DNA of 63,650 nucleotides from Phycisphaerae bacterium. Its GTDB lineage: Bacteria > Planctomycetota > Phycisphaerae > UBA1845. This document shows positions 1 through 63,650 of the stretch, one piece after another. The notes beneath the pieces were generated by a model. The model searched no databases. It saw nothing but the letters and a program-made list of their open reading frames with translations, and had not been told where the DNA came from. The stretch's first letter is position 1. Every line of letters begins with the position of its first letter. Both the position numbers and the translations under genes were made by a program. The DNA is taken from assembly GCA_040235375.1 (NCBI GenBank), contig JBECKQ010000254.1:1-63650 (forward strand), read 5' to 3'.

Positions 1-1
1 G

Positions 2-508
2 CAGATCAAGGCGGTTACGGATACAGCGGTGAAGTTCGGCCTGATCGACCGCATCATCGAGCTCGAACCCGGCGAGCGGATCGTCGCAGCCAAGGCGGTG
101 TCGCTGGCAGAGGAATACCTGGCCGACCACTTCCCGTCGTTTCCCGTTTTGCCGGGTGTGCTGATGCTCGAGGCCATGACCGAATCGGCGGCGTGGCTCG
201 TGCGCAGCAGCGAGAACTTCGCTCACAGCATGATCTTGCTAGCCGAGGCGAAAAACGTTACATATCGAAGTTTCGTGAAACCCGGTCACGTTCTCCGGGT
301 GGAGGTAAGCTGTCGCCGGATGGCGCAGTGTGACAGCGACTTCGCCGGTGTCGGGCTCTGTGACGGTCGGGAAGTGGTGAAAGCGCGGTTCACGTTGCGG
401 CACTTCAACCTGGCCGAGACCGATGAGGCGATGGCATCGAGCGATTCCCGGATCATCGACGGTTTGCGGGCCCGGTTTGCCCTGCTGCATGACAAGCCGG
501 GACCTTGA
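2..508 (+). CDS. FabZ/FabA-like 3-hydroxyacyl-ACP dehydratase (hotdog fold); the N-terminus may run off the window
   Basis: ORF track gives 29..508 and the frame stays open back to nt 2. The catalytic-His region 'LADHFPSFPVLPGVLMLEAM' is typical of FabZ. It is the first gene of the tight DH-ACP-DH-KS-KS block. Confidence 0.8.
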   Translation, partial: QIKAVTDTAVKFGLIDRIIELEPGERIVAAKAVSLAEEYLADHFPSFPVLPGVLMLEAMTESAAWLVRSSENFAHSMILLAEAKNVTYRSFVKPGHVLRVEVSCRRMAQCDSDFAGVGLCDGREVVKARFTLRHFNLAETDEAMASSDSRIIDGLRARFALLHDKPGP

Positions 509-609
509 ATATGAACGTGCGGCGGCCGGCACATGTACCGGGAACGGCCGCTCGACGCGGGTCGGCGCCCCCGCCTCAGCGGGGCAGGTGTTGTAGGAGG
601 TTCGCTGCA

Positions 610-999
610 ATGGCGATGAGTCGCGAAGAGGTCTTCGGTAGAGTCAAGGGAGTGTTGGTCGAAGCTCTCGGCGTCGATGACGACGAAGTGACGGAGTCCG
701 CCACGCTGACGAACGATCTGGGAGCGGAGAGCATCGATTTTCTCGACATCGTCTTCCGCCTCGAAAAGGACTTCGGCATCAAGATCCCCCGGGGCGAGCT
801 CTTTCCGACCGACTTGCTGAGCAATCCGGAATACGTGGAGAACGGCCGCATGACGCCGCGAGGCCTCGAAAAGCTGCAGGAGGCCATGCCCCATGCCGAT
901 CTCTCCGCCTTCGCCAAGGACCCGGACGTGTCGAAGATGCAGGACCATTTCACGGTCGGCACCATCGTCAACTACGTTCAAAGCAAGCTTGCCGCGTGA
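610..999 (+). CDS. Acyl carrier protein (long form, about 130 aa)
   Basis: In-frame ATG at 610 is preceded by AGGAGG at 595-600. The phosphopantetheine-attachment region 'LTNDLGAESIDFLDIVFRLEKDFG' matches the DSxD-type Ser motif. About 60 aa follow the ACP core. Confidence 0.8.
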   Translation: MAMSREEVFGRVKGVLVEALGVDDDEVTESATLTNDLGAESIDFLDIVFRLEKDFGIKIPRGELFPTDLLSNPEYVENGRMTPRGLEKLQEAMPHADLSAFAKDPDVSKMQDHFTVGTIVNYVQSKLAA

Positions 1000-1005
1000 C
1001 CTCTC

Positions 1006-1485
1006 ATGCGATGGATCTGGATTGACGCGTTCACCGAGTTCGAATCGGGCAAGCGCGCCAGGGCGATCAAGAACGTCACGCTTGCCGAAGATCATCTGCA
1101 CGATCACTTCCCCGGCTACCCCGTGCTTCCCCCGAGCCTGATGATCGAGGGGATGGCCCAGACGGCGGGAATCCTCGTCGGCGAGGCGCGCTCGTTCCAG
1201 GAGAAAGTCATTCTTGCCAAGGTCCGACAGGCGCGAATTGACGAGTATTGCGTTCCGGGTGACCAGGTGACGTACGAGGCCGTCGTCGACTCGCTCGAAG
1301 AGGCCGCGGCCACCATTCAGGGAACGGTCTATCGCAACGGCCGCCAAATCGGTAGCATATCGCTGATGTTTTCCCACGTGGACCGGGCGGCGAGAGAACT
1401 CGATCTGCCCGAGCATAATTTCGTGTTCCACGACCAGTTCATGAGCCTGCTGCGCCTGTACCGAATCAGCGCGCGGCATGAGTAG
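1006..1485 (+). CDS. Second FabZ/FabA-like hotdog dehydratase
   Basis: Carries 'LHDHFPGYPVLPPSLMIEGMAQ'. It starts 6 nt after the ACP stop. Confidence 0.8.
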   Translation: MRWIWIDAFTEFESGKRARAIKNVTLAEDHLHDHFPGYPVLPPSLMIEGMAQTAGILVGEARSFQEKVILAKVRQARIDEYCVPGDQVTYEAVVDSLEEAAATIQGTVYRNGRQIGSISLMFSHVDRAARELDLPEHNFVFHDQFMSLLRLYRISARHE

Positions 1486-1494
1486 GGCCGGCGA

Positions 1495-2835
1495 ATGAAG
1501 CAGGAAAGACGTGTTGTCATCACAGGTTGCGGCGTTGCCACCCCGTTCGGATTGGGCATCGACCGGCTTTGGGATGGGCTGAACGCCCGGCGCAGCGGAA
1601 TCCGGCGGATCGAAAGCTTCGATCCTTCCGGCATGGCGTGCACCATCGGCGGTGAGGTTCCGCCGTTCAAGATGGGCGATGTCGTGCCCAAGGCCTACCG
1701 CAAGAGCACGAAGGTCATGGCCCGCGACATCGAGCTCGCCGTCGCCTGTGCCTATGAGGCCGCGAAGGACGCGTCGCTCAAAACCCGATGTATGATCGAT
1801 CGCGGTGAGGCCGAGGGCCCGCCGTCCGTGCCTTCCACGCGCTTCGGCGCCAACATCGGCGCGGGCCTGATCTGCGCCGATCTTCCCGAGCTTGCCGGTG
1901 CCTTGCAGGCTTGCGGCGATCCTGGCGACGGCCGCTTCGATCTGAGGCAGTGGGGGCGCGAAGGCATGGAGAGCCTCACCCCGCTCTGGCTGCTCAAGTT
2001 TCTGCCCAACATGCTCGGCTGCCACGTCACGATCGTGCATGATGCCCAGGCACCCTCGAACACGATCACCTGCGGCGAAGCCAGCGGGCATCTCGCCATC
2101 GGGGAGGCGTTCCGCACGATTGCGCGCGGCGCGGCCGATGTCTGCATCTGCGGTGGCGCCGAGAGCAAGATGAATCCCATGGGAGTCTTGCGGCAGGAAC
2201 TCGTCGGCCGACTCGTGACCGGGCACGATGATCAGCCCGATCGCGCCTGCCGGCCGTTCGACGCCTCGGTCGACGGCACCGTGGCGGCGGAATGCGGCGG
2301 CCTGCTGATTCTCGAGGAGCTCGAGTTCGCTCGCGCCCGCGGCGCACGGGTCTATGCCGAGGTTGTCGGCTTCGGCGCGTCGGCCAACATCGCAAGCTGG
2401 CACGACCCCGAGCCGGAGGGCACCGGCATCGTTCATGCTCTCGAAGGCGCGCTGGAAGACGCCGGCATCATGCCCGCCGCCGTCGATCTGATCACCACGT
2501 TCGGCGTCGGCTGCAACGCCTTCGACGCCATGGAGCTGGCCGCCCTCACAAAAGTCTTCAGGGGCCGCAGCAACATGCCTGCCGTCGCCGTCAAGGGTTC
2601 GATGGGCAACGGCGGCGCGGGTTCCGGCGCCGTCGACGTGGCAGCGACCGCGCTGGCTCTCCACAACAACACGGTGCCGCCGTCGCTCAACACCGAGACG
2701 GCCGACACGGGCGGTCTGTTGAAGTTCGCCGACGCCGATCCGTACGACGCTCGGATCAATGTCGCCCTCAGCACGGCGTACGCACTGAGCGGCAACCAGA
2801 CCGCCGCGATCATCATCCGCAAATACGAAGGATAA
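1495..2835 (+). CDS. Beta-ketoacyl synthase-fold protein lacking the catalytic triad (chain-length-factor-like)
   Basis: KS N-terminus 'RVVITGCGVATPFG'. 'TCGEASGHLAIGEAF' sits where FabF has 'ACATGTHAIGDAF', giving Glu at the nucleophile position. 'FGVGC' replaces HGTGT and 'GSMGNGGAGSG' replaces GHxxGAAG. Confidence 0.85.
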   Translation: MKQERRVVITGCGVATPFGLGIDRLWDGLNARRSGIRRIESFDPSGMACTIGGEVPPFKMGDVVPKAYRKSTKVMARDIELAVACAYEAAKDASLKTRCMIDRGEAEGPPSVPSTRFGANIGAGLICADLPELAGALQACGDPGDGRFDLRQWGREGMESLTPLWLLKFLPNMLGCHVTIVHDAQAPSNTITCGEASGHLAIGEAFRTIARGAADVCICGGAESKMNPMGVLRQELVGRLVTGHDDQPDRACRPFDASVDGTVAAECGGLLILEELEFARARGARVYAEVVGFGASANIASWHDPEPEGTGIVHALEGALEDAGIMPAAVDLITTFGVGCNAFDAMELAALTKVFRGRSNMPAVAVKGSMGNGGAGSGAVDVAATALALHNNTVPPSLNTETADTGGLLKFADADPYDARINVALSTAYALSGNQTAAIIIRKYEG

Positions 2836-2839
2836 TCCC

Positions 2840-4138
2840 GTGTCCAGACGAACGGTTATTACCGGAATGGGTTGGGTGACGCCGCTCGGCTGCGACATCG
2901 AGCAGGTCTGGAAGCGCCTGCTCCGTGGCGAGAGCGGGATTCGCCTGACGACTCGGTTCGATGCCTCCACGTTTCCGACGCAGTTCTCCGCCGAAGTGAA
3001 GGACCTCGACTTCGAGGCCATCGTCGGCCCCGAGCTCGCCGCGCGCCACGCTACGGCCAGCCTGAACTCGCGCTTCGCACTCGCCGCCGCGAAGATGGCC
3101 TGGGCCAACTCCGGGCTCGAGGCAGACCCGCCGAAGCGCACCAACCGCGTCGGCGTCTACTTCGGTGGTGGCGAAGGCCCGTTGGATTTCACGAACTTTG
3201 CCGCGGCCGCTGTCTGCGGGTGGGATCGGGACAACGCCACGCTCGATGCGAAAAAGTGGGCGGGAATCGCCCGGGCCAAGCTCGATCGCCTTCGCGAACT
3301 CGAGCAGGATCCCAACATGGCCGCCAGCCACGTGGCCTGCATGCTCCGCGCCCAGGGGCCGAATCTCAACACGCTCACGGCCTGCGCCGCCAGCACGCAG
3401 GCCATGGGCGAGGCGACGTGCATCATCCGCCGTGGTGACGCCGACATCATGATCTCCGGCGGTACGCACAGCATGATTCACCCCCTCGGCACGACGGGCT
3501 TCAACCGGCTGACCGCCTTGTCAACGCGAAACGACGCGTATGAATCGGCTTCCCGGCCGTTCGATCGAACACGCGACGGCTTCGTCCTGGGCGAAGGCTC
3601 CGCGATCATCATTCTCGAAGAGCTCGAGCACGCCCGTGCCCGCGGCGCAAACGTCCTCGCCGAGATTGTGGGTTACGGCTCCACCGCCGACGCTTTCCGA
3701 ATCACCGACATCCACGAGACCGGCCGCGGCGCCATTGCCGCCATGCGCCTGGCCATCGAAAACGCCGGCCTCACCATCAACGACATCGACTACATCAACG
3801 CCCACGGAACCGGTACCGAGGAAAACGACAAGATCGAAACGCTCGCCATCCGCAGCCTCTTCGGCGACCGGGCCACGAGAGTCCCCATCAGCAGCGTCAA
3901 GAGCATGATGGGCCACCTGATCGCCGCCGCCGGCGCCATGGAGATGATCACCTGCGTGCTGGCCATCCGCGACGGCATCATTCCACCGACCATCAACTAC
4001 GAAAACCCCGACCCGAACTGCGACCTCGATTACGTGCCCAACAAGGCCCGCCCGGCCAAGGTGGAGATCGCCCTGTCCAACAGCTTCGGCTTCGGCGGCC
4101 AGAACGACACGCTGGTCGTCCGCAGGTTCAAGGACTAG
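2840..4138 (+). CDS. Beta-ketoacyl-ACP synthase (FabF/KAS II-like, catalytically intact)
   Basis: Active-site Cys in 'LTACAASTQAMGEA', first His in 'NAHGTGTEENDKIE', second His in 'SVKSMMGHLIAAAGA'. It starts 4 nt after the preceding KS-like gene. Confidence 0.9.
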   Translation: MSRRTVITGMGWVTPLGCDIEQVWKRLLRGESGIRLTTRFDASTFPTQFSAEVKDLDFEAIVGPELAARHATASLNSRFALAAAKMAWANSGLEADPPKRTNRVGVYFGGGEGPLDFTNFAAAAVCGWDRDNATLDAKKWAGIARAKLDRLRELEQDPNMAASHVACMLRAQGPNLNTLTACAASTQAMGEATCIIRRGDADIMISGGTHSMIHPLGTTGFNRLTALSTRNDAYESASRPFDRTRDGFVLGEGSAIIILEELEHARARGANVLAEIVGYGSTADAFRITDIHETGRGAIAAMRLAIENAGLTINDIDYINAHGTGTEENDKIETLAIRSLFGDRATRVPISSVKSMMGHLIAAAGAMEMITCVLAIRDGIIPPTINYENPDPNCDLDYVPNKARPAKVEIALSNSFGFGGQNDTLVVRRFKD

Positions 4139-4244
4139 AGGCTGGATTGTGGCACACGCTTCCAGCCCGTGATTCACGGGCAAGATGCCCGCGCCACTTT
4201 GCCGAAGCAGGCGAATCGGCGACAGCCTTGACTAAGGTGACAGC

Positions 4245-5225
4245 ATGAACGAACGCCAGCTAGCGGTTGACGCGGTCTTGAAGGCGTGCCGGCTGTGCAA
4301 CGCCGTGCATCGTGGCCTGATTTCCGCGGGGACGTTGGACAAGAAGGATCGCTCGCCGGTTACGGTCGCCGACTTTGGCGTGCAGGCCGTCGTTACCGCG
4401 GAGCTGCGTCGCCGGCTTGGCGACATGCCCATCGTCGGCGAGGAGGAGGCCGGCGCCCTTCGCAAGGAGGAGAACGCCGGCGTTCGCGACCTCGTCATCG
4501 GCCACGTCCGCGCCATCCTGCCCGATCTCGACGACGACACGATTCTCGCACAAATCGACTACGGACGTTACGCCGGCGGCCCCACCGGCCGGCACTGGGC
4601 CCTTGACCCGATCGACGGCACCAAGGGCTTCCTCCGCGGCGATCAGTACGCCATCGCCCTCGGCCTGATCGACAACGGTCAGGTCGTGCTCGGTGTGCTC
4701 GGCTGCCCGAACCTGCCGCTGCGCCTGGGCCAGCCGGACAGCCCTCGCGGCTGCCTGTTCGTCGGTGAGAAGGACCGCCCGGCGGTGATGCGCGCCATCG
4801 ACGGCGACAGCGAGACGCCGATCCACGTGTCGAACATCGACGATCCGTCCCGGGCGTCGTTCTGCGAATCGGTTGAGAAGGAGCACACCAAGCAGAGCGA
4901 CAGCGCCCGTGTGGCCGCGATACTCGGCGTGACCGCCGAGCCCGTTCGCATCGACAGTCAGTGCAAGTACGGCGTGACCGCCCGCGGCGAGAGCTCGATC
5001 TACCTGCGCATGCCCACGCGCGCCGACTACGAGGAGCGCATCTGGGACCACGCTGCGGGTTGGGCGGTGATCAAGTCCGCCGGCGGTGAGGTCACCGACA
5101 TCCACGGCAAGCCGCTGGATTTCTCCTTGGGAACAACCCTAAGAAGCAACAAGGGCGTGGTCGCCACCAACGGCTGTCTGCACCAGCGCGTCATCGACGC
5201 TATCGACAAGGCCATCTCGCTGTAA
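4245..5225 (+). CDS. 3'(2'),5'-bisphosphate nucleotidase (inositol monophosphatase superfamily, HAL2/CysQ-like)
   Basis: Motifs 'IVGEEEAG' and 'WALDPIDGTKGFLRG'. Confidence 0.85.
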   Translation: MNERQLAVDAVLKACRLCNAVHRGLISAGTLDKKDRSPVTVADFGVQAVVTAELRRRLGDMPIVGEEEAGALRKEENAGVRDLVIGHVRAILPDLDDDTILAQIDYGRYAGGPTGRHWALDPIDGTKGFLRGDQYAIALGLIDNGQVVLGVLGCPNLPLRLGQPDSPRGCLFVGEKDRPAVMRAIDGDSETPIHVSNIDDPSRASFCESVEKEHTKQSDSARVAAILGVTAEPVRIDSQCKYGVTARGESSIYLRMPTRADYEERIWDHAAGWAVIKSAGGEVTDIHGKPLDFSLGTTLRSNKGVVATNGCLHQRVIDAIDKAISL

Positions 5226-5431
5226 ATTCGCCGCGCCGTCGTCGCGCCATCGCACGAGGGGGGCTGGCGAGGCCTGACCCGAAGGGGCAGGCTCCGGGTT
5301 GGATGATTCCCGTTCGCGTCAACCGCGGCCTGACTTCGGCAGATCGTGCCACCCGACGAATACCCCGTCTACTCCGTCCAGCGCCGTGCTCGCAGGGCCT
5401 CGCCTCCGGCGAGACCGCGCCACCCGGGCAT

Positions 5432-6832
5432 TCACCAGCCGTAGATTTCCATGAATGCGCCGAAGTCCACGAGGTCCACGTCACTGTCGCCATCGACGTC
5501 GAACACGCGCAGGCAATCGGCGCTGCCGAAAAGCGGATTGACCGGTACAGGTGCGGTGTTCGGCCCGGCCAGGCATTTGGCGATGAAGCTGAGGTCCGTT
5601 GCATCGACGGCGCCGTCGGCGTTGGCGTCGCCGTAGGGCGGCGAGCAGGGATCGACGAACATCTCCTGGAGCTCGTCCCACAGCTCCGGCCGCGTGCCAT
5701 CGTAATTGAGCGCCCACATTCCCACGCCTTGCAGGTTGTGATCGATCGCGAACTGATACTTGAGGCCCAGGCTCTCGGCGTCGTCGTACCAGACCTGGTG
5801 CCAGGTCGAACCTTCCTGGTATCGATACCACGGAGTCTGCGACGTGGCATCCCACAGCCGGCCGTACGTCTGCGCCGCGGGCTCGTCGTTCTTGAACCTC
5901 GTAGAGCCTTGCCAGGCAATCACGCTCGATCGGGGGCTGGAGGACGTGGTCGTCCAATGCCCCCCGTAATACGGCAGGCCGAGGATCAGCTTCTCCGGAT
6001 GGTTCTGCGTGACTGCGCCGTACTCGTCGAGCACGGTGTCGGTGATGTTGATGCTGCCGCCGGTCAATGGGGAGTTCGGCCCCGAGGTCGAGCTCCAACT
6101 GCCCCAGAAGGCGTAGCCCATGATGAAGATGCCGTCGCAACTGTCGGCCAGGGCAGTCAGGTTGAAGGCGCTGCTCCAGTTGACGGCTGGCCCGTCGAAC
6201 GTGACCTCGCTGCCGGGCAGTTCGGCATGGAGGTAGGCGGTGAGCGCGGCCATGAACGTGTGGACCTGGCCGCGCCACGTGGCCGCGCCGCTGCCGCCAT
6301 TTTCGAAGTCGATGTTGAGCCCGTCGGCACTGCCTTCGAGCATTTTGTTCTTGATGTTGACGAAGAAGTTGTTCGTGTACGTGGTGTTGTTGATCAGCGT
6401 GTTGATGGAATCGTTGTCGAACAGCGTCGCCGTGAGGATGACCTTCACGCCGTTAGCGTGGGCGGAGTTGATGACGCTCGTCCAGGGCCAGCCGTGGTCG
6501 TTGCCCAGTGTCCCGCTCGCGTTGACTTCCACAGAGAAACAGGCGACGTGCGTGATCAGGTCCCAGTGGATGTTCGCGGCGCTCTCCCAGTACGGGAGGA
6601 ACCCGAAGATCGTTGCACACGGGCCCACCTCCCCCGTACTTTGGGCGAGCGGCATGATCGGCGCCGTTCGATCGCCGATAAGGCTCGGGTCTGTCGGTGT
6701 CGCACGGTGCAGCTCGAGGGCACGCTGGTGCAGACTGCTGCTGCGCGATATTGGCGCTGCAACGCTGCCGGCGACGACGGGCCCGGCCACAAGCAGGGCA
6801 ACAAGCACGGTGAGATGGATCGATCGGCCCAT
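5432..6832 (-). CDS. Secreted GH18 glycoside hydrolase (chitinase-like) with C-terminal dockerin-type repeats
   Basis: GH18 catalytic motif 'ADGLNIDFENGG' (DxxDxDxE). C-terminus has 'DANADGAVDATDL' and 'DVDGDSDVDLVDF'. Start chosen at the ATG at 6832, which has AAGGAG 9 nt upstream and gives the signal peptide 'MGRSIHLTVLVALLVAG'. Confidence 0.85.
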   Translation of the reverse strand: MGRSIHLTVLVALLVAGPVVAGSVAAPISRSSSLHQRALELHRATPTDPSLIGDRTAPIMPLAQSTGEVGPCATIFGFLPYWESAANIHWDLITHVACFSVEVNASGTLGNDHGWPWTSVINSAHANGVKVILTATLFDNDSINTLINNTTYTNNFFVNIKNKMLEGSADGLNIDFENGGSGAATWRGQVHTFMAALTAYLHAELPGSEVTFDGPAVNWSSAFNLTALADSCDGIFIMGYAFWGSWSSTSGPNSPLTGGSINITDTVLDEYGAVTQNHPEKLILGLPYYGGHWTTTSSSPRSSVIAWQGSTRFKNDEPAAQTYGRLWDATSQTPWYRYQEGSTWHQVWYDDAESLGLKYQFAIDHNLQGVGMWALNYDGTRPELWDELQEMFVDPCSPPYGDANADGAVDATDLSFIAKCLAGPNTAPVPVNPLFGSADCLRVFDVDGDSDVDLVDFGAFMEIYGW

Positions 6833-7475
6833 GAATCCGGGCTCCTTGTCAAAGCCAAAGAAAACGACCACCGCAATCCAGGGGGGACGGAGTCAGCACT
6901 ATGATTGTAACGCAATGCCTCGGCCGATTCGACTGCCTGTGCGCCCATCCGATACGTTACTTTCATTTGATGTCCAAAGTGTGGCCGGGGAGCATCGCGA
7001 CTTATCCACGCGATGATGATCGCATGATACCGCTCTTATCCGGCAACAGCGAGATATCGGCCGCGGCTGAGTCGCCGTTGTGTCGTCGATGACACATCGT
7101 GTCACTTATCTCCGGCGTGCCGCCCCGCATCTCGAAACGAAATGGGGCGGCGGTCCGTAACCGGCGCCGATACCTGTAGGACTGGGCTCCGTATGTACGC
7201 GCTCTCGTCGTACCAGCCAGTCTCGTCAATCGCCGAACCAGTGGCCTATCGCCGTTTCTTCTCGGTGAAACTGTTTCAGTGTGCGGGATCGAATGGCGTC
7301 GCCTTCGACCGGTGTGAATGTCCAGTTGACCGGCCGGCATGTATGTGGAATTATGCTGGCCGAATATCCGCGAGCGGCGCCTGACCTAGCTTCGTTCCTG
7401 AACAGTAAAGTCGCCTGCCAGCGGAGCAATACGACCCGCCGTTGAAGCAGGCGCGCAACATGCGCCGGAAAGGAT

Positions 7476-9764
7476 ATGCGGATGGTGGCAGTGTCGCCGA
7501 CAGGCACTTCTCGTCGAATGTGGCTCGTCCTTTCGCTGGTATTCTGCCTGACCGGCATTGCCGCCGTGCCGACACGGGCGGCCGATCCGGCTATATGTCT
7601 CGACGCCAAAGCCGAGCAGCGAATCGACGCGCTGCTGGCGAAGATGACACTCGAAGAGAAACTTGGGCAGTTGACGCAGCAGACCGGCCCGGGCGAGAAC
7701 TACAACCCGGACGCGCCCAACCAGAAGGATCGGGATCTCTTCGGCGCCGTGCGCGCCGGCAAGCTCGGTTCCGTGCTCAACGCGCACGGCGCCGAGCTCA
7801 CCAACAAGCTGCAGAGCGAGGCCGTCGAGCGTTCGCGGTTGGGCATTCCCGTGCTCTTTGGCAACGACGTGATCCACGGATACCGCACGATTTTCCCGAT
7901 TCCTCTCGGCGAAGCGGCCACCTGGGACCCGGCGCTGATCGAGAAGTCGGCGATCGTCGCCGCGACGGAAGCGGGGGCCGCCGGCACGCGTTGGACCTTC
8001 GCCCCCATGGTGGACATCTGCCGCGACGGCCGGTGGGGTCGCGTCGCGGAAGGCGCCGGCGAAGATCCCTTCCTGGGCTCGGTGATCGCGGCGGCACGCG
8101 TCCGCGGATTTCAGAAAGGCAACCCGGCCGCCCATGATGCCCTGGTGGCATGCGCCAAGCACTTTGCAGCCTACGGCGCCCCGGAGGGCGGGCGGGACTA
8201 CAACACTGTCGATCTCTCCGAGCAGCGGCTGCGCGAGGTGTACCTGCCGCCGTTCAAGGCCGCAGTTGACGCCGGCGTCGGCACGCTGATGAGCGCGTTC
8301 AACGACATCGACGGCGTGCCCGCTACCGCCAACCCGCTTACACTTCGCCACGTCCTCCGCGAGGAATGGGGTTTCCGCGGATTCGTCGTCAGCGACTGGT
8401 GCTCCATCACCGAGATGGTCGCCCACGGCTACGCGACCGATGACGGCGACGCCGCCGTCAAGGCGATCCTCGCCGGCGTGGACATGGACATGTCGTCGTT
8501 TTCCTATCGAACGCACTTGGGCGATGCGGTCATGGCCGGCATCGTATCCGAGCAGACCATCGACGAGGCCGTACGGCGCGTGCTGCGAATCAAGACGCTG
8601 GCCGGCCTGTTCGACGACCCGTACGTCGACCCGGCGTTGGAGAAGAAGGTCATCCTTTGCGACGAGAATCGCCGTGCTGCTCGCGATGTGGCCCGGCACT
8701 CGATTGTGCTGGCGAAAAACGAAGGCGCCGTACTGCCTATAGGCGAGCGTGTGAAGTCGATCGCCGTGATCGGCCCGCTTGCGGACAACCACGAGGCGCC
8801 GCTCGGCACGTGGTCGCTGATCGGCAGGTCTCAAGACGTGATCAGCGCGCTCGAGGGGATCAGGAAGCGGGCCGGATCGCAGTGCGAAGTCCGCTACGCG
8901 AAAGGCTGCGAAGTCCTGGGCGGCGACGACAAGGGAATCACCGGGGCCGCGGCGCTCGCCAAAGACTGCGACATGGCGATCGTGGTCGTTGGCGAGAGTG
9001 CGGACATGAGCGGCGAGGCCCACTCGCGTGCCGGCCTGGACCTGCCCGGCCGGCAGCTCGATCTGGTCAAGGCGGTTCGCGCCACCGGTGTGCCGATGGC
9101 CGTCGTGCTGATGAATGGCCGGCCGATGTCGATTTCCTGGACGGCCGAGAACGTTCCCGCCATCCTCATCGCCTGGCATCTGGGCGTCGAGTGCGGTCCG
9201 GCCATCGCCGACGTGCTCTTCGGCGACTTCAACCCCAGCGGCAAGCTGCCGATCACGTTCCCCCGATCGGTCGGCCAGGTGCCGATCTACTACAACCACA
9301 CGAACACAGGCCGTCCGCCGACGGACAAGCGCTATACGTCCAAGTATATCGATCTGCCCTGGACGCCGCTGTACCCGTTCGGATACGGCCTGAGCTACAC
9401 GCAGTTCGAGTTCTCCGACCTGGTGGTCACGCCGCAGCAAATCGGTCCGGCCGGCAGCGTGAAAGTCAGCGCGAAGGTTCGAAACACCGGCTCGCGCGCC
9501 GGCGACGAGATCGCCCAGCTTTACATCCGCGACCTGGTCGCCAGTCGAGTCCGGCCGGTCAAGGAGCTGCGCGGCTTCCAGCGCGTATCGCTCGAGCCGG
9601 GTGAGACAAAGGATGTCACTTTTACATTGACGCCGGAGAGCCTGGGCTTCTACAACAGCGACATGCAATTCGTCGTCGAGCCGGGCGAGTTTGCGGTCTG
9701 GATCGGACCGAACTCGGCGGACGGCATCGAGGGACGATTCCAGGTCAGCAGCGAGGCGGACTGA
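7476..9764 (+). CDS. bglX: Periplasmic beta-glucosidase, GH3 family
   Basis: 762 aa with a signal peptide. GH3 nucleophile region 'GFRGFVVSDWCSI', plus 'KHFAAYGAPEGGRDYN' and a C-terminal FnIII-like tail. Confidence 0.9.
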   Translation: MRMVAVSPTGTSRRMWLVLSLVFCLTGIAAVPTRAADPAICLDAKAEQRIDALLAKMTLEEKLGQLTQQTGPGENYNPDAPNQKDRDLFGAVRAGKLGSVLNAHGAELTNKLQSEAVERSRLGIPVLFGNDVIHGYRTIFPIPLGEAATWDPALIEKSAIVAATEAGAAGTRWTFAPMVDICRDGRWGRVAEGAGEDPFLGSVIAAARVRGFQKGNPAAHDALVACAKHFAAYGAPEGGRDYNTVDLSEQRLREVYLPPFKAAVDAGVGTLMSAFNDIDGVPATANPLTLRHVLREEWGFRGFVVSDWCSITEMVAHGYATDDGDAAVKAILAGVDMDMSSFSYRTHLGDAVMAGIVSEQTIDEAVRRVLRIKTLAGLFDDPYVDPALEKKVILCDENRRAARDVARHSIVLAKNEGAVLPIGERVKSIAVIGPLADNHEAPLGTWSLIGRSQDVISALEGIRKRAGSQCEVRYAKGCEVLGGDDKGITGAAALAKDCDMAIVVVGESADMSGEAHSRAGLDLPGRQLDLVKAVRATGVPMAVVLMNGRPMSISWTAENVPAILIAWHLGVECGPAIADVLFGDFNPSGKLPITFPRSVGQVPIYYNHTNTGRPPTDKRYTSKYIDLPWTPLYPFGYGLSYTQFEFSDLVVTPQQIGPAGSVKVSAKVRNTGSRAGDEIAQLYIRDLVASRVRPVKELRGFQRVSLEPGETKDVTFTLTPESLGFYNSDMQFVVEPGEFAVWIGPNSADGIEGRFQVSSEAD

Positions 9765-9786
9765 GCGCTCGCGAGGGGAGACGACA

Positions 9787-11448
9787 ATGCCCGAAATCCC
9801 GCAGCAGCATCTGGCGATCATCGACTGGGTTCTGATCGGCGCCTACTTCGTGATGGTGATGGGCATCGGCTTCTACTTTGCCCGTCGCGCGAAGGACACG
9901 ACCGGCTACTTCCTTGCGGGCCGGCATGCCGGCTGGCTCGCGGTGGGCGGTGCGCTGTTTGCGGCGAACATCTCGTCCGAGCACTTCGTCGGCCTGGCGG
10001 GCGACGGTTTCAAGAGCGGTCTGGCGGTCGCCCAGTTCGAACTGTTCGCTGCGGTAGCGTGCCTGACGCTGGGATGGATCTTCATCCCCTTCTACGTTCG
10101 CAGCGGTATCTTCACGATGCCGGAGTTCCTCGAACGCCGCTACAATAAGCAGTGCCGAACGTATCTGACGGTCATCTCACTGGTGTCGTACATCCTGACG
10201 AAAATCTCGGTGACGTTGTTTGCCGGGTCGCTGTTTCTCAAGATGCTCTTCGGTTGGGATCTCTACACGTCCAGCCTGATCATGGTCGTCGCGACGGGCA
10301 TCTACACGGTCGCGGGCGGGCTCTCCGCAGTGATCTACACCGAGTTCATTCAGGCGTTCATTCTGATTGGCGGAGCGGTCGTGCTGACCCTTGTCGGGCT
10401 GGACAAGATCGGCGGCGTCTCTGCGCTGATCCACGACATACCCTCCGGCCACTGGTCGATGCTCAAGCCGATCGGGCATGATTATCCCTGGCCGGGCATG
10501 CTCTTCGGTCTTCCGATCCTCGGAATATGGTACTGGTGTACCGATCAATACATCGTGCAACGGGCGCTGGGCGCCAAGAACCTGGACAATGCTCGCGGCG
10601 GCGCGATCTTCGCCGGCTTTCTGAAGCTGTTGCCCATGTTCATTCTCGTGATGCCGGGCATGATCGCGCTGAAGCTCTTCCCCAACATCGAGAAAGGGCA
10701 ATCGAACGCTGTCTACCCCATGCTCACGACCCTGTTGCCGATCGGCATCAAGGGGATCGTCATCGCGGGCCTGTTTGCGGCGATGATGTCGTCGCTGGCC
10801 GCGTGCTTCAATTCGTGCGGCACGCTGTTCACGATGGACCTGTACAAGCCGCGGCGCCCGCAGGCGTCGGAACGCGAGCTCGTGTTCGTCGGCCGCCTCG
10901 TCACGGTGGTCATCGTCATACTGGGCATCCTGTACGTGCCCTTCATGAAGTACCTTGGCGGCAGCCAGCTCTATCAGTATTTGCAGAAGATCCAGGGATA
11001 TATCAGCCCACCGATCGCCGCAGTGTTCCTGCTCGGCCTCTTCTGGCCCCGGCTGAATGGCAAAGGTGCGATCGCCTCGCTGTATACCGGTTTCGTGCTC
11101 GGCGTCCTGCGGCTCGTCGGGGAGCTCGGCTTCAACGCCTGGAACTGGCGATTTGGCAAGCTCGACATACTGATCACGATGAACTTCCTCCACTTCGCCA
11201 TCCTGATGTTCGCGGTGTGTGTTTTGGTTCTGGTCGTGGTGAGCATCGCGACGCGGCCGCTGCCGACGGGAAAGCTCGAGGGGCTGACGTTCCCGACCAC
11301 GCCGAAGGAGGCCAGGGCCGTGGACATCGCCGCCGGAACACGCCGCGGCCGGCGGACGACCATCATCGCCACCATCGTGCTGCTGGCGATCCTCGCCATC
11401 ATCTGGCTGATCTTCTACGTGATTGTGCCAATCCGCATCGCGGGGTGA
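9787..11448 (+). CDS. Sodium:solute symporter (SSS/SGLT family)
   Basis: Start at 'MPEIPQQHLAIIDW'. Polytopic protein with 'AANISSEHFVGLAGDGFKSGLAVAQFE'. It follows GH3 directly, so a sugar-uptake pair is likely. Confidence 0.9.
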   Translation: MPEIPQQHLAIIDWVLIGAYFVMVMGIGFYFARRAKDTTGYFLAGRHAGWLAVGGALFAANISSEHFVGLAGDGFKSGLAVAQFELFAAVACLTLGWIFIPFYVRSGIFTMPEFLERRYNKQCRTYLTVISLVSYILTKISVTLFAGSLFLKMLFGWDLYTSSLIMVVATGIYTVAGGLSAVIYTEFIQAFILIGGAVVLTLVGLDKIGGVSALIHDIPSGHWSMLKPIGHDYPWPGMLFGLPILGIWYWCTDQYIVQRALGAKNLDNARGGAIFAGFLKLLPMFILVMPGMIALKLFPNIEKGQSNAVYPMLTTLLPIGIKGIVIAGLFAAMMSSLAACFNSCGTLFTMDLYKPRRPQASERELVFVGRLVTVVIVILGILYVPFMKYLGGSQLYQYLQKIQGYISPPIAAVFLLGLFWPRLNGKGAIASLYTGFVLGVLRLVGELGFNAWNWRFGKLDILITMNFLHFAILMFAVCVLVLVVVSIATRPLPTGKLEGLTFPTTPKEARAVDIAAGTRRGRRTTIIATIVLLAILAIIWLIFYVIVPIRIAG

Positions 11449-11455
11449 TACAGGT

Positions 11456-11941
11456 TCACAGCGCTCGCGCCGGCCGGCCGCACTCCGGGCATACCGCGCC
11501 GGTGTTGCCCTTCGTGTCGTAGCCGCAGTGCAGGCATAGTCCCTGGCGAAGGCGGTGCCGTCGGCGGCGCGCATCGACGCCGATTACCCAGGCCGGATAC
11601 GCCACCAGGGCCAATGCCGGCAGCCAACCCGGGAACGCGAACTGTCGCAGGCGCATCGACCCGTTCACGCCGCGGTATCGCCTGCGCATCACCTCGTCGG
11701 AGTACATCAGGCCGGCCGCGTACTTGTGTACCGGTTGCCATGACGCGTACGGCTTGTCCTCGGCCAGCCGTGTCCAGACTCCGGTAACCACCGACCCCTC
11801 GTCGAGGTAGACCTGCAGCATCATCATGCGACTGGCCAGGCTGTATGAGAACGACGGCCGCCCCCACATGCTCGCCAGCGCGCTCAGACCCAGCACAATC
11901 GCCGCACACGCGAGCACCGTCACCACCACCGGCCGTCCCAT
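11456..11941 (-). CDS. Membrane protein with C-terminal Cys4 zinc ribbon (CGY...CPECG family)
   Basis: Internal start 'MGRPVVVTVLACAAIVLG' (TM-like). C-terminus is 'RRRRHRLRQGLCLHCGYDTKGNTGAVCPECGRP'. Confidence 0.6.
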   Translation of the reverse strand: MGRPVVVTVLACAAIVLGLSALASMWGRPSFSYSLASRMMMLQVYLDEGSVVTGVWTRLAEDKPYASWQPVHKYAAGLMYSDEVMRRRYRGVNGSMRLRQFAFPGWLPALALVAYPAWVIGVDARRRRHRLRQGLCLHCGYDTKGNTGAVCPECGRPARAL

Positions 11942-12150
11942 GTTCCGCACCTCTTCGACGCGACGCCGCGACGTTTGACGCGGCGCGCCGTCATCGTAAC
12001 CGCTTCCGGACGCAACCGCGGCATACATCCTATCAGCGCCACAATTTCCGACCTCTGCCGCGATCGACGCCGCCGGGAGTCGCCATCGGCCTTTTGAGCA
12101 CTACCATATATACCGACGGCCGCGGATGTCGCGGCCTTGGAGCCCGTGCA

Positions 12151-12708
12151 ATGTCGGATGCCTTTCTCGCCCGGTGGGACGAGTTCCGCCGGATGCCGAA
12201 TCACCCGGAGATGTCGGTCTTCCCCGACCGGCAGCCGCGCGCCCTGACAGACGCGACGCGCGATGCCCTTGGCGAGCTGACCTGCCCACGGTGCCGGTAC
12301 AGCCTGCGCGGCATTTCCGGCGTCTACTGCCCGGAATGCGGGCTCCATCTCGAATACGAGCCGGTTACCGTGTTCACGGCCGCTGACCAGTCGCTGGTCT
12401 GGGCGGCGGCCCTCGTCATGGATCGCCATGAAATCTCGAACCTTATCGTGACCGGCAGCTTCGACCCGTTTCTCGGCATGTTCGCCCGGGCGTCGAGCAT
12501 GCCGCGCCTGATGGTACCGCACAAGTTCTACCGCGAGGGCGTCGAGGTCCTGGAACGCGAGTTCGGCAAACGTCTGTTCAAACGGGGGGAGACGCCGCCG
12601 AGGCCGCCTGCCAGCCCTCGCTGGGAGTGCCCCGGCTGCGGCGAAAAAGTCCCCGGCAGCTTCGACATCTGCTGGAGCTGCTCGAGCCAACGCCCGTCGG
12701 CGCAGTGA
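12151..12708 (+). CDS. Double zinc-ribbon protein (CRY...CPECG ribbon plus C-terminal CPGCG...CWSC ribbon)
   Basis: ATG at 12151 ('MSDAFLARW'). Ribbons 'CPRCRYSLRGISGVYCPECG' and 'WECPGCGEKVPGSFDICWSCS'. It is divergent from 11456..11941. Confidence 0.6.
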   Translation: MSDAFLARWDEFRRMPNHPEMSVFPDRQPRALTDATRDALGELTCPRCRYSLRGISGVYCPECGLHLEYEPVTVFTAADQSLVWAAALVMDRHEISNLIVTGSFDPFLGMFARASSMPRLMVPHKFYREGVEVLEREFGKRLFKRGETPPRPPASPRWECPGCGEKVPGSFDICWSCSSQRPSAQ

Positions 12709-12932
12709 CTGGCTGCCGCATTCCGCGGATTGCCTTTCTCATTCCAAATGCTGCCGGCTTGCAAGCCTTCGCACGGCGTTTAGCCGCGTTATCGGAACGA
12801 AGCGAGCTCGTTACTGGACGGAAAGGTTTCGCGCTGTAAACTATCATCCGTGAGGGGATTTTCTTGAGCGGCCTGCTGTCATCGTCGAAGGAATGTTATT
12901 GAGGCCGCCCCGTTCGCGGAGACACGCCTGCA

Positions 12933-13406
12933 ATGGACACCCGGGAGAAACGCAAGCAACTCCAGGCGCTGGCAGAAGACGTTTTCGAACTCTCCAAACT
13001 GGGATCGCGGGCCCGCGCGCAGGCCCGGTCGGGCGATTCCGTGGACACGCTCACCGAAACCGAGACGCTTACGCTGGATCTGCTCAGCAAACACGACTCG
13101 CTGACGGTGGGGGAGATACAACGGGAGATCGGCGTACTGCCCGCGCAGATGTCTCGCATCGTTCGATCACTCGAGGACAAAAGCTCCGGTCCCTACATCG
13201 AATGCAACATCAATCCGGAGGACCGGCGGAAGGTGGACGTCTCGATCACCTCCGAAGGTCGGAAGGTTCTCGAGGCCTATCGGGAAGAGCGACTCGGCGC
13301 CGCCGTACGGCTCCTGGCGGTTCTGACCCAGACCGAGCGGGACGAGTTTGCGAACATCCTCAACAAAATCCGCGATCATCTCCAGGCCGGTCTGCGGAAG
13401 GACTGA
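12933..13406 (+). CDS. MarR family transcriptional regulator
   Basis: Winged-helix region 'LTVGEIQREIGVLPAQMSRIVRSLEDK ... NPEDRRKVDVSITSEGRKVLE'. Confidence 0.85.
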   Translation: MDTREKRKQLQALAEDVFELSKLGSRARAQARSGDSVDTLTETETLTLDLLSKHDSLTVGEIQREIGVLPAQMSRIVRSLEDKSSGPYIECNINPEDRRKVDVSITSEGRKVLEAYREERLGAAVRLLAVLTQTERDEFANILNKIRDHLQAGLRKD

Positions 13407-13595
13407 ACCAGACCCGCCCCCGCCGGACGCTTGCCTCCGGCAAACAAGACCCGAAAATACCGCCCGTTTCCTCCCCACTGGCCGCGTAGCCAGCAGAATA
13501 GGCAACAAAGAAATAATCGAAATGGCGGCTAACCCTCGTCTCTCCAAGGGGTCTATTATGCTATGCGAAAATATTTCAATTCCGAACAATATGGC

Positions 13596-13623
13596 TTGAT
13601 TGACAATGTTTACATGATATAAG
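13596..13623 (+). promoter_or_regulatory. Sigma70-like promoter candidate, TTGATT-N16-TATAAG
   Basis: It lies in an unusually AT-rich patch about 60 nt upstream of the 13682 start. An overlapping TTGACA sits at 13600-13605. Confidence 0.35.
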
Positions 13624-13681
13624 TAAACCGAGTGTCGGCTCCCAACCTTGAACAGCCGGCCGCTATCACGGAGGAACAACC

Positions 13682-14197
13682 ATGCGAACCGCAATCAGAC
13701 ACGGCCTGCCGATGGCCGCCGCGATCGTAGCCGTATGCGCCATGGCCCTGCCGGCCCAGGCGCAGCACATCCGGCGGGCGAGAACGTTCGGCGATCTTGC
13801 CCGATCGTCCTATCCGCCGCGTCCCGCACGCGTCTACGTTTCGTCGCGCCGCACCAGAGCGTGCGCGCCCCGGCGGACGTATGTACGCGCGCCGGTTGTT
13901 GTGGAGCGGCCGGTTGTCGTCGAACGGCCCGTGGTCGTCCAGCGTCCCGCGGTTGTCGTTCGGCCGTCGAGCGGGTTCAGCTTCGGCTTCAGCTACGGCA
14001 GCGGTCACCGCTATTACTACCCGTCGCGCCGAAGCGTGAGCCTGTTCAGCACGGCGCGCCATCACCGGCACCACGCGTACCGCTACGAGCGGCCGATCCG
14101 CATCAACTTTGGCCGCAGTTACGGGCGTCATCATCGCGACCATGATCGTTACGAACACCACCGCCCCGGCGGCCTCCGGCTGCACCGGCGCCGGTAA
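13682..14197 (+). CDS. Secreted His/Arg/Tyr-rich repeat protein, function unknown
   Basis: Signal peptide 'AAAIVAVCAMALPAQA'. Triple repeat 'VVVERPVVVERPVVVQRP'. His clusters 'HHRHHAYRYE' and 'HHRDHDRYEHHR'. GGAGG lies upstream of the ATG. Confidence 0.55.
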   Translation: MRTAIRHGLPMAAAIVAVCAMALPAQAQHIRRARTFGDLARSSYPPRPARVYVSSRRTRACAPRRTYVRAPVVVERPVVVERPVVVQRPAVVVRPSSGFSFGFSYGSGHRYYYPSRRSVSLFSTARHHRHHAYRYERPIRINFGRSYGRHHRDHDRYEHHRPGGLRLHRRR

Positions 14198-14452
14198 CTT
14201 CGGCGTTCCGTGGTGACTTCGGGTCACGTGTGCGGCGCGCGCGGTCAATGGGGGTTTCGATCGGAGTAGGGCTGAGCGCTGAGCGGCGCAATCGTATTGA
14301 CCGAAAACGACGATGCATCGATTCCAAAACGACGCATCGAACACAGACGACAACGCAGTAGGCGGCGTTGTTCTTCGCGACGAGGGTCGGGTGCGTAGCC
14401 CGGCCCTTTTTGCGCGCACATCAAGGAATGCGGCGCGCAGGAGACGCGAATG

Positions 14453-15637
14453 CTACCGGCCGAGAAACTGGGCCATGAGGGTGTGGCCGGGGTCGATCAG
14501 GTCGCCGGTTTCGGCGGCGGCGCGCTCTGAGAACGGGCGGCCGGCGGGCGGCACGCCGGGGCCGGCATAGCAGAACGGCGGCGGCACGCCGGAGTGCGCC
14601 TTCGTGGATACCGGCGTCGGATGGTCCGGAGCGACGAGGATGCGCCAGTCGTCAAAGCGGCGGATCGCGTCGAGAACCCGGCCGACGACGTGCCGATCAA
14701 TCTGCTCGAGCGTTTCCACCTTCAGGTCGGCGTCGCCGAGGTGGCCGGCCTCGTCCGATGCCTCCACGTGCGTGATGATGATGTCGTTCGAGCGCAGCGC
14801 ATCCGCCGCGGCCTGGCCCTTGCCGGCGTAGTTCGTGTCCACGTAGCCAGTTGCCCCGGGCACCTCGATCAGCTCCAGCCCGGCGGAGACGGCCAACCCG
14901 CGAATGATATCCACGCCGGTGATGACTGCCCCGTGTAGCCCCCAGCGATCGGCGAAACTCTGCAGCGGTCGTGGTCTGCCTTGGCCCCAAAGCCAGATGT
15001 CCGTGACGGGTGGCATACCGGTCGAGGCACGCCGGCGGTTGACTTCATGATGGCGCAGCACGCCGGCCGCGGCCGTCATGATGTCGCGGAGGCGATTGGC
15101 GCCCGCGCCCGCGGGCAGATGCTGCTCAACCAGCTGATTCGGAATGTCATGCGGCGGCGTGCAATGCGCCTTCTCGCCGAGGTTGTCGCCGGCCACCAGG
15201 AGGTTGCGGTACGACACTCCGGCGTGAAACAAGAGCGGTTCGTCGCCGAAGTGCGCGTTCAGCGCCGCGATCAACGCTTCGGTTTCGTCCTGTTGGATGT
15301 GATGCGCGGTGAAGTCGAGCATGCGGCCCTCGAGGATGGTCACGAAGTTGCACCGGAAGACGATTTCGTCGGGCTGCAGCGAGATGCCCTGCGCCGCGGC
15401 TTCGATGGGCGCCCGACCCGTATAACTGACGTGCGGGTCGTAGCCGAGCAGCGACAGCGTGGCCACGTCCGTTCCGGCCACAAAGCCGTTGGGCACGGTC
15501 ACGACGCGACCGAGCCGGCCGTGACTTGCGATCCAATCCATGTTGGGAATGTCCGCCGCTTCGAGCGGAGTCCTGCCGCCGAGCTTCGGGAGCGGCTCGT
15601 CCGCGGCGCCGTCGGGAAGAATGATCGCCAGTTTCAT
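14453..15637 (-). CDS. Cofactor-independent phosphoglycerate mutase family protein (archaeal ApgM-type metalloenzyme)
   Basis: Start at 'MKLAIILPDGAADEP'. Also 'THVEASDEAGHLGD' and 'VAPDHPTP'. This family has also been annotated as an alternative homoserine kinase, so the substrate is uncertain. Confidence 0.8.
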   Translation of the reverse strand: MKLAIILPDGAADEPLPKLGGRTPLEAADIPNMDWIASHGRLGRVVTVPNGFVAGTDVATLSLLGYDPHVSYTGRAPIEAAAQGISLQPDEIVFRCNFVTILEGRMLDFTAHHIQQDETEALIAALNAHFGDEPLLFHAGVSYRNLLVAGDNLGEKAHCTPPHDIPNQLVEQHLPAGAGANRLRDIMTAAAGVLRHHEVNRRRASTGMPPVTDIWLWGQGRPRPLQSFADRWGLHGAVITGVDIIRGLAVSAGLELIEVPGATGYVDTNYAGKGQAAADALRSNDIIITHVEASDEAGHLGDADLKVETLEQIDRHVVGRVLDAIRRFDDWRILVAPDHPTPVSTKAHSGVPPPFCYAGPGVPPAGRPFSERAAAETGDLIDPGHTLMAQFLGR

Positions 15638-15914
15638 GCTGCGCTCTTTCGCGTTCGTCCGGATCGGACGCGCTTCCGGCATGCGGCGCACCGCGTCGCA
15701 TAACAATACGGTCAGACGCAGTCGTAGTGTAGAGTGGCGAAGGGGTTCATCAATACACGGAGCAGCGTCATGGCGTTTTCGCCCGCGGCGTCGCGGCGTC
15801 CCACGTGTTCGAAGTTGTCCGATTTCGGTCGAACTGCAGTCGCCGGTTGGCGTGGTCCGGTAACGGGTCGTATGATGAACCCCGGGTGAAACAGATCGAG
15901 AGGTCTCTGGGAAT

Positions 15915-16793
15915 ATGGAATCGCAGAGCGCCGATCAATACCTCGTCGAGCAAATCCGCGCCGGACAGGACGCCGCGTGGCGGGAGCTGATCGACCGATT
16001 CCACGGGCGACTGATGGCGTTCGTGCGCCAGCGAACGCCCAGCCTGACGGATGCGGAGGACATTGTGCAGGAGACATTCGTAGGTTTTCTCCAGTCGCTG
16101 CCGAACTATGACGCCGCCCGCCCGCTCGAGACATACCTGTTCACGATCGCGCGCTTTAAGCTGATCGACCGGCTGCGGACTCGCAGGCTCACACCGCTCG
16201 AGTCGAGCGACGAAGACGAGGACGCGTGGGATCGGATCGCGGCGGACGGAGGCGAAACGCCCTCACGGCTGGCCGTCGCGGCCGAGGACGCGGCGCTGCG
16301 CGAGCAGGTGCTCGACGACGTGCTCCGGCGGCTCATCTGCGATTATCGCGATCGGGGGGCGTTCGAGGATTTACAGATCATCGAGCTGCTCTTCTACGGC
16401 GGCCGGCGAAACCTCGAGGTCGCCGAGCTGTTCGACAAGGACCAGAAGGCGATTGCGGGCGTAAAGTTCCGGGCGATCGGCAAGCTGCGGAAGTTTCTCG
16501 AGGAGATGCCGTCTTCCTGCGAGCTGACCGACGAACACGCGGAGATTACGGTATCGCGCGTGTGGCGGGAACGACGGCTGACGTGCCTGAAGCGGAGCAC
16601 GCTGGGCTCCTATTTGCTGGGTGTGCTGGACGAGCCGTGGCTCTCGTACACGCAGTTTCATCTCGACGTCGTGGGCTGCCCGATGTGCCTGGCGAACCTG
16701 CGGGACCTCGAGGAAGAAGAGGAGGGCGGCGGCCTGCCCGAGCGCGTGTACGCCTCGAGTGTCGGGTTCCTGTCGCGCGCCTCGGCGGGGTGA
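15915..16793 (+). CDS. ECF-type sigma-70 factor with a fused C-terminal anti-sigma-like zinc-finger domain
   Basis: Region 2 'DAEDIVQETFVGFLQSL', region 4 'NLEVAELFDKDQKAIAGVKFRAIGKLRKFL'. The C-terminus 'CLKRSTLGSYLLGVLDEPWLSYTQFHLDVVGCPMCLANLRDLE' resembles a ZAS domain. Confidence 0.85.
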   Translation: MESQSADQYLVEQIRAGQDAAWRELIDRFHGRLMAFVRQRTPSLTDAEDIVQETFVGFLQSLPNYDAARPLETYLFTIARFKLIDRLRTRRLTPLESSDEDEDAWDRIAADGGETPSRLAVAAEDAALREQVLDDVLRRLICDYRDRGAFEDLQIIELLFYGGRRNLEVAELFDKDQKAIAGVKFRAIGKLRKFLEEMPSSCELTDEHAEITVSRVWRERRLTCLKRSTLGSYLLGVLDEPWLSYTQFHLDVVGCPMCLANLRDLEEEEEGGGLPERVYASSVGFLSRASAG

Positions 16794-16895
16794 GAAACAC
16801 TCGGTCCGTATGATCATATTGCATTAGACGCGGCGCGAGCACGTCGAAAACGCAGCCGTGGCGTTCAGCTACACGTTCTGACCCGGAGGAGAACG

Positions 16896-17429
16896 ATGAT
16901 CGATTACGTCAAGGCCATTCTCAAAGGGCAGTTTGAGGCGGCGCTGTGTATGTTCGAGGAATGCGTGCGGCTCTGCCCCGACGAGCATTGGGACGGCAAA
17001 GTCGGCAAGTACGCTTTCTGGCACGTGGCCTATCACACGCTCTGCTGCACGGACGGGTATTTGTCGCCGGACGAGAAGTCGTTCGAGTTGCGTCCGATCC
17101 ATCCCGGCGGCTGGAAGGATCTGGAAGACGAGTACCCGAGCAGGCGATTCGAGAAGCCGGAAATCATCGACTATACGGCCGTATGCCGGCAGAAGGCGGC
17201 GGAAGCGATTGCGGCGGAGACGCACGCGTCGCTGGAAGGTCCGTCGGGCTTCGCGCGGAGGACGATTTCGCGCGGGGAGCTGTATATCTACAACACGCGA
17301 CATATTCAGCATCATACAGGACAGTTGGGCGCGTACCTGCGGCGGATCGGCGAGCCGCTGCAGAAGCCGGAGCTATTGAAGTGGGTGCAGAGCGGGTGGA
17401 ACGCCGCTGCGCCAAACCGCGTGCGCTGA
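16896..17429 (+). CDS. DinB superfamily protein
   Basis: 'FWHVAYHTLCCTD' and 'YNTRHIQHHTGQLGAYLRR', matching the His-triad four-helix-bundle pattern. Confidence 0.8.
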   Translation: MIDYVKAILKGQFEAALCMFEECVRLCPDEHWDGKVGKYAFWHVAYHTLCCTDGYLSPDEKSFELRPIHPGGWKDLEDEYPSRRFEKPEIIDYTAVCRQKAAEAIAAETHASLEGPSGFARRTISRGELYIYNTRHIQHHTGQLGAYLRRIGEPLQKPELLKWVQSGWNAAAPNRVR

Positions 17430-17509
17430 TTCTGGTAACATGATGACCGGGTGAGGGCCACGGCCTGGTATCGCTGCCGGAGAGGATCTTTTTCTGCGGG
17501 AGGTGCCGT

Positions 17510-20500
17510 GTGGTGTCATTTCGAAGTGTCGCGCTTGTCTGTGCAGCGGTGCTCTGGCCGGCCGATATGGTGCGGGCGGATGTGGATCTGCTGGCGAAGT
17601 ATCCGACGACGCTGATTGCGGGGGATACCGAGCCGGGTAACGCCTGCGAGTGGTCGTTCGAGCCGGAGGACATCTACGAAGTCAGCGGGTTCCGGCTGGA
17701 AGCCGTGGACGACTCGAAACCCGAGGGCGAGCAGCGGCTGGCGGTCACGATCGGTCCGGCCGACGTGGGGATTGGTCACTGCGAGCGCGGGGCGGTATGG
17801 GCGATCGTGATTCCGCGCGCGACGAGGAACGCCGCGGGCGGCAGCCCGGCCGGTTCGCAGGCCACGTTGAAAAGCTGGTTAGCAAAGGACGCGGAAGAAA
17901 TCGACCACGTCTGGCTGCGGTTTCACCCGCGGAAGATCACGATGCTCTTTCCGCCGGCTACTGTCGTCGGACCGGGCGATGCCGGGCAACTCCACCGGAT
18001 GCAGCGGATCGTTGCCGCCAAGTTCACCTCGAGCTGGCATGCCGGCATGGGAGCGATGATTCCGGATCCAAACTACACGACCGTGGATCTGGACACGACG
18101 GGCGGCGTGCGGCGGTTCTTCAGCGTCGAGGCGACCAAGGCCGGCGGGGCGACAGGCGAGCCGCCGTGGCCGGCCAAGCTGACGTACATCCCGGCGTTCG
18201 AGTCGCGGGTCGTGCCGGCCGAGGAGCCGATCGATCGCGCCGCGGCGGAGGCCGGCTTTGACATGGTATGGACCGAGTTCGACCGGCGATACGCGATGTT
18301 CGTGCTCCGGCCGGATGTCGATTGGGCCAAGCTCCGCGACGAGTACCGGCCGAAGGCCGTCGCGGCGAAGACGCGATACGAGTTCGCGTGCGTGCTGGCG
18401 GACATGCTGCGCAGCCTGCGCGATTTGCATATCTGGGTGAAGGTTGGCCCCGAGTACGTGCCGGTGTTCAACCGGCCGCGGGCGAGCAATGCGAATCCGC
18501 AGGCGTACGCCAAGCTGATCGGTGATGTGCGTCTCGCGGGCTCGGCGGTGCAGTGGGGCCGGACGGCTGACGGCGTCGGGTTCATCGCCATACACGGCTG
18601 GTCAGACAACGCGATTTCACAGCAGGTGGACGAGGCCCTCGATCAGTTGCGCGACACGCGCGGGCTGATTCTCGACGTGCGGCTCAACGGCGGCGGCGAC
18701 GAGGTGCTGGCCCGGCAGGTAGCCGGGCGGTTCGCGGATCGCGAGATCGTTTATGCCTACAGCCAGTATCGCAACGGGCCGAAGCACGAGGACCTGACGG
18801 AACGCCTGCCGCGGTCGGTGCAGCCGCGCGGTGCGTGGCGCTACGATCGGCCGGTGATCGTGCTGATTGGCCAGAAGTGCATGAGCAGCAACGAGTCGTT
18901 CGTGGCCATGATGGGCGAGTGCCCCAACGTGACGCTGATGGGGGATCGGACGTGCGGGTCGAGCGGGAACCCGGCGATCCTGACACCGGTCGAAGGGCTG
19001 ACGGTAAGCCTGCCGCAGTGGATCGATCTGCTGCCGGACGGGTCGCCGCTGGACAAGCGTGGCGTGCAGCCGGACGTGCCGTTTGCAGCTGCGGAGGATG
19101 CCTTTTCGGGGGACGACGATCCGTTGCTGGCGGCGGCGCTCGAGCGGATGCACCGCGAGCCGAAGCCCGCCGAGCCGATCGCGACGCCGAATCCGGAGCC
19201 GAAGGAGTCTGCCGAGACGCCGGTGGCCATACCGGGCGCGCCGACGGCGGCGCAGAGCGAGAGCGTTAACCGGCCGAAGGTCGTGGAGGTGTGGCCGGCG
19301 GACGGAGCGACGGACGTACCGCTGGATGCGCGGTTGCGGATCCGGTTCGACCGGCCGATGGACCCGCACCAGATCACGCTGCAGTGGCAGGCGGGTGGGT
19401 ATTGCGATAGCAGGCAACCGGAGTACAACGCGGCGAAGAACGAATTCGTGTTTCCCTTGCAGTTGCCGCCGGAAACGCGGCAGACGGTGCAGGTGAATCC
19501 GCGATTCGGCCGCCACGAGCCGGAAGGTTTCGAGTCGGAGGACGGCGTGGACGCTCAGTCATACACGTGGTCATTCACCACGGCGGCGGCAACGGTCGTT
19601 GCGGATGCGGAAGCGCCGAAGGTCGTTTCCATCGAGCCGCCGCTGAGATCGGAAACGGCACTCATCCAGCCGGTGGTTGTGCGGTTCGACCAGCCGATGG
19701 ATCCCAAGCGCTATGTCTTTGCTTCGCTCGCCGGCGATTGGCTGACCAGCGCGAACGCCTTGCCGTACGTGCGCTACAACGATGATCAGCACGCGTTTTC
19801 CTTCGTGTTGAGGCTGCCCGTGGGGGCCGAAGGGCGCGTGCAGATTCGCGAGCTTTACAGTGTGAACGGTCGCCACGCGGACCCGGTGACGCTGACGTAC
19901 CGGGCATCGGACGCTCTCGTTCCCGACGACGTGCGGCGACGTTTCGGAAGGTGCCGCCAGGACCCGAAGTTGCTCGACGTGCTGCAGAAGATGAAGGCGG
20001 CGCGGGCGAACTTGCGATCCACGGTCGAGACGGTCGCGGACGTTCAGTTGGTCTACGGCGAGAACGGCGGCATGTCCATCCGCGGCTGGGCAAGCGTGTT
20101 CAAGATGCAGGGTGAGCGGCAGTTTATCGGTGACGTGAGCGGGATCATGCGAATTCCCTTCGTGGTGGGGTCGGATGGCCGGCAGTGCTGGCTGTACTGC
20201 CGGAGCGACAGCGAAACGCTGTCGGCGTGCCCATACGAGGATGTGAAAGAGAAGAACGTCTGCCTGTGTGATCCGTTTGACTTGCTGTCTTGCGAGGTGG
20301 GCGAGCGCGTCAAGGACCTGTACATCGAGTACCTCGGCGAGGAGACGGTGTCAGGGCGGCGATGCCACGTGATCTCTGCGTGGTACGCCGAGCGGCGAGA
20401 CCAGAGGGTCACGTGCGACATCAATCGCTGGTGGATCGACGCCGAGACCTGGCGGCCGGTGATGCTGGTGCAGGACATAGGCATCAACCTGCGGTCGATA

Positions 20501-20707
20501 CGGCGGTTTGATTACGAGCGCGTGAATGACGACTTGCCGATCGCGGAGTTTCAGCCGCGAATCAAGAGCGAAGCCGGCCCGCCGGAGCCGTTGGGCGAAG
20601 GCTACGACCGGTACTTCCTGAACGTAAAGGACGGCAGCGACGGATACATGAGCGTCCGCTGGGGCAAGAAGGGCGAAAAAGGCACATACAGCGGCGGGCT
20701 GAACTGA
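17510..20707 (+). CDS. Large secreted S41-family peptidase with Ig-like (SbsA/Big_5-type) repeats and a C-terminal domain of unknown function
   Basis: GTG start with GGGAGG upstream. S41 signatures 'LILDVRLNGGGDE' and 'VLIGQKCMSSNESFVAMM'. Two 'P(K/E)VV(E/S)..P....(T/S).....VRFD(R/Q)PMDP' modules. Confidence 0.85.
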   Translation: MVSFRSVALVCAAVLWPADMVRADVDLLAKYPTTLIAGDTEPGNACEWSFEPEDIYEVSGFRLEAVDDSKPEGEQRLAVTIGPADVGIGHCERGAVWAIVIPRATRNAAGGSPAGSQATLKSWLAKDAEEIDHVWLRFHPRKITMLFPPATVVGPGDAGQLHRMQRIVAAKFTSSWHAGMGAMIPDPNYTTVDLDTTGGVRRFFSVEATKAGGATGEPPWPAKLTYIPAFESRVVPAEEPIDRAAAEAGFDMVWTEFDRRYAMFVLRPDVDWAKLRDEYRPKAVAAKTRYEFACVLADMLRSLRDLHIWVKVGPEYVPVFNRPRASNANPQAYAKLIGDVRLAGSAVQWGRTADGVGFIAIHGWSDNAISQQVDEALDQLRDTRGLILDVRLNGGGDEVLARQVAGRFADREIVYAYSQYRNGPKHEDLTERLPRSVQPRGAWRYDRPVIVLIGQKCMSSNESFVAMMGECPNVTLMGDRTCGSSGNPAILTPVEGLTVSLPQWIDLLPDGSPLDKRGVQPDVPFAAAEDAFSGDDDPLLAAALERMHREPKPAEPIATPNPEPKESAETPVAIPGAPTAAQSESVNRPKVVEVWPADGATDVPLDARLRIRFDRPMDPHQITLQWQAGGYCDSRQPEYNAAKNEFVFPLQLPPETRQTVQVNPRFGRHEPEGFESEDGVDAQSYTWSFTTAAATVVADAEAPKVVSIEPPLRSETALIQPVVVRFDQPMDPKRYVFASLAGDWLTSANALPYVRYNDDQHAFSFVLRLPVGAEGRVQIRELYSVNGRHADPVTLTYRASDALVPDDVRRRFGRCRQDPKLLDVLQKMKAARANLRSTVETVADVQLVYGENGGMSIRGWASVFKMQGERQFIGDVSGIMRIPFVVGSDGRQCWLYCRSDSETLSACPYEDVKEKNVCLCDPFDLLSCEVGERVKDLYIEYLGEETVSGRRCHVISAWYAERRDQRVTCDINRWWIDAETWRPVMLVQDIGINLRSIRRFDYERVNDDLPIAEFQPRIKSEAGPPEPLGEGYDRYFLNVKDGSDGYMSVRWGKKGEKGTYSGGLN

Positions 20708-20737
20708 GGGCGATCGACGTATCGCTCCGCGGCGATG

Positions 20738-21733
20738 TCAGCCGACGGGGGCCGGCAGGTATCCGAGCAGTTCCTCCAGCGTGTAGACGCTTCCGCACTC
20801 CGGACAGCGCGCCTGATTGAGGCCCGCCAGGCAGTATCCGCAATTCGGGCAACGCAGCCGATCCTCGATCGACTGCGTGCCGAATTCACGCCATTGCCAG
20901 TACCGCGCTGATGCAGCAAACCACACGGCGGCTCCGAGCAGCGGCCCGACGTAATGGAGAACCTCCGTCACATCGCCTGTTCGCGGTATCCACGGTGAGC
21001 CACATGCCGACCCGAGCAGGACCGCCGCGGCGATGAGCGTTCCTCTACGGGACGCCTGGTCCCAGATTACCGAAGCACGCCAGATCACGAGCCAGGCGAC
21101 GATCGTGATGACGGCCCCCACGGTGTGGGCAACCGTGAGGCTCAACCGCTCAGACAGGTTCAACAAATCGTCGCATGCTACGCCGACGATCGCCCAGATG
21201 CCGGTGACGAAGGGGAGCAAAGCGAACCCGGTAATCATCCTGGCCACGAGAGGGGACATCTGTTGCCTCCGGTTCCTGATCACGTGCGAGAGACGCTCGC
21301 TCGTCCACTTGGTCGACAGGGAACGCCACAGAAGCCAAACGATTGTTCCGGACCACAGTCCCAGCAGGGTCGCGCTCTGGCCCACGCGCAGGACATCCTC
21401 TCTGACGCAGCCCGCTTGCCAGAGGGGCTGCCAGACGAGGAGATTGATCATGGCGATGCCCGTGGCCGAGCCCGCTCCAACGGCTCGCCGCAAAGTCCAG
21501 CGGATGAGGCGACGCCAGATCCACAACCACCCGGTCATGGCGATCAGCGAGCCGACGAACGTAAACCAGAAGCTGTCCTCGCGGCCAAAGGAGTCCGGCA
21601 GCCCGGCCGCAGCAAGCAGAGCCAGCCCCACGGTCGCGGGAGTCAGCGCCATGGCCATGCCGTACCGGCTGACCGCTGACGACACTCGGGTGCGAGCTAT
21701 GCGCTCCGCTAGATTGAGCCATGCGCGTGTCAT
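20738..21733 (-). CDS. Polytopic membrane protein with C-terminal CGY...CPECG zinc ribbon
   Basis: About 8 hydrophobic segments, then the C-terminus 'RLRCPNCGYCLAGLNQARCPECGSVYTLEE'. Confidence 0.65.
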   Translation of the reverse strand: MTRAWLNLAERIARTRVSSAVSRYGMAMALTPATVGLALLAAAGLPDSFGREDSFWFTFVGSLIAMTGWLWIWRRLIRWTLRRAVGAGSATGIAMINLLVWQPLWQAGCVREDVLRVGQSATLLGLWSGTIVWLLWRSLSTKWTSERLSHVIRNRRQQMSPLVARMITGFALLPFVTGIWAIVGVACDDLLNLSERLSLTVAHTVGAVITIVAWLVIWRASVIWDQASRRGTLIAAAVLLGSACGSPWIPRTGDVTEVLHYVGPLLGAAVWFAASARYWQWREFGTQSIEDRLRCPNCGYCLAGLNQARCPECGSVYTLEELLGYLPAPVG

Positions 21734-22059
21734 CGGTCCCCATTCGCCCCGTTAAGGCGTCGCGTTCTTGTGACCGCCACTAACCGACGATCCAACGAGT
21801 ATACGCGATGAAGCCGAATGCGCGGCAAACGAGGTTCGCGGGCTGCACGCCGGCCTGCCGCGCACCGGAAACGGCTGTTGCGCGCTACTCCGATCACGCG
21901 GACGCGTAGCGGATCACAGCCGCTGGGCGCAAGCCCGCGGTCCGAGCCACGGCAGGTCAACGCCGTGGCCCCGTGGTGGGCAAACCGGAGGCATGGTGAG
22001 GCGAAGAGCGCTTCCAGCGGTACGTTCGGCCACGGGACGCGCCGGGCGGCCCGCTCGCC

Positions 22060-22087
22060 TTGACACGACACCGGGGGCAAGTACGAT
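22060..22087 (+). promoter_or_regulatory. Sigma70-like promoter candidate, TTGACA-N16-TACGAT
   Basis: Perfect -35 at 22060-22065 and -10 TACGAT at 22082-22087. It would give a leader of about 400 nt to the 22494 start. Confidence 0.3.
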
Positions 22088-22300
22088 CGCGCTGAATTTC
22101 GGCGGGTTTGGACGCCGGAACAGTCCGTCTTCGCTTGTCGGCGCGCAAGGTCGAGGATAGGCTAACGGATGAATGCGCGCAGGCCGCCGGTGGCCGGGAA
22201 CGATGCCGGCGGTGACGTGGACCCGTTTGAGACTGCCCCAGAACGCGACGCGGCTCCGCCATCGTTTGGCGCGGTGAGCCCGGAGCGGATCGCACTGCTC

Positions 22301-22318
22301 AAGAGCAGTGGCACACGG
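22301..22318. repeat. Dispersed 18-nt exact repeat aagagcagtggcacacgg (copy 1 of 2)
   Basis: Identical 18-mer at 38966-38983. The flanks are also similar (gcactgctc vs gcactatgca). Confidence 0.7.
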
Positions 22319-22493
22319 AAACAGCGTTGGCGCACGTGAGGGGTTGGCAGCGGACTGAAGTCCACCACCACACAACGAGGCGTCCGCGGACGCCGACGAA
22401 AAAGGAGGATGGCAAGTGACGGTTGGAGATTCGATCCAGGGCCGGGCTGGAGTTGCACGACCGCGGAGGCAGCGTCGACGCAGCGTGCCGGGG

Positions 22494-23582
22494 ATGGCCG
22501 TTGGCACGTCCGCCGTTCTCGTCGGGTTGCTGGTGGCGGCCGGCTGTTCGCAGCATCCGCTGGAGACGGGCTGGGCCAGTCCGCAGAAGGTGCAGTTGCA
22601 GTTCTATGCGCCGCCGGGTGCCACCGTGACGGTGCGGGACGGGCTGAACACGCGGAGTCACGAGGTGGCCGTCTACGGCTCGGACCATCGGCTGGAGAAC
22701 TCGCCGGAGGAGTTCGCCGTCTTCAACCTGGCCACCGGCAAGACGTATCCATTCAAGTACTCGACGGCAGAAGGCTTCCCCGGCGTCAGCATCTACGGCG
22801 AGCTGGACGTGCACGCCCCGCAGACGGCCGAAGCGGCCAAGTTCGTCCGCGAGGCGTTTGTGCCCATCCTGTTGCCGAGCAAGTACTACGATCGCGACGA
22901 GGAGCACTATTACCCCGTGCGCGGTCCGTCAGGCGTCGGACTGACCGAGCTCGAGGTGGAGCATCTCCGGCAGGGCGATCTGGTGACGAAGGTCTACTTC
23001 GTTGCCAATCTGGAGAACGCCTGGGCGAGCCTGCGGATGATCGATCGGCACATCGACCGGCTGCGATCAGCGGAGACCGTTCTGAATTCGCAACTGGAAT
23101 TCGTGGACGCCCGGTACCAGACGTATCGGGCGGAGTCGATTCACGCCGACCCGGTCTATGACACGCTCGTACGGTATCGTGATTCGTCGGGTTTCAACGA
23201 GCACTTCATCGAGCTCGAGGCCAAGCGGCAGGAGCTTCAGGACAAGCGGACCACCATTCGCGATCAAATCGACGACCTGCAGCAGGAAAAGCGCATTCGT
23301 ACGCGTCTGCTGGACACGATGAGCATCGTGAATCGGCAGGGGGCGCTGGTTCTGGCAACGCCGGAGACGCAGTGGCCCTATCACGATACGAAGGAACAGA
23401 TCTCCTTTGCCCGCCAGTATCCGGGCTTCGAAGTGGGGCCGAACTGCGACTTCAAAACGGGCGACATTACGATTCCGCGGCTGGGCGACGTGGTCGTGGT
23501 GATGCGGGTGGGCGGCCGGCACATGCACTGGGGCGATCCGCGGGCGGAGCTGAAGGTGTTCAATCCGGAAGGCGAACAATAG
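22494..23582 (+). CDS. Lipoprotein with coiled-coil C-terminal half, function unknown
   Basis: Start 'MAVGTSAVLVGLLVAAGCSQ' (lipobox). Heptad-like region 'FIELEAKRQELQDKRTTIRDQIDDLQQEKRIR'. Confidence 0.65.
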   Translation: MAVGTSAVLVGLLVAAGCSQHPLETGWASPQKVQLQFYAPPGATVTVRDGLNTRSHEVAVYGSDHRLENSPEEFAVFNLATGKTYPFKYSTAEGFPGVSIYGELDVHAPQTAEAAKFVREAFVPILLPSKYYDRDEEHYYPVRGPSGVGLTELEVEHLRQGDLVTKVYFVANLENAWASLRMIDRHIDRLRSAETVLNSQLEFVDARYQTYRAESIHADPVYDTLVRYRDSSGFNEHFIELEAKRQELQDKRTTIRDQIDDLQQEKRIRTRLLDTMSIVNRQGALVLATPETQWPYHDTKEQISFARQYPGFEVGPNCDFKTGDITIPRLGDVVVVMRVGGRHMHWGDPRAELKVFNPEGEQ

Positions 23583-23594
23583 GAGCATAAGGAC

Positions 23595-24842
23595 ATGACG
23601 GCGCAGGTACGGATCGGGCTTGGCGGTCGCTCGGCGGTTACGTTCGCGTTGTCCTTGGCGCTGCTGGTGGCGCTGGGCGGCTGCTCGCAGAAATCGGAGC
23701 TGGGCGAGCCGTCGCACGAGCGTTTTGGCAATGCCGGGGCTTTGCCTGATGGCTTCACACCGATGATCGGGCTCGACCCCAACAATCCGGACGACTATCC
23801 CGACAACTGGCCGCGCTTCATCGTGTGTGAAGCGGACAACATGATCATGGCCTACGTCGGCGGCGGCGTGTTTGAGATGGGCGAGGGGCCGAACTACCGG
23901 CGGGTCTATCTCGATCCGTATTACATCGACATTCACGAGGTGACCAACTCGCAGTTCGATCGCTTCCGCAAGGACGGCGGGCTGGCAACCGCGATGGACC
24001 GCGTGTGGCGGCGGCCATGGATCGAGAGCAACGCATTCCACGGGTACGCGAGCGAATCCTGGCCGCGGCTTACGCCGAAGCAGAAGCGCTATCCCGAAGT
24101 GCGCGACAATTTCCACTTCTGGGCGGGGCAGACGCCTGAGGATATCGACTTCTACCTCGACTACTGGGTGCCGGGCCTGAACAACGACGACCCCGTGCGG
24201 GCAGTCGCATGGTGGGAGGCGTGGCTCTACTCGAATTGGGCCGGCAAGACCCTGCCGACGGAAGCGCAATGGGAGCTTGCCGCGCGGGGCACGCAGGGAC
24301 ATCGCGAGTACCCGTGGGGCACCGAGACGGCCAAGGCGGAAATGCTGTGCAACAGCCTCGGGCCGCTCGACGACGCGGAGTACGTGGCTCCCGTGATGCA
24401 GTACGCGGGTGGCATCAGCCCGTACGGGTGCTACAACATGTCGGGCAACGTGTGGGAGTGGTGCTCGAATAACTATGACCCGTTCATCGCTGAGTTGCGG
24501 CATGACTGGCCTTGGGTTGGCCCACAGCCGTATGAGCCTCACAAGCGGCCGGGCGGGGCGATGGACGTCGACAGTGGCGTGGAGTTCAACCCGGTCGGGC
24601 CGCTGCAAGGCGATGAGCGCGTGCTGCGGGGCGGCTCGTATACCGATCCGATCACGCTGTGCAAGGTGACGAGCCGGCGAGGCGCCCGGCCGGACGTGCA
24701 CCAGATGAACTTCGGCTTCCGATGCGTGCTGCCCATCCCGCCGATCACGGAGGCTCCTGCCGAGCCGGCGCCGAGCGAAAGGACGACGATCGAGCAGCGC
24801 GAGGAGGTTCACGAGTCGGCCCCGAAAGAGGTCGTCGAGTGA
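23595..24842 (+). CDS. Formylglycine-generating-enzyme (SUMF1/FGE-sulfatase) domain lipoprotein
   Basis: Lipobox 'LLVALGGCSQ'. Also 'HEVTNSQFDRF', 'LPTEAQWELAARG', 'GNVWEWCSNNYD', 'RVLRGGSYT' and 'GFRCV'. Confidence 0.85.
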   Translation: MTAQVRIGLGGRSAVTFALSLALLVALGGCSQKSELGEPSHERFGNAGALPDGFTPMIGLDPNNPDDYPDNWPRFIVCEADNMIMAYVGGGVFEMGEGPNYRRVYLDPYYIDIHEVTNSQFDRFRKDGGLATAMDRVWRRPWIESNAFHGYASESWPRLTPKQKRYPEVRDNFHFWAGQTPEDIDFYLDYWVPGLNNDDPVRAVAWWEAWLYSNWAGKTLPTEAQWELAARGTQGHREYPWGTETAKAEMLCNSLGPLDDAEYVAPVMQYAGGISPYGCYNMSGNVWEWCSNNYDPFIAELRHDWPWVGPQPYEPHKRPGGAMDVDSGVEFNPVGPLQGDERVLRGGSYTDPITLCKVTSRRGARPDVHQMNFGFRCVLPIPPITEAPAEPAPSERTTIEQREEVHESAPKEVVE

Positions 24843-25010
24843 ACGCGTCGCTCTGTTGACGAGTCATCGTGGCGGCTGCCCCTCCGGTGGGGTAGCCGCT
24901 TTTTTTATGTGCCGGCCGGACTATGATCGCGGCGCGTCGGCGAAACTCCGTGCGTGTCCGTGCCGGCGGTCGGCGAACGGCCGCGCGGGAACCTCCATCG
25001 AGGCGAAGAC

Positions 25011-26708
25011 ATGGCCACAACCGCAATCAGGCGTGCTCTGATCAGCGTGTACGACAAAACGGGTGCCGTCGAGTTCGCTCGTGCTTTGCACGACGACTTC
25101 GGCGTCGAGATCATTTCGACCGGAGGCACCGCTCGGGCGCTGCAACAGGCCGGCATTCCGGTGACGCTCGTCGAGCAGATCACCGGCTGCGGCGAAATGC
25201 TCGACGGGCGGGTGAAGACGCTGCACCCCAACATCCACGCGGCCATCCTTGCCGATCGGGACAACCCCGGCCACGTGCGGCAGTTGTCCCGCGCCGGGAT
25301 CGAGCCGATCGACATGGTTGTGGTCAACCTGTACCCGTTCGAACGGACCATCGCCGACCCGGCATGCACTCTGGAGCAGGCGGTGGAGATGATCGACATC
25401 GGCGGTCCGTGCCTGCTGCGGGCCGCGGCGAAGAACCACAAGTCAGTTGTTGTCGTATGCCGGACCGAGCAGTACGACACGATCCTTCAGTCCATGCGGC
25501 AGGGCGTGCCATCCGATCAGCGAATGCGGATCGACTTGGCCGCCGAGGCGTTTGCCGCCACGAACGACTACGACGACGCGATCAGTGATTACTTCATCGA
25601 CGTGCTCTACCCGGATCGGCGGGAGCAGAAGGACCGCAACGCGCCAGAGCTCGGCGAGATTCTACCGGCCATGGCGGATTGGGACGCCACGCTCGAAGCC
25701 AAGCTTCGGTACGGTGAGAACCCGCATCAGGATGCGGGTGTGTACGAGCCCATCTTTGGGGAATGGGAAGGGGGAATCGATGCGGCGAACCTGGTCTTAT
25801 CGAAGGTTCTGCAAGGGGAAATGTCGTTCAACAATTACGTCGATGCCAACGCCGCGTTCGAACTCTGCCGCGAGATCGCAATCGGACAATCGGGGGCGGC
25901 GGTCGCGGTCTTCGTGAAGCACACGAACCCCTGCGGCGTCGGCGTTGCCGCAGACGCGGTTGAGGCGTACCGGCTGGCGTACCTGGGCGACGCGGGCGCT
26001 GCGTTCGGCGGTGTGCTGGCGATCAGCGAGCGCGTGGACGCGCGTATCGCCGAAGCCGTCATGGCGTCCTTCGACCGGTGGGGTCAGGCCGCCGGCGCGA
26101 GCGGCTTCTTCGCCGAAGTGTGGGTCGCGCCGTCGTTCGATCGCGAAGCGATCGAGTTGATGCATAAGGCGAAGGCATGGGGGCAACGAGTGCGGCTTTT
26201 GCCCGTTGCGGACATGTTGAATCCGCCGAACGTAGACGAGCTCGATTTCAAGAAGATCGCCGGCGGCATGCTCGTTCAGACACGCGACCTGCCGGGGCTC
26301 AACGAGGATGAATGGCAGGTCGTGACGAAGCGCGAGCCGTCGGAGAGCGAGTGGAAGGACCTGCGCCTTGCCTGGCTGGTCTGCAAGCATACGAAGAGCA
26401 ACGCGATAAGCATCTGTCGCGACGGCCAACTTCTCGGCAGCGGCGCGGGGCAGATGAGCCGCGTAGTGAGCTGCCGGATCGCCTCCTGGCTCGCGAAAGA
26501 GAACGGCCACGCGCAGTCGCTCACCGGTTCTGTGGCGGCGTCGGACGCGTTCTTTCCGTTCCGCGACGGTCCGGATATCCTCGCTGACGCCGGCGTCACC
26601 GCCATCATTCAACCCGGCGGATCGAAACGCGACAGCGAGATCGTCGAGGCGTGCACCAAACGGGACATCGCCATGGTCTTCACCGGCACGCGTCATTTCC
26701 GGCATTGA
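25011..26708 (+). CDS. purH: Bifunctional AICAR formyltransferase / IMP cyclohydrolase
   Basis: Start 'MATTAIRRALISVYDKTGAVEFAR'. Also 'DGRVKTLHPNIH', 'VVNLYPF', 'KHTNPCGVG' and 'SDAFFPFRD'. Confidence 0.95.
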   Translation: MATTAIRRALISVYDKTGAVEFARALHDDFGVEIISTGGTARALQQAGIPVTLVEQITGCGEMLDGRVKTLHPNIHAAILADRDNPGHVRQLSRAGIEPIDMVVVNLYPFERTIADPACTLEQAVEMIDIGGPCLLRAAAKNHKSVVVVCRTEQYDTILQSMRQGVPSDQRMRIDLAAEAFAATNDYDDAISDYFIDVLYPDRREQKDRNAPELGEILPAMADWDATLEAKLRYGENPHQDAGVYEPIFGEWEGGIDAANLVLSKVLQGEMSFNNYVDANAAFELCREIAIGQSGAAVAVFVKHTNPCGVGVAADAVEAYRLAYLGDAGAAFGGVLAISERVDARIAEAVMASFDRWGQAAGASGFFAEVWVAPSFDREAIELMHKAKAWGQRVRLLPVADMLNPPNVDELDFKKIAGGMLVQTRDLPGLNEDEWQVVTKREPSESEWKDLRLAWLVCKHTKSNAISICRDGQLLGSGAGQMSRVVSCRIASWLAKENGHAQSLTGSVAASDAFFPFRDGPDILADAGVTAIIQPGGSKRDSEIVEACTKRDIAMVFTGTRHFRH

Positions 26709-26713
26709 CAGCG

Positions 26714-27616
26714 TCAGGGGCGGCCGAGCACGTGGCGCAGGGCCGGTTCGAGGTCGGGCAAGTCGAACTCAAAGCCGGTGTTGATCAAGCGGGTAGGCAG
26801 CGCTCGATCGCTCGCCAGCAAGGCTTCGTCGGCCATCTCGCCAAACGCCGCCCGCAGCGCCATCCTCGGCACGCGCACGATGGTCGGTCGCTTGAGCACG
26901 CGGCCTAGCGCCTTCGTGAACTCGCGGTTCGTCACCGGGTTCGGCGAGACGGTGTTGACCGGCCCGGACAGTTCCTCAATTTGCAGAACGTGCAGAATAG
27001 CCGAGACGGCGTCGTCGATGGCGATCCAGCTCATGTATTGATCGCCGCCGCCGATCACCCCGCCGCCCCCCATCTTGAAGGCCGGCAGCATCTTCGCCAG
27101 GGCTCCCCCGTTCGCCGCGAGCACGACGCCGAATCGCGTGTGCACGACTCGGATGTCGCCCTCGCGCGCGGGCTCGGCGGCCGCCTCCCATGCCTGGCAG
27201 ACCTCCGCAAGGAAACCTGAGCCGGCAGCGCTGTTCTCGTCAAGCTGCTCGTCGCCGCGGTTACCGTAAAAGCCGATGGCGGACGCGCAGCACAGCACTT
27301 TCGGCGGGCGCGCGAGGCCGCTCAGTGCTTCGCTGAGCAGTTGCGTGCCCTTCACACGGCTGTCGCGAATGCGCATCTTCTTCTTTTCGGTCCAGCGCCC
27401 GTCGGTGAGTGGCTCGCCGGCAAGGTGTACGACGGCGTCGTGCCCTTCGAGTCCCCGGCGATCGATCGTACCGGCGCGAATGTCCCACGTGACCGCGCCA
27501 TCGTTGGCGTGGGACGCAGTGCGCACAAGTCGTGTCACACTGTGTCCCTCGCGCTTCAGTCGATCGACGACTGCGGATCCGATCAGGCCGGTCGATCCGC
27601 TGACAAGGACTTTCAC
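26714..27616 (-). CDS. TIGR01777/YfcH-like NAD-dependent epimerase/dehydratase family protein
   Basis: 'MKVLVSGSTGLIGSAVV' Rossmann motif and a DUF1731-like C-terminus 'RALPTRLINTGFEF'. Confidence 0.85.
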   Translation of the reverse strand: MKVLVSGSTGLIGSAVVDRLKREGHSVTRLVRTASHANDGAVTWDIRAGTIDRRGLEGHDAVVHLAGEPLTDGRWTEKKKMRIRDSRVKGTQLLSEALSGLARPPKVLCCASAIGFYGNRGDEQLDENSAAGSGFLAEVCQAWEAAAEPAREGDIRVVHTRFGVVLAANGGALAKMLPAFKMGGGGVIGGGDQYMSWIAIDDAVSAILHVLQIEELSGPVNTVSPNPVTNREFTKALGRVLKRPTIVRVPRMALRAAFGEMADEALLASDRALPTRLINTGFEFDLPDLEPALRHVLGRP

Positions 27617-28377
27617 GATTGCGGCTCCTTTGCTGAGCGCGGCACTTCACCGCGCCCCGCTGTCCACGAGTCAACTGTGCGAGGCAGTATTGACGTCGCG
27701 ACGGGGGATGGCAAACCGGCCCGCGAAAGCTCGACAAAACACCGAACGGCACGTAGGATTTTCCAGAGAATTCTGCGGGTTGAGCGATCTGGCAATGTGA
27801 CGCAACCCGCTCAACGCGGCAGTGGATAAAGTCATGAACGGCAAGCTGGCATTTCTCGCGGCCTTTGCCCCCTTGGTCGGCATCTACCTGTACTCGCGAT
27901 TCTGCTGAGGGGAGACCCTCCTTGGCACGCTCGGTACGGGCTTGATCATTATCGGTGGATGGGTCGCGGTCGAAGGGACGGTTCAGAGTTTGCGCATGGG
28001 CCGCGATCGCTGGTTCGGCGTGGCGGCGCTCGTCCTGCTGGCGATCGAAGTTGTCCTCTTTATCGGGCTGACAATCCTTCCGACGCCTTTCGCCGCAGTC
28101 CGATAGGGCAAGTGTTGGCGAATTTCAGCTGGCGTCCCTCGTTTCCAGGGAACGCATCTTAATTCCATCATCAGACTGGCCAGCGACCGAATTTGTATCG
28201 TAGGGTTGTCCTACGAGGGATTGGATCAGCCGGGCGCGCCCCGGTTCGCGTGGGACCGGAACGCCAGGCTGAGGCGTGTGGCAGCAGTCCACTGGCTGCG
28301 CGCCGTCGGTCGGCTCTTTTCGGTCGACCATCGTTCTTTGAACAATCGTGAGGAAAAGAGGGGATAGGAGTGCTTCT

Positions 28378-28674
28378 ATGAGTGACATTGGCATCGGCAA
28401 GAAACTGGTATCCGCGTTTAGTGCCGGTTCGTTCGCGAGCCTCGGGCCGTCGGGGCTGACCAAGCGCGAGTGGATCGCCACCATGTGCCTCCAGGGGATT
28501 CTGGCGAACAAGACGGTGGGGAAGGCGTCGGCATTGTCGACGGTCCAGAGCGCGGTGATGTACGCCGATCAGTTGCTTGACTGCCTGGCCAAGGAGATGC
28601 CTGCCGACGAGAGCGTGTTGCAGGCCAACACGTTACCGATGGCCGTGCAGAGGGTGGCGGCGCATGCGAGCTGA
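28378..28674 (+). CDS. Hypothetical protein (98 aa)
   Basis: ATG at 28378 preceded by a purine-rich RBS-like 'gaggaaaagaggggataggag'. No recognisable motif. Confidence 0.35.
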   Translation: MSDIGIGKKLVSAFSAGSFASLGPSGLTKREWIATMCLQGILANKTVGKASALSTVQSAVMYADQLLDCLAKEMPADESVLQANTLPMAVQRVAAHAS

Positions 28675-28832
28675 CTGCGCCGGCGCCGGCGCAGTACTGC
28701 TCATCGCCGCCCGCCACGCCAGGGGGGGCACACGGCTTCGGCATGGTCCGGCGGCGAGAAAGGCGACCGTGGCGAGCCTGGCGAGCGCGCCATCGCGGCA
28801 GCGGCCGTGGCCGAGCGCGAGGCGCGTTCGCG

Positions 28833-30131
28833 TCACGTGATCTTTGCGATCAACACGGTGCGGTCGTCATCTGCGGGGTGGCCGTCGGTGAACGTGTTGA
28901 CGGCGTCGAGTACCGACTTGATAAGTCCGGTGGCGAAGAGGGAGCAGTCTTCGAGCGTCAGATCGAGTCGCTGGAGGCCGAACATCTCGCCGCGCGGATT
29001 TGTCGCCTCGGTGATTCCATCGGTATAGAACACGATCTGATCGCCGGGATGCAGCGTCAGCGAAGCCTGCTCGAACGCTGCGTCCGGCATGATTCCCAGC
29101 GGCAGCGATCGGGCCTTGTCCAGCGAAAAGATCGAGCCATCCTGGCAGCGTTTCAGCCTTGGCGGGTTGTGTCCTGCGCACGCGTAAACCATTTCGCACT
29201 TGGCCGGATCGTACACGCCGTGGAAGGCGGTCACGAACGTGCCGCTGCCTTCCGTATAGTGCTCGGTGAGCCGCAGGTTGAGGTAGCCCAGGAACTCTGC
29301 CGGCCGGTCGGGATCGCCCGGATACGAGTGAGCGATGCTGTGCGTAATGGCCATCAGCACCGCCGCGGGAGTGCCGTGGCCGGCCACGTCGGCGATAAGA
29401 ATGCCCCACCGTCCGTTCGGCAGGGCGAAGAAGTCGTAGTAGTCGCCGCCAGCGCGGCGTGACGTTTCGTAGTGTGCCGCAAGCTGCATGGTCGGAATCT
29501 GCGGCAGGGTGGCCGGAAGGAGCGAGCGCTGGATCCGGGCGATCATGCGCAGTTCGTGATCCACCTCGCGATAGGCTTCCCGGAGCTGTGACGACAGGGC
29601 GAGGTTGTGCGTCGCCCGGCCGAACAGGTTGCTCGTCAGCACCATGTCCGGCAGGTCTTCGGGGTCGAAACCGGCCGGCTGGCTGCGCGTCAGCACGACC
29701 ATGTTAAGCGCCGTGCCGCCGTCGAAGTGCGGAATCGCCACGAGCGATCGTTGCCCGGCGAGGTATTCGGCCGCGGGGTCGTCTGCCGATACTTGGAGCT
29801 CTTCGATGATGCGCGGCTCGTCGCCATAGATCAGGTCGGCGAACAGGCCTCCTTCCAGCAACGGGAGGCGAGACTTTTCCTTCCAGGGATTGGGTTCCTC
29901 GTCCCACGTCGTGCTTCTCGTCACGCGGTATCGCGGCCACGCGAGGTCGCGGCGACTCAGCGAAATGATGCGCTCCGTCGGCAGCAAAGCACGCATGCGC
30001 CGGCGGTAGTCCTGCACCATCGTCTGCGGATCAGTGTGCGTGCTCATCGCCCGCACGGTTTCGACGACGTGAGCGAGCCTCGCCTGCCAGCCGAGGGTTG
30101 GCTCCGTGGTGGTCATTTGCCGTCCGTCCAT
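28833..30131 (-). CDS. PP2C-family (SpoIIE/RsbU-like) serine phosphatase with N-terminal GAF-like sensor
   Basis: 'GGDYYDFFALPNGRWGILIADVAGHGTPAAVLMA' and 'FYTDGITEA'. Confidence 0.85.
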   Translation of the reverse strand: MDGRQMTTTEPTLGWQARLAHVVETVRAMSTHTDPQTMVQDYRRRMRALLPTERIISLSRRDLAWPRYRVTRSTTWDEEPNPWKEKSRLPLLEGGLFADLIYGDEPRIIEELQVSADDPAAEYLAGQRSLVAIPHFDGGTALNMVVLTRSQPAGFDPEDLPDMVLTSNLFGRATHNLALSSQLREAYREVDHELRMIARIQRSLLPATLPQIPTMQLAAHYETSRRAGGDYYDFFALPNGRWGILIADVAGHGTPAAVLMAITHSIAHSYPGDPDRPAEFLGYLNLRLTEHYTEGSGTFVTAFHGVYDPAKCEMVYACAGHNPPRLKRCQDGSIFSLDKARSLPLGIMPDAAFEQASLTLHPGDQIVFYTDGITEATNPRGEMFGLQRLDLTLEDCSLFATGLIKSVLDAVNTFTDGHPADDDRTVLIAKIT

Positions 30132-30185
30132 ATCCCCGGATGGTAGGCGGTCGGGGACGCGGCGGCGAGGTCGGCCACTAAGCTC

Positions 30186-30842
30186 TTATTTCAGCGCGTC
30201 TTCGATGACTTCGATGCGGCGGCGAAGCTCGTCCAGCTCGGCTCGATGGGCGACCAGCTCCTCGCGCAGCTCGGCCAGGTCGTTCGAGGGCGGTGCCGGA
30301 TGCGCGGCGGGCGCCGCCGCTGTCGTTGTCGCCGGCTCCTCTTCCTTCGGGTACAGCGTGTGGCAATAGCGGTCTGCCGACTGGCCGGTGCCGCGCGGCA
30401 GCACACGCACGAACGGCGGCGCGGCTTGGCCAAGTTGATCGAGTACGGCCCCGACCGCGGCCGCATCGGCGAACGGGGCCAGCCGCGCACAGCGGCCACG
30501 CAATTCGCCCACTGTCTGGGGGCCGCGCAGCAGCAGCTCCGCCATGACCGCCTGCTGCGGTCTGTCCCACTCGAGCTGCTCGTGTGCCTGGTGGCGATAC
30601 TTCTTGCTTCGAGCGCCCGGGCCGGGGAGCACGACCGTTACGAGACTGTGCTCGCGAAGGCTCTCGAGCGCATTCCAGACAACGTCCTCGTCGAGCGTCA
30701 TCACCGGATCGCGGTTCTGCTTCTGATTGCAACCGGCCACGATGGCGTTCAACGTCATCGGGTAGTATTCCGGATGGGCCATGGATTTTTCCATGAGCAC
30801 GCCGAGCACCCGGCGTTCGTTTGCAGTGAGGTATCCTGCCAT
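30186..30842 (-). CDS. DUF480 (YceH) family protein
   Basis: 'LTANERRVLGVLMEKSMAHPEYYPMTLNAIVAGCNQKQNRDPVM' with a C-terminal coiled coil. Confidence 0.85.
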   Translation of the reverse strand: MAGYLTANERRVLGVLMEKSMAHPEYYPMTLNAIVAGCNQKQNRDPVMTLDEDVVWNALESLREHSLVTVVLPGPGARSKKYRHQAHEQLEWDRPQQAVMAELLLRGPQTVGELRGRCARLAPFADAAAVGAVLDQLGQAAPPFVRVLPRGTGQSADRYCHTLYPKEEEPATTTAAAPAAHPAPPSNDLAELREELVAHRAELDELRRRIEVIEDALK

Positions 30843-31018
30843 GAATCACTCCCGCATGGGAAAAGACCAGGGTATCAGCCCGCACGTGGGTAGAGCGTAT
30901 CACCGTCGCGTCCGAACCGTCAACGACGACGGCCACGTGCGCCAGGGCCGCCGGCGCGAGCGGCTGCTTCCGCTTCGCGCGTTGACGACGAGAGAAGCGA
31001 CGCTGAAGATTGAACACC

Positions 31019-31483
31019 ATGCTTGAGCTCATCGAGCCACAGTCCACCGACCAGATCGCGTTGGCGCGATCGCTGTTCGTGGAATATGCCGACTCGCTCG
31101 GATTCGACCTTTGCTTTCAGGATTTCGAGGCCGAGCTGAAGAGGTTGCCGGGCGACTACGCCCGGCCCGACGGGCGGATGTACGTCGCGTTGTTCGATGG
31201 CCGGCCGGTGGGGTGCATCGCGCTGCGTCGCTTCGACACGGATTCGTGCGAGATGAAGCGGATGTACGTTCGTCCCGATTTTCGCAGATGCGGCATTGGT
31301 CGGACGCTGGCGGAAACAGTAATCCGGGATGCCCGCGCGATCGGCTATCGGCGGATGCTGCTCGACACTGCCCCCCACATGAACGAGGCGATTTCGTTGT
31401 ACCGCCGTCTCGGCTTTTGCGAGACGCAGCCGTATCGGTTCAATCCGCTCGAGGGTGCGTTGTTCTTTGCGCTGGATCTATAG
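31019..31483 (+). CDS. GNAT family N-acetyltransferase
   Basis: 'MKRMYVRPDFRRCGIGRTLAE' (acetyl-CoA binding R/Q-x-x-G-x-G/A motif). Confidence 0.85.
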   Translation: MLELIEPQSTDQIALARSLFVEYADSLGFDLCFQDFEAELKRLPGDYARPDGRMYVALFDGRPVGCIALRRFDTDSCEMKRMYVRPDFRRCGIGRTLAETVIRDARAIGYRRMLLDTAPHMNEAISLYRRLGFCETQPYRFNPLEGALFFALDL

Positions 31484-31489
31484 CGGGAA

Positions 31490-32818
31490 TTACACGTTGG
31501 GCGCGCCGTCCCGTGCCGCCATCGCCGGCGGCGCCGCCGAAGGCGTGCGAAGCGACATCAGCCGCAGGCTCTGGAACGCGATGGCCGTGCTCTCCAGCTG
31601 CGCCTGGAACCATCCCACGCGACTCTGATCGAAGACGCGCGGCTGGTTCGCGAGGTGGAATTCGACGTAGCGCAGGCCGTTGCGGACGAGCGCGTGCGTG
31701 AGCCGTTGGTCGCCGGCGTGCTGGGCGTCGGCGCGGGCGAAGAAGATCACCGCGTTGAAATCGTGAACGTGCTGGTGAAGCCCGCCGACCACGCTCAACC
31801 GCGTTCCCACCAGCAGGCGCTGCCAGATACGCGACCGCATGTAGCGCAGGAGCAGTCCCGTCGCCGCAGGATCGAGCTGCGGAGCGACCGGATGCTGCAT
31901 CACGTCCGCTACGCTGATGTTCCGGCCGAGCACGCGCGAGGCGTACGCGCCCGAGAACCGCGCCAGCGACATGAGCTTCGGCAACATGGTCAGTCGTTTC
32001 CAAAGGCCGGCGTAGGAGGTGGCGTCGATCGGCGCCGTGTCGCGAAACAGCGTGGCGGCGAACAGCAGACGCACCGGGCTGGGGGCGGCCACTGGCCGAT
32101 CAAAGGCGCTGATTTCCGGAATGTCCGGCGTCGAAGGCAGTTGGGCGTCGCTGCAGAGCAGTTCGATCAGCGTCGCATCCTCCTCGACGCGCACGTTCTC
32201 CTTGTAACGCTGGAGGGCGGTTGCCAGAGCGAGGGCCTCGCCGAAACACCGCCAGATGTCCGCGTCCGCCCGGTCGGCGAAGATGGACAGCAGCCGGTCG
32301 TAGACCGCATCGGCCTCGGCCGCCGACAGGGTGCGCGTCGTATCGAGCCGCGTGCGTGCCGCGGGATCCGGCGGCTTTTTCGACAACCGGATAACGGCGG
32401 CCACGTCATCGGCTTGCTCGGTCAGTGGCCGACCGGCCCTGTCCTGCACGGCGGGGCAGCCGAAGTCGACGGAGATCCGATCGTCAGCGGCGGTCCGGGC
32501 GACCATGTAGGGAAATCCAAGACAGGCGCGCGGCTTCGCCTGCGCTCCGAGTTCCTTGTGAATGATGCACAGTCCGTCGCGATCGAGGAAGAGACATCGC
32601 GTGCCCTCGCCTTTGGCGAGAACGTAGTGACCGTCGGGCGCGTCGCGCGGCCTGTGGTAGTAGGTCTTGTGCACCAGTTGGGGATACGCGCTGAAGTCGT
32701 GTTGTTCGAGCGCGTGTGCCTTGTCAGCATCGATAAGCGTTCGCCAGGGCTGATCGCAACAAGCGGTGCAGCTTCCGCATGAAAAGCGGGCAGTCGGGTC
32801 AAGGACCTGAAGTCGCAT
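31490..32818 (-). CDS. YkgJ/UPF0153-like CxxCxxCC cluster protein with a long helical C-terminal extension
   Basis: ATG at 32818 with GGGAGG upstream. 'FSCGSCTACCDQPW', 'RCLFLDRDGLCIIH' and 'CLGFPY'. At about 440 aa it is much longer than typical YkgJ proteins. Confidence 0.7.
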   Translation of the reverse strand: MRLQVLDPTARFSCGSCTACCDQPWRTLIDADKAHALEQHDFSAYPQLVHKTYYHRPRDAPDGHYVLAKGEGTRCLFLDRDGLCIIHKELGAQAKPRACLGFPYMVARTAADDRISVDFGCPAVQDRAGRPLTEQADDVAAVIRLSKKPPDPAARTRLDTTRTLSAAEADAVYDRLLSIFADRADADIWRCFGEALALATALQRYKENVRVEEDATLIELLCSDAQLPSTPDIPEISAFDRPVAAPSPVRLLFAATLFRDTAPIDATSYAGLWKRLTMLPKLMSLARFSGAYASRVLGRNISVADVMQHPVAPQLDPAATGLLLRYMRSRIWQRLLVGTRLSVVGGLHQHVHDFNAVIFFARADAQHAGDQRLTHALVRNGLRYVEFHLANQPRVFDQSRVGWFQAQLESTAIAFQSLRLMSLRTPSAAPPAMAARDGAPNV

Positions 32819-33077
32819 CAGAGAATACCTCCCGGAAGGCGCAGAATGCCCCCCGCAGAGTTTGTCGGCAGTGGAGCAGGGAATCATTACGTTACGATCG
32901 AGAGCAATAACGAGAGGGCCGATAATACCGCCGCGCGCGGGAGTATCGGATTAGGACCAGAATCAGGAAGGGAACGCGCAAGGTTCGTCTCGACCTATAT
33001 CATCATCCGAATCCTGACCCTAATCGTACTAACGGGCACGCCAACCGGCCTGCGCAGCGGCATCCGCCCACGAATAA

Positions 33078-34778
33078 CTACGGCGCCACCAAATTCTGAT
33101 TTCTCAAATCAGTCGTGGCGCGGCCGGTCGAGAATTCGGTAACCTTGGTGCCGGGAGGGAGGAGATACAGATAGACGAGCTTGTAATCGTCGCGGAGGTT
33201 TTGATTCTTGATCTTGTCGAAAGGTCTGATCGCGCGAGCGCCGGATTCGGCATACTCGGGATAATATTGGAGCTCGAAATACATTTCGCCGCCGACCTTG
33301 GCGGCCGCGTACTTGCCGACGGGGGTGTACTGCCGGCCGTGCTCGTCGGTGACGGTGTAGTTCTCGATCGTATGCACGCTGTAACTGAGGGCCCGGCCCA
33401 GCGTGCTGCCCGCCTGGAGGTTCTCGACATTGAGCTGCAGAAGTGCCCGGCCCTGCGGAACCTTGAGCGCCGACACGGGCTGCTGCGAGCCACCCTCCTG
33501 ATCGGCAACGAGTGCCAGAACGTGACCCTGGACGAGCTCGTCGCCCTGCATATCGGCATCGCCCGAATAGTTGGTGAGCTTCAACGGCAGGTCGCCACCA
33601 AAGTGCGAAGAGACGAACTTTACGCCGGCAACGCGCCCACCCGGCGTGACGACCGGAGGCGGCGTCGGCTGCGGCGCGGCCGTGGTCTGCTCCGGAGGCG
33701 ATACGACGGCGCTCTTGAATTGTTGCTTGCGGATCGGGATGCGCGGCCCCTGTTTGTAAGCGACGAAGCGAGGGTCGAAGTTCTGAGGCACCTGAAAGGC
33801 CACATCGATCTGCCCGTTCGGCGCCGCGGTGAGCACCATCTCCTCCACGTTGGTCGTCGTGGAGCTGCGGCCCTCGGTCTTGATGGATCGCACGAACTTG
33901 GTGGGCACGTCCTTGTCGGCCACGGCGATCGCGTGATACATCGCCGGGAGACGCGTGTCGTCCGTTACGAGATCCCCGACCAGGCGGACCTGCCGGAGCG
34001 TGAACAGGTGCTTCCCGTCCTTGTTCGCCGCTTCGGATCTCAACTGGAGCGCGACGCGGGGCAGCGTCATGTTCGCGGCCCCCGAAAACTCACTCAGCGG
34101 GACCAGCGTGGCGGGCCCCTGCGACTTGATCTCTCTCTCGTAGATGAAGTTCACGTGCCCCGCGTCCACGAAGGACACCGAATCCGGCGGGACGACGCGG
34201 GAGATGCCCGCGGGTGCGGATTGTACCCAGCCGATCTCCGTGATCAGGTCGGGATGAATACTCGCAAATCGGACCGTGCCGCTGAACGGGCCGCCGGAGA
34301 GCGCTGAGGCAAAGCCGGCCGCCGCTCGATCGGGCTTGAACAGAAGCTCCGATTGCTCGTCCGGCTTCTCGGGATTGAAACGCTGGAAACCAAGAACGCT
34401 CGGCCCCCACGGCGACATCTCGATGGCGATGGCCAGGACGCCGGCGATCATGAATGTGCTGATCAGTCCCGCGGCCGCCGCGGCCCCCTTGTCCAATAAC
34501 TGGGGCAGCAAGTGCGCACGCGGCACCCAGATATCCATGAGTATGCGAAGGATGATCAACGGAACGATGAACATGCCCATCAGCGCCCAGGCGTACGCGT
34601 AATCGGGCAAGAGACCGATGAACACCTTCTGCGCGACGTACTCATACGTGCCGAACGCCACGGCGAGGCACACGATTGTCAGGACGCACGTGATGAAAGC
34701 CGTGGTGAAGCCCTGGATGGTCAGGTAGTAGGTACCCGCCAGGACGATGATGACCAGCAGTGCGAGCGAAAACCACAT
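33078..34778 (-). CDS. CvpA-like polytopic N-terminal domain fused to a large (about 400 aa) extracytoplasmic domain, function unknown
   Basis: N-terminus 'MWFSLALLVIIVLAGTYYLTIQGF...IVPLIILRILMDIWVPR' with 4-5 TM segments. It is the last gene of the pilT / GspE-like operon. Confidence 0.75.
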   Translation of the reverse strand: MWFSLALLVIIVLAGTYYLTIQGFTTAFITCVLTIVCLAVAFGTYEYVAQKVFIGLLPDYAYAWALMGMFIVPLIILRILMDIWVPRAHLLPQLLDKGAAAAAGLISTFMIAGVLAIAIEMSPWGPSVLGFQRFNPEKPDEQSELLFKPDRAAAGFASALSGGPFSGTVRFASIHPDLITEIGWVQSAPAGISRVVPPDSVSFVDAGHVNFIYEREIKSQGPATLVPLSEFSGAANMTLPRVALQLRSEAANKDGKHLFTLRQVRLVGDLVTDDTRLPAMYHAIAVADKDVPTKFVRSIKTEGRSSTTTNVEEMVLTAAPNGQIDVAFQVPQNFDPRFVAYKQGPRIPIRKQQFKSAVVSPPEQTTAAPQPTPPPVVTPGGRVAGVKFVSSHFGGDLPLKLTNYSGDADMQGDELVQGHVLALVADQEGGSQQPVSALKVPQGRALLQLNVENLQAGSTLGRALSYSVHTIENYTVTDEHGRQYTPVGKYAAAKVGGEMYFELQYYPEYAESGARAIRPFDKIKNQNLRDDYKLVYLYLLPPGTKVTEFSTGRATTDLRNQNLVAP

Positions 34779-34817
34779 AATCTCGTCTCCGTCCGCTTGC
34801 GCGGTCGGCTGCTACTC

Positions 34818-36488
34818 CTACTTCGCCTCGATGCGCAGGCCGCGCATGACTTCCGCCATGCTGGTGACGCCGGCGATGACTTTCCGGACGCCCTCCTCCT
34901 GCAGGTATCTCATCTTCTCCGCCCGGGCCTGATCCTTGATCTGCCGGATGGACGCGCCGGAGGCAATCAGCGCGCGCACTCTGTCGCTGACAATGAACAT
35001 CTCGAACACACCCGTGCGGCCGACGTGCCGGCTGTTCTGGCAGGTCTGGCAGACGATCTCCCGCCCGCGCTTGTCGAGTATGGGGGCGGACGGCGGGCGG
35101 TAGAAGTGCTCGATCTCGTCGGCCGGCAGGTTGGCCTTGCGCAGGATCTGGGCATCGGGCTGGTAGGCCTCACGGCACGCCGGGCAGAGGATGCGCAGCA
35201 GTCGCTGGGCGACGACGGCGACCAGCGATCCGGCCACGAGCTTCGGATCCTCGACCAGGGCGAGCAGCCGGGACAGGGCGTCAAACGAGTTCGTCGCCTT
35301 GATCGCCAGGTAGATTTTCTTCTCGGTTGCCGCGCGGCAGGCGAGCGAAGCGGTCTCGCGATCCTCGCATTGACTTACCAGGACCACGTCCGGCTCGCGG
35401 CGCAGCACCGTCTGGAGCATGCGACCATAGCTGACCTGTGACTTCGCCTGGTCGTAAACCTGCTGGGTCACGTTGTCGAGCTTCATGAGCGGCTCGGTCT
35501 CGAGGGCGTAGAGGTTCTGCAGGTAGGCGTCGTGGGCGCGAAGCGCGGCGTACTGCGTGGTGGTGAGGCCGGCCTCTCGCGGCCCGGCGAAAAGAACCAG
35601 ACCCGCGTCGAGTTCGACCACCTTTTTGAAGCGGTCCAGCTGCTTGTTGGTGAACCCGAGGTCGGCGAGTTTGAGGAGGCCGGCCGAACGGTTCAGCCTG
35701 AGCCGCAATCGCTCGCCCTTCATCGAGCCGGAGGCCTGCACCTCGAGCGGTTCGGGCTTTTCCTCGCTGCCGAGCAGGGCGACGCGGATCGTCCCCGTTT
35801 GCGGCCTTCGTCGCTCCTCGATGTTGAGTCCGGCGGCCTGCTTCAGGAAGACCAGGACTTTCTCCGCGGAGTCGGTAGTCAGCGCGTTTTCCTGTTCGGA
35901 GACCACGCCGTCGATCTTGTAGATGACGCGCGTCTCGCCGTTGCCAAGCAGGACGTCGACGTCGCTGGCCCGTTTCCAAAGCAGGTCAAAGAGAAAATCC
36001 TGCGTCGCGTCGAACTGATCGAGCACGACAACGTCGTGCGGCTTGGCCATCTGTTCGCCCTGCGAGTCCACGATGCGGACGCGCAGTCCCTTGTCTTCAC
36101 GCGTCTTCTTGCCGCCGCCCACTCCGGCGAGTAATCGCTTGACGTGTCCCGGCGTGAGCACGCGGTTCGCCGGAACCATGCGCCCGTTGCGGTGCACAAC
36201 GTAGGCGATAAGCGTGCCGGCGGCGAGCACTGCCCAGAACGCCAGGCCCAAAAAGAACGCGGCCCCTGACCAGGGAAACAGCACCAGTACGGCGAGTCCG
36301 CCGAGACCGCCTCCCAGGACGACCAGGTTCCACCACTCGCGGCGGGTCTTGACTCGATCGGAATCCCGATCGACCCATTGCGAAGCGAGCGTCCATAGCA
36401 CGAAAAGCACCAGGACTGCGATCGTCTTGGGGAGGCTGATATACGTGTCGATCCCAGGGATTTGGGCTTGAGCGAGGATCGCGAGCAT
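34818..36488 (-). CDS. Membrane-anchored GspE/PilB-fold protein with degenerate ATPase motifs (pseudo-ATPase)
   Basis: N-terminal hydrophobic segments span roughly residues 20-115. 'LFAGPREAGLTTT' replaces Walker A GPTGSGKTTT, 'DVVLVSQCEDRETA' replaces the Walker B/Glu region, and 'KIYLAIKATNSFDA' replaces the His box. The tetra-Cys 'CPACREAY...CQTCQNSRHVGRTGVFE' is retained. Confidence 0.8.
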   Translation of the reverse strand: MLAILAQAQIPGIDTYISLPKTIAVLVLFVLWTLASQWVDRDSDRVKTRREWWNLVVLGGGLGGLAVLVLFPWSGAAFFLGLAFWAVLAAGTLIAYVVHRNGRMVPANRVLTPGHVKRLLAGVGGGKKTREDKGLRVRIVDSQGEQMAKPHDVVVLDQFDATQDFLFDLLWKRASDVDVLLGNGETRVIYKIDGVVSEQENALTTDSAEKVLVFLKQAAGLNIEERRRPQTGTIRVALLGSEEKPEPLEVQASGSMKGERLRLRLNRSAGLLKLADLGFTNKQLDRFKKVVELDAGLVLFAGPREAGLTTTQYAALRAHDAYLQNLYALETEPLMKLDNVTQQVYDQAKSQVSYGRMLQTVLRREPDVVLVSQCEDRETASLACRAATEKKIYLAIKATNSFDALSRLLALVEDPKLVAGSLVAVVAQRLLRILCPACREAYQPDAQILRKANLPADEIEHFYRPPSAPILDKRGREIVCQTCQNSRHVGRTGVFEMFIVSDRVRALIASGASIRQIKDQARAEKMRYLQEEGVRKVIAGVTSMAEVMRGLRIEAK

Positions 36489-36552
36489 CTTATCGAGTGA
36501 TCACCAGGACTGTGTTCTCCGCCAACCTCTGAGTCGGGCAGGTTAACGACTT

Positions 36553-37785
36553 CTAACCGATGATGCCACTGCCGGCGATATTAATGCCTTTCAGCCGCAT
36601 CATAAGCTCCTCGGGATTGGGGGCCGCGGCCAGCGCGGTGGTCTGGTCGATGTACTCGTCCTCGACGAGTCGCCGCAGGCTCTCGTTGAAGTCGATCATG
36701 CCCTCTCCGTGCGAGGAGCGGACGACGCTGATAATGGAGCTGTCCCGACCTTCGGCGATCAGCTTGCGGACCGTGGTATTGACCAGGCAGATTTCGAGAG
36801 CGGGGATGCGCGGCACGTCCTCGCGCACGGTTTTCAGCAGCTTTTGGCAGATAATCGCCTGGAGGTTGAATACCAGGGAGGTTCGAACCAGGCTGCGGGC
36901 ATTCTCCGGAAACAGCTCGAGCACGCGGGTGATGGTGGCCGCGGTCCCAGAGGCGTGGACCGTGCCGAAGACCAGGTGCCCGGACTCCGCTGCGTGCAGG
37001 GCGGCGGCGAACGTATCCTCGTCGCGAAGCTCGCCGATCAGAACGACATCCGGGTCCTGGCGCATCAGGTATTTGATGGCGCGGTGGAAGTCGCGCACGT
37101 CCATCCCGATCTCACGCTGGTTGACGAAGGCCTTCTTGTCAATGTAGAGAAACTCGATGGGGTCCTCGAGCGTGACGACGTGGCACGGCCGGGTCTGGTT
37201 GATCTGTTCGATCATGGCGGCGATCGTCGTGCTCTTGCCGCTGCCCGTGATGCCCGAGACGAGGACGAGCCCCTGCTGCTTCATGGCGATCTGGCTGAGC
37301 GTGTTGGGCAGGTGCAGTTGCTCGTAGTCGAGGATTTCGTTGGGGATGCGGCGGGCCGCCATCGAGGTCATGCCCCGCTGGCGGAAAGCGTTGATGCGAA
37401 AGCGGGACCCTCCCTTGGCCAGGTGGGCAAAGTCGATCGATCCCTGGTCCTCGTACTTGGCCCACTGCTCCTCGGTCATGATCTCGCGGAGGAGCTTGTC
37501 GATCTTGCGGGCGCTCAGCGGGCCGGTGGCCATGGCCTTTATCGAGCCGCGAACGCGAACGCGCGGTGGGGAGTCCGCCTTGAAATGCAGGTCGGACGCC
37601 CCCATTTTCTCCGTGGCCCGGAAGAATTTGTCAATCCGGGCAGCATCGCGCTTCTTGGGCGGGGGAGTCGGGGTCTCCTCCGCGATCTCCGCGCTCAACT
37701 CCTCCGTTTCGATCGGACGCAGCTCTTCGATTTCCGACACGGCAGTTCCCTCGATGGCGTGCAAATCAACACCGGCGGGGCCCAA
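36553..37785 (-). CDS. pilT: PilT-family type IV pilus retraction-type ATPase (all motifs intact) with an acidic N-terminal extension
   Basis: 'LVLVSGITGSGKSTT' (Walker A), 'VVTLEDPIEF' (Asp box), 'PDVVLIGELRDEDT' (Walker B) and 'GHLVFGTVHASGTA' (His box). Confidence 0.9.
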   Translation of the reverse strand: MGPAGVDLHAIEGTAVSEIEELRPIETEELSAEIAEETPTPPPKKRDAARIDKFFRATEKMGASDLHFKADSPPRVRVRGSIKAMATGPLSARKIDKLLREIMTEEQWAKYEDQGSIDFAHLAKGGSRFRINAFRQRGMTSMAARRIPNEILDYEQLHLPNTLSQIAMKQQGLVLVSGITGSGKSTTIAAMIEQINQTRPCHVVTLEDPIEFLYIDKKAFVNQREIGMDVRDFHRAIKYLMRQDPDVVLIGELRDEDTFAAALHAAESGHLVFGTVHASGTAATITRVLELFPENARSLVRTSLVFNLQAIICQKLLKTVREDVPRIPALEICLVNTTVRKLIAEGRDSSIISVVRSSHGEGMIDFNESLRRLVEDEYIDQTTALAAAPNPEELMMRLKGINIAGSGIIG

Positions 37786-38021
37786 ATCGCAGCATTATTG
37801 TAGGGCTGTCGAAACGCCGGGCAAGCGAACGGCCGCTGGATTGCGGGGGCGAGGGTCTGCGGGCGGCCCCGGCTCTTCGGTGGCTTGTGGCTCCCCCCGC
37901 GGTGCGACTAGCATTCGCGTGGACAGGGCTTCGATTCGGCGCGGGGCGGGCTATCGGGTGCAGTTGGCGGGCGGGGGCCTGAAAACGGGTGGGGGCGGCA
38001 GCCATGGAGGAAGAGCCGGGC

Positions 38022-38834
38022 ATGCGGCCACGAGAACCAGCATACGCGTTCACGCTTGCCGAACTGCTCGTCGTTGTCTCCGTGCTCGCGCTCCTCATCG
38101 CCATCCTGCTTCCGTCGCTTCGCCGGGCCCGCGATCAGGCCAAAATGGCGGCCTGCGCCGCGAATCTGCGGCAGATCGGCGTTGCCATCCGGCTTTACGG
38201 CGACGACAACGCCGGCCACATCCCGCGTGGCCCCGAGCCTGATTCGCCCTTTGATTTTGGCGCGAACGATCTGGCGACCAATCAGCTCTGGATCGGCGAC
38301 AATGGCATCGCCCCGATGAACAACCACCCCGACGAGTACAACGGGCTCGGCACGCTGCTCGATACCGTCTCCCCCGATCCGAAGGTCCTCTACTGTCCGG
38401 CCGACGACCAGTTCAACCTGGATGAGGAGTTGCCGCGGATTCGAACCGCCGACGATGCCTATGGCTCCTATCTCTACCGGCAGCTCGACGATCTCCCGCC
38501 GGCGGAGTCGCCGGGTCGGATCGACTACCTGGGCACGAACGTCGTGGATGGCCGGCCGGTGCCGGTCGAGGCACTCGCGATGGATACGAACAGCCTGGGG
38601 CCCGAGGAGTTCGGCCTGCGCCACACGAACCACCGCGGACTCTTCGTCAACATCGTGTTCCGCGACACGTCCGTACGCCGCTTCCGCAACCGCGACTACG
38701 TACTGGCGATACCGCCGACCGCATTCGCCGACATGGCCAAACTGCCGGCCAGTATCGATCAACTGCTCACGAACGCCGATTTTGGGTATCGGTTCGATCC
38801 GACCGATGCCCCGTCGATCGACACCGGCGACTGA
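38022..38834 (+). CDS. Prepilin-type N-terminal cleavage/methylation domain protein (DUF1559-like pseudopilin)
   Basis: 'AFTLAELLVVVSVLALLIAILLPSL'. The C-terminal 'HTNHRGLFVNIVFRDTSVRRF' resembles the H-X9-DG tail. The ORF track starts at 37989; the ATG at 38022 gives a typical short leader. Confidence 0.85.
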   Translation: MRPREPAYAFTLAELLVVVSVLALLIAILLPSLRRARDQAKMAACAANLRQIGVAIRLYGDDNAGHIPRGPEPDSPFDFGANDLATNQLWIGDNGIAPMNNHPDEYNGLGTLLDTVSPDPKVLYCPADDQFNLDEELPRIRTADDAYGSYLYRQLDDLPPAESPGRIDYLGTNVVDGRPVPVEALAMDTNSLGPEEFGLRHTNHRGLFVNIVFRDTSVRRFRNRDYVLAIPPTAFADMAKLPASIDQLLTNADFGYRFDPTDAPSIDTGD

Positions 38835-38965
38835 ACCGGGACGGCTGGCCAAATGTCCCATAATATCGCCGTTGCCTGCGAAAAAAGGGGCATCGGGTGG
38901 TACCGTCTGGACCGAAGGTACAGTCCGTGGCACGCGCAGACCATCGAGAAACCAGGCACTATGCA

Positions 38966-38983
38966 AAGAGCAGTGGCACACGG
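38966..38983. repeat. Dispersed 18-nt exact repeat aagagcagtggcacacgg (copy 2 of 2)
   Basis: Identical to 22301-22318. It lies directly upstream of the GC hairpin at 38981-39000. Confidence 0.7.
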
Positions 38984-39000
38984 GCGGGGGCGCCGCCCGC

Positions 39001-39049
39001 TGAAAACTGATCACTGAAGACTGATCACTGAACACTGCAAACTGAAAAC
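39001..39049. repeat. Seven tandem heptads TGAnnAC (tgaaaac tgatcac tgaagac tgatcac tgaacac tgcaaac tgaaaac)
   Basis: Read directly from the sequence. It is preceded by the hairpin gggcgg-gggcg-ccgccc (38982-38998). The 19-nt core actgaacactgcaaactga (39027-39045) recurs at 58300-58318. Confidence 0.8.
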
Positions 39050-39209
39050 TGCCTTCGGGCTTCCGGCTCGCGTCGCGGTCGAATCGTCATGTAGAATGTA
39101 GACGGTGCGGACGCCTCGGGCGGCGTGTGCATACGATCACGCAAAAAGGAGCAAGGTGCAAACCGGACGGGCGGTCCAGGCAAAGGGGCCGGAATCAGGA
39201 GACCCAGCC

Positions 39210-39665
39210 ATGAAGCTCGAAAGCTATCTGCGCGAACAGGGAGTCGAGTTCCAACAGGACAGCCACTCGAAGACGTACACGGCCCAAGCCCTGGCCCATG
39301 CGGAGCACGTGACCGGGTACATGGTGGCCAAGCCCGTGATCGTGAAGACCTCCTCCGGCTTCACGATGTGCGTCGTGCCGGCGCCGAAGCAACTCGATCT
39401 CGAGCGCGTCGCCGAGGTGCTCAACGCGAGCAACATCCGGCTGGCGACGGAGCAGGAGATGGCCGACCTGTTTCCCGACTGCGAAGTCGGGGCTGAACCT
39501 CCGGTGGGCAAGCTGTACGGCCTGCAGACGCTCATGGACGCACAGCTCGAAGAGGACGAGTACCTCTTTATGCAGGCCGGCAGTCACACGCAGGCGATCA
39601 AAGTGAAGCGCGAGGACTGGCAGCGACTCTGTAATCCGCAGGTGGCGAACATCACGCTGGCGTGA
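39210..39665 (+). CDS. YbaK/EbsC-type aminoacyl-tRNA deacylase domain protein
   Basis: ATG at 39210 with AGGAG upstream. 'VAKPVIVKTSSGFTMCVVPAPKQLDLERVAEVL' and 'EVGAEPPVGKLYG'. Confidence 0.8.
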   Translation: MKLESYLREQGVEFQQDSHSKTYTAQALAHAEHVTGYMVAKPVIVKTSSGFTMCVVPAPKQLDLERVAEVLNASNIRLATEQEMADLFPDCEVGAEPPVGKLYGLQTLMDAQLEEDEYLFMQAGSHTQAIKVKREDWQRLCNPQVANITLA

Positions 39666-39705
39666 GCCTGCCGCCGACCGCTGCACTGACCCGGCGAGCC
39701 AGGCC

Positions 39706-40419
39706 TTACGAGCGCCCGTAAACGGGCACAAGCGCTCCGCGCGTGCACGTGTTGGCGCCGGAAGCTAAGAAGGCGACGGTCGCCGCGACGTCGGCAACCC
39801 TCGCCCACGCGGAATGGTCGGCGTCCGGCATGGCCTTTCGGTTCGCTGGCGTATCCATGATCGACGGGACCACGGCATTGACGAGTATCCCGGAGCGGAC
39901 AGCTTCCTGCGCCGCTGCCTGCGTGATCGCGGCGACGGCCGCCTTGGCCGCGGTGTAGGCCACCATGCCCGCGCCCGTGCGGGGCTCGAGCGCGACACGG
40001 GCGGCAACGTTGACGATCCGGCCCTCCTTCGCCTCGCGCATTCGCTTGACGGCTTCGCGGCAGCAGAGAAAGCAGGTCGTCGCGTTCATATCGAGTTGTG
40101 CGCGGAAGTGATCGAGCGAAGCTTCATGCAGCGGACTCATGGCAAACCCGCCCGCCACGTGGATCGAGGCCCAGAGCGGCTTTTCGCGAACGGCCTCGGC
40201 GAAGAAGCACTCTGCCTGACGTTCGTCCGCGAGGTCCACGACCGCTATCATCCGAACGCGCTCGTGATTCGAGAAGGCAAGGCCGGAAAGCTTGCCGCTG
40301 TCGGTGCAGGGGATCGTGCAAAAAGCTCCCGCGGCGAGCAGCCTTTCAACGACGGCGGCGCCGAGCGCTCCGATGCCGCCTGTGACGATGACTTGCCGGC
40401 CCGCAAAGTCGTTGCTCAT
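39706..40419 (-). CDS. SDR family oxidoreductase
   Basis: 'VIVTGGIGALGAAVVERL' (TGxxxGxG) and 'YTAAKAAV' (YxxxK). The start ATG overlaps the stop of the upstream GGDEF gene (ATGA). Confidence 0.85.
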   Translation of the reverse strand: MSNDFAGRQVIVTGGIGALGAAVVERLLAAGAFCTIPCTDSGKLSGLAFSNHERVRMIAVVDLADERQAECFFAEAVREKPLWASIHVAGGFAMSPLHEASLDHFRAQLDMNATTCFLCCREAVKRMREAKEGRIVNVAARVALEPRTGAGMVAYTAAKAAVAAITQAAAQEAVRSGILVNAVVPSIMDTPANRKAMPDADHSAWARVADVAATVAFLASGANTCTRGALVPVYGRS

Positions 40420-41747
40420 TCCGATTCCTCGATCTGGGCATCGGGCGAGGTGGTTTGGGCGCAAGTGTCGCCGGCAAACATGAACACCTGATTCTTCCCG
40501 GCCCGCTTCGCCCGCAGCAATGCTTCGTCCGCGCGGGCGATCAGGTCTTCCGCCACGGCGCCGTCCCACGGATAGCTGGCCAGCCCGCCGCTGATGGTCA
40601 ACGCACCCTTCGGTTCGTTGGTCAGCGACTCGCACTGGCAGTTTCGCAGCGCCTCCTTGAACCGAGCAAGCACCGCGAGGGCGTCAGACGGATGCTGGCT
40701 GCCGGCGACGCGCGGCTGGTCGGCGTCCCAGAAGATGACGCAGAATTCATCGCCGCCGTAGCGCGTGACGAGGTCGTGTTCGCGGCAGTGGTTCTGGAAG
40801 AGCTGGCCGATCCGTTGGATGACTTCATCGCCTGCGTCGTGGCCGTAGTCGTCGTTGTAGGATTTGAAGTTGTCGATGTCGAACAGCAGGACGGTCACAC
40901 GGAAGCGCTCTTCGCGGGCGCGCTCGAGCAGATCGCGGATGAACCGCAGCGCGTACCGGCGATTGTGCAGGCCGCTGACTTCGTCGGTAAAGGCCTCGCG
41001 CCGCCACTGGCGCTGCGCGTCGGCCGCGGCAAGCAGGTGTGCGGCAAGCGTCGCGTAGTGGCTGAGCTTCTCGAGGTCAGCCGACTGATAGGGCAGCGAT
41101 CGCCCGCCGATCATGATCTGCCCGATCGTGCGCCCTTCTCGGCGAATCGGTTCCATGAGGACCGGCTCGAGTACGGTTCCGCCACTACTGACAGCCGTGC
41201 CCTCGATCACCAGCGTCGCCGACTCGCTGCCGAGCGCGCAGCGGATGAGATCGGCGAGCTTCGAGACAAGCTCGAAGTCGTCGCCGCCGAGGGATTCCAG
41301 AAGACCGGCAAGCAGTTTGATCTCATCCATCGAGGCCGCCGGCGAATACTCTTCCAGCGGCCGGAATTGACGCACGCCAAGCGCTTCGTCGAGCTCGCCC
41401 GAGTCCGGGGGAAGGAGGACGTATTCGTCGGCGCCACCGGCGAGAACGCGGCGGACAGCGGGTTCCGCCTCCGGCTCACAGCAGAGGATCACGCGCGTCT
41501 GGTCGCCGGCCGCCTCGCGGAGTCCCGCCACCGCCTCCGCCAGTCGCGGCTGATCCGCATCGACGCAGGCGATCACCGCGCGGACCCGACCGCGCGTAAG
41601 GTCGTCGACGCCCTCGACCAGGTTGGACGCCTGACCGATCGTCCAGTCGGGGTAGCGCTGGCGCAGAAGATCAAGCAGGTCCGCCCGATCACCGATCAGC
41701 AGCAGGCGGTCGCGTCTCAGAATATCTGTTTCGCGCTGGATTATCAT
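40416..41747 (-). CDS. Diguanylate cyclase with degenerate receiver-like N-terminus, GAF-like middle domain and GGDEF domain
   Basis: 'LLFDIDNFKSYNDDYGHDAGDEVI' and 'RYGGDEFCVIF'. N-terminal 'LLLIGDRADLL...AVIACVDAD'. Confidence 0.85.
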   Translation of the reverse strand: MIIQRETDILRRDRLLLIGDRADLLDLLRQRYPDWTIGQASNLVEGVDDLTRGRVRAVIACVDADQPRLAEAVAGLREAAGDQTRVILCCEPEAEPAVRRVLAGGADEYVLLPPDSGELDEALGVRQFRPLEEYSPAASMDEIKLLAGLLESLGGDDFELVSKLADLIRCALGSESATLVIEGTAVSSGGTVLEPVLMEPIRREGRTIGQIMIGGRSLPYQSADLEKLSHYATLAAHLLAAADAQRQWRREAFTDEVSGLHNRRYALRFIRDLLERAREERFRVTVLLFDIDNFKSYNDDYGHDAGDEVIQRIGQLFQNHCREHDLVTRYGGDEFCVIFWDADQPRVAGSQHPSDALAVLARFKEALRNCQCESLTNEPKGALTISGGLASYPWDGAVAEDLIARADEALLRAKRAGKNQVFMFAGDTCAQTTSPDAQIEESE

Positions 41748-41750
41748 TGC

Positions 41751-42761
41751 TCATTCTTCAGTGGCGCCGTCGTCCGGCCCTTCCGGTGGCGTCTCCTGAG
41801 ACTCGCCGCCGAGCAGGGCGTCGAGTTCCTCAGGTGTCAGTAAAGGCACGTCCACCTCGTTGCGAGGCGCCGGCGGCGGTGCCGGCCCGCGTGGAGCGAT
41901 GCGCTGCGGGGCGTCGCGATATCGAAGCCAGGGCACACGCGCCGAGGAACTCGTTTTCGACCCATCCTCCCCCTGCTTATCGCCCTCGTTCGCGACATCA
42001 CCCGCCGGTTGCTCATCCTCATCTGCCGGTTCCGGCTGCGGGACCGCATCGCCCTCTTCCAGCAAGGCCGCGGCTTCGTCCCTTTTCGTTCCGACGGATG
42101 CCATCCCGTCGTGGCGACGCAAGGCTTCCGATAGAAGTCTCGCCCTACGTTCAGCATCCAATTGATTACCGGCTGAGGCAAATACTTCATCCATTTTCTC
42201 GCGATTATCGCCGCTAAGAGGGCGTCGCGGATGTTGAATACCATCCCGGGCTTGCTGGTCGATGGCGGCGAGCGCCACGTCGATCGCGTCCGGCGTCAGC
42301 TCGGCTGTCGCACCAAGCCCGATAGCCTGTTCGATCTTGCCCTGAACCGGGCGGGACGCAAGGACGAGAATCGGGGTGTCCGCCTGACGCCGCCGCAGGA
42401 CCCTGAAGAACTGCATCTCCTGCGTTGTCAGCCAGTCCACGGCGACAATGACCATCCGCGGCGGGTTGCGAACGGCACGCACGAGCCCCCGGTAAACGTC
42501 CGTACACGAGCAGACGGCAGCGCGGTGCGTCTCGAGGGCTTCGGCCACGTTGGTCGGCAGGCGGTCGTCCGCCGAAGCGATAATGAGAACTTCCGCTGAG
42601 GAGCCGGATGGTTGCACGGCGCGCCCCTCCTGGCCTGCGATGCGATGCCCTTTCCGCCAAGTGCCAGTGTAGGAATACGGGCCGCCAGGGTCAATGAGTT
42701 CACGTCGCAACCGCGCCATGTGTCCGCAGCGTGCGATAACGCGATCCGCGCGTCGGACCAT
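41751..42761 (-). CDS. Receiver-domain protein with an acidic/Pro-rich disordered C-terminal tail
   Basis: 'AEVLIIASADD...RMVIVAVDWLTTQEMQFFRVLRRR...TPILVLASR'. The start codon is uncertain (alternative ATG at 42719). Confidence 0.55.
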   Translation of the reverse strand: MVRRADRVIARCGHMARLRRELIDPGGPYSYTGTWRKGHRIAGQEGRAVQPSGSSAEVLIIASADDRLPTNVAEALETHRAAVCSCTDVYRGLVRAVRNPPRMVIVAVDWLTTQEMQFFRVLRRRQADTPILVLASRPVQGKIEQAIGLGATAELTPDAIDVALAAIDQQARDGIQHPRRPLSGDNREKMDEVFASAGNQLDAERRARLLSEALRRHDGMASVGTKRDEAAALLEEGDAVPQPEPADEDEQPAGDVANEGDKQGEDGSKTSSSARVPWLRYRDAPQRIAPRGPAPPPAPRNEVDVPLLTPEELDALLGGESQETPPEGPDDGATEE

Positions 42762-42814
42762 GGTGTGACGAACCCGCGCGCACGGGCTCGTACGAGATCC
42801 GCCCGGACACTGAA

Positions 42815-43624
42815 TCAGTTGTGGCTAACGGCTGCCGAAGCGTGACCGGCAGCCGCGGCTGAGTGCTTGGCGGCGATCTGGGGAGGGGGGGCGACAGGGC
42901 GCTCGCGGGGGCGTCTGAGCTGCCTGGCGATTTCATAATGCACGAAGCGGTAGTTAGCGCAGTCGCCATGGGCGCCGGCCCACCCGAGCCGCACCCAGCT
43001 TGGATCCCAGCCGATGTTGACGACGCGGTTTTCGAGGCCGTGCGGTGGTGTCAATCCGACAAGTCCGATGGAAGCGACGCCGCGCTTGCCGTCGATCGTT
43101 CCCACGAGCTTTACGGATTCGAGCACCTTATCGTGCGGGGAGTGGTAGACGTAGATCTTGCCAGTCATGTGCTTGAGGGCCGCCGTCATGTCGTAATCGT
43201 GCGACAGTGACGATCCGAGCAGCACGAGGTTGTCGACCTTGGTGCCGTCGTCGAGCGCTTCGATCGCCCATGTGGCGACGCCGGTACCCGCGGACAAGGA
43301 GATGATGTCAATACTGTTCTTTGGATAACGGCGGTGATAATCCTTGATGCGATCGGCGAGACCGGCGGCGCGAAGCTTGGCGCCGGGAATGTTCAATTGA
43401 TCGATCAACGGGTTGAAGGACAACGTCCAGACGTAGATCTCGACGTCGCCCTTGTAGCCGGCTTCCTTGAGGCCCTTGGGAACGCCGACCGCGCCGAAGC
43501 CGAGATTGCCGGCTCCGTCGAGGTAGTAAATCTTGCCGAACCTCTCTGCGGCTCCGCCGTAATGGCAGCCGCCGGCGAGTGGGATCGCCAGGAGAATGAC
43601 AAGTAGGACCGGCCTTCTGGTCAT
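42815..43624 (-). CDS. Lipoprotein, alpha/beta-hydrolase-like
   Basis: Start 'MTRRPVLLVILLAIPLAGGC' (lipobox) and 'IDIISLSAGTGV' (GxSxG-like nucleophile elbow). Confidence 0.6.
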   Translation of the reverse strand: MTRRPVLLVILLAIPLAGGCHYGGAAERFGKIYYLDGAGNLGFGAVGVPKGLKEAGYKGDVEIYVWTLSFNPLIDQLNIPGAKLRAAGLADRIKDYHRRYPKNSIDIISLSAGTGVATWAIEALDDGTKVDNLVLLGSSLSHDYDMTAALKHMTGKIYVYHSPHDKVLESVKLVGTIDGKRGVASIGLVGLTPPHGLENRVVNIGWDPSWVRLGWAGAHGDCANYRFVHYEIARQLRRPRERPVAPPPQIAAKHSAAAAGHASAAVSHN

Positions 43625-43854
43625 GCCACCAAGTCCTGCAAGAGCCGTCGAAAGAGAGGGAAGATCGACTCTTCGATCAGCGTCGTAGTGTAGGCGCGAA
43701 CGACAGAGGGTCAAGTGACGATGAGCGGCGCGCCGTTTTGACCGCTGCCCTCCGTGCTTCTACCATCACGACCGATTACCGGAATCGGTCTTTTCCCAGT
43801 GTCAGACCCTCAAAACATCGGTCGGTTAGACCGGCGTATTAAGGAGCGGCCGGC

Positions 43855-44532
43855 ATGATCCGGGTGAAAATCTGCGGCGTCACGACTCCAGATGATGCGG
43901 TCGCTGCTGCGGCGGCCGGCGCCGATGCGATCGGCCTGAATTTCGTGTCAGGTCTGCGTCGGATCGAACCGGCGCCGGCGGAGACGATCCTCGCAGCGCT
44001 GCCGCCGATGTGCACGCCCGTCGCGCTGGTGGACGTCGACGGCGCCGGCATTCTGCCTCATTATGCGGACGTGCTGCATCGTTATCGCGTGTCGCATCTC
44101 CAGTTGTACGGAAATGTCACGTCCGAGACACTGGCACGGCTCGTGGTCGGCGGATTTAAGCCAATCCTGGTTCACCACGTCCGCGCCGGCGACTTTCCAG
44201 AGCGACTTTGTGACGAGCTTCGGCAGTTAGCGGGTCATCCACCGGCGGCCCTGCTGCTCGACGCATATCGTCCGGGTCAGCTCGGCGGGACCGGCGTGGC
44301 CGCGGACTGGAATTCCATCGCCGCGGTGGTCGCGAGCGGGCAGGCGGCCGGCTGGCCGCCGCTCATTCTGGCTGGCGGCCTGACGCCCGAGAACATTGAA
44401 GAGGCAGTCCGCACGGTACGGCCATGGGGCGTGGACGTGTCATCCGGCGTGGAGTCCGCCCCTGGGCGAAAGGACCCTCAGCGCATGAACGCTTTCATCG
44501 AGGCCGCGAGGCACGCGGCCGGTCAGGAATGA
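43855..44532 (+). CDS. trpF: Phosphoribosylanthranilate isomerase
   Basis: 'MIRVKICGVTTPDDAVAAAAAGADAIGLNFV' and 'LAGGLTPENI'. Confidence 0.9.
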   Translation: MIRVKICGVTTPDDAVAAAAAGADAIGLNFVSGLRRIEPAPAETILAALPPMCTPVALVDVDGAGILPHYADVLHRYRVSHLQLYGNVTSETLARLVVGGFKPILVHHVRAGDFPERLCDELRQLAGHPPAALLLDAYRPGQLGGTGVAADWNSIAAVVASGQAAGWPPLILAGGLTPENIEEAVRTVRPWGVDVSSGVESAPGRKDPQRMNAFIEAARHAAGQE

Positions 44533-44564
44533 GGGCCTGACGGAACGCACGGTCGGCGGCGAGG

Positions 44565-45275
44565 TCAGGCGCGGAACTGCGCTGAGGCCGTTGCTGTTTT
44601 GGGCGGATCGGCGAGGTTCGCGGCGGCGAAGGCCTTCGCACGGCTCATGCATCCCCGGCAGACGCCACAGGGAACATCGTCACGACGGTCGCACGACCAC
44701 GTCAGATCGAACGGCGTGTTGAAGCGCATACCCAATCGAATGATCTCGTCGCGCGGCAGGTCGATCAGCGGCGTCTCGACGGCGACGCGCATCCGGCCCG
44801 GATGCAACTGCTCGAACGTCAGGCTCGCCAGGTAGAAGAACTCGCGACGATGGTCGGCCGCCCCCGAGCCGGGCCCGGACTCCGATTCGAGCTCATCGGC
44901 CAGTTCGCTGGAACCCGCGTGCAGCGCCGTCGCGCCGATCCGGCGTGCGAACTGGTAGCCCACGGACAGCATGGCGGTCGCCAGACCGGGGATGGATGAG
45001 GGTTCTCCGTCGCCGCTGAGGAGCGAGTCGGCCGAGGCGGGGTTCGCGGCGCCGGGTCGCTGGATGGCTTGCACCTGCGCGACATGCGGCAGATCGACGA
45101 CCGTGACGTTCGACCGCAGATGATCAGCGAGGTCGTGCACCGCTCGGCGCCGTGCCGCGGCGGACCCCTGGCCGTAGTCGAAGAAGAGCAGGTGCACGTC
45201 GGCGTCGGCCTTCGCCCGCGCGGCGGCCACGGTACTGTTAATCCCTCCGCTTCCCAGAACGACGATTCGCTCCAT
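44565..45275 (-). CDS. QueC-like PP-loop ATPase (7-cyano-7-deazaguanine synthase family)
   Basis: Start 'MERIVVLGSGGINST' (SGGxxS PP-loop with Asn where QueC has Asp). C-terminal Zn motif 'CDRRDDVPCGVCRGCMSR'. Confidence 0.7.
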   Translation of the reverse strand: MERIVVLGSGGINSTVAAARAKADADVHLLFFDYGQGSAAARRRAVHDLADHLRSNVTVVDLPHVAQVQAIQRPGAANPASADSLLSGDGEPSSIPGLATAMLSVGYQFARRIGATALHAGSSELADELESESGPGSGAADHRREFFYLASLTFEQLHPGRMRVAVETPLIDLPRDEIIRLGMRFNTPFDLTWSCDRRDDVPCGVCRGCMSRAKAFAAANLADPPKTATASAQFRA

Positions 45276-45469
45276 CACCGTTGACTCCTGCCGAACCGGC
45301 CTCCCACGATGGATTATCGGCAGACGGCGCTTGGCAACCATGGCAAATCAGGGGCAACATGCGGGTTGCGACGCCTTCGCAAGCGGCTTATCGTGATGCC
45401 CCATTGGCGCTCGGCTGGAACGGTCTCCTGCTCCCGACCGGCCGTGGTTGCCTCCAGGAGTTGCTGAAC

Positions 45470-46723
45470 ATGCCGGAAGTCCGCCCTTTCAGAGCCCTGC
45501 GCTACGATTTCAACCGGTTCCACGGCAATGTCTCTTCCCTGATTGCACCACCGTACGACGTGCTCGATCAGGAGGACAAGGACCGGCTGCTGGCGCGTAA
45601 TCCGTACAACATCGTGGCCGTGGACCTGCCCCACATCCCGCCCAAGGATGAAGGGCCGGCGCAGGCGTATCTGGACGCGCAGTTCACGCTCGGCGTATGG
45701 ACCGCCGAGGGTACGATCGTGCGCGAGGAGAAGCCGGCGCTCTATGCGTACGACCAGACCTTCGAGCATGAGGGCAAGAAGCACACCCGCCACCAGTTCA
45801 TCGCGGCGGTCCGCCTGCACGACTTCAGCGAGGGGATCGTCCTGCCCCACGAAAGGACGTTCGGCGGGCCGAAGAAAGACCGCCTGGCGCTCACCAAGGA
45901 AACGCGCTGCAACATCTCGCCGGTGTTCGGTCTCTATACCGACCCGGACAATCAGGTCGGCAAGGCGCTATGGCGGGCAACCCAGCAGCCGCCGGACGCT
46001 TTCGGCAATCTCGAGGGCGTCGAGAACCGGCTCTGGGTCCTCACCGACAAGTCGATTCTCGAGACAGTCGCTGCCGCCATGCAGCCGAAGAAAATCTTCA
46101 TCGCCGACGGCCACCACCGCTACACCACGGCACTCAACTATCGAGATCACCTGGCCCAAATGCACGGCGGCCTCGCCCCGGATCACCCGGCCAACTTCGT
46201 GATGCTCGTTCTGGCGAGCATGGACGACCCGGGCTGCATCATTCTCGGCTACGGACGGGTTCTCGTCGATGAAGCGCTTGACGCTGCCGCCCTGATGAAA
46301 GCGTGGTCACAAGGCGTGGCCGAGACCGATGCAAGTGACGCCAATCTGACACTTTACGACGGCCCCTCGGGAACGACGCTGCACCTGAAGTTCACCAACC
46401 GGTCGATCCTGGACCAGCTTGCGGCCGACCGGAAACCCGCCTGGCGCAAGCTCGACATCGCGTATCTCCATCGCTACCTGATCGACAAGCTCGCGGCCGA
46501 GCGGCTGGGCCATGCTCCGGAGATTCAGTACGTCAAGTCGCAGGACATGGCGCGGCGCATCGCCGAGGAGCGGTCCGGCGTCGCCCTGCTGCCGCGGCCC
46601 GTGCCGATGGAGCAACTGCGAGCGGTGAGCGAGGCCGACGAGCTCATGCCGCAAAAGAGCACGTACTTCTATCCGAAGCTGGCGACCGGGCTGACCATCT
46701 ACCCACTCTACAACGAAGATTGA
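45470..46723 (+). CDS. DUF1015 family protein
   Basis: Start 'MPEVRPFRALRYDF' with GGAG upstream. 'LIAPPYDVLDQ' and 'FIADGHHRY'. Confidence 0.85.
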   Translation: MPEVRPFRALRYDFNRFHGNVSSLIAPPYDVLDQEDKDRLLARNPYNIVAVDLPHIPPKDEGPAQAYLDAQFTLGVWTAEGTIVREEKPALYAYDQTFEHEGKKHTRHQFIAAVRLHDFSEGIVLPHERTFGGPKKDRLALTKETRCNISPVFGLYTDPDNQVGKALWRATQQPPDAFGNLEGVENRLWVLTDKSILETVAAAMQPKKIFIADGHHRYTTALNYRDHLAQMHGGLAPDHPANFVMLVLASMDDPGCIILGYGRVLVDEALDAAALMKAWSQGVAETDASDANLTLYDGPSGTTLHLKFTNRSILDQLAADRKPAWRKLDIAYLHRYLIDKLAAERLGHAPEIQYVKSQDMARRIAEERSGVALLPRPVPMEQLRAVSEADELMPQKSTYFYPKLATGLTIYPLYNED

Positions 46724-46726
46724 TCG

Positions 46727-47599
46727 ATGCCCGCAAAGAAGCGAACCAACCGGCTCCATCTTCTCCTGATGACGGCAGCCATCGCGGCCATCGTGCTCCC
46801 CGTTGGCTGCGGCCCCGCTCCGGTGAACCTGTTCAACCAGGCGAAGCCGGCGACGCCCGCGCAGCCGGCGTACGACGACAAGGACTGGGCGGCGGTGCTG
46901 CGCGAGAACGTACGCGATCGTCTCGTCGATTACCGGCATCTGGCCGAGCATCGCGAGCCGCTCGACGCGTATCTTCGCCAAGTCGAAATGGTCGGGCCCA
47001 AGTCCACACCGGGTCTGTTCGGCGAGCCGCAGGCGCCGCTGGCGTACTATCTCAACGTCTACAACGCCTGCGTTCTCAAGGCGGTGCTGGCGGCCGGTAT
47101 CCCGCCGACCATGCATGACGTGCACGGCGTGTCTCTCGATTACGGCTACCGCTTTCGCGTCGAAGGACAGATCGTGACGTTGGCGCAAATCCGCGAAATG
47201 GCGCGCGAGGCGAGTGTTGGCAACGCCCGATTCGAGCTGGCGTTGTGCGACGCGGCGATCGGATCGCCGCCGATTCCCGCCGAACCGTTCCGCCCGTACA
47301 ACGTAGACGAGCATCTGCAGCGTATCGCCCGCGAGGCGATCGACGATCCGAACCTGGTGCGCGTCGATCACGAGCATCAGCGGTTGCTCGTCGGCCTGCC
47401 GATCTGGTCGCATCGCGAGGAGTTCCTCGCGATGTACTGCCGCGAGACTGGGAGCAGCAGCGCGACGATGCTGAACGTGCTGATGCATCTGGCCAGCGGC
47501 ATCCGTCGGCAGTATCTCAGTCGGGCGTCCGGCTACGACGTTCGTTTGCTTCCGTTTGATCGCCGACTCAACATCTGGCAGGCGGCCTCGGGCGGCTGA
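46727..47599 (+). CDS. DUF547 domain lipoprotein
   Basis: Lipobox 'AIVLPVGCG' and 'AYYLNVYNACVLKAVL'. It starts 3 nt after the DUF1015 stop. Confidence 0.8.
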   Translation: MPAKKRTNRLHLLLMTAAIAAIVLPVGCGPAPVNLFNQAKPATPAQPAYDDKDWAAVLRENVRDRLVDYRHLAEHREPLDAYLRQVEMVGPKSTPGLFGEPQAPLAYYLNVYNACVLKAVLAAGIPPTMHDVHGVSLDYGYRFRVEGQIVTLAQIREMAREASVGNARFELALCDAAIGSPPIPAEPFRPYNVDEHLQRIAREAIDDPNLVRVDHEHQRLLVGLPIWSHREEFLAMYCRETGSSSATMLNVLMHLASGIRRQYLSRASGYDVRLLPFDRRLNIWQAASGG

Positions 47600-47663
47600 T
47601 CGCGGTGCCGCCGGTCGCGGCTTTCGAATTGGAAACGCACCCGCGCGGGGGATAAGCTTTTCT

Positions 47664-48140
47664 GTGCTGCTCTATCTGTTTTTGCTGTTCACGATCCTGC
47701 CGATCCTCGAAATCTGGGTCTTGCTCCAGATCGGGCACGTCATTCACGTCGGTCCGACGATCGGCCTGATCCTTTTCACCGGAGTCGTCGGGGCGGCCCT
47801 GGCACGGCGGGAGGGACTGCGCACGTTGAGCCGCATTCGCGAGAACCTGTCGCAGGGGGTCATGCCTACGAGCGAGTTGGTGGATGGCATGCTGATCTTT
47901 CTGGCGGGCGCGTTGCTCGTGACGCCGGGCGTCATCACCGATGCGTTCGGGTTTCTGCTTCTGATTCCCTTCTTGCGCCGCTGGTTTCGGCGGCAACTGT
48001 CGGATTACTTCAAGCGCAGAATCGTCGTGGTCGGGCCGGCCGGTTCGCCGTTCGAGCACGAGGTCATCGACGTGGAAGCGCGCGACGTGACCGACCAACC
48101 GGCGGACACGAAGCGGGATTACGGTCACCTCGAAGACTAG
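47664..48140 (+). CDS. fxsA: FxsA family membrane protein
   Basis: GTG at 47664 with GGGGGA upstream. 'ILPILEIWVLLQIG' and 'LLVTPGVITDAFGFLLLIP'. Confidence 0.8.
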   Translation: MLLYLFLLFTILPILEIWVLLQIGHVIHVGPTIGLILFTGVVGAALARREGLRTLSRIRENLSQGVMPTSELVDGMLIFLAGALLVTPGVITDAFGFLLLIPFLRRWFRRQLSDYFKRRIVVVGPAGSPFEHEVIDVEARDVTDQPADTKRDYGHLED

Positions 48141-48162
48141 GCGGCGGGCCGTCTAGGCGCGC

Positions 48163-48200
48163 AAAAAAGGCGTGACCGACAAACCGACTCGGTTGCGCCC
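48163..48200 (-). terminator. Rho-independent terminator oriented on the minus strand
   Basis: The minus strand reads GGCG-CA-ACCGA-(9-nt loop)-UCGGU-CA-CGCC followed by UUUUUU (complement of the A6 run at 48163-48168). On the plus strand the T-run is missing. Confidence 0.45.
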
Positions 48201-49400
48201 TTCAGAGTATTCGGATCCAGTTGCTCGCGAAAACCCGTCGCCGGGAAGCCGCGTCCTCTCCTGGAATTAGCCTGTCGTCCAGAGTCTTAACAGCCGTCGC
48301 GTATCGCGTGTATTGGTTCGCGAAACCACTTCGCCGTCGGCCGTTTCCTCGGCCCTGTGGCATTCCGACGGCGGCTGCCGGTTGAGCCCCGGTTAAAGAA
48401 CTCAACTCGTCCTCTCTTCGACTTCGGCTTTCCTCCAGAGTCTTCAACAACCAGTCCTAGTCCGCCGAACCGCGTGGCGATTACGGCAAACTCCTCTCAT
48501 GGGCTTTCGTTCCCTTCAGCACGTTCCGGCGATGAGGGTCCACTTCCCGCGGGGATGCCGACCCCGCTACGTTCCGCCTTCAGGGTTTGATTACCCTCTT
48601 GGCGGTTTACTCCCCTCAAAGCTTGGCCGGGCTTGTTTCGTCCCGGCAGCGCTCCTGGGATTCTCCCCTTCGAAGCGCCTCGCGAAAGGTGGCTGCCGTC
48701 TTTCGACGACCGCTGGACCTGCTTGCCGTTAGCCCAGCACGATTTCCCGCAACTGCTAACAGCTACGAGCCGGTGCACTGGACACCGACTTCCAGGCTTT
48801 GACCCTTTCGCGAGTTCCAGAGCCGCCCGAAGCGGGTTAGGCCTCGACCAACCTGAAAGCTCCCTTGGGGTTTCCCCCTTCCAGGGCAAACCACCGAGCG
48901 CCTTGAACGGGTTTCCACCCGCTCTCCCCTTACGCGCTTCGCGGAATGCAGCAGCGCCAACTGCAGCAGCGCTACGCCCTAGGGTTTCAATCAGCGTCCG
49001 GCTGGCATGCACTCACCGTTATCAGCGAGCCAACGACGGCAAGAGCACACAACCCTCTTAAGGTTTCCGTGCCAGTTTCATCCGAATCGTTGGAGGCGCC
49101 GACGATCGTGGCTTATGAATTCGCCTCACAGCCGGCCAGCCGTTACCGGCCGATCCAACCTGATCTTCTGATCGCCTGAAAAGCGCCTCGGCCGGAGCCG
49201 AATCGGATCAACCTGAGGCACCCGAGTCGCAATGGCTTATCGGCCACGCATCCAGATTTTACGCCGCAATCGGCCGGTCGCAAACGACGCGCGTCGGGTC
49301 TGCGGATATCACAGACCTGAAAGCAAACCGATTCGCACTTTGCGGCACGCGCAGCACATCGCGTCTCGGGCAATCCCCTACGGCAGGGCGCGATTAACTT
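48163..49400 (-). ncRNA. Candidate large structured non-coding RNA, family unknown (5' end undefined; may extend to about 49650)
   Basis: There is no credible ORF. The minus-strand sense is purine-rich. Many perfect hairpins are capped GAAA/GGAA/GCGA/UCCG on the minus strand, and G.U pairs appear only in the minus-strand reading. A terminator sits at the 3' end. Confidence 0.35.
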
Positions 49401-49821
49401 TTTTTCAGGGATCTTCGCTCATCGAGAAATCACAAGACGACCCATTTTGACACCGTTATCCGACGGTGGATCAGTCGTCTGTTAGCAACGCTGGCTCGCG
49501 CCTGTAACTGACTCAAACACAGCGGTTTGGGACCGTGCCTCGCCGTCACGGCCATCGCAGACGCGTACACGCCGCGATTGACCTTAATCACACGGCAGGC
49601 TCTAATGCCGCTCGCGCGCCTGCCGCAATGCTGGGTGCGTAAGGTCACCTTAATCCTCGCAGGAGCATGGCATGACGTTCATCGTCCAGGGGTTATTGTT
49701 GCTGTGGGTCCTTTTGGGCTTGTCGTGGATCGTGGCGCACGCATAGCTCGAGCGCAACGACGGTTCGGACGCTCGGGTATCGCCCCGGCGGCACCGCCCT
49801 CCCTCGCAGAACGCAGGATTT

Positions 49822-51009
49822 ATGACCGACAATGAGAGGCAACCGGCCTCGCGGCCCTGCCTGATCGCGGATCGGGTTCGCAACATCCGCCAGACGGCGC
49901 TCCGGCGGATCAGTGCTCGCTGCGCCGAGGTGGGTGGCATCAACCTGTCCCAGGGCGTCTGTGACCTGCCCGCGCCCGAGGCCGTCAAAGCCGCAGCCAG
50001 CAAAGCGATCGACGACGACCACGCGATCTACACGAACCTGGCCGGTGTGGCGAAGCTTCGCCGGGCCATTGCCGAGAAAATGCGGTCGTTCAATGGAATC
50101 GACATCGATCCGCAGACACAGCTGGCGGTTACGGTGGGGGCGGCGGGCGCGTTTGCGTGCGTCGTGAATGCGACGCTCAATCCCGGCGACCAGGTCGTCG
50201 TCTTCTCGCCGTTCTACAACTACTACGTTGACGTGCTCACGCTCGTGGGAGCGAGTATCCGGTTTGTGCACACGCGCCCGCCGGTCTGGGCGTACGACGA
50301 TCGCGCACTGGCCACGGCCTTTACCGACCGGACGCGCATGGTGCTGATTAACACGCCGGCGAATCCAACGGGCAAGGTCTTCACTCCGGACGAGTTAGCG
50401 CAAATCGCGGCCCTCGCCGAACGCCACCACGCGCTGATCGTTACCGACGAGGTGTACGAATACATCACCTACGAGACCCCGCATACGAGCATCGCCGCGC
50501 TGCCGCAGGCCGCCGGGCGGACGCTCACCATGAGCAGCGGGTCGAAGACGTATGCCGTCACCGGCTGGCGGGTCGGCTATGTGGCGGGGCCGGCCGAGAT
50601 CATCGAGAAGATCCTCGTCGTGAGCGATCTCTACTACATCTGCGCCCCCGCGCCGCTTCAGCACGGACTGCTTGCGGGGCTGGCGTTGCCACCAGCGTAC
50701 TACGACGAACTCCGGGCCGACTACCGGGCAAAGCGGGACATGCTCGCGGACGCTTTGCGCGATGTGGCCTTCCAGCCGTTCGTACCGCAGGGGGCTTTCT
50801 ACATGATGGCCGACTTCGGAGCGGGCCGCTGGCCGAATGCCATCGCCGCGGCGGAGTCGATCCTCGAGAGCGTGGGGGTGGCCAGCGTTCCCGGAGCCCC
50901 GTTCTATGCCGACCCCGTCGAAGGAGAGACCCAACTGCGATTCTGCTTTGCGAAGCGCACGGCCGACCTCGAGGAGGCTTGCCGCCGGCTTCGGCACCTC
51001 GCCCGCTGA
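49822..51009 (+). CDS. PLP-dependent aminotransferase, class I/II
   Basis: 'SSGSKTYAVTGWRVGY' (Schiff-base Lys motif), 'INLSQGVCDLP' and 'LINTPANPTGKVF'. Confidence 0.9.
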   Translation: MTDNERQPASRPCLIADRVRNIRQTALRRISARCAEVGGINLSQGVCDLPAPEAVKAAASKAIDDDHAIYTNLAGVAKLRRAIAEKMRSFNGIDIDPQTQLAVTVGAAGAFACVVNATLNPGDQVVVFSPFYNYYVDVLTLVGASIRFVHTRPPVWAYDDRALATAFTDRTRMVLINTPANPTGKVFTPDELAQIAALAERHHALIVTDEVYEYITYETPHTSIAALPQAAGRTLTMSSGSKTYAVTGWRVGYVAGPAEIIEKILVVSDLYYICAPAPLQHGLLAGLALPPAYYDELRADYRAKRDMLADALRDVAFQPFVPQGAFYMMADFGAGRWPNAIAAAESILESVGVASVPGAPFYADPVEGETQLRFCFAKRTADLEEACRRLRHLAR

Positions 51010-51159
51010 CGTCCCCACCGACGACCTGCGACCCGCCGGCTGCCCGCTGTTCAATGGACAACCGCCCCGGCCTGTCCAATAATGCCCGGTTGCCGGAGGC
51101 GTTCTTCGCCGCGGACCGCTGTCGCGAAGCAGTCCCAAAGCGCAACTGAGGAAAGGAAC

Positions 51160-52227
51160 ATGCGGAAAACACTGGCTGCGATGCTGCTTTTGTCTCCACT
51201 GGCTGCCGCACGGCCGGCCTGCGCCCTGCTTCAGGTCGGTGACAAGGCCCCGCCGTTGAAGGTCACCGACTGGGTCCAGGGCAAGCCGTTCGACATCCAG
51301 AAGGACGGGAAGGGCAAAGTCATTCTGCTTGAGTTCTGGGCCACTTGGTGCGCTCCCTGCATTCAGATCATCCCGGACACGAACGAGCTGGCCCGGCGGT
51401 ACAAGGACAACGGCCTGGTGGTCATCGGCGTCACCGATGCGGGTCAGGGCCAGACGCTGCGTACGGTCCAGGACTTCGTCGCCAGCCAGGGTAAGCGGAT
51501 GCGGTACCGCGTTGCTTTTGACAGCACGCAGGAGTCGTTCCAGACGTACGTTACGGGTACCGGCGGAATGGGCATTCCGCACGCGGTGGTCATCGGTAAA
51601 GACGGCAAGATCAAGTGGATCGGCCACCCCGCCGATCCGGAGATGCGCGAGACCATCATCGACCTGCTGCTCGATCGTTACGACCCCGCCAAGATGGAGA
51701 AGCGGGCGGCGATGAACGCCCGCATCGAGCCACTGCTCAACGAACTGTATTCGTCGCTCAATGCGGGTGACTGGGCCAAGAGCATGTCCCTGACGGATGC
51801 CATCCTGGCGATCGATCCGGCAAACATGGAGGCCCTTCAGCTTCGCGTCATCGTCATGACCGAGGAGTTGGACTCGACGTCCGACCTGCGATCCTGGGCG
51901 CGCGATTTCATCACCAAGCACGCGGACGACAGCGATGCGCTGGCGAAGCTGGCCGGCCTGCTCATGGCCATGCCGGACATCACGGATCGCGAACCGGCGC
52001 TAGCTCTGCAGGCGGCGGAGCAGGCCTACAAGGCGGATGGGAAGGACGCGCGCGTCGTGCAGACGCTGGCCTCTGTCTACTTCGGAATCGGCGACGTGGA
52101 CGCCGCCGTCAACTACCAGGAGAAGGCCGTGGAGGTCTCGAACCCGCTCGAACAAAGCGAGGCGCGCGAGTACCTCGAGTTCTACAAAACCTGCCAGAAA
52201 CTGGCCGCCAAGCCTGCGTCCGGCTGA
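51160..52227 (+). CDS. Secreted TlpA/ResA-like thioredoxin-fold protein fused to TPR-like repeats
   Basis: Start 'MRKTLAAMLLLSPLAAA' and 'LLEFWATWCAPCIQIIP' (CxxC). The C-terminal half is helical-repeat-like. Confidence 0.85.
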   Translation: MRKTLAAMLLLSPLAAARPACALLQVGDKAPPLKVTDWVQGKPFDIQKDGKGKVILLEFWATWCAPCIQIIPDTNELARRYKDNGLVVIGVTDAGQGQTLRTVQDFVASQGKRMRYRVAFDSTQESFQTYVTGTGGMGIPHAVVIGKDGKIKWIGHPADPEMRETIIDLLLDRYDPAKMEKRAAMNARIEPLLNELYSSLNAGDWAKSMSLTDAILAIDPANMEALQLRVIVMTEELDSTSDLRSWARDFITKHADDSDALAKLAGLLMAMPDITDREPALALQAAEQAYKADGKDARVVQTLASVYFGIGDVDAAVNYQEKAVEVSNPLEQSEAREYLEFYKTCQKLAAKPASG

Positions 52228-52298
52228 TCGAGCCCGTTCGGCTTGACCTCGGACCGGGCATCTTCTTCAATCTACGCATCGCTTGGGGAAGAAACGCC

Positions 52299-52601
52299 GT
52301 GTCCGATTTGCCGCCCACGCCTCGCGACGCCGATCTCCACCCCGATGGGGCGGAGCCGTCGTTGTCGGACGAGCATCGCATGCTGATCGAGATTCGCGAC
52401 ACGTTGTACGAAGGTAACTGGGAAGACTTCGCCCGCGATCTGGAATCGCGACGCCGCGGTGAGCCGCACGTCTTCGAGACCATGCCCGCGACCCCGGAAA
52501 TGCAGGAGACGATTCGAACGCATCTTCGCCTGATTGAGGAGATGCAGACGTGGGAGCGGGCGCACGGCCGCGTTCTGACGAATCGTCGCACCGTCTCGTG
52601 A
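52299..52601 (+). CDS. Hypothetical protein (100 aa)
   Basis: GTG start. The composition is acidic and protein-like, with no recognisable motif. Confidence 0.4.
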   Translation: MSDLPPTPRDADLHPDGAEPSLSDEHRMLIEIRDTLYEGNWEDFARDLESRRRGEPHVFETMPATPEMQETIRTHLRLIEEMQTWERAHGRVLTNRRTVS

Positions 52602-52651
52602 AAATCGCGGCCGCCGCTCGCCGCCAGGTTGGAAAGAGGAGCTCCGTTTCG

Positions 52652-53932
52652 ATGAAGCGATCACTCGCCGCAGTGCTGTCAATCTGCCTCTCGATGTGGA
52701 TGTCCGGCGCGGCCAACGCCGCGGAGGTTGCGATCACCGCGGGCGAACTGCGGCCGTTCGGCTATCAACCGATGTGGGACCAGGCGCTGGACATGGCCGA
52801 CAGCGGGCCCGCCGTCGCCGCGTATCTGCTGGACGACAACCTCTACGTGGTCACCGCCAACGGCGACGTGCTCACCGTGCGGGCGGACGTCGGGCTTTTG
52901 CGATGGACGCAGCACGTGGCCGACAGCGTCACGCCGATCTTTGAACCGACGCACTCTGCCGGGCCCGACGGGCGACCCCTGGTCATCTTCGAAACGACGC
53001 GCCGCACGATGATCTTCGACCGCTACTCCGGCGACATTGTCGCCGACATGCCGATGGACAAGGCGGTGTCCAGTCCGGCCGTCGCTTACCAGAACATGAT
53101 GTTCTTCGGTAGTTACGACGGCCACATGTATTCAGTGCTCTGGGGCGACCCGCGATCGACTTCGGCCATCCCGCGCTGGCGCGTGATCGCCGGTGGTCCG
53201 GTCACGAGCAAGCCTGTGCTGGCGGCCGAGGGAGAGAATCTCATCTTCGCCTCGCAAGGTGGGTCCGTTTACAGTTGCACCGCAGCCTTCAAGATTCTCA
53301 ACTGGGAGTTTCGCACCGGTGGCCCGGTCACCGGGGATATCTTCGTCGATCCCAGCGGCACGTACGTCGCCAGCACGGACCGTTCGCTGTACCGACTCGA
53401 CACGGTCAGCGGCGTGCAGCGCTGGCGCGTTCGCTTCCCCGAACCATTGGGGGAAGGTCCTGTCGCCGTCGGCGGTGTGGTCTACCAGTTCAATGTCCGC
53501 GAGGGGATCGCAGCGGTCGACGCGGATCGTGGCGAGGTGATGTGGCATAACGGCGACGCGAGGTATTTCCTTTGCCGGCACGCTGACCGCGATCTCTTTC
53601 TGACCGACAGCAATCGGCTGCTCATGATCGACGTGAAAACTGGACAGTCGGCGGCGTCCGCCCCCCTGGCGACCCCTGTGCTGCCGGCGCGGAACACGGA
53701 GAGCGATGCGTTATACCTGGTTTCGCAACGGGGCGTCGTGCTCTGCGCCCGACCGATCGGTGCGGCTTATCTGACGCCCGAGGATATGGCCGCCGCCGGC
53801 GCCGGACTCCACCGGCCACCCACGGCCACCGCGCCCGCCGACCAGGAGCAGTCTGAGTCGCCGGAGTTGCCGCGAACCCAACACCCGTTTGACCTCAACG
53901 ACCCCCTTCGCAGCCGGGCCGATCATGAATGA
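52652..53932 (+). CDS. PQQ-like beta-propeller repeat protein (BamB-like), secreted
   Basis: Start 'MKRSLAAVLSICLSMWMSGAANA' with AGAGGAG upstream. Repeated 'G.VY..D..G...W.F' blades. Confidence 0.8.
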   Translation: MKRSLAAVLSICLSMWMSGAANAAEVAITAGELRPFGYQPMWDQALDMADSGPAVAAYLLDDNLYVVTANGDVLTVRADVGLLRWTQHVADSVTPIFEPTHSAGPDGRPLVIFETTRRTMIFDRYSGDIVADMPMDKAVSSPAVAYQNMMFFGSYDGHMYSVLWGDPRSTSAIPRWRVIAGGPVTSKPVLAAEGENLIFASQGGSVYSCTAAFKILNWEFRTGGPVTGDIFVDPSGTYVASTDRSLYRLDTVSGVQRWRVRFPEPLGEGPVAVGGVVYQFNVREGIAAVDADRGEVMWHNGDARYFLCRHADRDLFLTDSNRLLMIDVKTGQSAASAPLATPVLPARNTESDALYLVSQRGVVLCARPIGAAYLTPEDMAAAGAGLHRPPTATAPADQEQSESPELPRTQHPFDLNDPLRSRADHE

Positions 53933-53987
53933 TGCGGGCCGCCGGTCTTGACGGCCGCGGCGCGATCTGCAACGATTGCATACTGAC

Positions 53988-54061
<74 letters not shown>

Positions 54062-54111
54062 GTTCAACTCCGCGGCCTCTGACGCCTGCTGAATGGCCGG
54101 AAAACAGCCGC

Positions 54112-54816
54112 ATGCGGAATGAAATCCTGGCAATCGCGGTGGAAACGTCCGGCCGGCTCGGCAGTGTGGCGATCGGGCGCGGCGACGCCGTACTGGCCAG
54201 CGCGGAATTCAGCACCCAGCACAACCACGGCGTCGAGCTCCTGCCTACCGTCGTCCGCCTTAGCGAGCGGGTCGGGATCCGCGCGCACGAGTTCCGGCAC
54301 GTGTACGTCTCCGGGGGGCCAGGAAGCTTCACCGGTCTGCGAATCGGCATCTCGTTCGCGAAAGCGATGGCCCTGGCCACGGGCGCTCAGGTCGTACGTG
54401 TCCCGACACTCGACGTCGTAGCTCAAAACGCGCTCGAGATCGCCCCGCCGCCTCCCAGGGTGGCCGTCGTCCTCGACGCCAAGCGCGGTAACGTGTACTG
54501 CGCCGGATTTCGTCTCGAGGACGGGGCGTACCTCGCGCTGGACGAGCCGGCGGAACGCGACCCCGCGTCCTGGCTGCAGGAGCAGGTGCCCGTTGTCGTG
54601 CTGGGGGAGGGAATCGCATACCACCGACCGGCGATCGAGTCGGTTTCCGGCGTGCAGATCGGTTCCGAACGACTGAACCAGCCGCGCGCCGCCACTGTTC
54701 ACCGACTTGGCCGGGCTCTGGCGGCCACCGGTCGATTCATCGATCGCCGAGAGCTGATCCCGATCTACGTCCGCCGCCCGGAGGCGGAAGAGAAGTGGGA
54801 GCAGCGGCACTCGTAG
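54112..54816 (+). CDS. tsaB: tRNA N6-threonylcarbamoyladenosine biosynthesis protein TsaB (YeaZ)
   Basis: 'ILAIAVETSGRLGSVAI' and 'VSGGPGSFTGLRIGISFAKAMALA'. Confidence 0.9.
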   Translation: MRNEILAIAVETSGRLGSVAIGRGDAVLASAEFSTQHNHGVELLPTVVRLSERVGIRAHEFRHVYVSGGPGSFTGLRIGISFAKAMALATGAQVVRVPTLDVVAQNALEIAPPPPRVAVVLDAKRGNVYCAGFRLEDGAYLALDEPAERDPASWLQEQVPVVVLGEGIAYHRPAIESVSGVQIGSERLNQPRAATVHRLGRALAATGRFIDRRELIPIYVRRPEAEEKWEQRHS

Positions 54817-55120
54817 CGGAGCCTGATTCGAGCCGCGCCTCATCTCCTGTTTTCCGTTTCCATTGCGGATTACGGCAATTTAACCCGTATCTTAGGTGTA
54901 CGTCAGGATCGCCGCGTATCCTCTAAAGGGCGAGCGGTTCATGGCCACCTCGCGGCGGACGGCAGTCGTGGCAACTCATCGACCGGCCGACATCTCCGGG
55001 GTTGCTGTGTACGAGTAAATGAATGGAGCTCTCACGTACCGCATGGTGGCGGCTGGCCGTGCGTTATGCTGCGCCGCAGGACTCGGATGATGCCGTGCGC
55101 CACGGGCTGGGTTCAGTGAA

Positions 55121-55807
55121 GTGCAAACGGAAGATGATCGTGTGAAAGTCGCAATCCTCGACCTCGACGGCACCCTGATCGACAGCAACGGGGCACATGC
55201 CAAGGCCTATGTCGAGGCGATGGCAGAGCATGGTCACGATGTGCCCGTCGATCGGGTGCGGCCTCTGATTGGTCTGGGCAGAGACAAGCTGCTCCCGGAA
55301 GTGATTGGCGTTCAGTCTCACAGCGAGGAAGGCCGCAGCATTCTCGAACGTAAGGGGAGAATCTTCCGCGAGCGGTACGTGTCGCAGATTCAGCCGACGC
55401 GTGGCAGCAGACAGCTACTTGCCCATATGCACGCCCGCGGGTTGATGGTCGTGCTGGCCACCTCGGCGCGGGAAGAAGACCTCGTGCTGCTCCTCGATGC
55501 AGCCCGCTTGAAGGACCTTATCGACGAGAGATCCAATCCTCCCGACATCGAGGAGTCGCAGCCGGATCACGACATCGTGCAGGCCGCGCTCGACAAGAGC
55601 GGGTACTCCGCTGACGAAGCGTTGATGGTGGGCGATACACCGTATGACATCGAGGCCGCCCACCGGCTCGGCATGCGGATCATTGCTCTGCGGTGCGGCG
55701 GCGCGAAGTACAGCGACCTGATCGAGGCCGAGGCGATCTACGATGACCCGGCTGATCTCCTCGAGCACTTCGATCAAACGCCGCTTGCCGATGGTGTTGT
55801 CGACTGA
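55121..55807 (+). CDS. HAD-superfamily hydrolase (phosphoglycolate phosphatase-like)
   Basis: 'VAILDLDGTLIDSNGAH', 'LATSA' and 'MVGDTPYDIEAA'. An alternative GTG start lies at 55142. Confidence 0.85.
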   Translation: MQTEDDRVKVAILDLDGTLIDSNGAHAKAYVEAMAEHGHDVPVDRVRPLIGLGRDKLLPEVIGVQSHSEEGRSILERKGRIFRERYVSQIQPTRGSRQLLAHMHARGLMVVLATSAREEDLVLLLDAARLKDLIDERSNPPDIEESQPDHDIVQAALDKSGYSADEALMVGDTPYDIEAAHRLGMRIIALRCGGAKYSDLIEAEAIYDDPADLLEHFDQTPLADGVVD

Positions 55808-55811
55808 CCGA

Positions 55812-56744
55812 TCACACCAGGCACGCGACGAAACCCGCGTGCCCCGTCCCGCGTCCATCGCGTCGAAACGAGTAGCAGCCTTCGTTACAAATCGAGCAGA
55901 CGTTCGGCAGGTGAATCCGCGACGGCGGCACGCCGGCGGTGGCAAGCTGATCGGCGATCATGCCGGCCAGGTCCAACAGCAGGCGGCCGTCGTGGCACCG
56001 AACGCGATTCCCGTTGCCGGCTCGTCCCACCAGAACGCGAACGTCGTCTCTTATCTCGTAACAGCATTGTCCTGCACCAGGGGAGATGACGGCCACCAGG
56101 TCTCGCGGCGTAACTGCGAAGTGCTCCTGCAGGCTGCGAACGAGACAGCCGGGCATGCCGGCCACCGTCCCACGCCAACCGGAGTGAGCCACGCCGAGCA
56201 CGCCGCGAATCGGCTCGACCAGCAGGACGATCGGGCAGTCAGCGGACAGCGCCATCAGGGGAACAGTTCGTTCGTTCGTGACCAGCCCGTCGACGCCGTC
56301 GAGAAAGCGCGGCACATCGGCGCAATCCGAGCGCGACGCGACAGCGATGATCGTTCCGTGGATTTGCGTGCCGGCCGTCAGCCGGGCGAATGGAACGCCG
56401 ATCACCTCGCTCAGCGCCTTGTAGCGATTGCGGGTGCGTCGATGGTCCGGCCCGACGCGCATCGACATGTTGTAACCCGCCGGCGTGAATACGTGTTTCA
56501 AGCCGCCCATCTGGCCGAGTACGGCCGACTGCCACATGTGCGTGTGCAGCAGCGGCGTCTGCCGCCAAGCGGCATCGGGATAAGTGCAGCCTTCCGTTGA
56601 CATTTCGGCGAATGGTAGCCGGGCGCGCGCTTCGTGGCCACGAGCGTCGAGTCGGAAGCGCCAGCGGCGCCACAGCGCCTGCTCCGCCTTCGCGGCCAAC
56701 GAGCCGTAACCGTATTTTCCCCCAAGGGAATTCACCAATGGCAT
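55812..56744 (-). CDS. pgeF: Peptidoglycan editing factor PgeF (YfiH/DUF152 laccase-domain protein)
   Basis: 'QIHGTIIAV', 'ALSADCPIVLLVEP', 'GVAHSGWRGT' and 'VISPGAGQCCYEI'. The start codon is uncertain. Confidence 0.8.
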   Translation of the reverse strand: MPLVNSLGGKYGYGSLAAKAEQALWRRWRFRLDARGHEARARLPFAEMSTEGCTYPDAAWRQTPLLHTHMWQSAVLGQMGGLKHVFTPAGYNMSMRVGPDHRRTRNRYKALSEVIGVPFARLTAGTQIHGTIIAVASRSDCADVPRFLDGVDGLVTNERTVPLMALSADCPIVLLVEPIRGVLGVAHSGWRGTVAGMPGCLVRSLQEHFAVTPRDLVAVISPGAGQCCYEIRDDVRVLVGRAGNGNRVRCHDGRLLLDLAGMIADQLATAGVPPSRIHLPNVCSICNEGCYSFRRDGRGTGHAGFVACLV

Positions 56745-56890
56745 TACCCCGAACTGCTGCTAGACTGCGCGGACTCCTCCGAGATAGGGAGAGAGAGTTA
56801 GGGGTGCGAGAGGCCTTCGGTACCCCACGCCGGAGGCCTCTCGTGCTGATCTACGCCGGCCCTGCCACCTATTCACCTTGGCAAGCCCGA

Positions 56891-57364
56891 TTATGCGCCG
56901 GGCTCTCCGTCACCTCTTTCGCCGCGGCGGAACCACGAGCCGATCGATTCTTTCAGTGATGCCCAGCCCCCTTGTGGTGGCGGTGGCGGCGACGCTGCGT
57001 CCGCGGCGCGCCTTTCGCGGCGGAATCGCAGCCATGCGGGCTCAGCGGGCATGCCGCACTCGGGGCAGATACCCGATTCATTGCCATGCAGATCGTATCC
57101 GCAATGCACGCACTGCTTCGCCGTCAGCCGCCGACGGCGCTCGCTTTGCCATCGCGTGCCGCGCCACCAGTGCACCCCGGCCGGTATCACCGCCAGCGCC
57201 AACAGGCCGACCAGGGAGACCGCATCGATCAGTGCCAGAAGAACCGTGCCCAGCACGAAAAAGAGCCCATACGCCAGCCAGGGTGTAAGACGCTCCACTC
57301 TGTCGCGCGTGTGCCTCATCGTGCCCCCTGGCAGCGCCTCTGCGTCGAACACTGCGGGGCTCAT
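56891..57364 (-). CDS. Membrane protein with CGY...CPECG zinc ribbon
   Basis: TM pair 'WLAYGLFFVLGTVLLALIDAVSLVGLLALAVIPAG', then 'SERRRRLTAKQCVHCGYDLHGNESGICPECGMP'. Confidence 0.6.
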   Translation of the reverse strand: MSPAVFDAEALPGGTMRHTRDRVERLTPWLAYGLFFVLGTVLLALIDAVSLVGLLALAVIPAGVHWWRGTRWQSERRRRLTAKQCVHCGYDLHGNESGICPECGMPAEPAWLRFRRERRAADAASPPPPPQGGWASLKESIGSWFRRGERGDGEPGA

Positions 57365-57434
57365 GATACATCAAAGCAAATCAACTCCCACCCGTTCTCC
57401 TCCTGAGAGGGGAGGAGCTGCCTCGTCGTCAGTC

Positions 57435-57659
57435 TCAGTCTTCGTCGTCATGCGGAGGAACAAACGGTTTCGCCCCGGACACGTCGATCTCCCGCACTTC
57501 TCCGGTCACCGTGTTCACCAGGTACACGTGCTCGCCTTCGCCCACGGAGACGACGCCATACTCGCAACCGAACCGGTTGTGCTTCGCTGATACGGCCAGG
57601 CACCCGGTCAGGCTCATCAATGCCACGATGCTCAGCAGCCACGTCCCCAGTTGCTTCAT
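57435..57659 (-). CDS. Small lipoprotein (74 aa)
   Basis: 'MKQLGTWLLSIVALMSLTGC' (signal peptide plus lipobox). Confidence 0.55.
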   Translation of the reverse strand: MKQLGTWLLSIVALMSLTGCLAVSAKHNRFGCEYGVVSVGEGEHVYLVNTVTGEVREIDVSGAKPFVPPHDDED

Positions 57660-57867
57660 GTCGATGTTCTCCTGAATGGTGAGATGAGAGTCCTTCGCAC
57701 TCGCCTATTGGACCGTCGTCGCTGCGAGAGGTTAGCCGCCGTGCAAATGTCGCTTACTGTCAGCAGCACTGTGCATCTGCGCCCCGTCCACTACTATCAC
57801 GTTGCCAGCCTCGCGGGGCAGGGCGTGGCGTTTCAGGCGTCCGGCTATCCGAAAAGGAGCGTCCTCA

Positions 57868-58266
57868 ATGACCTCGGCAAAGCGACCACGCGTTCTCGAT
57901 GTCGGTCAGTGTGCGTTCGATCACGGCAACATCAGTGCGATGCTCGCCGAACGCTTCAGCGTCCATGTTGATCAGACACACACCGTCCACGAGGCAATCG
58001 AGAGAGTCGCGAATGTCGGCTACGACCTCGTGCTGGTCAACCGCATCCTCGATGGCAATGGACAGGAGGGTCTCGATCTCGTGCGGGGAATGAAGGCGGA
58101 CGAGCGAGTGCGGGCGACGCCGGTGATGCTGGTCAGCAACTACGACGAAGCTCAGGCCGCGGCCGTCGCGGCCGGAGCCGTGCGAGGATTCGGCAAGTCC
58201 GCCATCGCCGACCCGCAGACCGCCGAGCTTCTGGCTGAATACCTGGGCCGCCCTTCAGACCCCTGA
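57868..58266 (+). CDS. CheY-like pseudo-receiver (phospho-acceptor Asp replaced)
   Basis: ATG at 57868 with AAGGAG upstream. 'RVLDVGQCAF' replaces the DD pocket. 'YDLVLVNRILDGNGQEGLDL' has Asn at the acceptor position. 'PVMLVSN' and 'GFGKS' are retained. Confidence 0.7.
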   Translation: MTSAKRPRVLDVGQCAFDHGNISAMLAERFSVHVDQTHTVHEAIERVANVGYDLVLVNRILDGNGQEGLDLVRGMKADERVRATPVMLVSNYDEAQAAAVAAGAVRGFGKSAIADPQTAELLAEYLGRPSDP

Positions 58267-58294
58267 CGCCGGCTGTCAACCGACAGCCCCTCAC

Positions 58295-58322
58295 TGAAAA
58301 CTGAACACTGCAAACTGAGAGC
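58295..58322. repeat. Four tandem TGAnnAC-type heptads (tgaaaac tgaacac tgcaaac tgagagc)
   Basis: Preceded by the hairpin ggctgtc-aacc-gacagcc (58271-58288). It shares the 19-nt core with 39027-39045. Confidence 0.8.
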
Positions 58323-58666
58323 TACTCCCACAGGAAGAAGTCCTCGAGCTTGGTGACGTGCAGCAGCTCCTTGACGTTCGGCCGCAGGTTCGTCACGCGG
58401 ATCGTCCGCTCGAGGCCGCATGCCGTCCGCACCGCCAGCATCGCTCCGAGCTGCTTTGAGCTGATGGCCGGCAGATCCGCCAGATCGATCACCACTTCCC
58501 GCTCGTCGAGCAGCCCGGGGCGCGTCTTCAGCACCGACCCGATCATTCCTTCGAGATTCGGCGGGTATTCGAAGCCGTGCTCGAGCGATGCGGGATCGAA
58601 GCGAAACGTGACGTTTCGCGGCTCAACGTCAACCTGGAACGGCGGAAGCGCAAGTGTTTCGGACAT
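58322..58666 (-). CDS. STAS-domain protein (anti-sigma-factor-antagonist-like)
   Basis: Start 'MSETLALPPF'. 'VVIDLADLPAISSKQLGAMLAVRTAC...IRVTNLRPNVKELLHVTKLEDFF'. Confidence 0.8.
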   Translation of the reverse strand: MSETLALPPFQVDVEPRNVTFRFDPASLEHGFEYPPNLEGMIGSVLKTRPGLLDEREVVIDLADLPAISSKQLGAMLAVRTACGLERTIRVTNLRPNVKELLHVTKLEDFFLWE

Positions 58667-58746
58667 GGGTGGCTCCCATTCAGTATCTGCGAACCACCGC
58701 CATTGTCCGGTACGCACGTGCGGACCGCAAGCGAAGCCCGCGTTTG

Positions 58747-59082
58747 TCACAATAGCACGAGCGTGATGCCTTCGTTGTGGCGGTCGAGATCGCCGTCTCG
58801 CCGCAGCGCCGGCTGCCCATCCAGCAGGTCGCGGGACGCTTCGTCGAAGATGCTCCAGTTCTCGCCGGGAATGTACCCGCGGATCTCACCTTTCTTGCGC
58901 CGCTTGCGCAGCGACGCCCGGATACCCTTCTGCAGAGCGCCGCCGACGCCTGATGAACCGTAGCCGTGGATCAGTTTGATCACGCTTAGGCCGCCTCGTT
59001 TTGACGAGGCGATGGCATCGCTCAGCCGCCGGCGCGCCTCGTCCAGATTGGGCATTCCTTTTTTGAGATTCACTTCCGTCAT
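58747..59082 (-). CDS. Stand-alone Smr-domain protein
   Basis: Start 'MTEVNLKKGMP'. 'LSVIKLIHGYGSSGVGGALQ' is the Smr LxIHGxG core. Confidence 0.8.
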   Translation of the reverse strand: MTEVNLKKGMPNLDEARRRLSDAIASSKRGGLSVIKLIHGYGSSGVGGALQKGIRASLRKRRKKGEIRGYIPGENWSIFDEASRDLLDGQPALRRDGDLDRHNEGITLVLL

Positions 59083-59369
59083 CGACCACGATTCCCGTGC
59101 CACGCCGCTGGACACCCGCACCGCCAACCTGTGCCGGGCATTGTAATGTCGGCCTGTCGCCCTGCAGGATGGTCCGCGGTGCGCCTCCGCTCTCGAAAAC
59201 CCGGCGATTCTTGAGTTTTCGGCCATAGGCAATGCGAAAATGCATTGAATGGCTGCCATCAAGCTGGCACAATAGACGCTGGTCGGGCACTTGGTACGCG
59301 CAGTCGTTTGTCCCACACCCTCGCAGGGGTCGCGGACGGCGCTTGAGGTCTCGCAGCAGGTCGCACGCG

Positions 59370-61331
59370 ATGCACGAATTCCGACCGACAGATGATCCGT
59401 CGACCGCACCTGCTGTGCCCGGCTTTCGTCTGCTTCATCTCATCGGCCGCGGCGCGTTTGGCCAAGTCTGGTTGGCCGATGAAAACCTCACCGGCGTTCG
59501 TCGCGCGATCAAGCTCCTGCCGAAAATGGTGGCCGGACAGTACGACCCTGCGCGCGAACTCGCGGGGATAAGACAATACCAGAAGAAGTCGCGGAATCAC
59601 CCGTCGCTCATTCAGATCTACCACGCCGACGAGACGGACGGCTTCTACTACTACGTCATGGAACTGGCCGATCCGGAGGACGGCGCTGCCGGCAGCCAGA
59701 GCGACGGACCGCCTCCCGCTGTGGAAGGCGACGCCGCCTCCTCGCCGGCAGCGGACGCAACCCCGTATCAGCCCAAGACGCTCGCTTCGCTCATCATGCA
59801 GGAAGCACCGCTGCCCGCCGCACGGGCCCTCGAGATTATCGCCGATATTCTTCGCGGCCTCGAGTATCTCCACACCAACGGCCTGATTCACAGGGACGTC
59901 AAGCCGTCGAATATTCTCTTCGTCGACGGCCGAGCCAAACTTGCCGACGTCGGCCTCGTCACGAATGCCGACCGCGACGTGACGCAAGTTGGCACGCCAG
60001 GATACATGCCACCCGACGCCACGCTTGACCGTACCGCCGACTTGTACGCCGTCGGCGTCATTCTTTACGAAATGATCACGGGCCTCCACCGTTCGCGATT
60101 CCCGGAGCTGCCTGTGCTTTCACCGCGCACCGGTCGCGAGCGCCGGCTGCTGCGCGCCGCCATTCACATCTCGAACCGCGCCGCCCAGCCGGATCGCCGC
60201 CGCCGGTACGCCACCGCGGCAGCCCTCCTGCGGGATGTTGCCACCGGCCGTGCCCGCGGGTCGCGTCGCCGACTTCGTCTTCTTGCGGCGGCATGCGTGC
60301 TGATGGCCGCGGCGATCGGCCTGCCGGCTCTCCGCCGGCCACCGGCCTGCGTCTCCGCACGCGTGGACATGAATGACAACCACGTCCTGATTCTCGAGTA
60401 CGCAAACGGCAACGGACGCCGCATTGCCTTCCCGACGCGGGTCATGTCGGCCTGCATCGTCGATTTCGACGGCGACGGCCACAGCCTTGTCGCTGTCGGG
60501 ATGGGACGATCGGGCCCACTGCAGGGCGACCTCGTTATCTTTGACCCCGCCCGTCCCAACTCGGCCATCGATGCTCCTCTGTACAAGGAGAACCTCTACA
60601 AGACTCCACCGTGGCATCACCAGGAGTTTGCGCGGCCATGCCAGGTCAACGTCCTCATGGCCGGCGACCTCGACGGCAAACCGGGTCAGGAGCTCGTTGT
60701 CCAGGTCAACCACGATGAGTGCCCCACCCATCTGATCGTCTTCAGTGGCGTCGGCGTCGAGCTAAGCGAGCACTGGCATTATGGGCATATGGGAGGTCTG
60801 ATTGCTGCCGCCGACCTTACCGGCGACGGCCTGCCAGAACTGGTCTGCGCCGGGATTGCGAATGAACGCGACGAGAGCATTCCGCCAGGCGCCGTTAGCG
60901 AAACGCTGCATGAGGCCGTCATGGTCATTGACCCGCGCAGTTCGGGCCGCCGGAGCTGGAGCATGAATCCCTGGATGAACGACGAGGCCGAGGCTTTCCT
61001 CGCGTACGGCTACTTCAAGGCATTTCCGGATCAGCCGCACCTCGGGTACCCTTCGTACTGCGCCTCCTCCATCGTACTGAAGGTGGGTTCGTCGCTGCCC
61101 ATCCGAATCGGAACCGTGAACGGTCTGCTCTGCGAGTTCAACGCTCAGCTTGAGTTACTGAGGATCCGCCCGGCCAACGCGGCACAGTTCCCGAAGCAAC
61201 CACCCCCGGAAGCTGATAATATCTGGGTCCGAATGTGGCCACTGGCGCAAAAACAACGACAAACTGGCGAGCCACCGCCGAATAGGGGGATGGTGACATC
61301 GCCAGTGGGGCCAGACCGCCGTGGCGGGTAA
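59370..61331 (+). CDS. Ser/Thr protein kinase with one TM segment and an extracytoplasmic FG-GAP/VCBS-like beta-propeller
   Basis: 'LIGRGAFGQVWLA', 'IHRDVKPSNILF', 'KLADVGLV' and 'GTPGYMPPD'. TM segment 'LRLLAAACVLMAAAIGLPAL'. Repeats 'FDGDGHSLVAVG', 'GDLDGKPGQELVV' and 'DLTGDGLPELVCAG'. Confidence 0.85.
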   Translation: MHEFRPTDDPSTAPAVPGFRLLHLIGRGAFGQVWLADENLTGVRRAIKLLPKMVAGQYDPARELAGIRQYQKKSRNHPSLIQIYHADETDGFYYYVMELADPEDGAAGSQSDGPPPAVEGDAASSPAADATPYQPKTLASLIMQEAPLPAARALEIIADILRGLEYLHTNGLIHRDVKPSNILFVDGRAKLADVGLVTNADRDVTQVGTPGYMPPDATLDRTADLYAVGVILYEMITGLHRSRFPELPVLSPRTGRERRLLRAAIHISNRAAQPDRRRRYATAAALLRDVATGRARGSRRRLRLLAAACVLMAAAIGLPALRRPPACVSARVDMNDNHVLILEYANGNGRRIAFPTRVMSACIVDFDGDGHSLVAVGMGRSGPLQGDLVIFDPARPNSAIDAPLYKENLYKTPPWHHQEFARPCQVNVLMAGDLDGKPGQELVVQVNHDECPTHLIVFSGVGVELSEHWHYGHMGGLIAAADLTGDGLPELVCAGIANERDESIPPGAVSETLHEAVMVIDPRSSGRRSWSMNPWMNDEAEAFLAYGYFKAFPDQPHLGYPSYCASSIVLKVGSSLPIRIGTVNGLLCEFNAQLELLRIRPANAAQFPKQPPPEADNIWVRMWPLAQKQRQTGEPPPNRGMVTSPVGPDRRGG

Positions 61332-61395
61332 TGGGGTAAGCCCGGCCGCTGCCGGTCCTGTTCAATCCGCGAGTCCAAAAGAGGCCACCGACATC

Positions 61396-62076
61396 ATGAA
61401 CCAGGACATCAACGCCCCCACGACCACCACGCAGACGCGAACGTCCACGACGCTCCTCGCCCGTGTGGCCACGACCGGCGACGAGCCGGCCTGCACGGCC
61501 TTCGTCGAGCGATACACGCCACTCGTTCGCACCGTCGCCTTCTCCGCCGGGCTCTCCGCCGAGGACTGCGACGATGTTGTTCAGGAAGTGATGATCGGCG
61601 CTATCGACGCACTGCGAAGTCACCGCTATGACCGCGAGATCGGCCGGTTCAAGAGCTGGTTGAAGGGCGTCGTCTACCACAAGGTTCTTGACGCCCGCAG
61701 CGCGCACGCCCGGCAGGCCGCCGGGGGAAAGCAGACGCTCGAGCATCTCGGTCGCGGCTCACCGCCGGCGCGTTCCATCCTTCGCGCAAAAACCGCGCTT
61801 GCAGACATGGCCGACCCGGCCCCGACGCCCGACGCCCATTTCGAGGCCACCTTCGAGGCCGAATGGCAGAAGGCCGCTATGGAGGTGGCATTGGACGAAA
61901 TCCGCCACGAGATAGACCCGCTCACCTACCAGGCGTTCGATCTCTATGCCCGTAAGAACCGTCCCCCACGGGAGATCGCCCGTCTGCTGGGCATTTCCCG
62001 CAACAGCGTCTACCTGGCGAAGTCCCGCATCGTCGCCCGCCTGCGGGAAAAGCTCAACGACGAGCCATCACTCTGA
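61396..62076 (+). CDS. ECF-type sigma-70 factor with a Thr-rich N-terminal extension
   Basis: Start 'MNQDINAPTTTTQTRTSTT'. Region 2 'SAEDCDDVVQEVMIGA' and region 4 'REIARLLGISRNSVYLAKSRIVARLRE'. Confidence 0.85.
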   Translation: MNQDINAPTTTTQTRTSTTLLARVATTGDEPACTAFVERYTPLVRTVAFSAGLSAEDCDDVVQEVMIGAIDALRSHRYDREIGRFKSWLKGVVYHKVLDARSAHARQAAGGKQTLEHLGRGSPPARSILRAKTALADMADPAPTPDAHFEATFEAEWQKAAMEVALDEIRHEIDPLTYQAFDLYARKNRPPREIARLLGISRNSVYLAKSRIVARLREKLNDEPSL

Positions 62077-62170
62077 GCGGGTGCCGGCGATTTTCGGAAC
62101 CCCGGCTGTCGTTGTCTGCTGAGGCTTATCCGGATTGCGTAGGCCGCGAGCTTGCAATATCCTCTCGCTC

Positions 62171-62728
62171 ATGGCTATCCAGTTCCCATGCCCGTCCTGC
62201 CACAAGCAGATTGAAATCGATGGCGAATGGGCCGGCCGAACCGTCGAGTGCCCGTACTGCCAGGCGGCAGTCCCGGCTCCCTCCGCTCCGGCCTCGGACA
62301 CTGGGGACCGGGTGATGGCTCGGCCGATCGCGGAGTCGCCGCAATACGGGTTCGCAGAGCCCTACTCGGAGAAGCCGACGGGTAATCCGATCGCGGTGGT
62401 GGCCCTCGTGCTTGCACTCATCGGCACCGCCCTCATTGTGGCCATGTCGTTGGTCGCCCAGGCCAAGCTTGCAGCGATGTTCCCCCCGGGTGCGACGCCG
62501 ACGCCGGAGCAACTCCAGGAGGCCATGAAATCGGCGATGCAGAAGGGTGATATGGGCCTTGCGGTCGCGAGCCTGGGCATGCTGGCGGGCGGGCTGGTGG
62601 CTCTGGCGGGCTTTGTCTGCGCCATCGTCGCTCTGACGCGACCTGTCCGGCGGGGTATCGCGATCGCTGCGCTGCTCATCGCCATTGCGCCCGTGCTGCT
62701 TGTGCTCGCGCAATTGGTCGCTGGCTAG
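62171..62728 (+). CDS. Membrane protein with N-terminal zinc ribbon
   Basis: 'MAIQFPCPSCHKQIEIDGEWAGRTVECPYCQ', followed by 3-4 hydrophobic segments. Confidence 0.6.
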   Translation: MAIQFPCPSCHKQIEIDGEWAGRTVECPYCQAAVPAPSAPASDTGDRVMARPIAESPQYGFAEPYSEKPTGNPIAVVALVLALIGTALIVAMSLVAQAKLAAMFPPGATPTPEQLQEAMKSAMQKGDMGLAVASLGMLAGGLVALAGFVCAIVALTRPVRRGIAIAALLIAIAPVLLVLAQLVAG

Positions 62729-62958
62729 CCGGCGCGTTCTCGCGTCATCGGGGCCGTTCCGATGCCCGTTCGGAACGTTGAAAAGGCCGTCCCCGCCGGG
62801 CTTGACTTGCCTGATTTCTGTGGTATCTATACCGATGGTCGTCGAGAATGGCGGCCACGTGAGCCCGTCTGCGGCGGGCTGCAAGTCGCCCCACTGGCTG
62901 GGGTTACTGCCAGGATGGTCGAGGCGAGTGCATCGGCCCGCAGGGGCGGTGCTGGCTC

Positions 62959-62986
62959 TTGACATCCGGTCAGGGCTCTCTAGACT
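62959..62986 (+). promoter_or_regulatory. Sigma70-like promoter candidate TTGACA-N16-TAGACT upstream of the 16S gene
   Basis: Perfect -35, about 275 nt upstream of the predicted 16S 5' end. Confidence 0.35.
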
Positions 62987-63260
62987 TAGGGGCTCGCGTC
63001 GCCGAGCCGGACCGGTCCGGCGACAATGCTCTTTGACAAGTGAACAGGTACATGTCGCCGTGAGAATGTGAGCCGGCTCCGCGGACGCGTCTTAAGTGCC
63101 GTGGGACGGCTGATCCAAGAGGCGCCGAAAAGGCGTCTCATGGTGTGGTGCGGTCTTTTCACAAGATCGCGTCGGTCACATTCTTGCGAGCGCGCGCAAG
63201 TGTGTTTGGCCCAAGATCGATTCGACCATCGTCGTCTTCGGACGGCGGTGATTGGATACT

Positions 63261-63650
63261 CAAGTGAAGAGTTTGATCCTGGCTCAGAACGAACGCTGGC
63301 GGCGTGGCTAAGGCATGCAAGTCGAACGGACACGGATTTTGGGTAACTGAGAACCGTGTTAGTGGCGAACGGGTGAGGAGTACATGGATAACGTACCCTG
63401 GACTCGGGGATAGCGGCTCCTGGTTTCGGCCAGGATTAGCGAAAGTGCCGGTAATACCCGATGACCCCGCGGGACCGCATGGTCCTGCGGGCAAGGCTCC
63501 GGCGGTCCGGGATCGGTCCATGTCCTATCAGCTTGTTGGTGGGGTAACGGCCTACCAAGGCAACGACGGGTATCGGGTGTGAGAGCATGACCCGACACAT
63601 CGGGACTGAGACACTGCCCGGACACCTACGGGTGGCTGCAGCAACGAATC
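63261..63650 (+). rRNA. rrs: 16S ribosomal RNA, 5' part (continues beyond the window)
   Basis: 'agagtttgatcctggctcag' (27F site) at 63268-63287. Also 'ggcatgcaagtcgaacgg', 'gggtaacggcctaccaagg' and 'actgagacac...cctacgggtggctgcagc'. Confidence 0.95.

Follow-up and report, generated by a model that had tools for sequence, protein, structure and literature searches.

The minus strand of a 1.68-kb gap between fxsA and an aminotransferase gene in a Phycisphaerae bacterium very probably (at roughly 95%, in our estimate) carries an independent gene for a new, large structured non-coding RNA. The window analysed here is the whole stretch of 63,650 nucleotides on contig JBECKQ010000254.1. The original prediction had assigned the entire gap of 1,681 nt to such an RNA. 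Covariation among relatives, strand-specific folding and a promoter and terminator of its own bear out both the strand and the nature of the molecule. The RNA does lie in the gap but occupies only 48165-49249 (1,085 nt); two promoters and a small conserved ORF are found in the remainder.

Boundaries, strand and fold of the RNA gene

An nhmmer profile of 81 sequences matches the window at 49222-48192 (E 6e-191), as a single copy. We infer the probable ends of the RNA from the conserved layout of promoter and terminator and from the ends of transcript-like contigs. The gene and its borders comprise the following features.

48165..49249, minus strand: large structured RNA gene of ~1,085 nt, running from +1 near 49249 to the U-tract (profile match, homology and covarying pairs)
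49256..49283, minus strand: sigma-70-type promoter, with −35 TTGCGA at 49283-49278, a 16-nt spacer and −10 TAAAAT at 49261-49256 (consensus scan)
49240..49249, minus strand: 5' strand of the outer terminal helix P0, GCGUGGCCGA, pairing with 48170-48179
48170..48179, minus strand: 3' strand of P0, UCGGUCACGC (duplex of the RNA ends; analogy with ..CCUCACGUCGC of other loci)
49222..49229, minus strand: 5' strand of terminal helix P1, CGACUCGG, pairing with 48185-48192 as a perfect 8 bp in the window
48185..48192, minus strand: 3' strand of P1, CCGAGUCG (consensus helix and window duplex)
48163..48168, minus strand: U6 tract, the transcription stop, directly after the terminal helix and followed by GCGCGC (read from the sequence)
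49284..49414, minus strand: upstream region shared with L002 alone, the closest genomic relative (two sequences), and including putative regulatory sites, for instance GCAAAGUGCGA and CUGUGAU

The sigma-70-type promoter drives the RNA gene. Its layout in relatives is TTTGCC or TTGAC, 17 nt, TAnAnT and ~7 nt to TGCGACG, at an equal distance from the RNA in L093, L107, L108, L137, L142, L147, L074, L195 and L097; promoter, +1 terminal stem and U-tract are kept in at least 10 genomic loci. A U6-7 tract with GCGCGC occupies equivalent positions in the window, L093, L107, L108, L142, L180 and L195, and takes a looser form in L137, L147, L074 and L097. The transcript opens with the 5' strand of the terminal helix and closes with its 3' strand and then the U-tract. 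The duplex between the two RNA ends in the window amounts to −47.2 kcal/mol. Moreover, the P0 equivalents of relatives (5' GCGACGnnGAGG and 3' CCUCnCGUCGC) covary across loci, and the P1 consensus helix (columns 13-18 / 1027-1032) is 90% canonical, with four of its six pairs covarying. A terminator hairpin followed by U6 had been proposed as the end of the RNA; the U6 tract stands, while the presumed hairpin is the 3' strand of the terminal helix formed with the 5' end. A 9-mer (ACCTTAATC, at 49581 and 49647) accompanying an 8-bp helix (both within 49580-49660) is present as described but is not part of the RNA, falling instead in a plus-strand promoter region of the aminotransferase operon.

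Folding energies differ between the strands as the prediction required. For 48150-49420, the minus strand has a minimum free energy of −582 kcal/mol, against −471 for the plus strand, and in 300-nt windows compared with dinucleotide shuffles only the minus strand beats its controls (z = −2.7 to −5.2 across 48441-49340, against +0.1 to −1.7 for the plus strand). The strings quoted earlier are all present at the coordinates given for them: the composition of 48621-48680 (T16 A4 C22 G18), all seven helices and the U6 tract. GAAA, judged by eye to be about twice as frequent on the minus strand, was counted 13 times there and 7 times on the plus strand. The purine skew of the transcript is real but modest, at 56%. 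The strand argument from G.U pairs holds across the family, in which G.U makes up 9.9% of paired cells, with 35 such pairs in the window. The minus strand is taken as the RNA strand because of these G.U pairs together with the promoter and U-tract conserved in the loci described above.

Sequence is conserved among relatives and the covariation is massive. In the alignment of 81 sequences, the 301 consensus pairs are canonical at 91.5%, compared with 36-43% when the partners are slid, and compensatory changes occur in 222 of the 301. About 50 helices have covariation support, and ~250 alignment columns are near-invariant. For arms C and D (alignment A4), 94.4% are paired against 34-47% slid, 66 pairs have changes on both sides against 33-39 slid, and these observed values were reached by none of 500 shuffles; the covariation score of this alignment is 0.363, against 0.05-0.10 slid. 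Once projected onto the window sequence, 16% of the consensus pairs are non-canonical, and alignment error in variable hairpins accounts for part of this fraction.

A hub with five arms

Five arms, A to E, each with several helices, radiate from one central junction inside the terminal helix and are joined by short, A-rich linkers.

49069..49221, minus strand: arm A, multi-helix and variable; eight helices, most with compensatory changes
48876..49063, minus strand: arm B, closed by CCUU-AAG-AGGGU ... GCCCU-GGA-AGGG; closing and inner helices covary
48664..48870, minus strand: arm C, closed by CCCC-AAG-GGAGC ... GCUUC-GAA-GGGG; supported by covariation
48511..48660, minus strand: arm D, closed by UCCC-AGG-AGCGC ... 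GUGCU-GAA-GGGA; helices 11-17 of A4
48197..48504, minus strand: arm E, the largest, closed by GCCC-AUG-AGAGG ... CUCU-GAA-GGGC; 15 helices, most of them covarying

Arm A, in which 18% of columns are ≥95% conserved, is missing in short-form relatives. Compensatory exchanges are seen in arm B (closing pair 175/353: UA 59, CG 16) and arm C (pair 361/564: AU 40, GC 22), and helices 1-10 of A4 in arm C are 85-100% paired with both-side changes in nearly all. Arm D is the best-conserved part of the RNA, with 54% of its columns ≥95% conserved, many of them unpaired, and with the invariant elements AGGCGGAACGUAGC, GUGGAC and GCUGAAGGG; the arm D search pattern has one match in the window and at least 120 in metagenome contigs.

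The bases of arms B-E are built alike: a 3-4 bp CCC/GGG helix, a symmetric 3x3 loop and then a helix of ~5 bp. The loop common to these four arms, 5'-A-N-G / 5'-G-A-A, is read as stacked A.A, N.A and G.G, and its A.A and G.G positions exchange as A.A<->G.G. The interior of arm E is a nested series of 4-bp helices with 3x3 purine loops between them, where A.A<->G.G covariation is seen at 784/960, 810/933 and 865/887; G.A<->A.G exchanges also occur at internal loops. Profile-against-arm searches gave nothing significant beyond the closers, and the idea that arms B-E are duplicates of one sequence unit was rejected. No tandem repeats were found in the RNA, and a mutual-information scan for pseudoknots and kissing loops, which we also set aside, returned only weak candidates (586/887, 103/384 and 455/698).

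The original prediction had described the RNA mainly as a chain of local tetraloop hairpins. This picture survives in part, with three helices yielding to long-range pairings. The hairpin GGGG-GAAA-CCCC (48867-48878) is replaced by covarying long-range pairs, its flanking pairs AC and GA failing covariation; the bases of the outer stem CGCCGUC/GACGGCG of 48332-48373 pair long-range in the family; and CGGC-UCCG-GCCG is mostly replaced in the same manner.

Relatives, abundance and genomic neighbours

The RNA family is large and diverse, and is found mainly in Phycisphaerae and other Planctomycetota. More than 120 homologues were collected, of which 81 were kept after removal of near-duplicates (median pairwise identity 71%), and nhmmer profiles split the matches cleanly. 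Homology extends to the genomic loci L002, L011 and L016. A short form, consisting of arms C-E only, is labelled Deltaproteobacteria.

The family matches no catalogued class and is very probably new. At gathering score, Rfam 15 reported only tRNA and 16S rRNA in the whole window and only 5S rRNA in nine homologous loci, in each case elsewhere than in the RNA. Relaxed scans gave four noise matches of 12-18 bits for 48000-49950 (E up to 10) and four unrelated noise matches, none recurring, for 12 homologues (E up to 5). The families covered include OLE, GOLLD, ROOL, HEARO, raiA, T-large, RNase P, tmRNA, 6S and SRP, as well as group I and II introns and rRNAs; these scans exclude a known RNA family and agree with the earlier statement that no known RNA core is recognisable. 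A group II intron or retroelement RNA was likewise rejected, the intron models being silent and no reverse transcriptase occurring among the neighbours. No description of the RNA was found in the literature searched.

The majority of homologues come from environmental contigs of ~1,040 nt that start and stop where the RNA does. There are 77 such contigs (median 1,039 nt), 71 of which begin 11-19 nt before a GGCACC anchor; contig L189, 93% identical to the window, lies wholly within the RNA. Because of these coinciding ends, the contigs look like whole assembled transcripts, presumably from metatranscriptomes, which would point to high abundance. The RNA is probably stable and very abundant, such that whole molecules assemble from many organisms in environmental data, and it presumably acts in trans.

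Of the 77 short contigs, one, L112, carries an exact 123-nt terminal repeat; the other 76 are linear, and their ends are fixed. A circular RNA was considered and rejected: L112 alone behaves in this way, and tandem paralogues, such as those in L085 and L163, are the simpler reading of it. The chromosomal copies with promoter and terminator, together with the 76 linear contigs, also speak against a viroid-like or Obelisk-type circular replicon. Phage, plasmid and viral collections contained no copy of the RNA, and with one copy in the window a mobile, phage or plasmid element was rejected.

The neighbours of the RNA vary widely between loci. The same aminotransferase family is found near the RNA in the window, L002, L011 and L016, so the expected synteny is partly conserved (in L002, and more loosely in L011 and L016); this association is biased, since it was the aminotransferase that led to these four loci. 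The RNA is present at only 3 of 68 aminotransferase loci, which rejects an obligatory link, and is missing from 10 of the 13 of Planctomycetota type.

Roughly one in two independent genomic loci has a PIN-PhoH (PhoH2) gene just upstream on the same strand. It is directly upstream in L074, L093, L108, L137 and L180, loci chosen for the RNA, and in L195 and L196-198, chosen for PhoH2, and the same-strand order of PhoH2 and then RNA occurs in seven independent lineages. The window contains no PhoH2 gene within its 63 kb, and in four PhoH2-selected lineages (RAS1, L194, L199/200 and L201/202) the RNA is not beside PhoH2; because of these four, the linkage may be a gene order inherited within one class. 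An obligatory link is rejected, as the RNA and PhoH2 each occur without the other nearby. The biology of PhoH2 is poorly understood. The protein is reported to combine a hexameric RNA helicase with a fused PIN RNase, and has been described as a toxin-antitoxin-like RNase (PMC7390352).

Possible functions and likeness to known RNAs

The leading but tentative reading, to which we give somewhat less than even odds, is that the RNA serves as the structural core of a ribonucleoprotein. Its functional centre would then be made up of the near-invariant arm D together with the junctions of arm E, and the four repeated arm-base loops might either dock copies of one protein or provide tertiary contacts locking the hub; these loops could also be purely architectural. 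The candidate partner most worth testing would be the hexameric PIN-PhoH (PhoH2) RNA helicase/nuclease, proposed because its gene is often directly upstream. It is unlikely, though conceivable, that the RNA represents a new class of RNA machine of Phycisphaerae and other Planctomycetota, namely the largest highly structured non-ribosomal bacterial RNA known, with housekeeping expression and an arm D whose function, catalytic or ribosome-like, would go beyond scaffolding, possibly with PIN-PhoH.

Rather than a ribonucleoprotein core, the RNA might be a protein-free architecture, perhaps self-assembling into a particle or cage, with the arm-base loops and A-rich linkers as tertiary or quaternary contacts; we consider this distinctly unlikely. 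The hub-and-arm plan with its repeated motif would suit symmetric packing, and no neighbouring protein gene is obligatory. However, the RNA lacks sequence or model similarity to ROOL, GOLLD and OLE, covariation of kissing loops or pseudoknots was not detected, and the RNA is absent from phage, plasmid and viral collections, unlike ROOL and GOLLD, which are often phage-borne. Large RNA-only particles or cages have been seen by cryo-EM for ROOL, GOLLD and OLE. The present RNA resembles such 'ornate' RNAs in its size, ~50 helices and lack of coding capacity (PMC12286853).

Were the RNA a large ribozyme, which seems quite improbable, its active site (for RNA processing or ligation, for instance) would consist of the near-invariant nucleotides in junctions and loops of arms D and E. 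The highly conserved and often unpaired columns of arm D are reminiscent of core regions in RNase P RNA and group II introns, the terminal helix is closed and the multi-arm fold compact, and the terminal repeat of L112 is such as a circular or tandem molecule would give. Against this, no ribozyme model is similar, no substrate is evident, and almost all of the contigs are linear molecules whose fixed ends agree with promoter and terminator, which makes self-cleavage or circularisation unlikely as a general property.

We give equally little credence to a decoy, sponge or RNA antitoxin whose repeated motifs would sequester an RNA-binding protein such as PIN-PhoH, in the role that the protein antitoxin PhoAT has in mycobacteria. 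The seven lineages with PhoH2 and then the RNA on one strand, a motif repeated at least four times, the probable high abundance and the reported toxin-antitoxin-like character of PhoH2 (PMC7390352) all fit such a role. However, the RNA has no tandem repeats to compare with the short simple repeats of CsrB and ToxI, and its arms share no sequence homology beyond the closers, for which reasons a repeat sponge of the CsrB/ToxI type was rejected. Extreme conservation and 300 covarying pairs are more than a decoy needs; moreover, the RNA has its own promoter and is also found without a nearby PhoH2 gene.

A cis-acting or antisense role, as leader or riboswitch-like element of the neighbouring genes or as divergent regulator acting on the aminotransferase or fxsA, is very improbable. 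Only the recurrent aminotransferase family favours it, through the biased sampling described above, and the reading is largely refuted by the anatomy of the gene: promoter and terminator both belong to the RNA itself, fxsA is convergent and so leaves the RNA without a downstream gene on the same strand in the window, neighbours differ widely, and 10 of the 13 Planctomycetota-type aminotransferase loci lack the RNA.

The chance that the gap holds a decayed protein gene, an antisense ORF, a mobile-element remnant or a non-functional spacer is negligible: the long stop-free stretches opposite the RNA strand (median 198 aa) arise because the complement is pyrimidine-rich, and massive RNA covariation, single-nucleotide indels between homologues, the single copy in the window and the empty phage, plasmid and viral searches all stand against it. 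As predicted, the gap ORFs have no recognisable domain (0 Pfam families for 10 ORFs on both strands, E up to 0.1). The 171-aa ORF has 12 matches, all spurious 'hypothetical proteins' without Pfam domains on contigs of 0.9-1.1 kb. The check for protein homology was thus negative, and the 69 substitutions that separate the window from L189 are evenly spread over codon phases (26/23/20), without periodicity.

To our knowledge, the classes of large structured bacterial RNA are only a handful (rRNAs, RNase P RNA, tmRNA, group I and II introns, OLE, GOLLD, ROOL and HEARO), and nearly all of them were found to act as ribozymes or ribonucleoprotein cores or to form unprecedented RNA assemblies. A further class of >1 kb, with ~50 covariation-supported helices and ~250 near-invariant columns, would be a major addition, to which expression that looks very high and more than a hundred diverse members in public data add weight. 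An alignment of a depth that suits R-scape and three-dimensional modelling or cryo-EM, clear gene boundaries and a concrete candidate partner, PhoH2, make it tractable. More generally, environmental RNA assemblies appear to hold whole unannotated RNAs that gene callers mislabel as hypothetical proteins.

The closest likeness in kind is to OLE, GOLLD and ROOL, which are also stand-alone, very large bacterial non-coding RNAs with dozens of covarying helices and highly conserved unpaired nucleotides, restricted to certain lineages and environments and with functions not evident from sequence. Their covariance models do not match the present RNA, which is larger, at about 1,040-1,090 nt compared with roughly 600 (OLE), 800 (GOLLD) and 580 nt (ROOL). 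It differs further in belonging to Planctomycetota, in being chromosomal rather than phage-associated, and in its hub-and-five-arm plan with the repeated A.A / N.A / G.G loop.

The long terminal helix pairing the 5' and 3' ends is reminiscent of RNase P RNA, 6S, SRP RNA and the processing stems of rRNA. As in housekeeping RNAs, there is a strong-looking promoter of its own, and the inferred abundance would be comparable with that of RNAs that assemble whole from community RNA; unlike them, this RNA shows no sequence or model similarity and exceeds RNase P RNA 2-3 times in length. Its terminal helix begins right at +1 and runs directly into the U-tract, so there seems to be little or no need for processing. 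With CsrB/RsmZ and ToxI it shares a short structural motif recurring within one RNA and a nuclease gene that is often adjacent; the motif here, however, is an internal loop at helix bases rather than a GGA hairpin loop or tandem unit, and the RNA is otherwise unique, complex and highly conserved. Finally, A.A / A.G and G.G purine pairs at helix ends are documented in comparative analysis of rRNA, and the A.A<->G.G and G.A<->A.G exchanges described here resemble non-canonical covariation of this rRNA type.

A minus-strand RNA gene between fxsA and the aminotransferase gene

The 1.68-kb gap between fxsA and a class I/II aminotransferase gene holds no credible genes, and a Pfam search of the ORFs listed there gave no match. 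The original prediction, a large structured minus-strand RNA of unknown family, cited sequence strings, coordinates and counts that all proved correct on recheck against the sequence. Our analysis shows that the gap contains a real minus-strand gene, apparently transcribed independently, that encodes a very large structured RNA, and that this RNA belongs to a large family which Rfam lacks.

Features of the gap (window positions)
47556–48140: fxsA (Pfam FxsA), one border of the gap
49822–51009: class I/II aminotransferase gene, other border
49283–49278, minus: −35 element, TTGCGA
49261–49256, minus: −10 element, TAAAAT
near 49249, minus: +1
49249–49240 with 48179–48170, minus: outer terminal helix
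49229–49222 with 48192–48185, minus: inner terminal helix
49221–49069, minus: arm A
49063–48876, minus: arm B
48870–48664, minus: arm C
48660–48511, minus: arm D
48504–48197, minus: arm E
48168–48163, minus: U6
49578–49606, plus: promoter-like TTGACC-17-TCTAAT, conserved in L002
49672–49746, plus: small hydrophobic ORF of 24 codons (MTFIVQGLLLLWVLLGLSWIVAHA), AGGAG upstream, start conserved in L002 (MKFLLQGLL...)

The RNA is non-coding. Substitutions between homologues are spread evenly over codon phases (26/23/20), single-nucleotide indels occur and domains are absent, which together rule out a protein-coding reading. A protein search with the 171-aa ORF of the window returned only 12 domain-free 'hypothetical proteins', all on contigs of 0.9–1.1 kb. 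These matches (P0001–P0012) are spurious 100–190 aa products called by public gene callers on the RNA's putative transcripts, and searches with such ORFs are a workable route to further homologues.

The minimum fold of 48150–49420 is −582 kcal/mol on the minus strand versus −471 on the plus strand. Against dinucleotide shuffles, 300-nt windows gave z = −2.7 to −5.2 across 48441–49340 on the minus strand, whereas the plus strand and flanking coding DNA were near zero, so that folding is better than chance on the predicted strand only. The minus strand is further fixed, by the argument that the original prediction had used, because G.U pairs account for 9.9% of all paired cells in the family and number 35 in the window. 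With gathering thresholds, and equally with E values up to 10, Rfam 15 yielded nothing in the gap region; no Rfam family matched among 21 homologues tested, and full-text literature searches found no description of the RNA.

In ten genomic loci aligned at a GGCACC anchor, a −35 element (TTTGCC or TTGAC) is separated by 17 nt from a −10 element (TAnAnT), which often has TG in front. TGCGACGnnGAGG, the 5′ side of the terminal helix, comes ~7 nt further on; at the 3′ end, CCUCnCGUCGC is followed directly by U6–7 and GCGCGC. The −35 and −10 elements of the window follow the same plan, and its +1, end helices and U6 give an RNA length of 1,085 nt. Transcription appears, from this arrangement of motifs, to begin at one strand of a helix and to end at the other strand of that helix; the duplex of the two RNA ends in the window amounts to −47 kcal/mol. 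The GCGCGC after the U-tract is conserved in the window (48169–48157) and in the homologous loci L093, L107, L108, L142, L180 and L195, where the stop region reads GC-rich / U6–7 / GCGCGC.

Upstream of the RNA promoter, 49284–49414 (minus) is conserved with L002 only and may hold regulatory sites; the blocks GCAAAGUGCGA and CUGUGAU, conserved there with L002, could be transcription-factor sites. A 9-mer repeat and an 8-bp helix predicted as parts of the RNA sit instead in the plus-strand promoter region, the repeat overlapping the −35 element of the promoter at 49578–49606. The ORF at 49672–49746 probably encodes a small membrane protein and shares a transcript with the aminotransferase gene. 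The window also carries a tRNA (53988–54061) and a 16S rRNA gene (from 63261).

Consensus structure of the RNA

A consensus fold from 81 aligned homologues of <90% mutual identity comprises 301 base pairs in 51 helices, and 222 pairs have at least two sequences changed on both sides. Canonical sequence-by-pair cells reach 91.5%, versus 36–43% when the 3′ partner is slid by 1–3 columns. A separate count on arms C and D (alignment A4, 40 sequences) found compensatory changes at 66 of 101 pairs, with 94.4% paired versus 34–47% slid and a covariation score of 0.363 versus 0.05–0.10; none of 500 shuffles reached any observed measure. A covariation scan of the RNA revealed no convincing pseudoknots.

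The terminal helix encloses five arms at one junction, joined by short linkers with AA at the end. Arms B–E share a common closure, in which a CCC/GGG helix of 3–4 bp leads through a symmetric 3x3 loop (5′-A-N-G with 5′-G-A-A) to a helix of ~5 bp; beyond these closers, sequence homology among the arms is undetectable. The strongest non-Watson-Crick covariation in the whole RNA, A.A<->G.G and G.A<->A.G, lies within the arm-base and similar loops, and such exchanges identify the arm-base loop, at the level of sequence comparison, as a conserved three-dimensional motif. Arm D is the most conserved arm, with 54% of its columns ≥95% conserved.

The bases of these closures could also form local hairpins of the predicted GGGG-GAAA-CCCC type, and covariation decides for the long-range closures. 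At consensus columns 175/353, 59 sequences have UA and 16 have CG, and at columns 361/564, 40 have AU and 22 have GC; the local alternative, whose flanking pairs are AC, GA or UU, was rejected.

Relatives and transcript-like contigs

Three of 68 loci retrieved around aminotransferase relatives carry DNA homologous to window 48150–49414. In L002, a Phycisphaerales metagenome-assembled genome, the RNA lies upstream of the aminotransferase as in the window (E 1e-111); in L011, labelled 'Planctomycetales', it is ~5 kb away; in L016, labelled 'Deltaproteobacteria bacterium UBA6601', only the 3′ two-thirds matched. The four-way alignment alternates invariant blocks with helices bearing obvious compensatory changes and has a T-run at an equal 3′ position. 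L011 also has a solitary 5S rRNA gene (9306–9411, plus) ~2.6 kb from the RNA, in a locus without a 23S match.

A search pattern from three invariant blocks, AGGCGGAACG..GTGGAC..GCTGAAGGG, has a single match in the window; at least 120 metagenome contigs carry it, and none of 2.9 million viral contigs does. The homologues are diverse (median pairwise identity 71%) and therefore derive from many organisms. The window holds one copy of the RNA, with no tandem repeats found within it, and none was found in phage, plasmid and viral contig collections. A divergent short-form subfamily (~700 nt, arms C to E only) comprises L016 (279–963), L104 (1403–2087), L103, L157, L087 and L183; one member, in the genome labelled Deltaproteobacteria bacterium UBA6601, adjoins a Ser/Thr kinase gene. 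The contigs L085 (2,005 nt) and L163 (3,755 nt) each have at least two tandem RNA copies of ~72% mutual identity, and L163 has additional internal repeats of ~200 nt at 640–1450, which indicates paralogous arrays or arm expansions in some organisms.

Pattern-matching contigs are mostly 1,020–1,060 nt long and match the profile end to end, with 15–30 nt to spare. Of the 77 that fall below 1.2 kb, with a median length of 1,039 nt, 71 start 11–19 nt before the conserved GGCACC and most finish 15–31 nt past the conserved CUCUGAAGGG. Contigs that share both end points across many species look like assembled transcripts; inter-strain tangles in DNA assemblies would not give shared end points. We infer that the RNA is highly abundant and stable. 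One of the 12 ORF-search contigs, L189, falls entirely within 49164–48203, with 93% identity to the window. Another contig, L112 (1,193 nt), begins and ends with the same 123 nt as a perfect direct repeat (unit length 1,070 nt), a pattern typical of a circular molecule, or of tandem copies that are identical and pass through a de Bruijn assembly; at its junction, the 3′ strand of the terminal helix runs into the 5′ strand via a small capping hairpin.

Possible modes of action

The RNA presumably acts in trans. Our preferred mechanism, to which we assign a probability of roughly 35–40%, is that it forms the core of a ribonucleoprotein, in which the four identical arm-base loops would serve as docks for protein copies or as locks of the hub, and the functional centre would lie in arm D. 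An assembly of RNA alone, as in ROOL or GOLLD, RNAs alike in kind but different in architecture, seems unlikely. A ribozyme we consider slightly less likely still.

As unlikely as a ribozyme is a role as decoy or antitoxin for PhoH2, which is described as a hexamer that joins an RNA helicase to a PIN RNase and behaves in a toxin-antitoxin-like way (PMC7390352). The neighbours of the RNA vary among loci, and the PIN + PhoH (PhoH2) gene is the sole recurrent one. Five independent metagenome loci picked for the RNA (L074, L093, L108, L137 and L180) have it immediately upstream of the RNA and in the same orientation. In the reverse test from PhoH2 relatives, all Phycisphaerae or Planctomycetota, L195 and L196–198 have the RNA after the gene, and strain RAS1, L194, L199/200 and L201/202 do not. 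In the loci with both, the distance is 270–700 nt and the RNA retains a promoter of its own; a PhoH2 gene is absent from the window. The linkage is far above chance but not obligatory, and may reflect inherited gene order. We regard cis-regulatory, pseudogene and artefact explanations as essentially excluded.

OLE, GOLLD and ROOL are alike in kind (PMC12286853), but by their membership tests the RNA falls outside all three, and its size, phylum, genomic setting and architecture also set it apart. We rate it a new class, which at ~1.04–1.09 kb would exceed OLE, GOLLD and ROOL in length.
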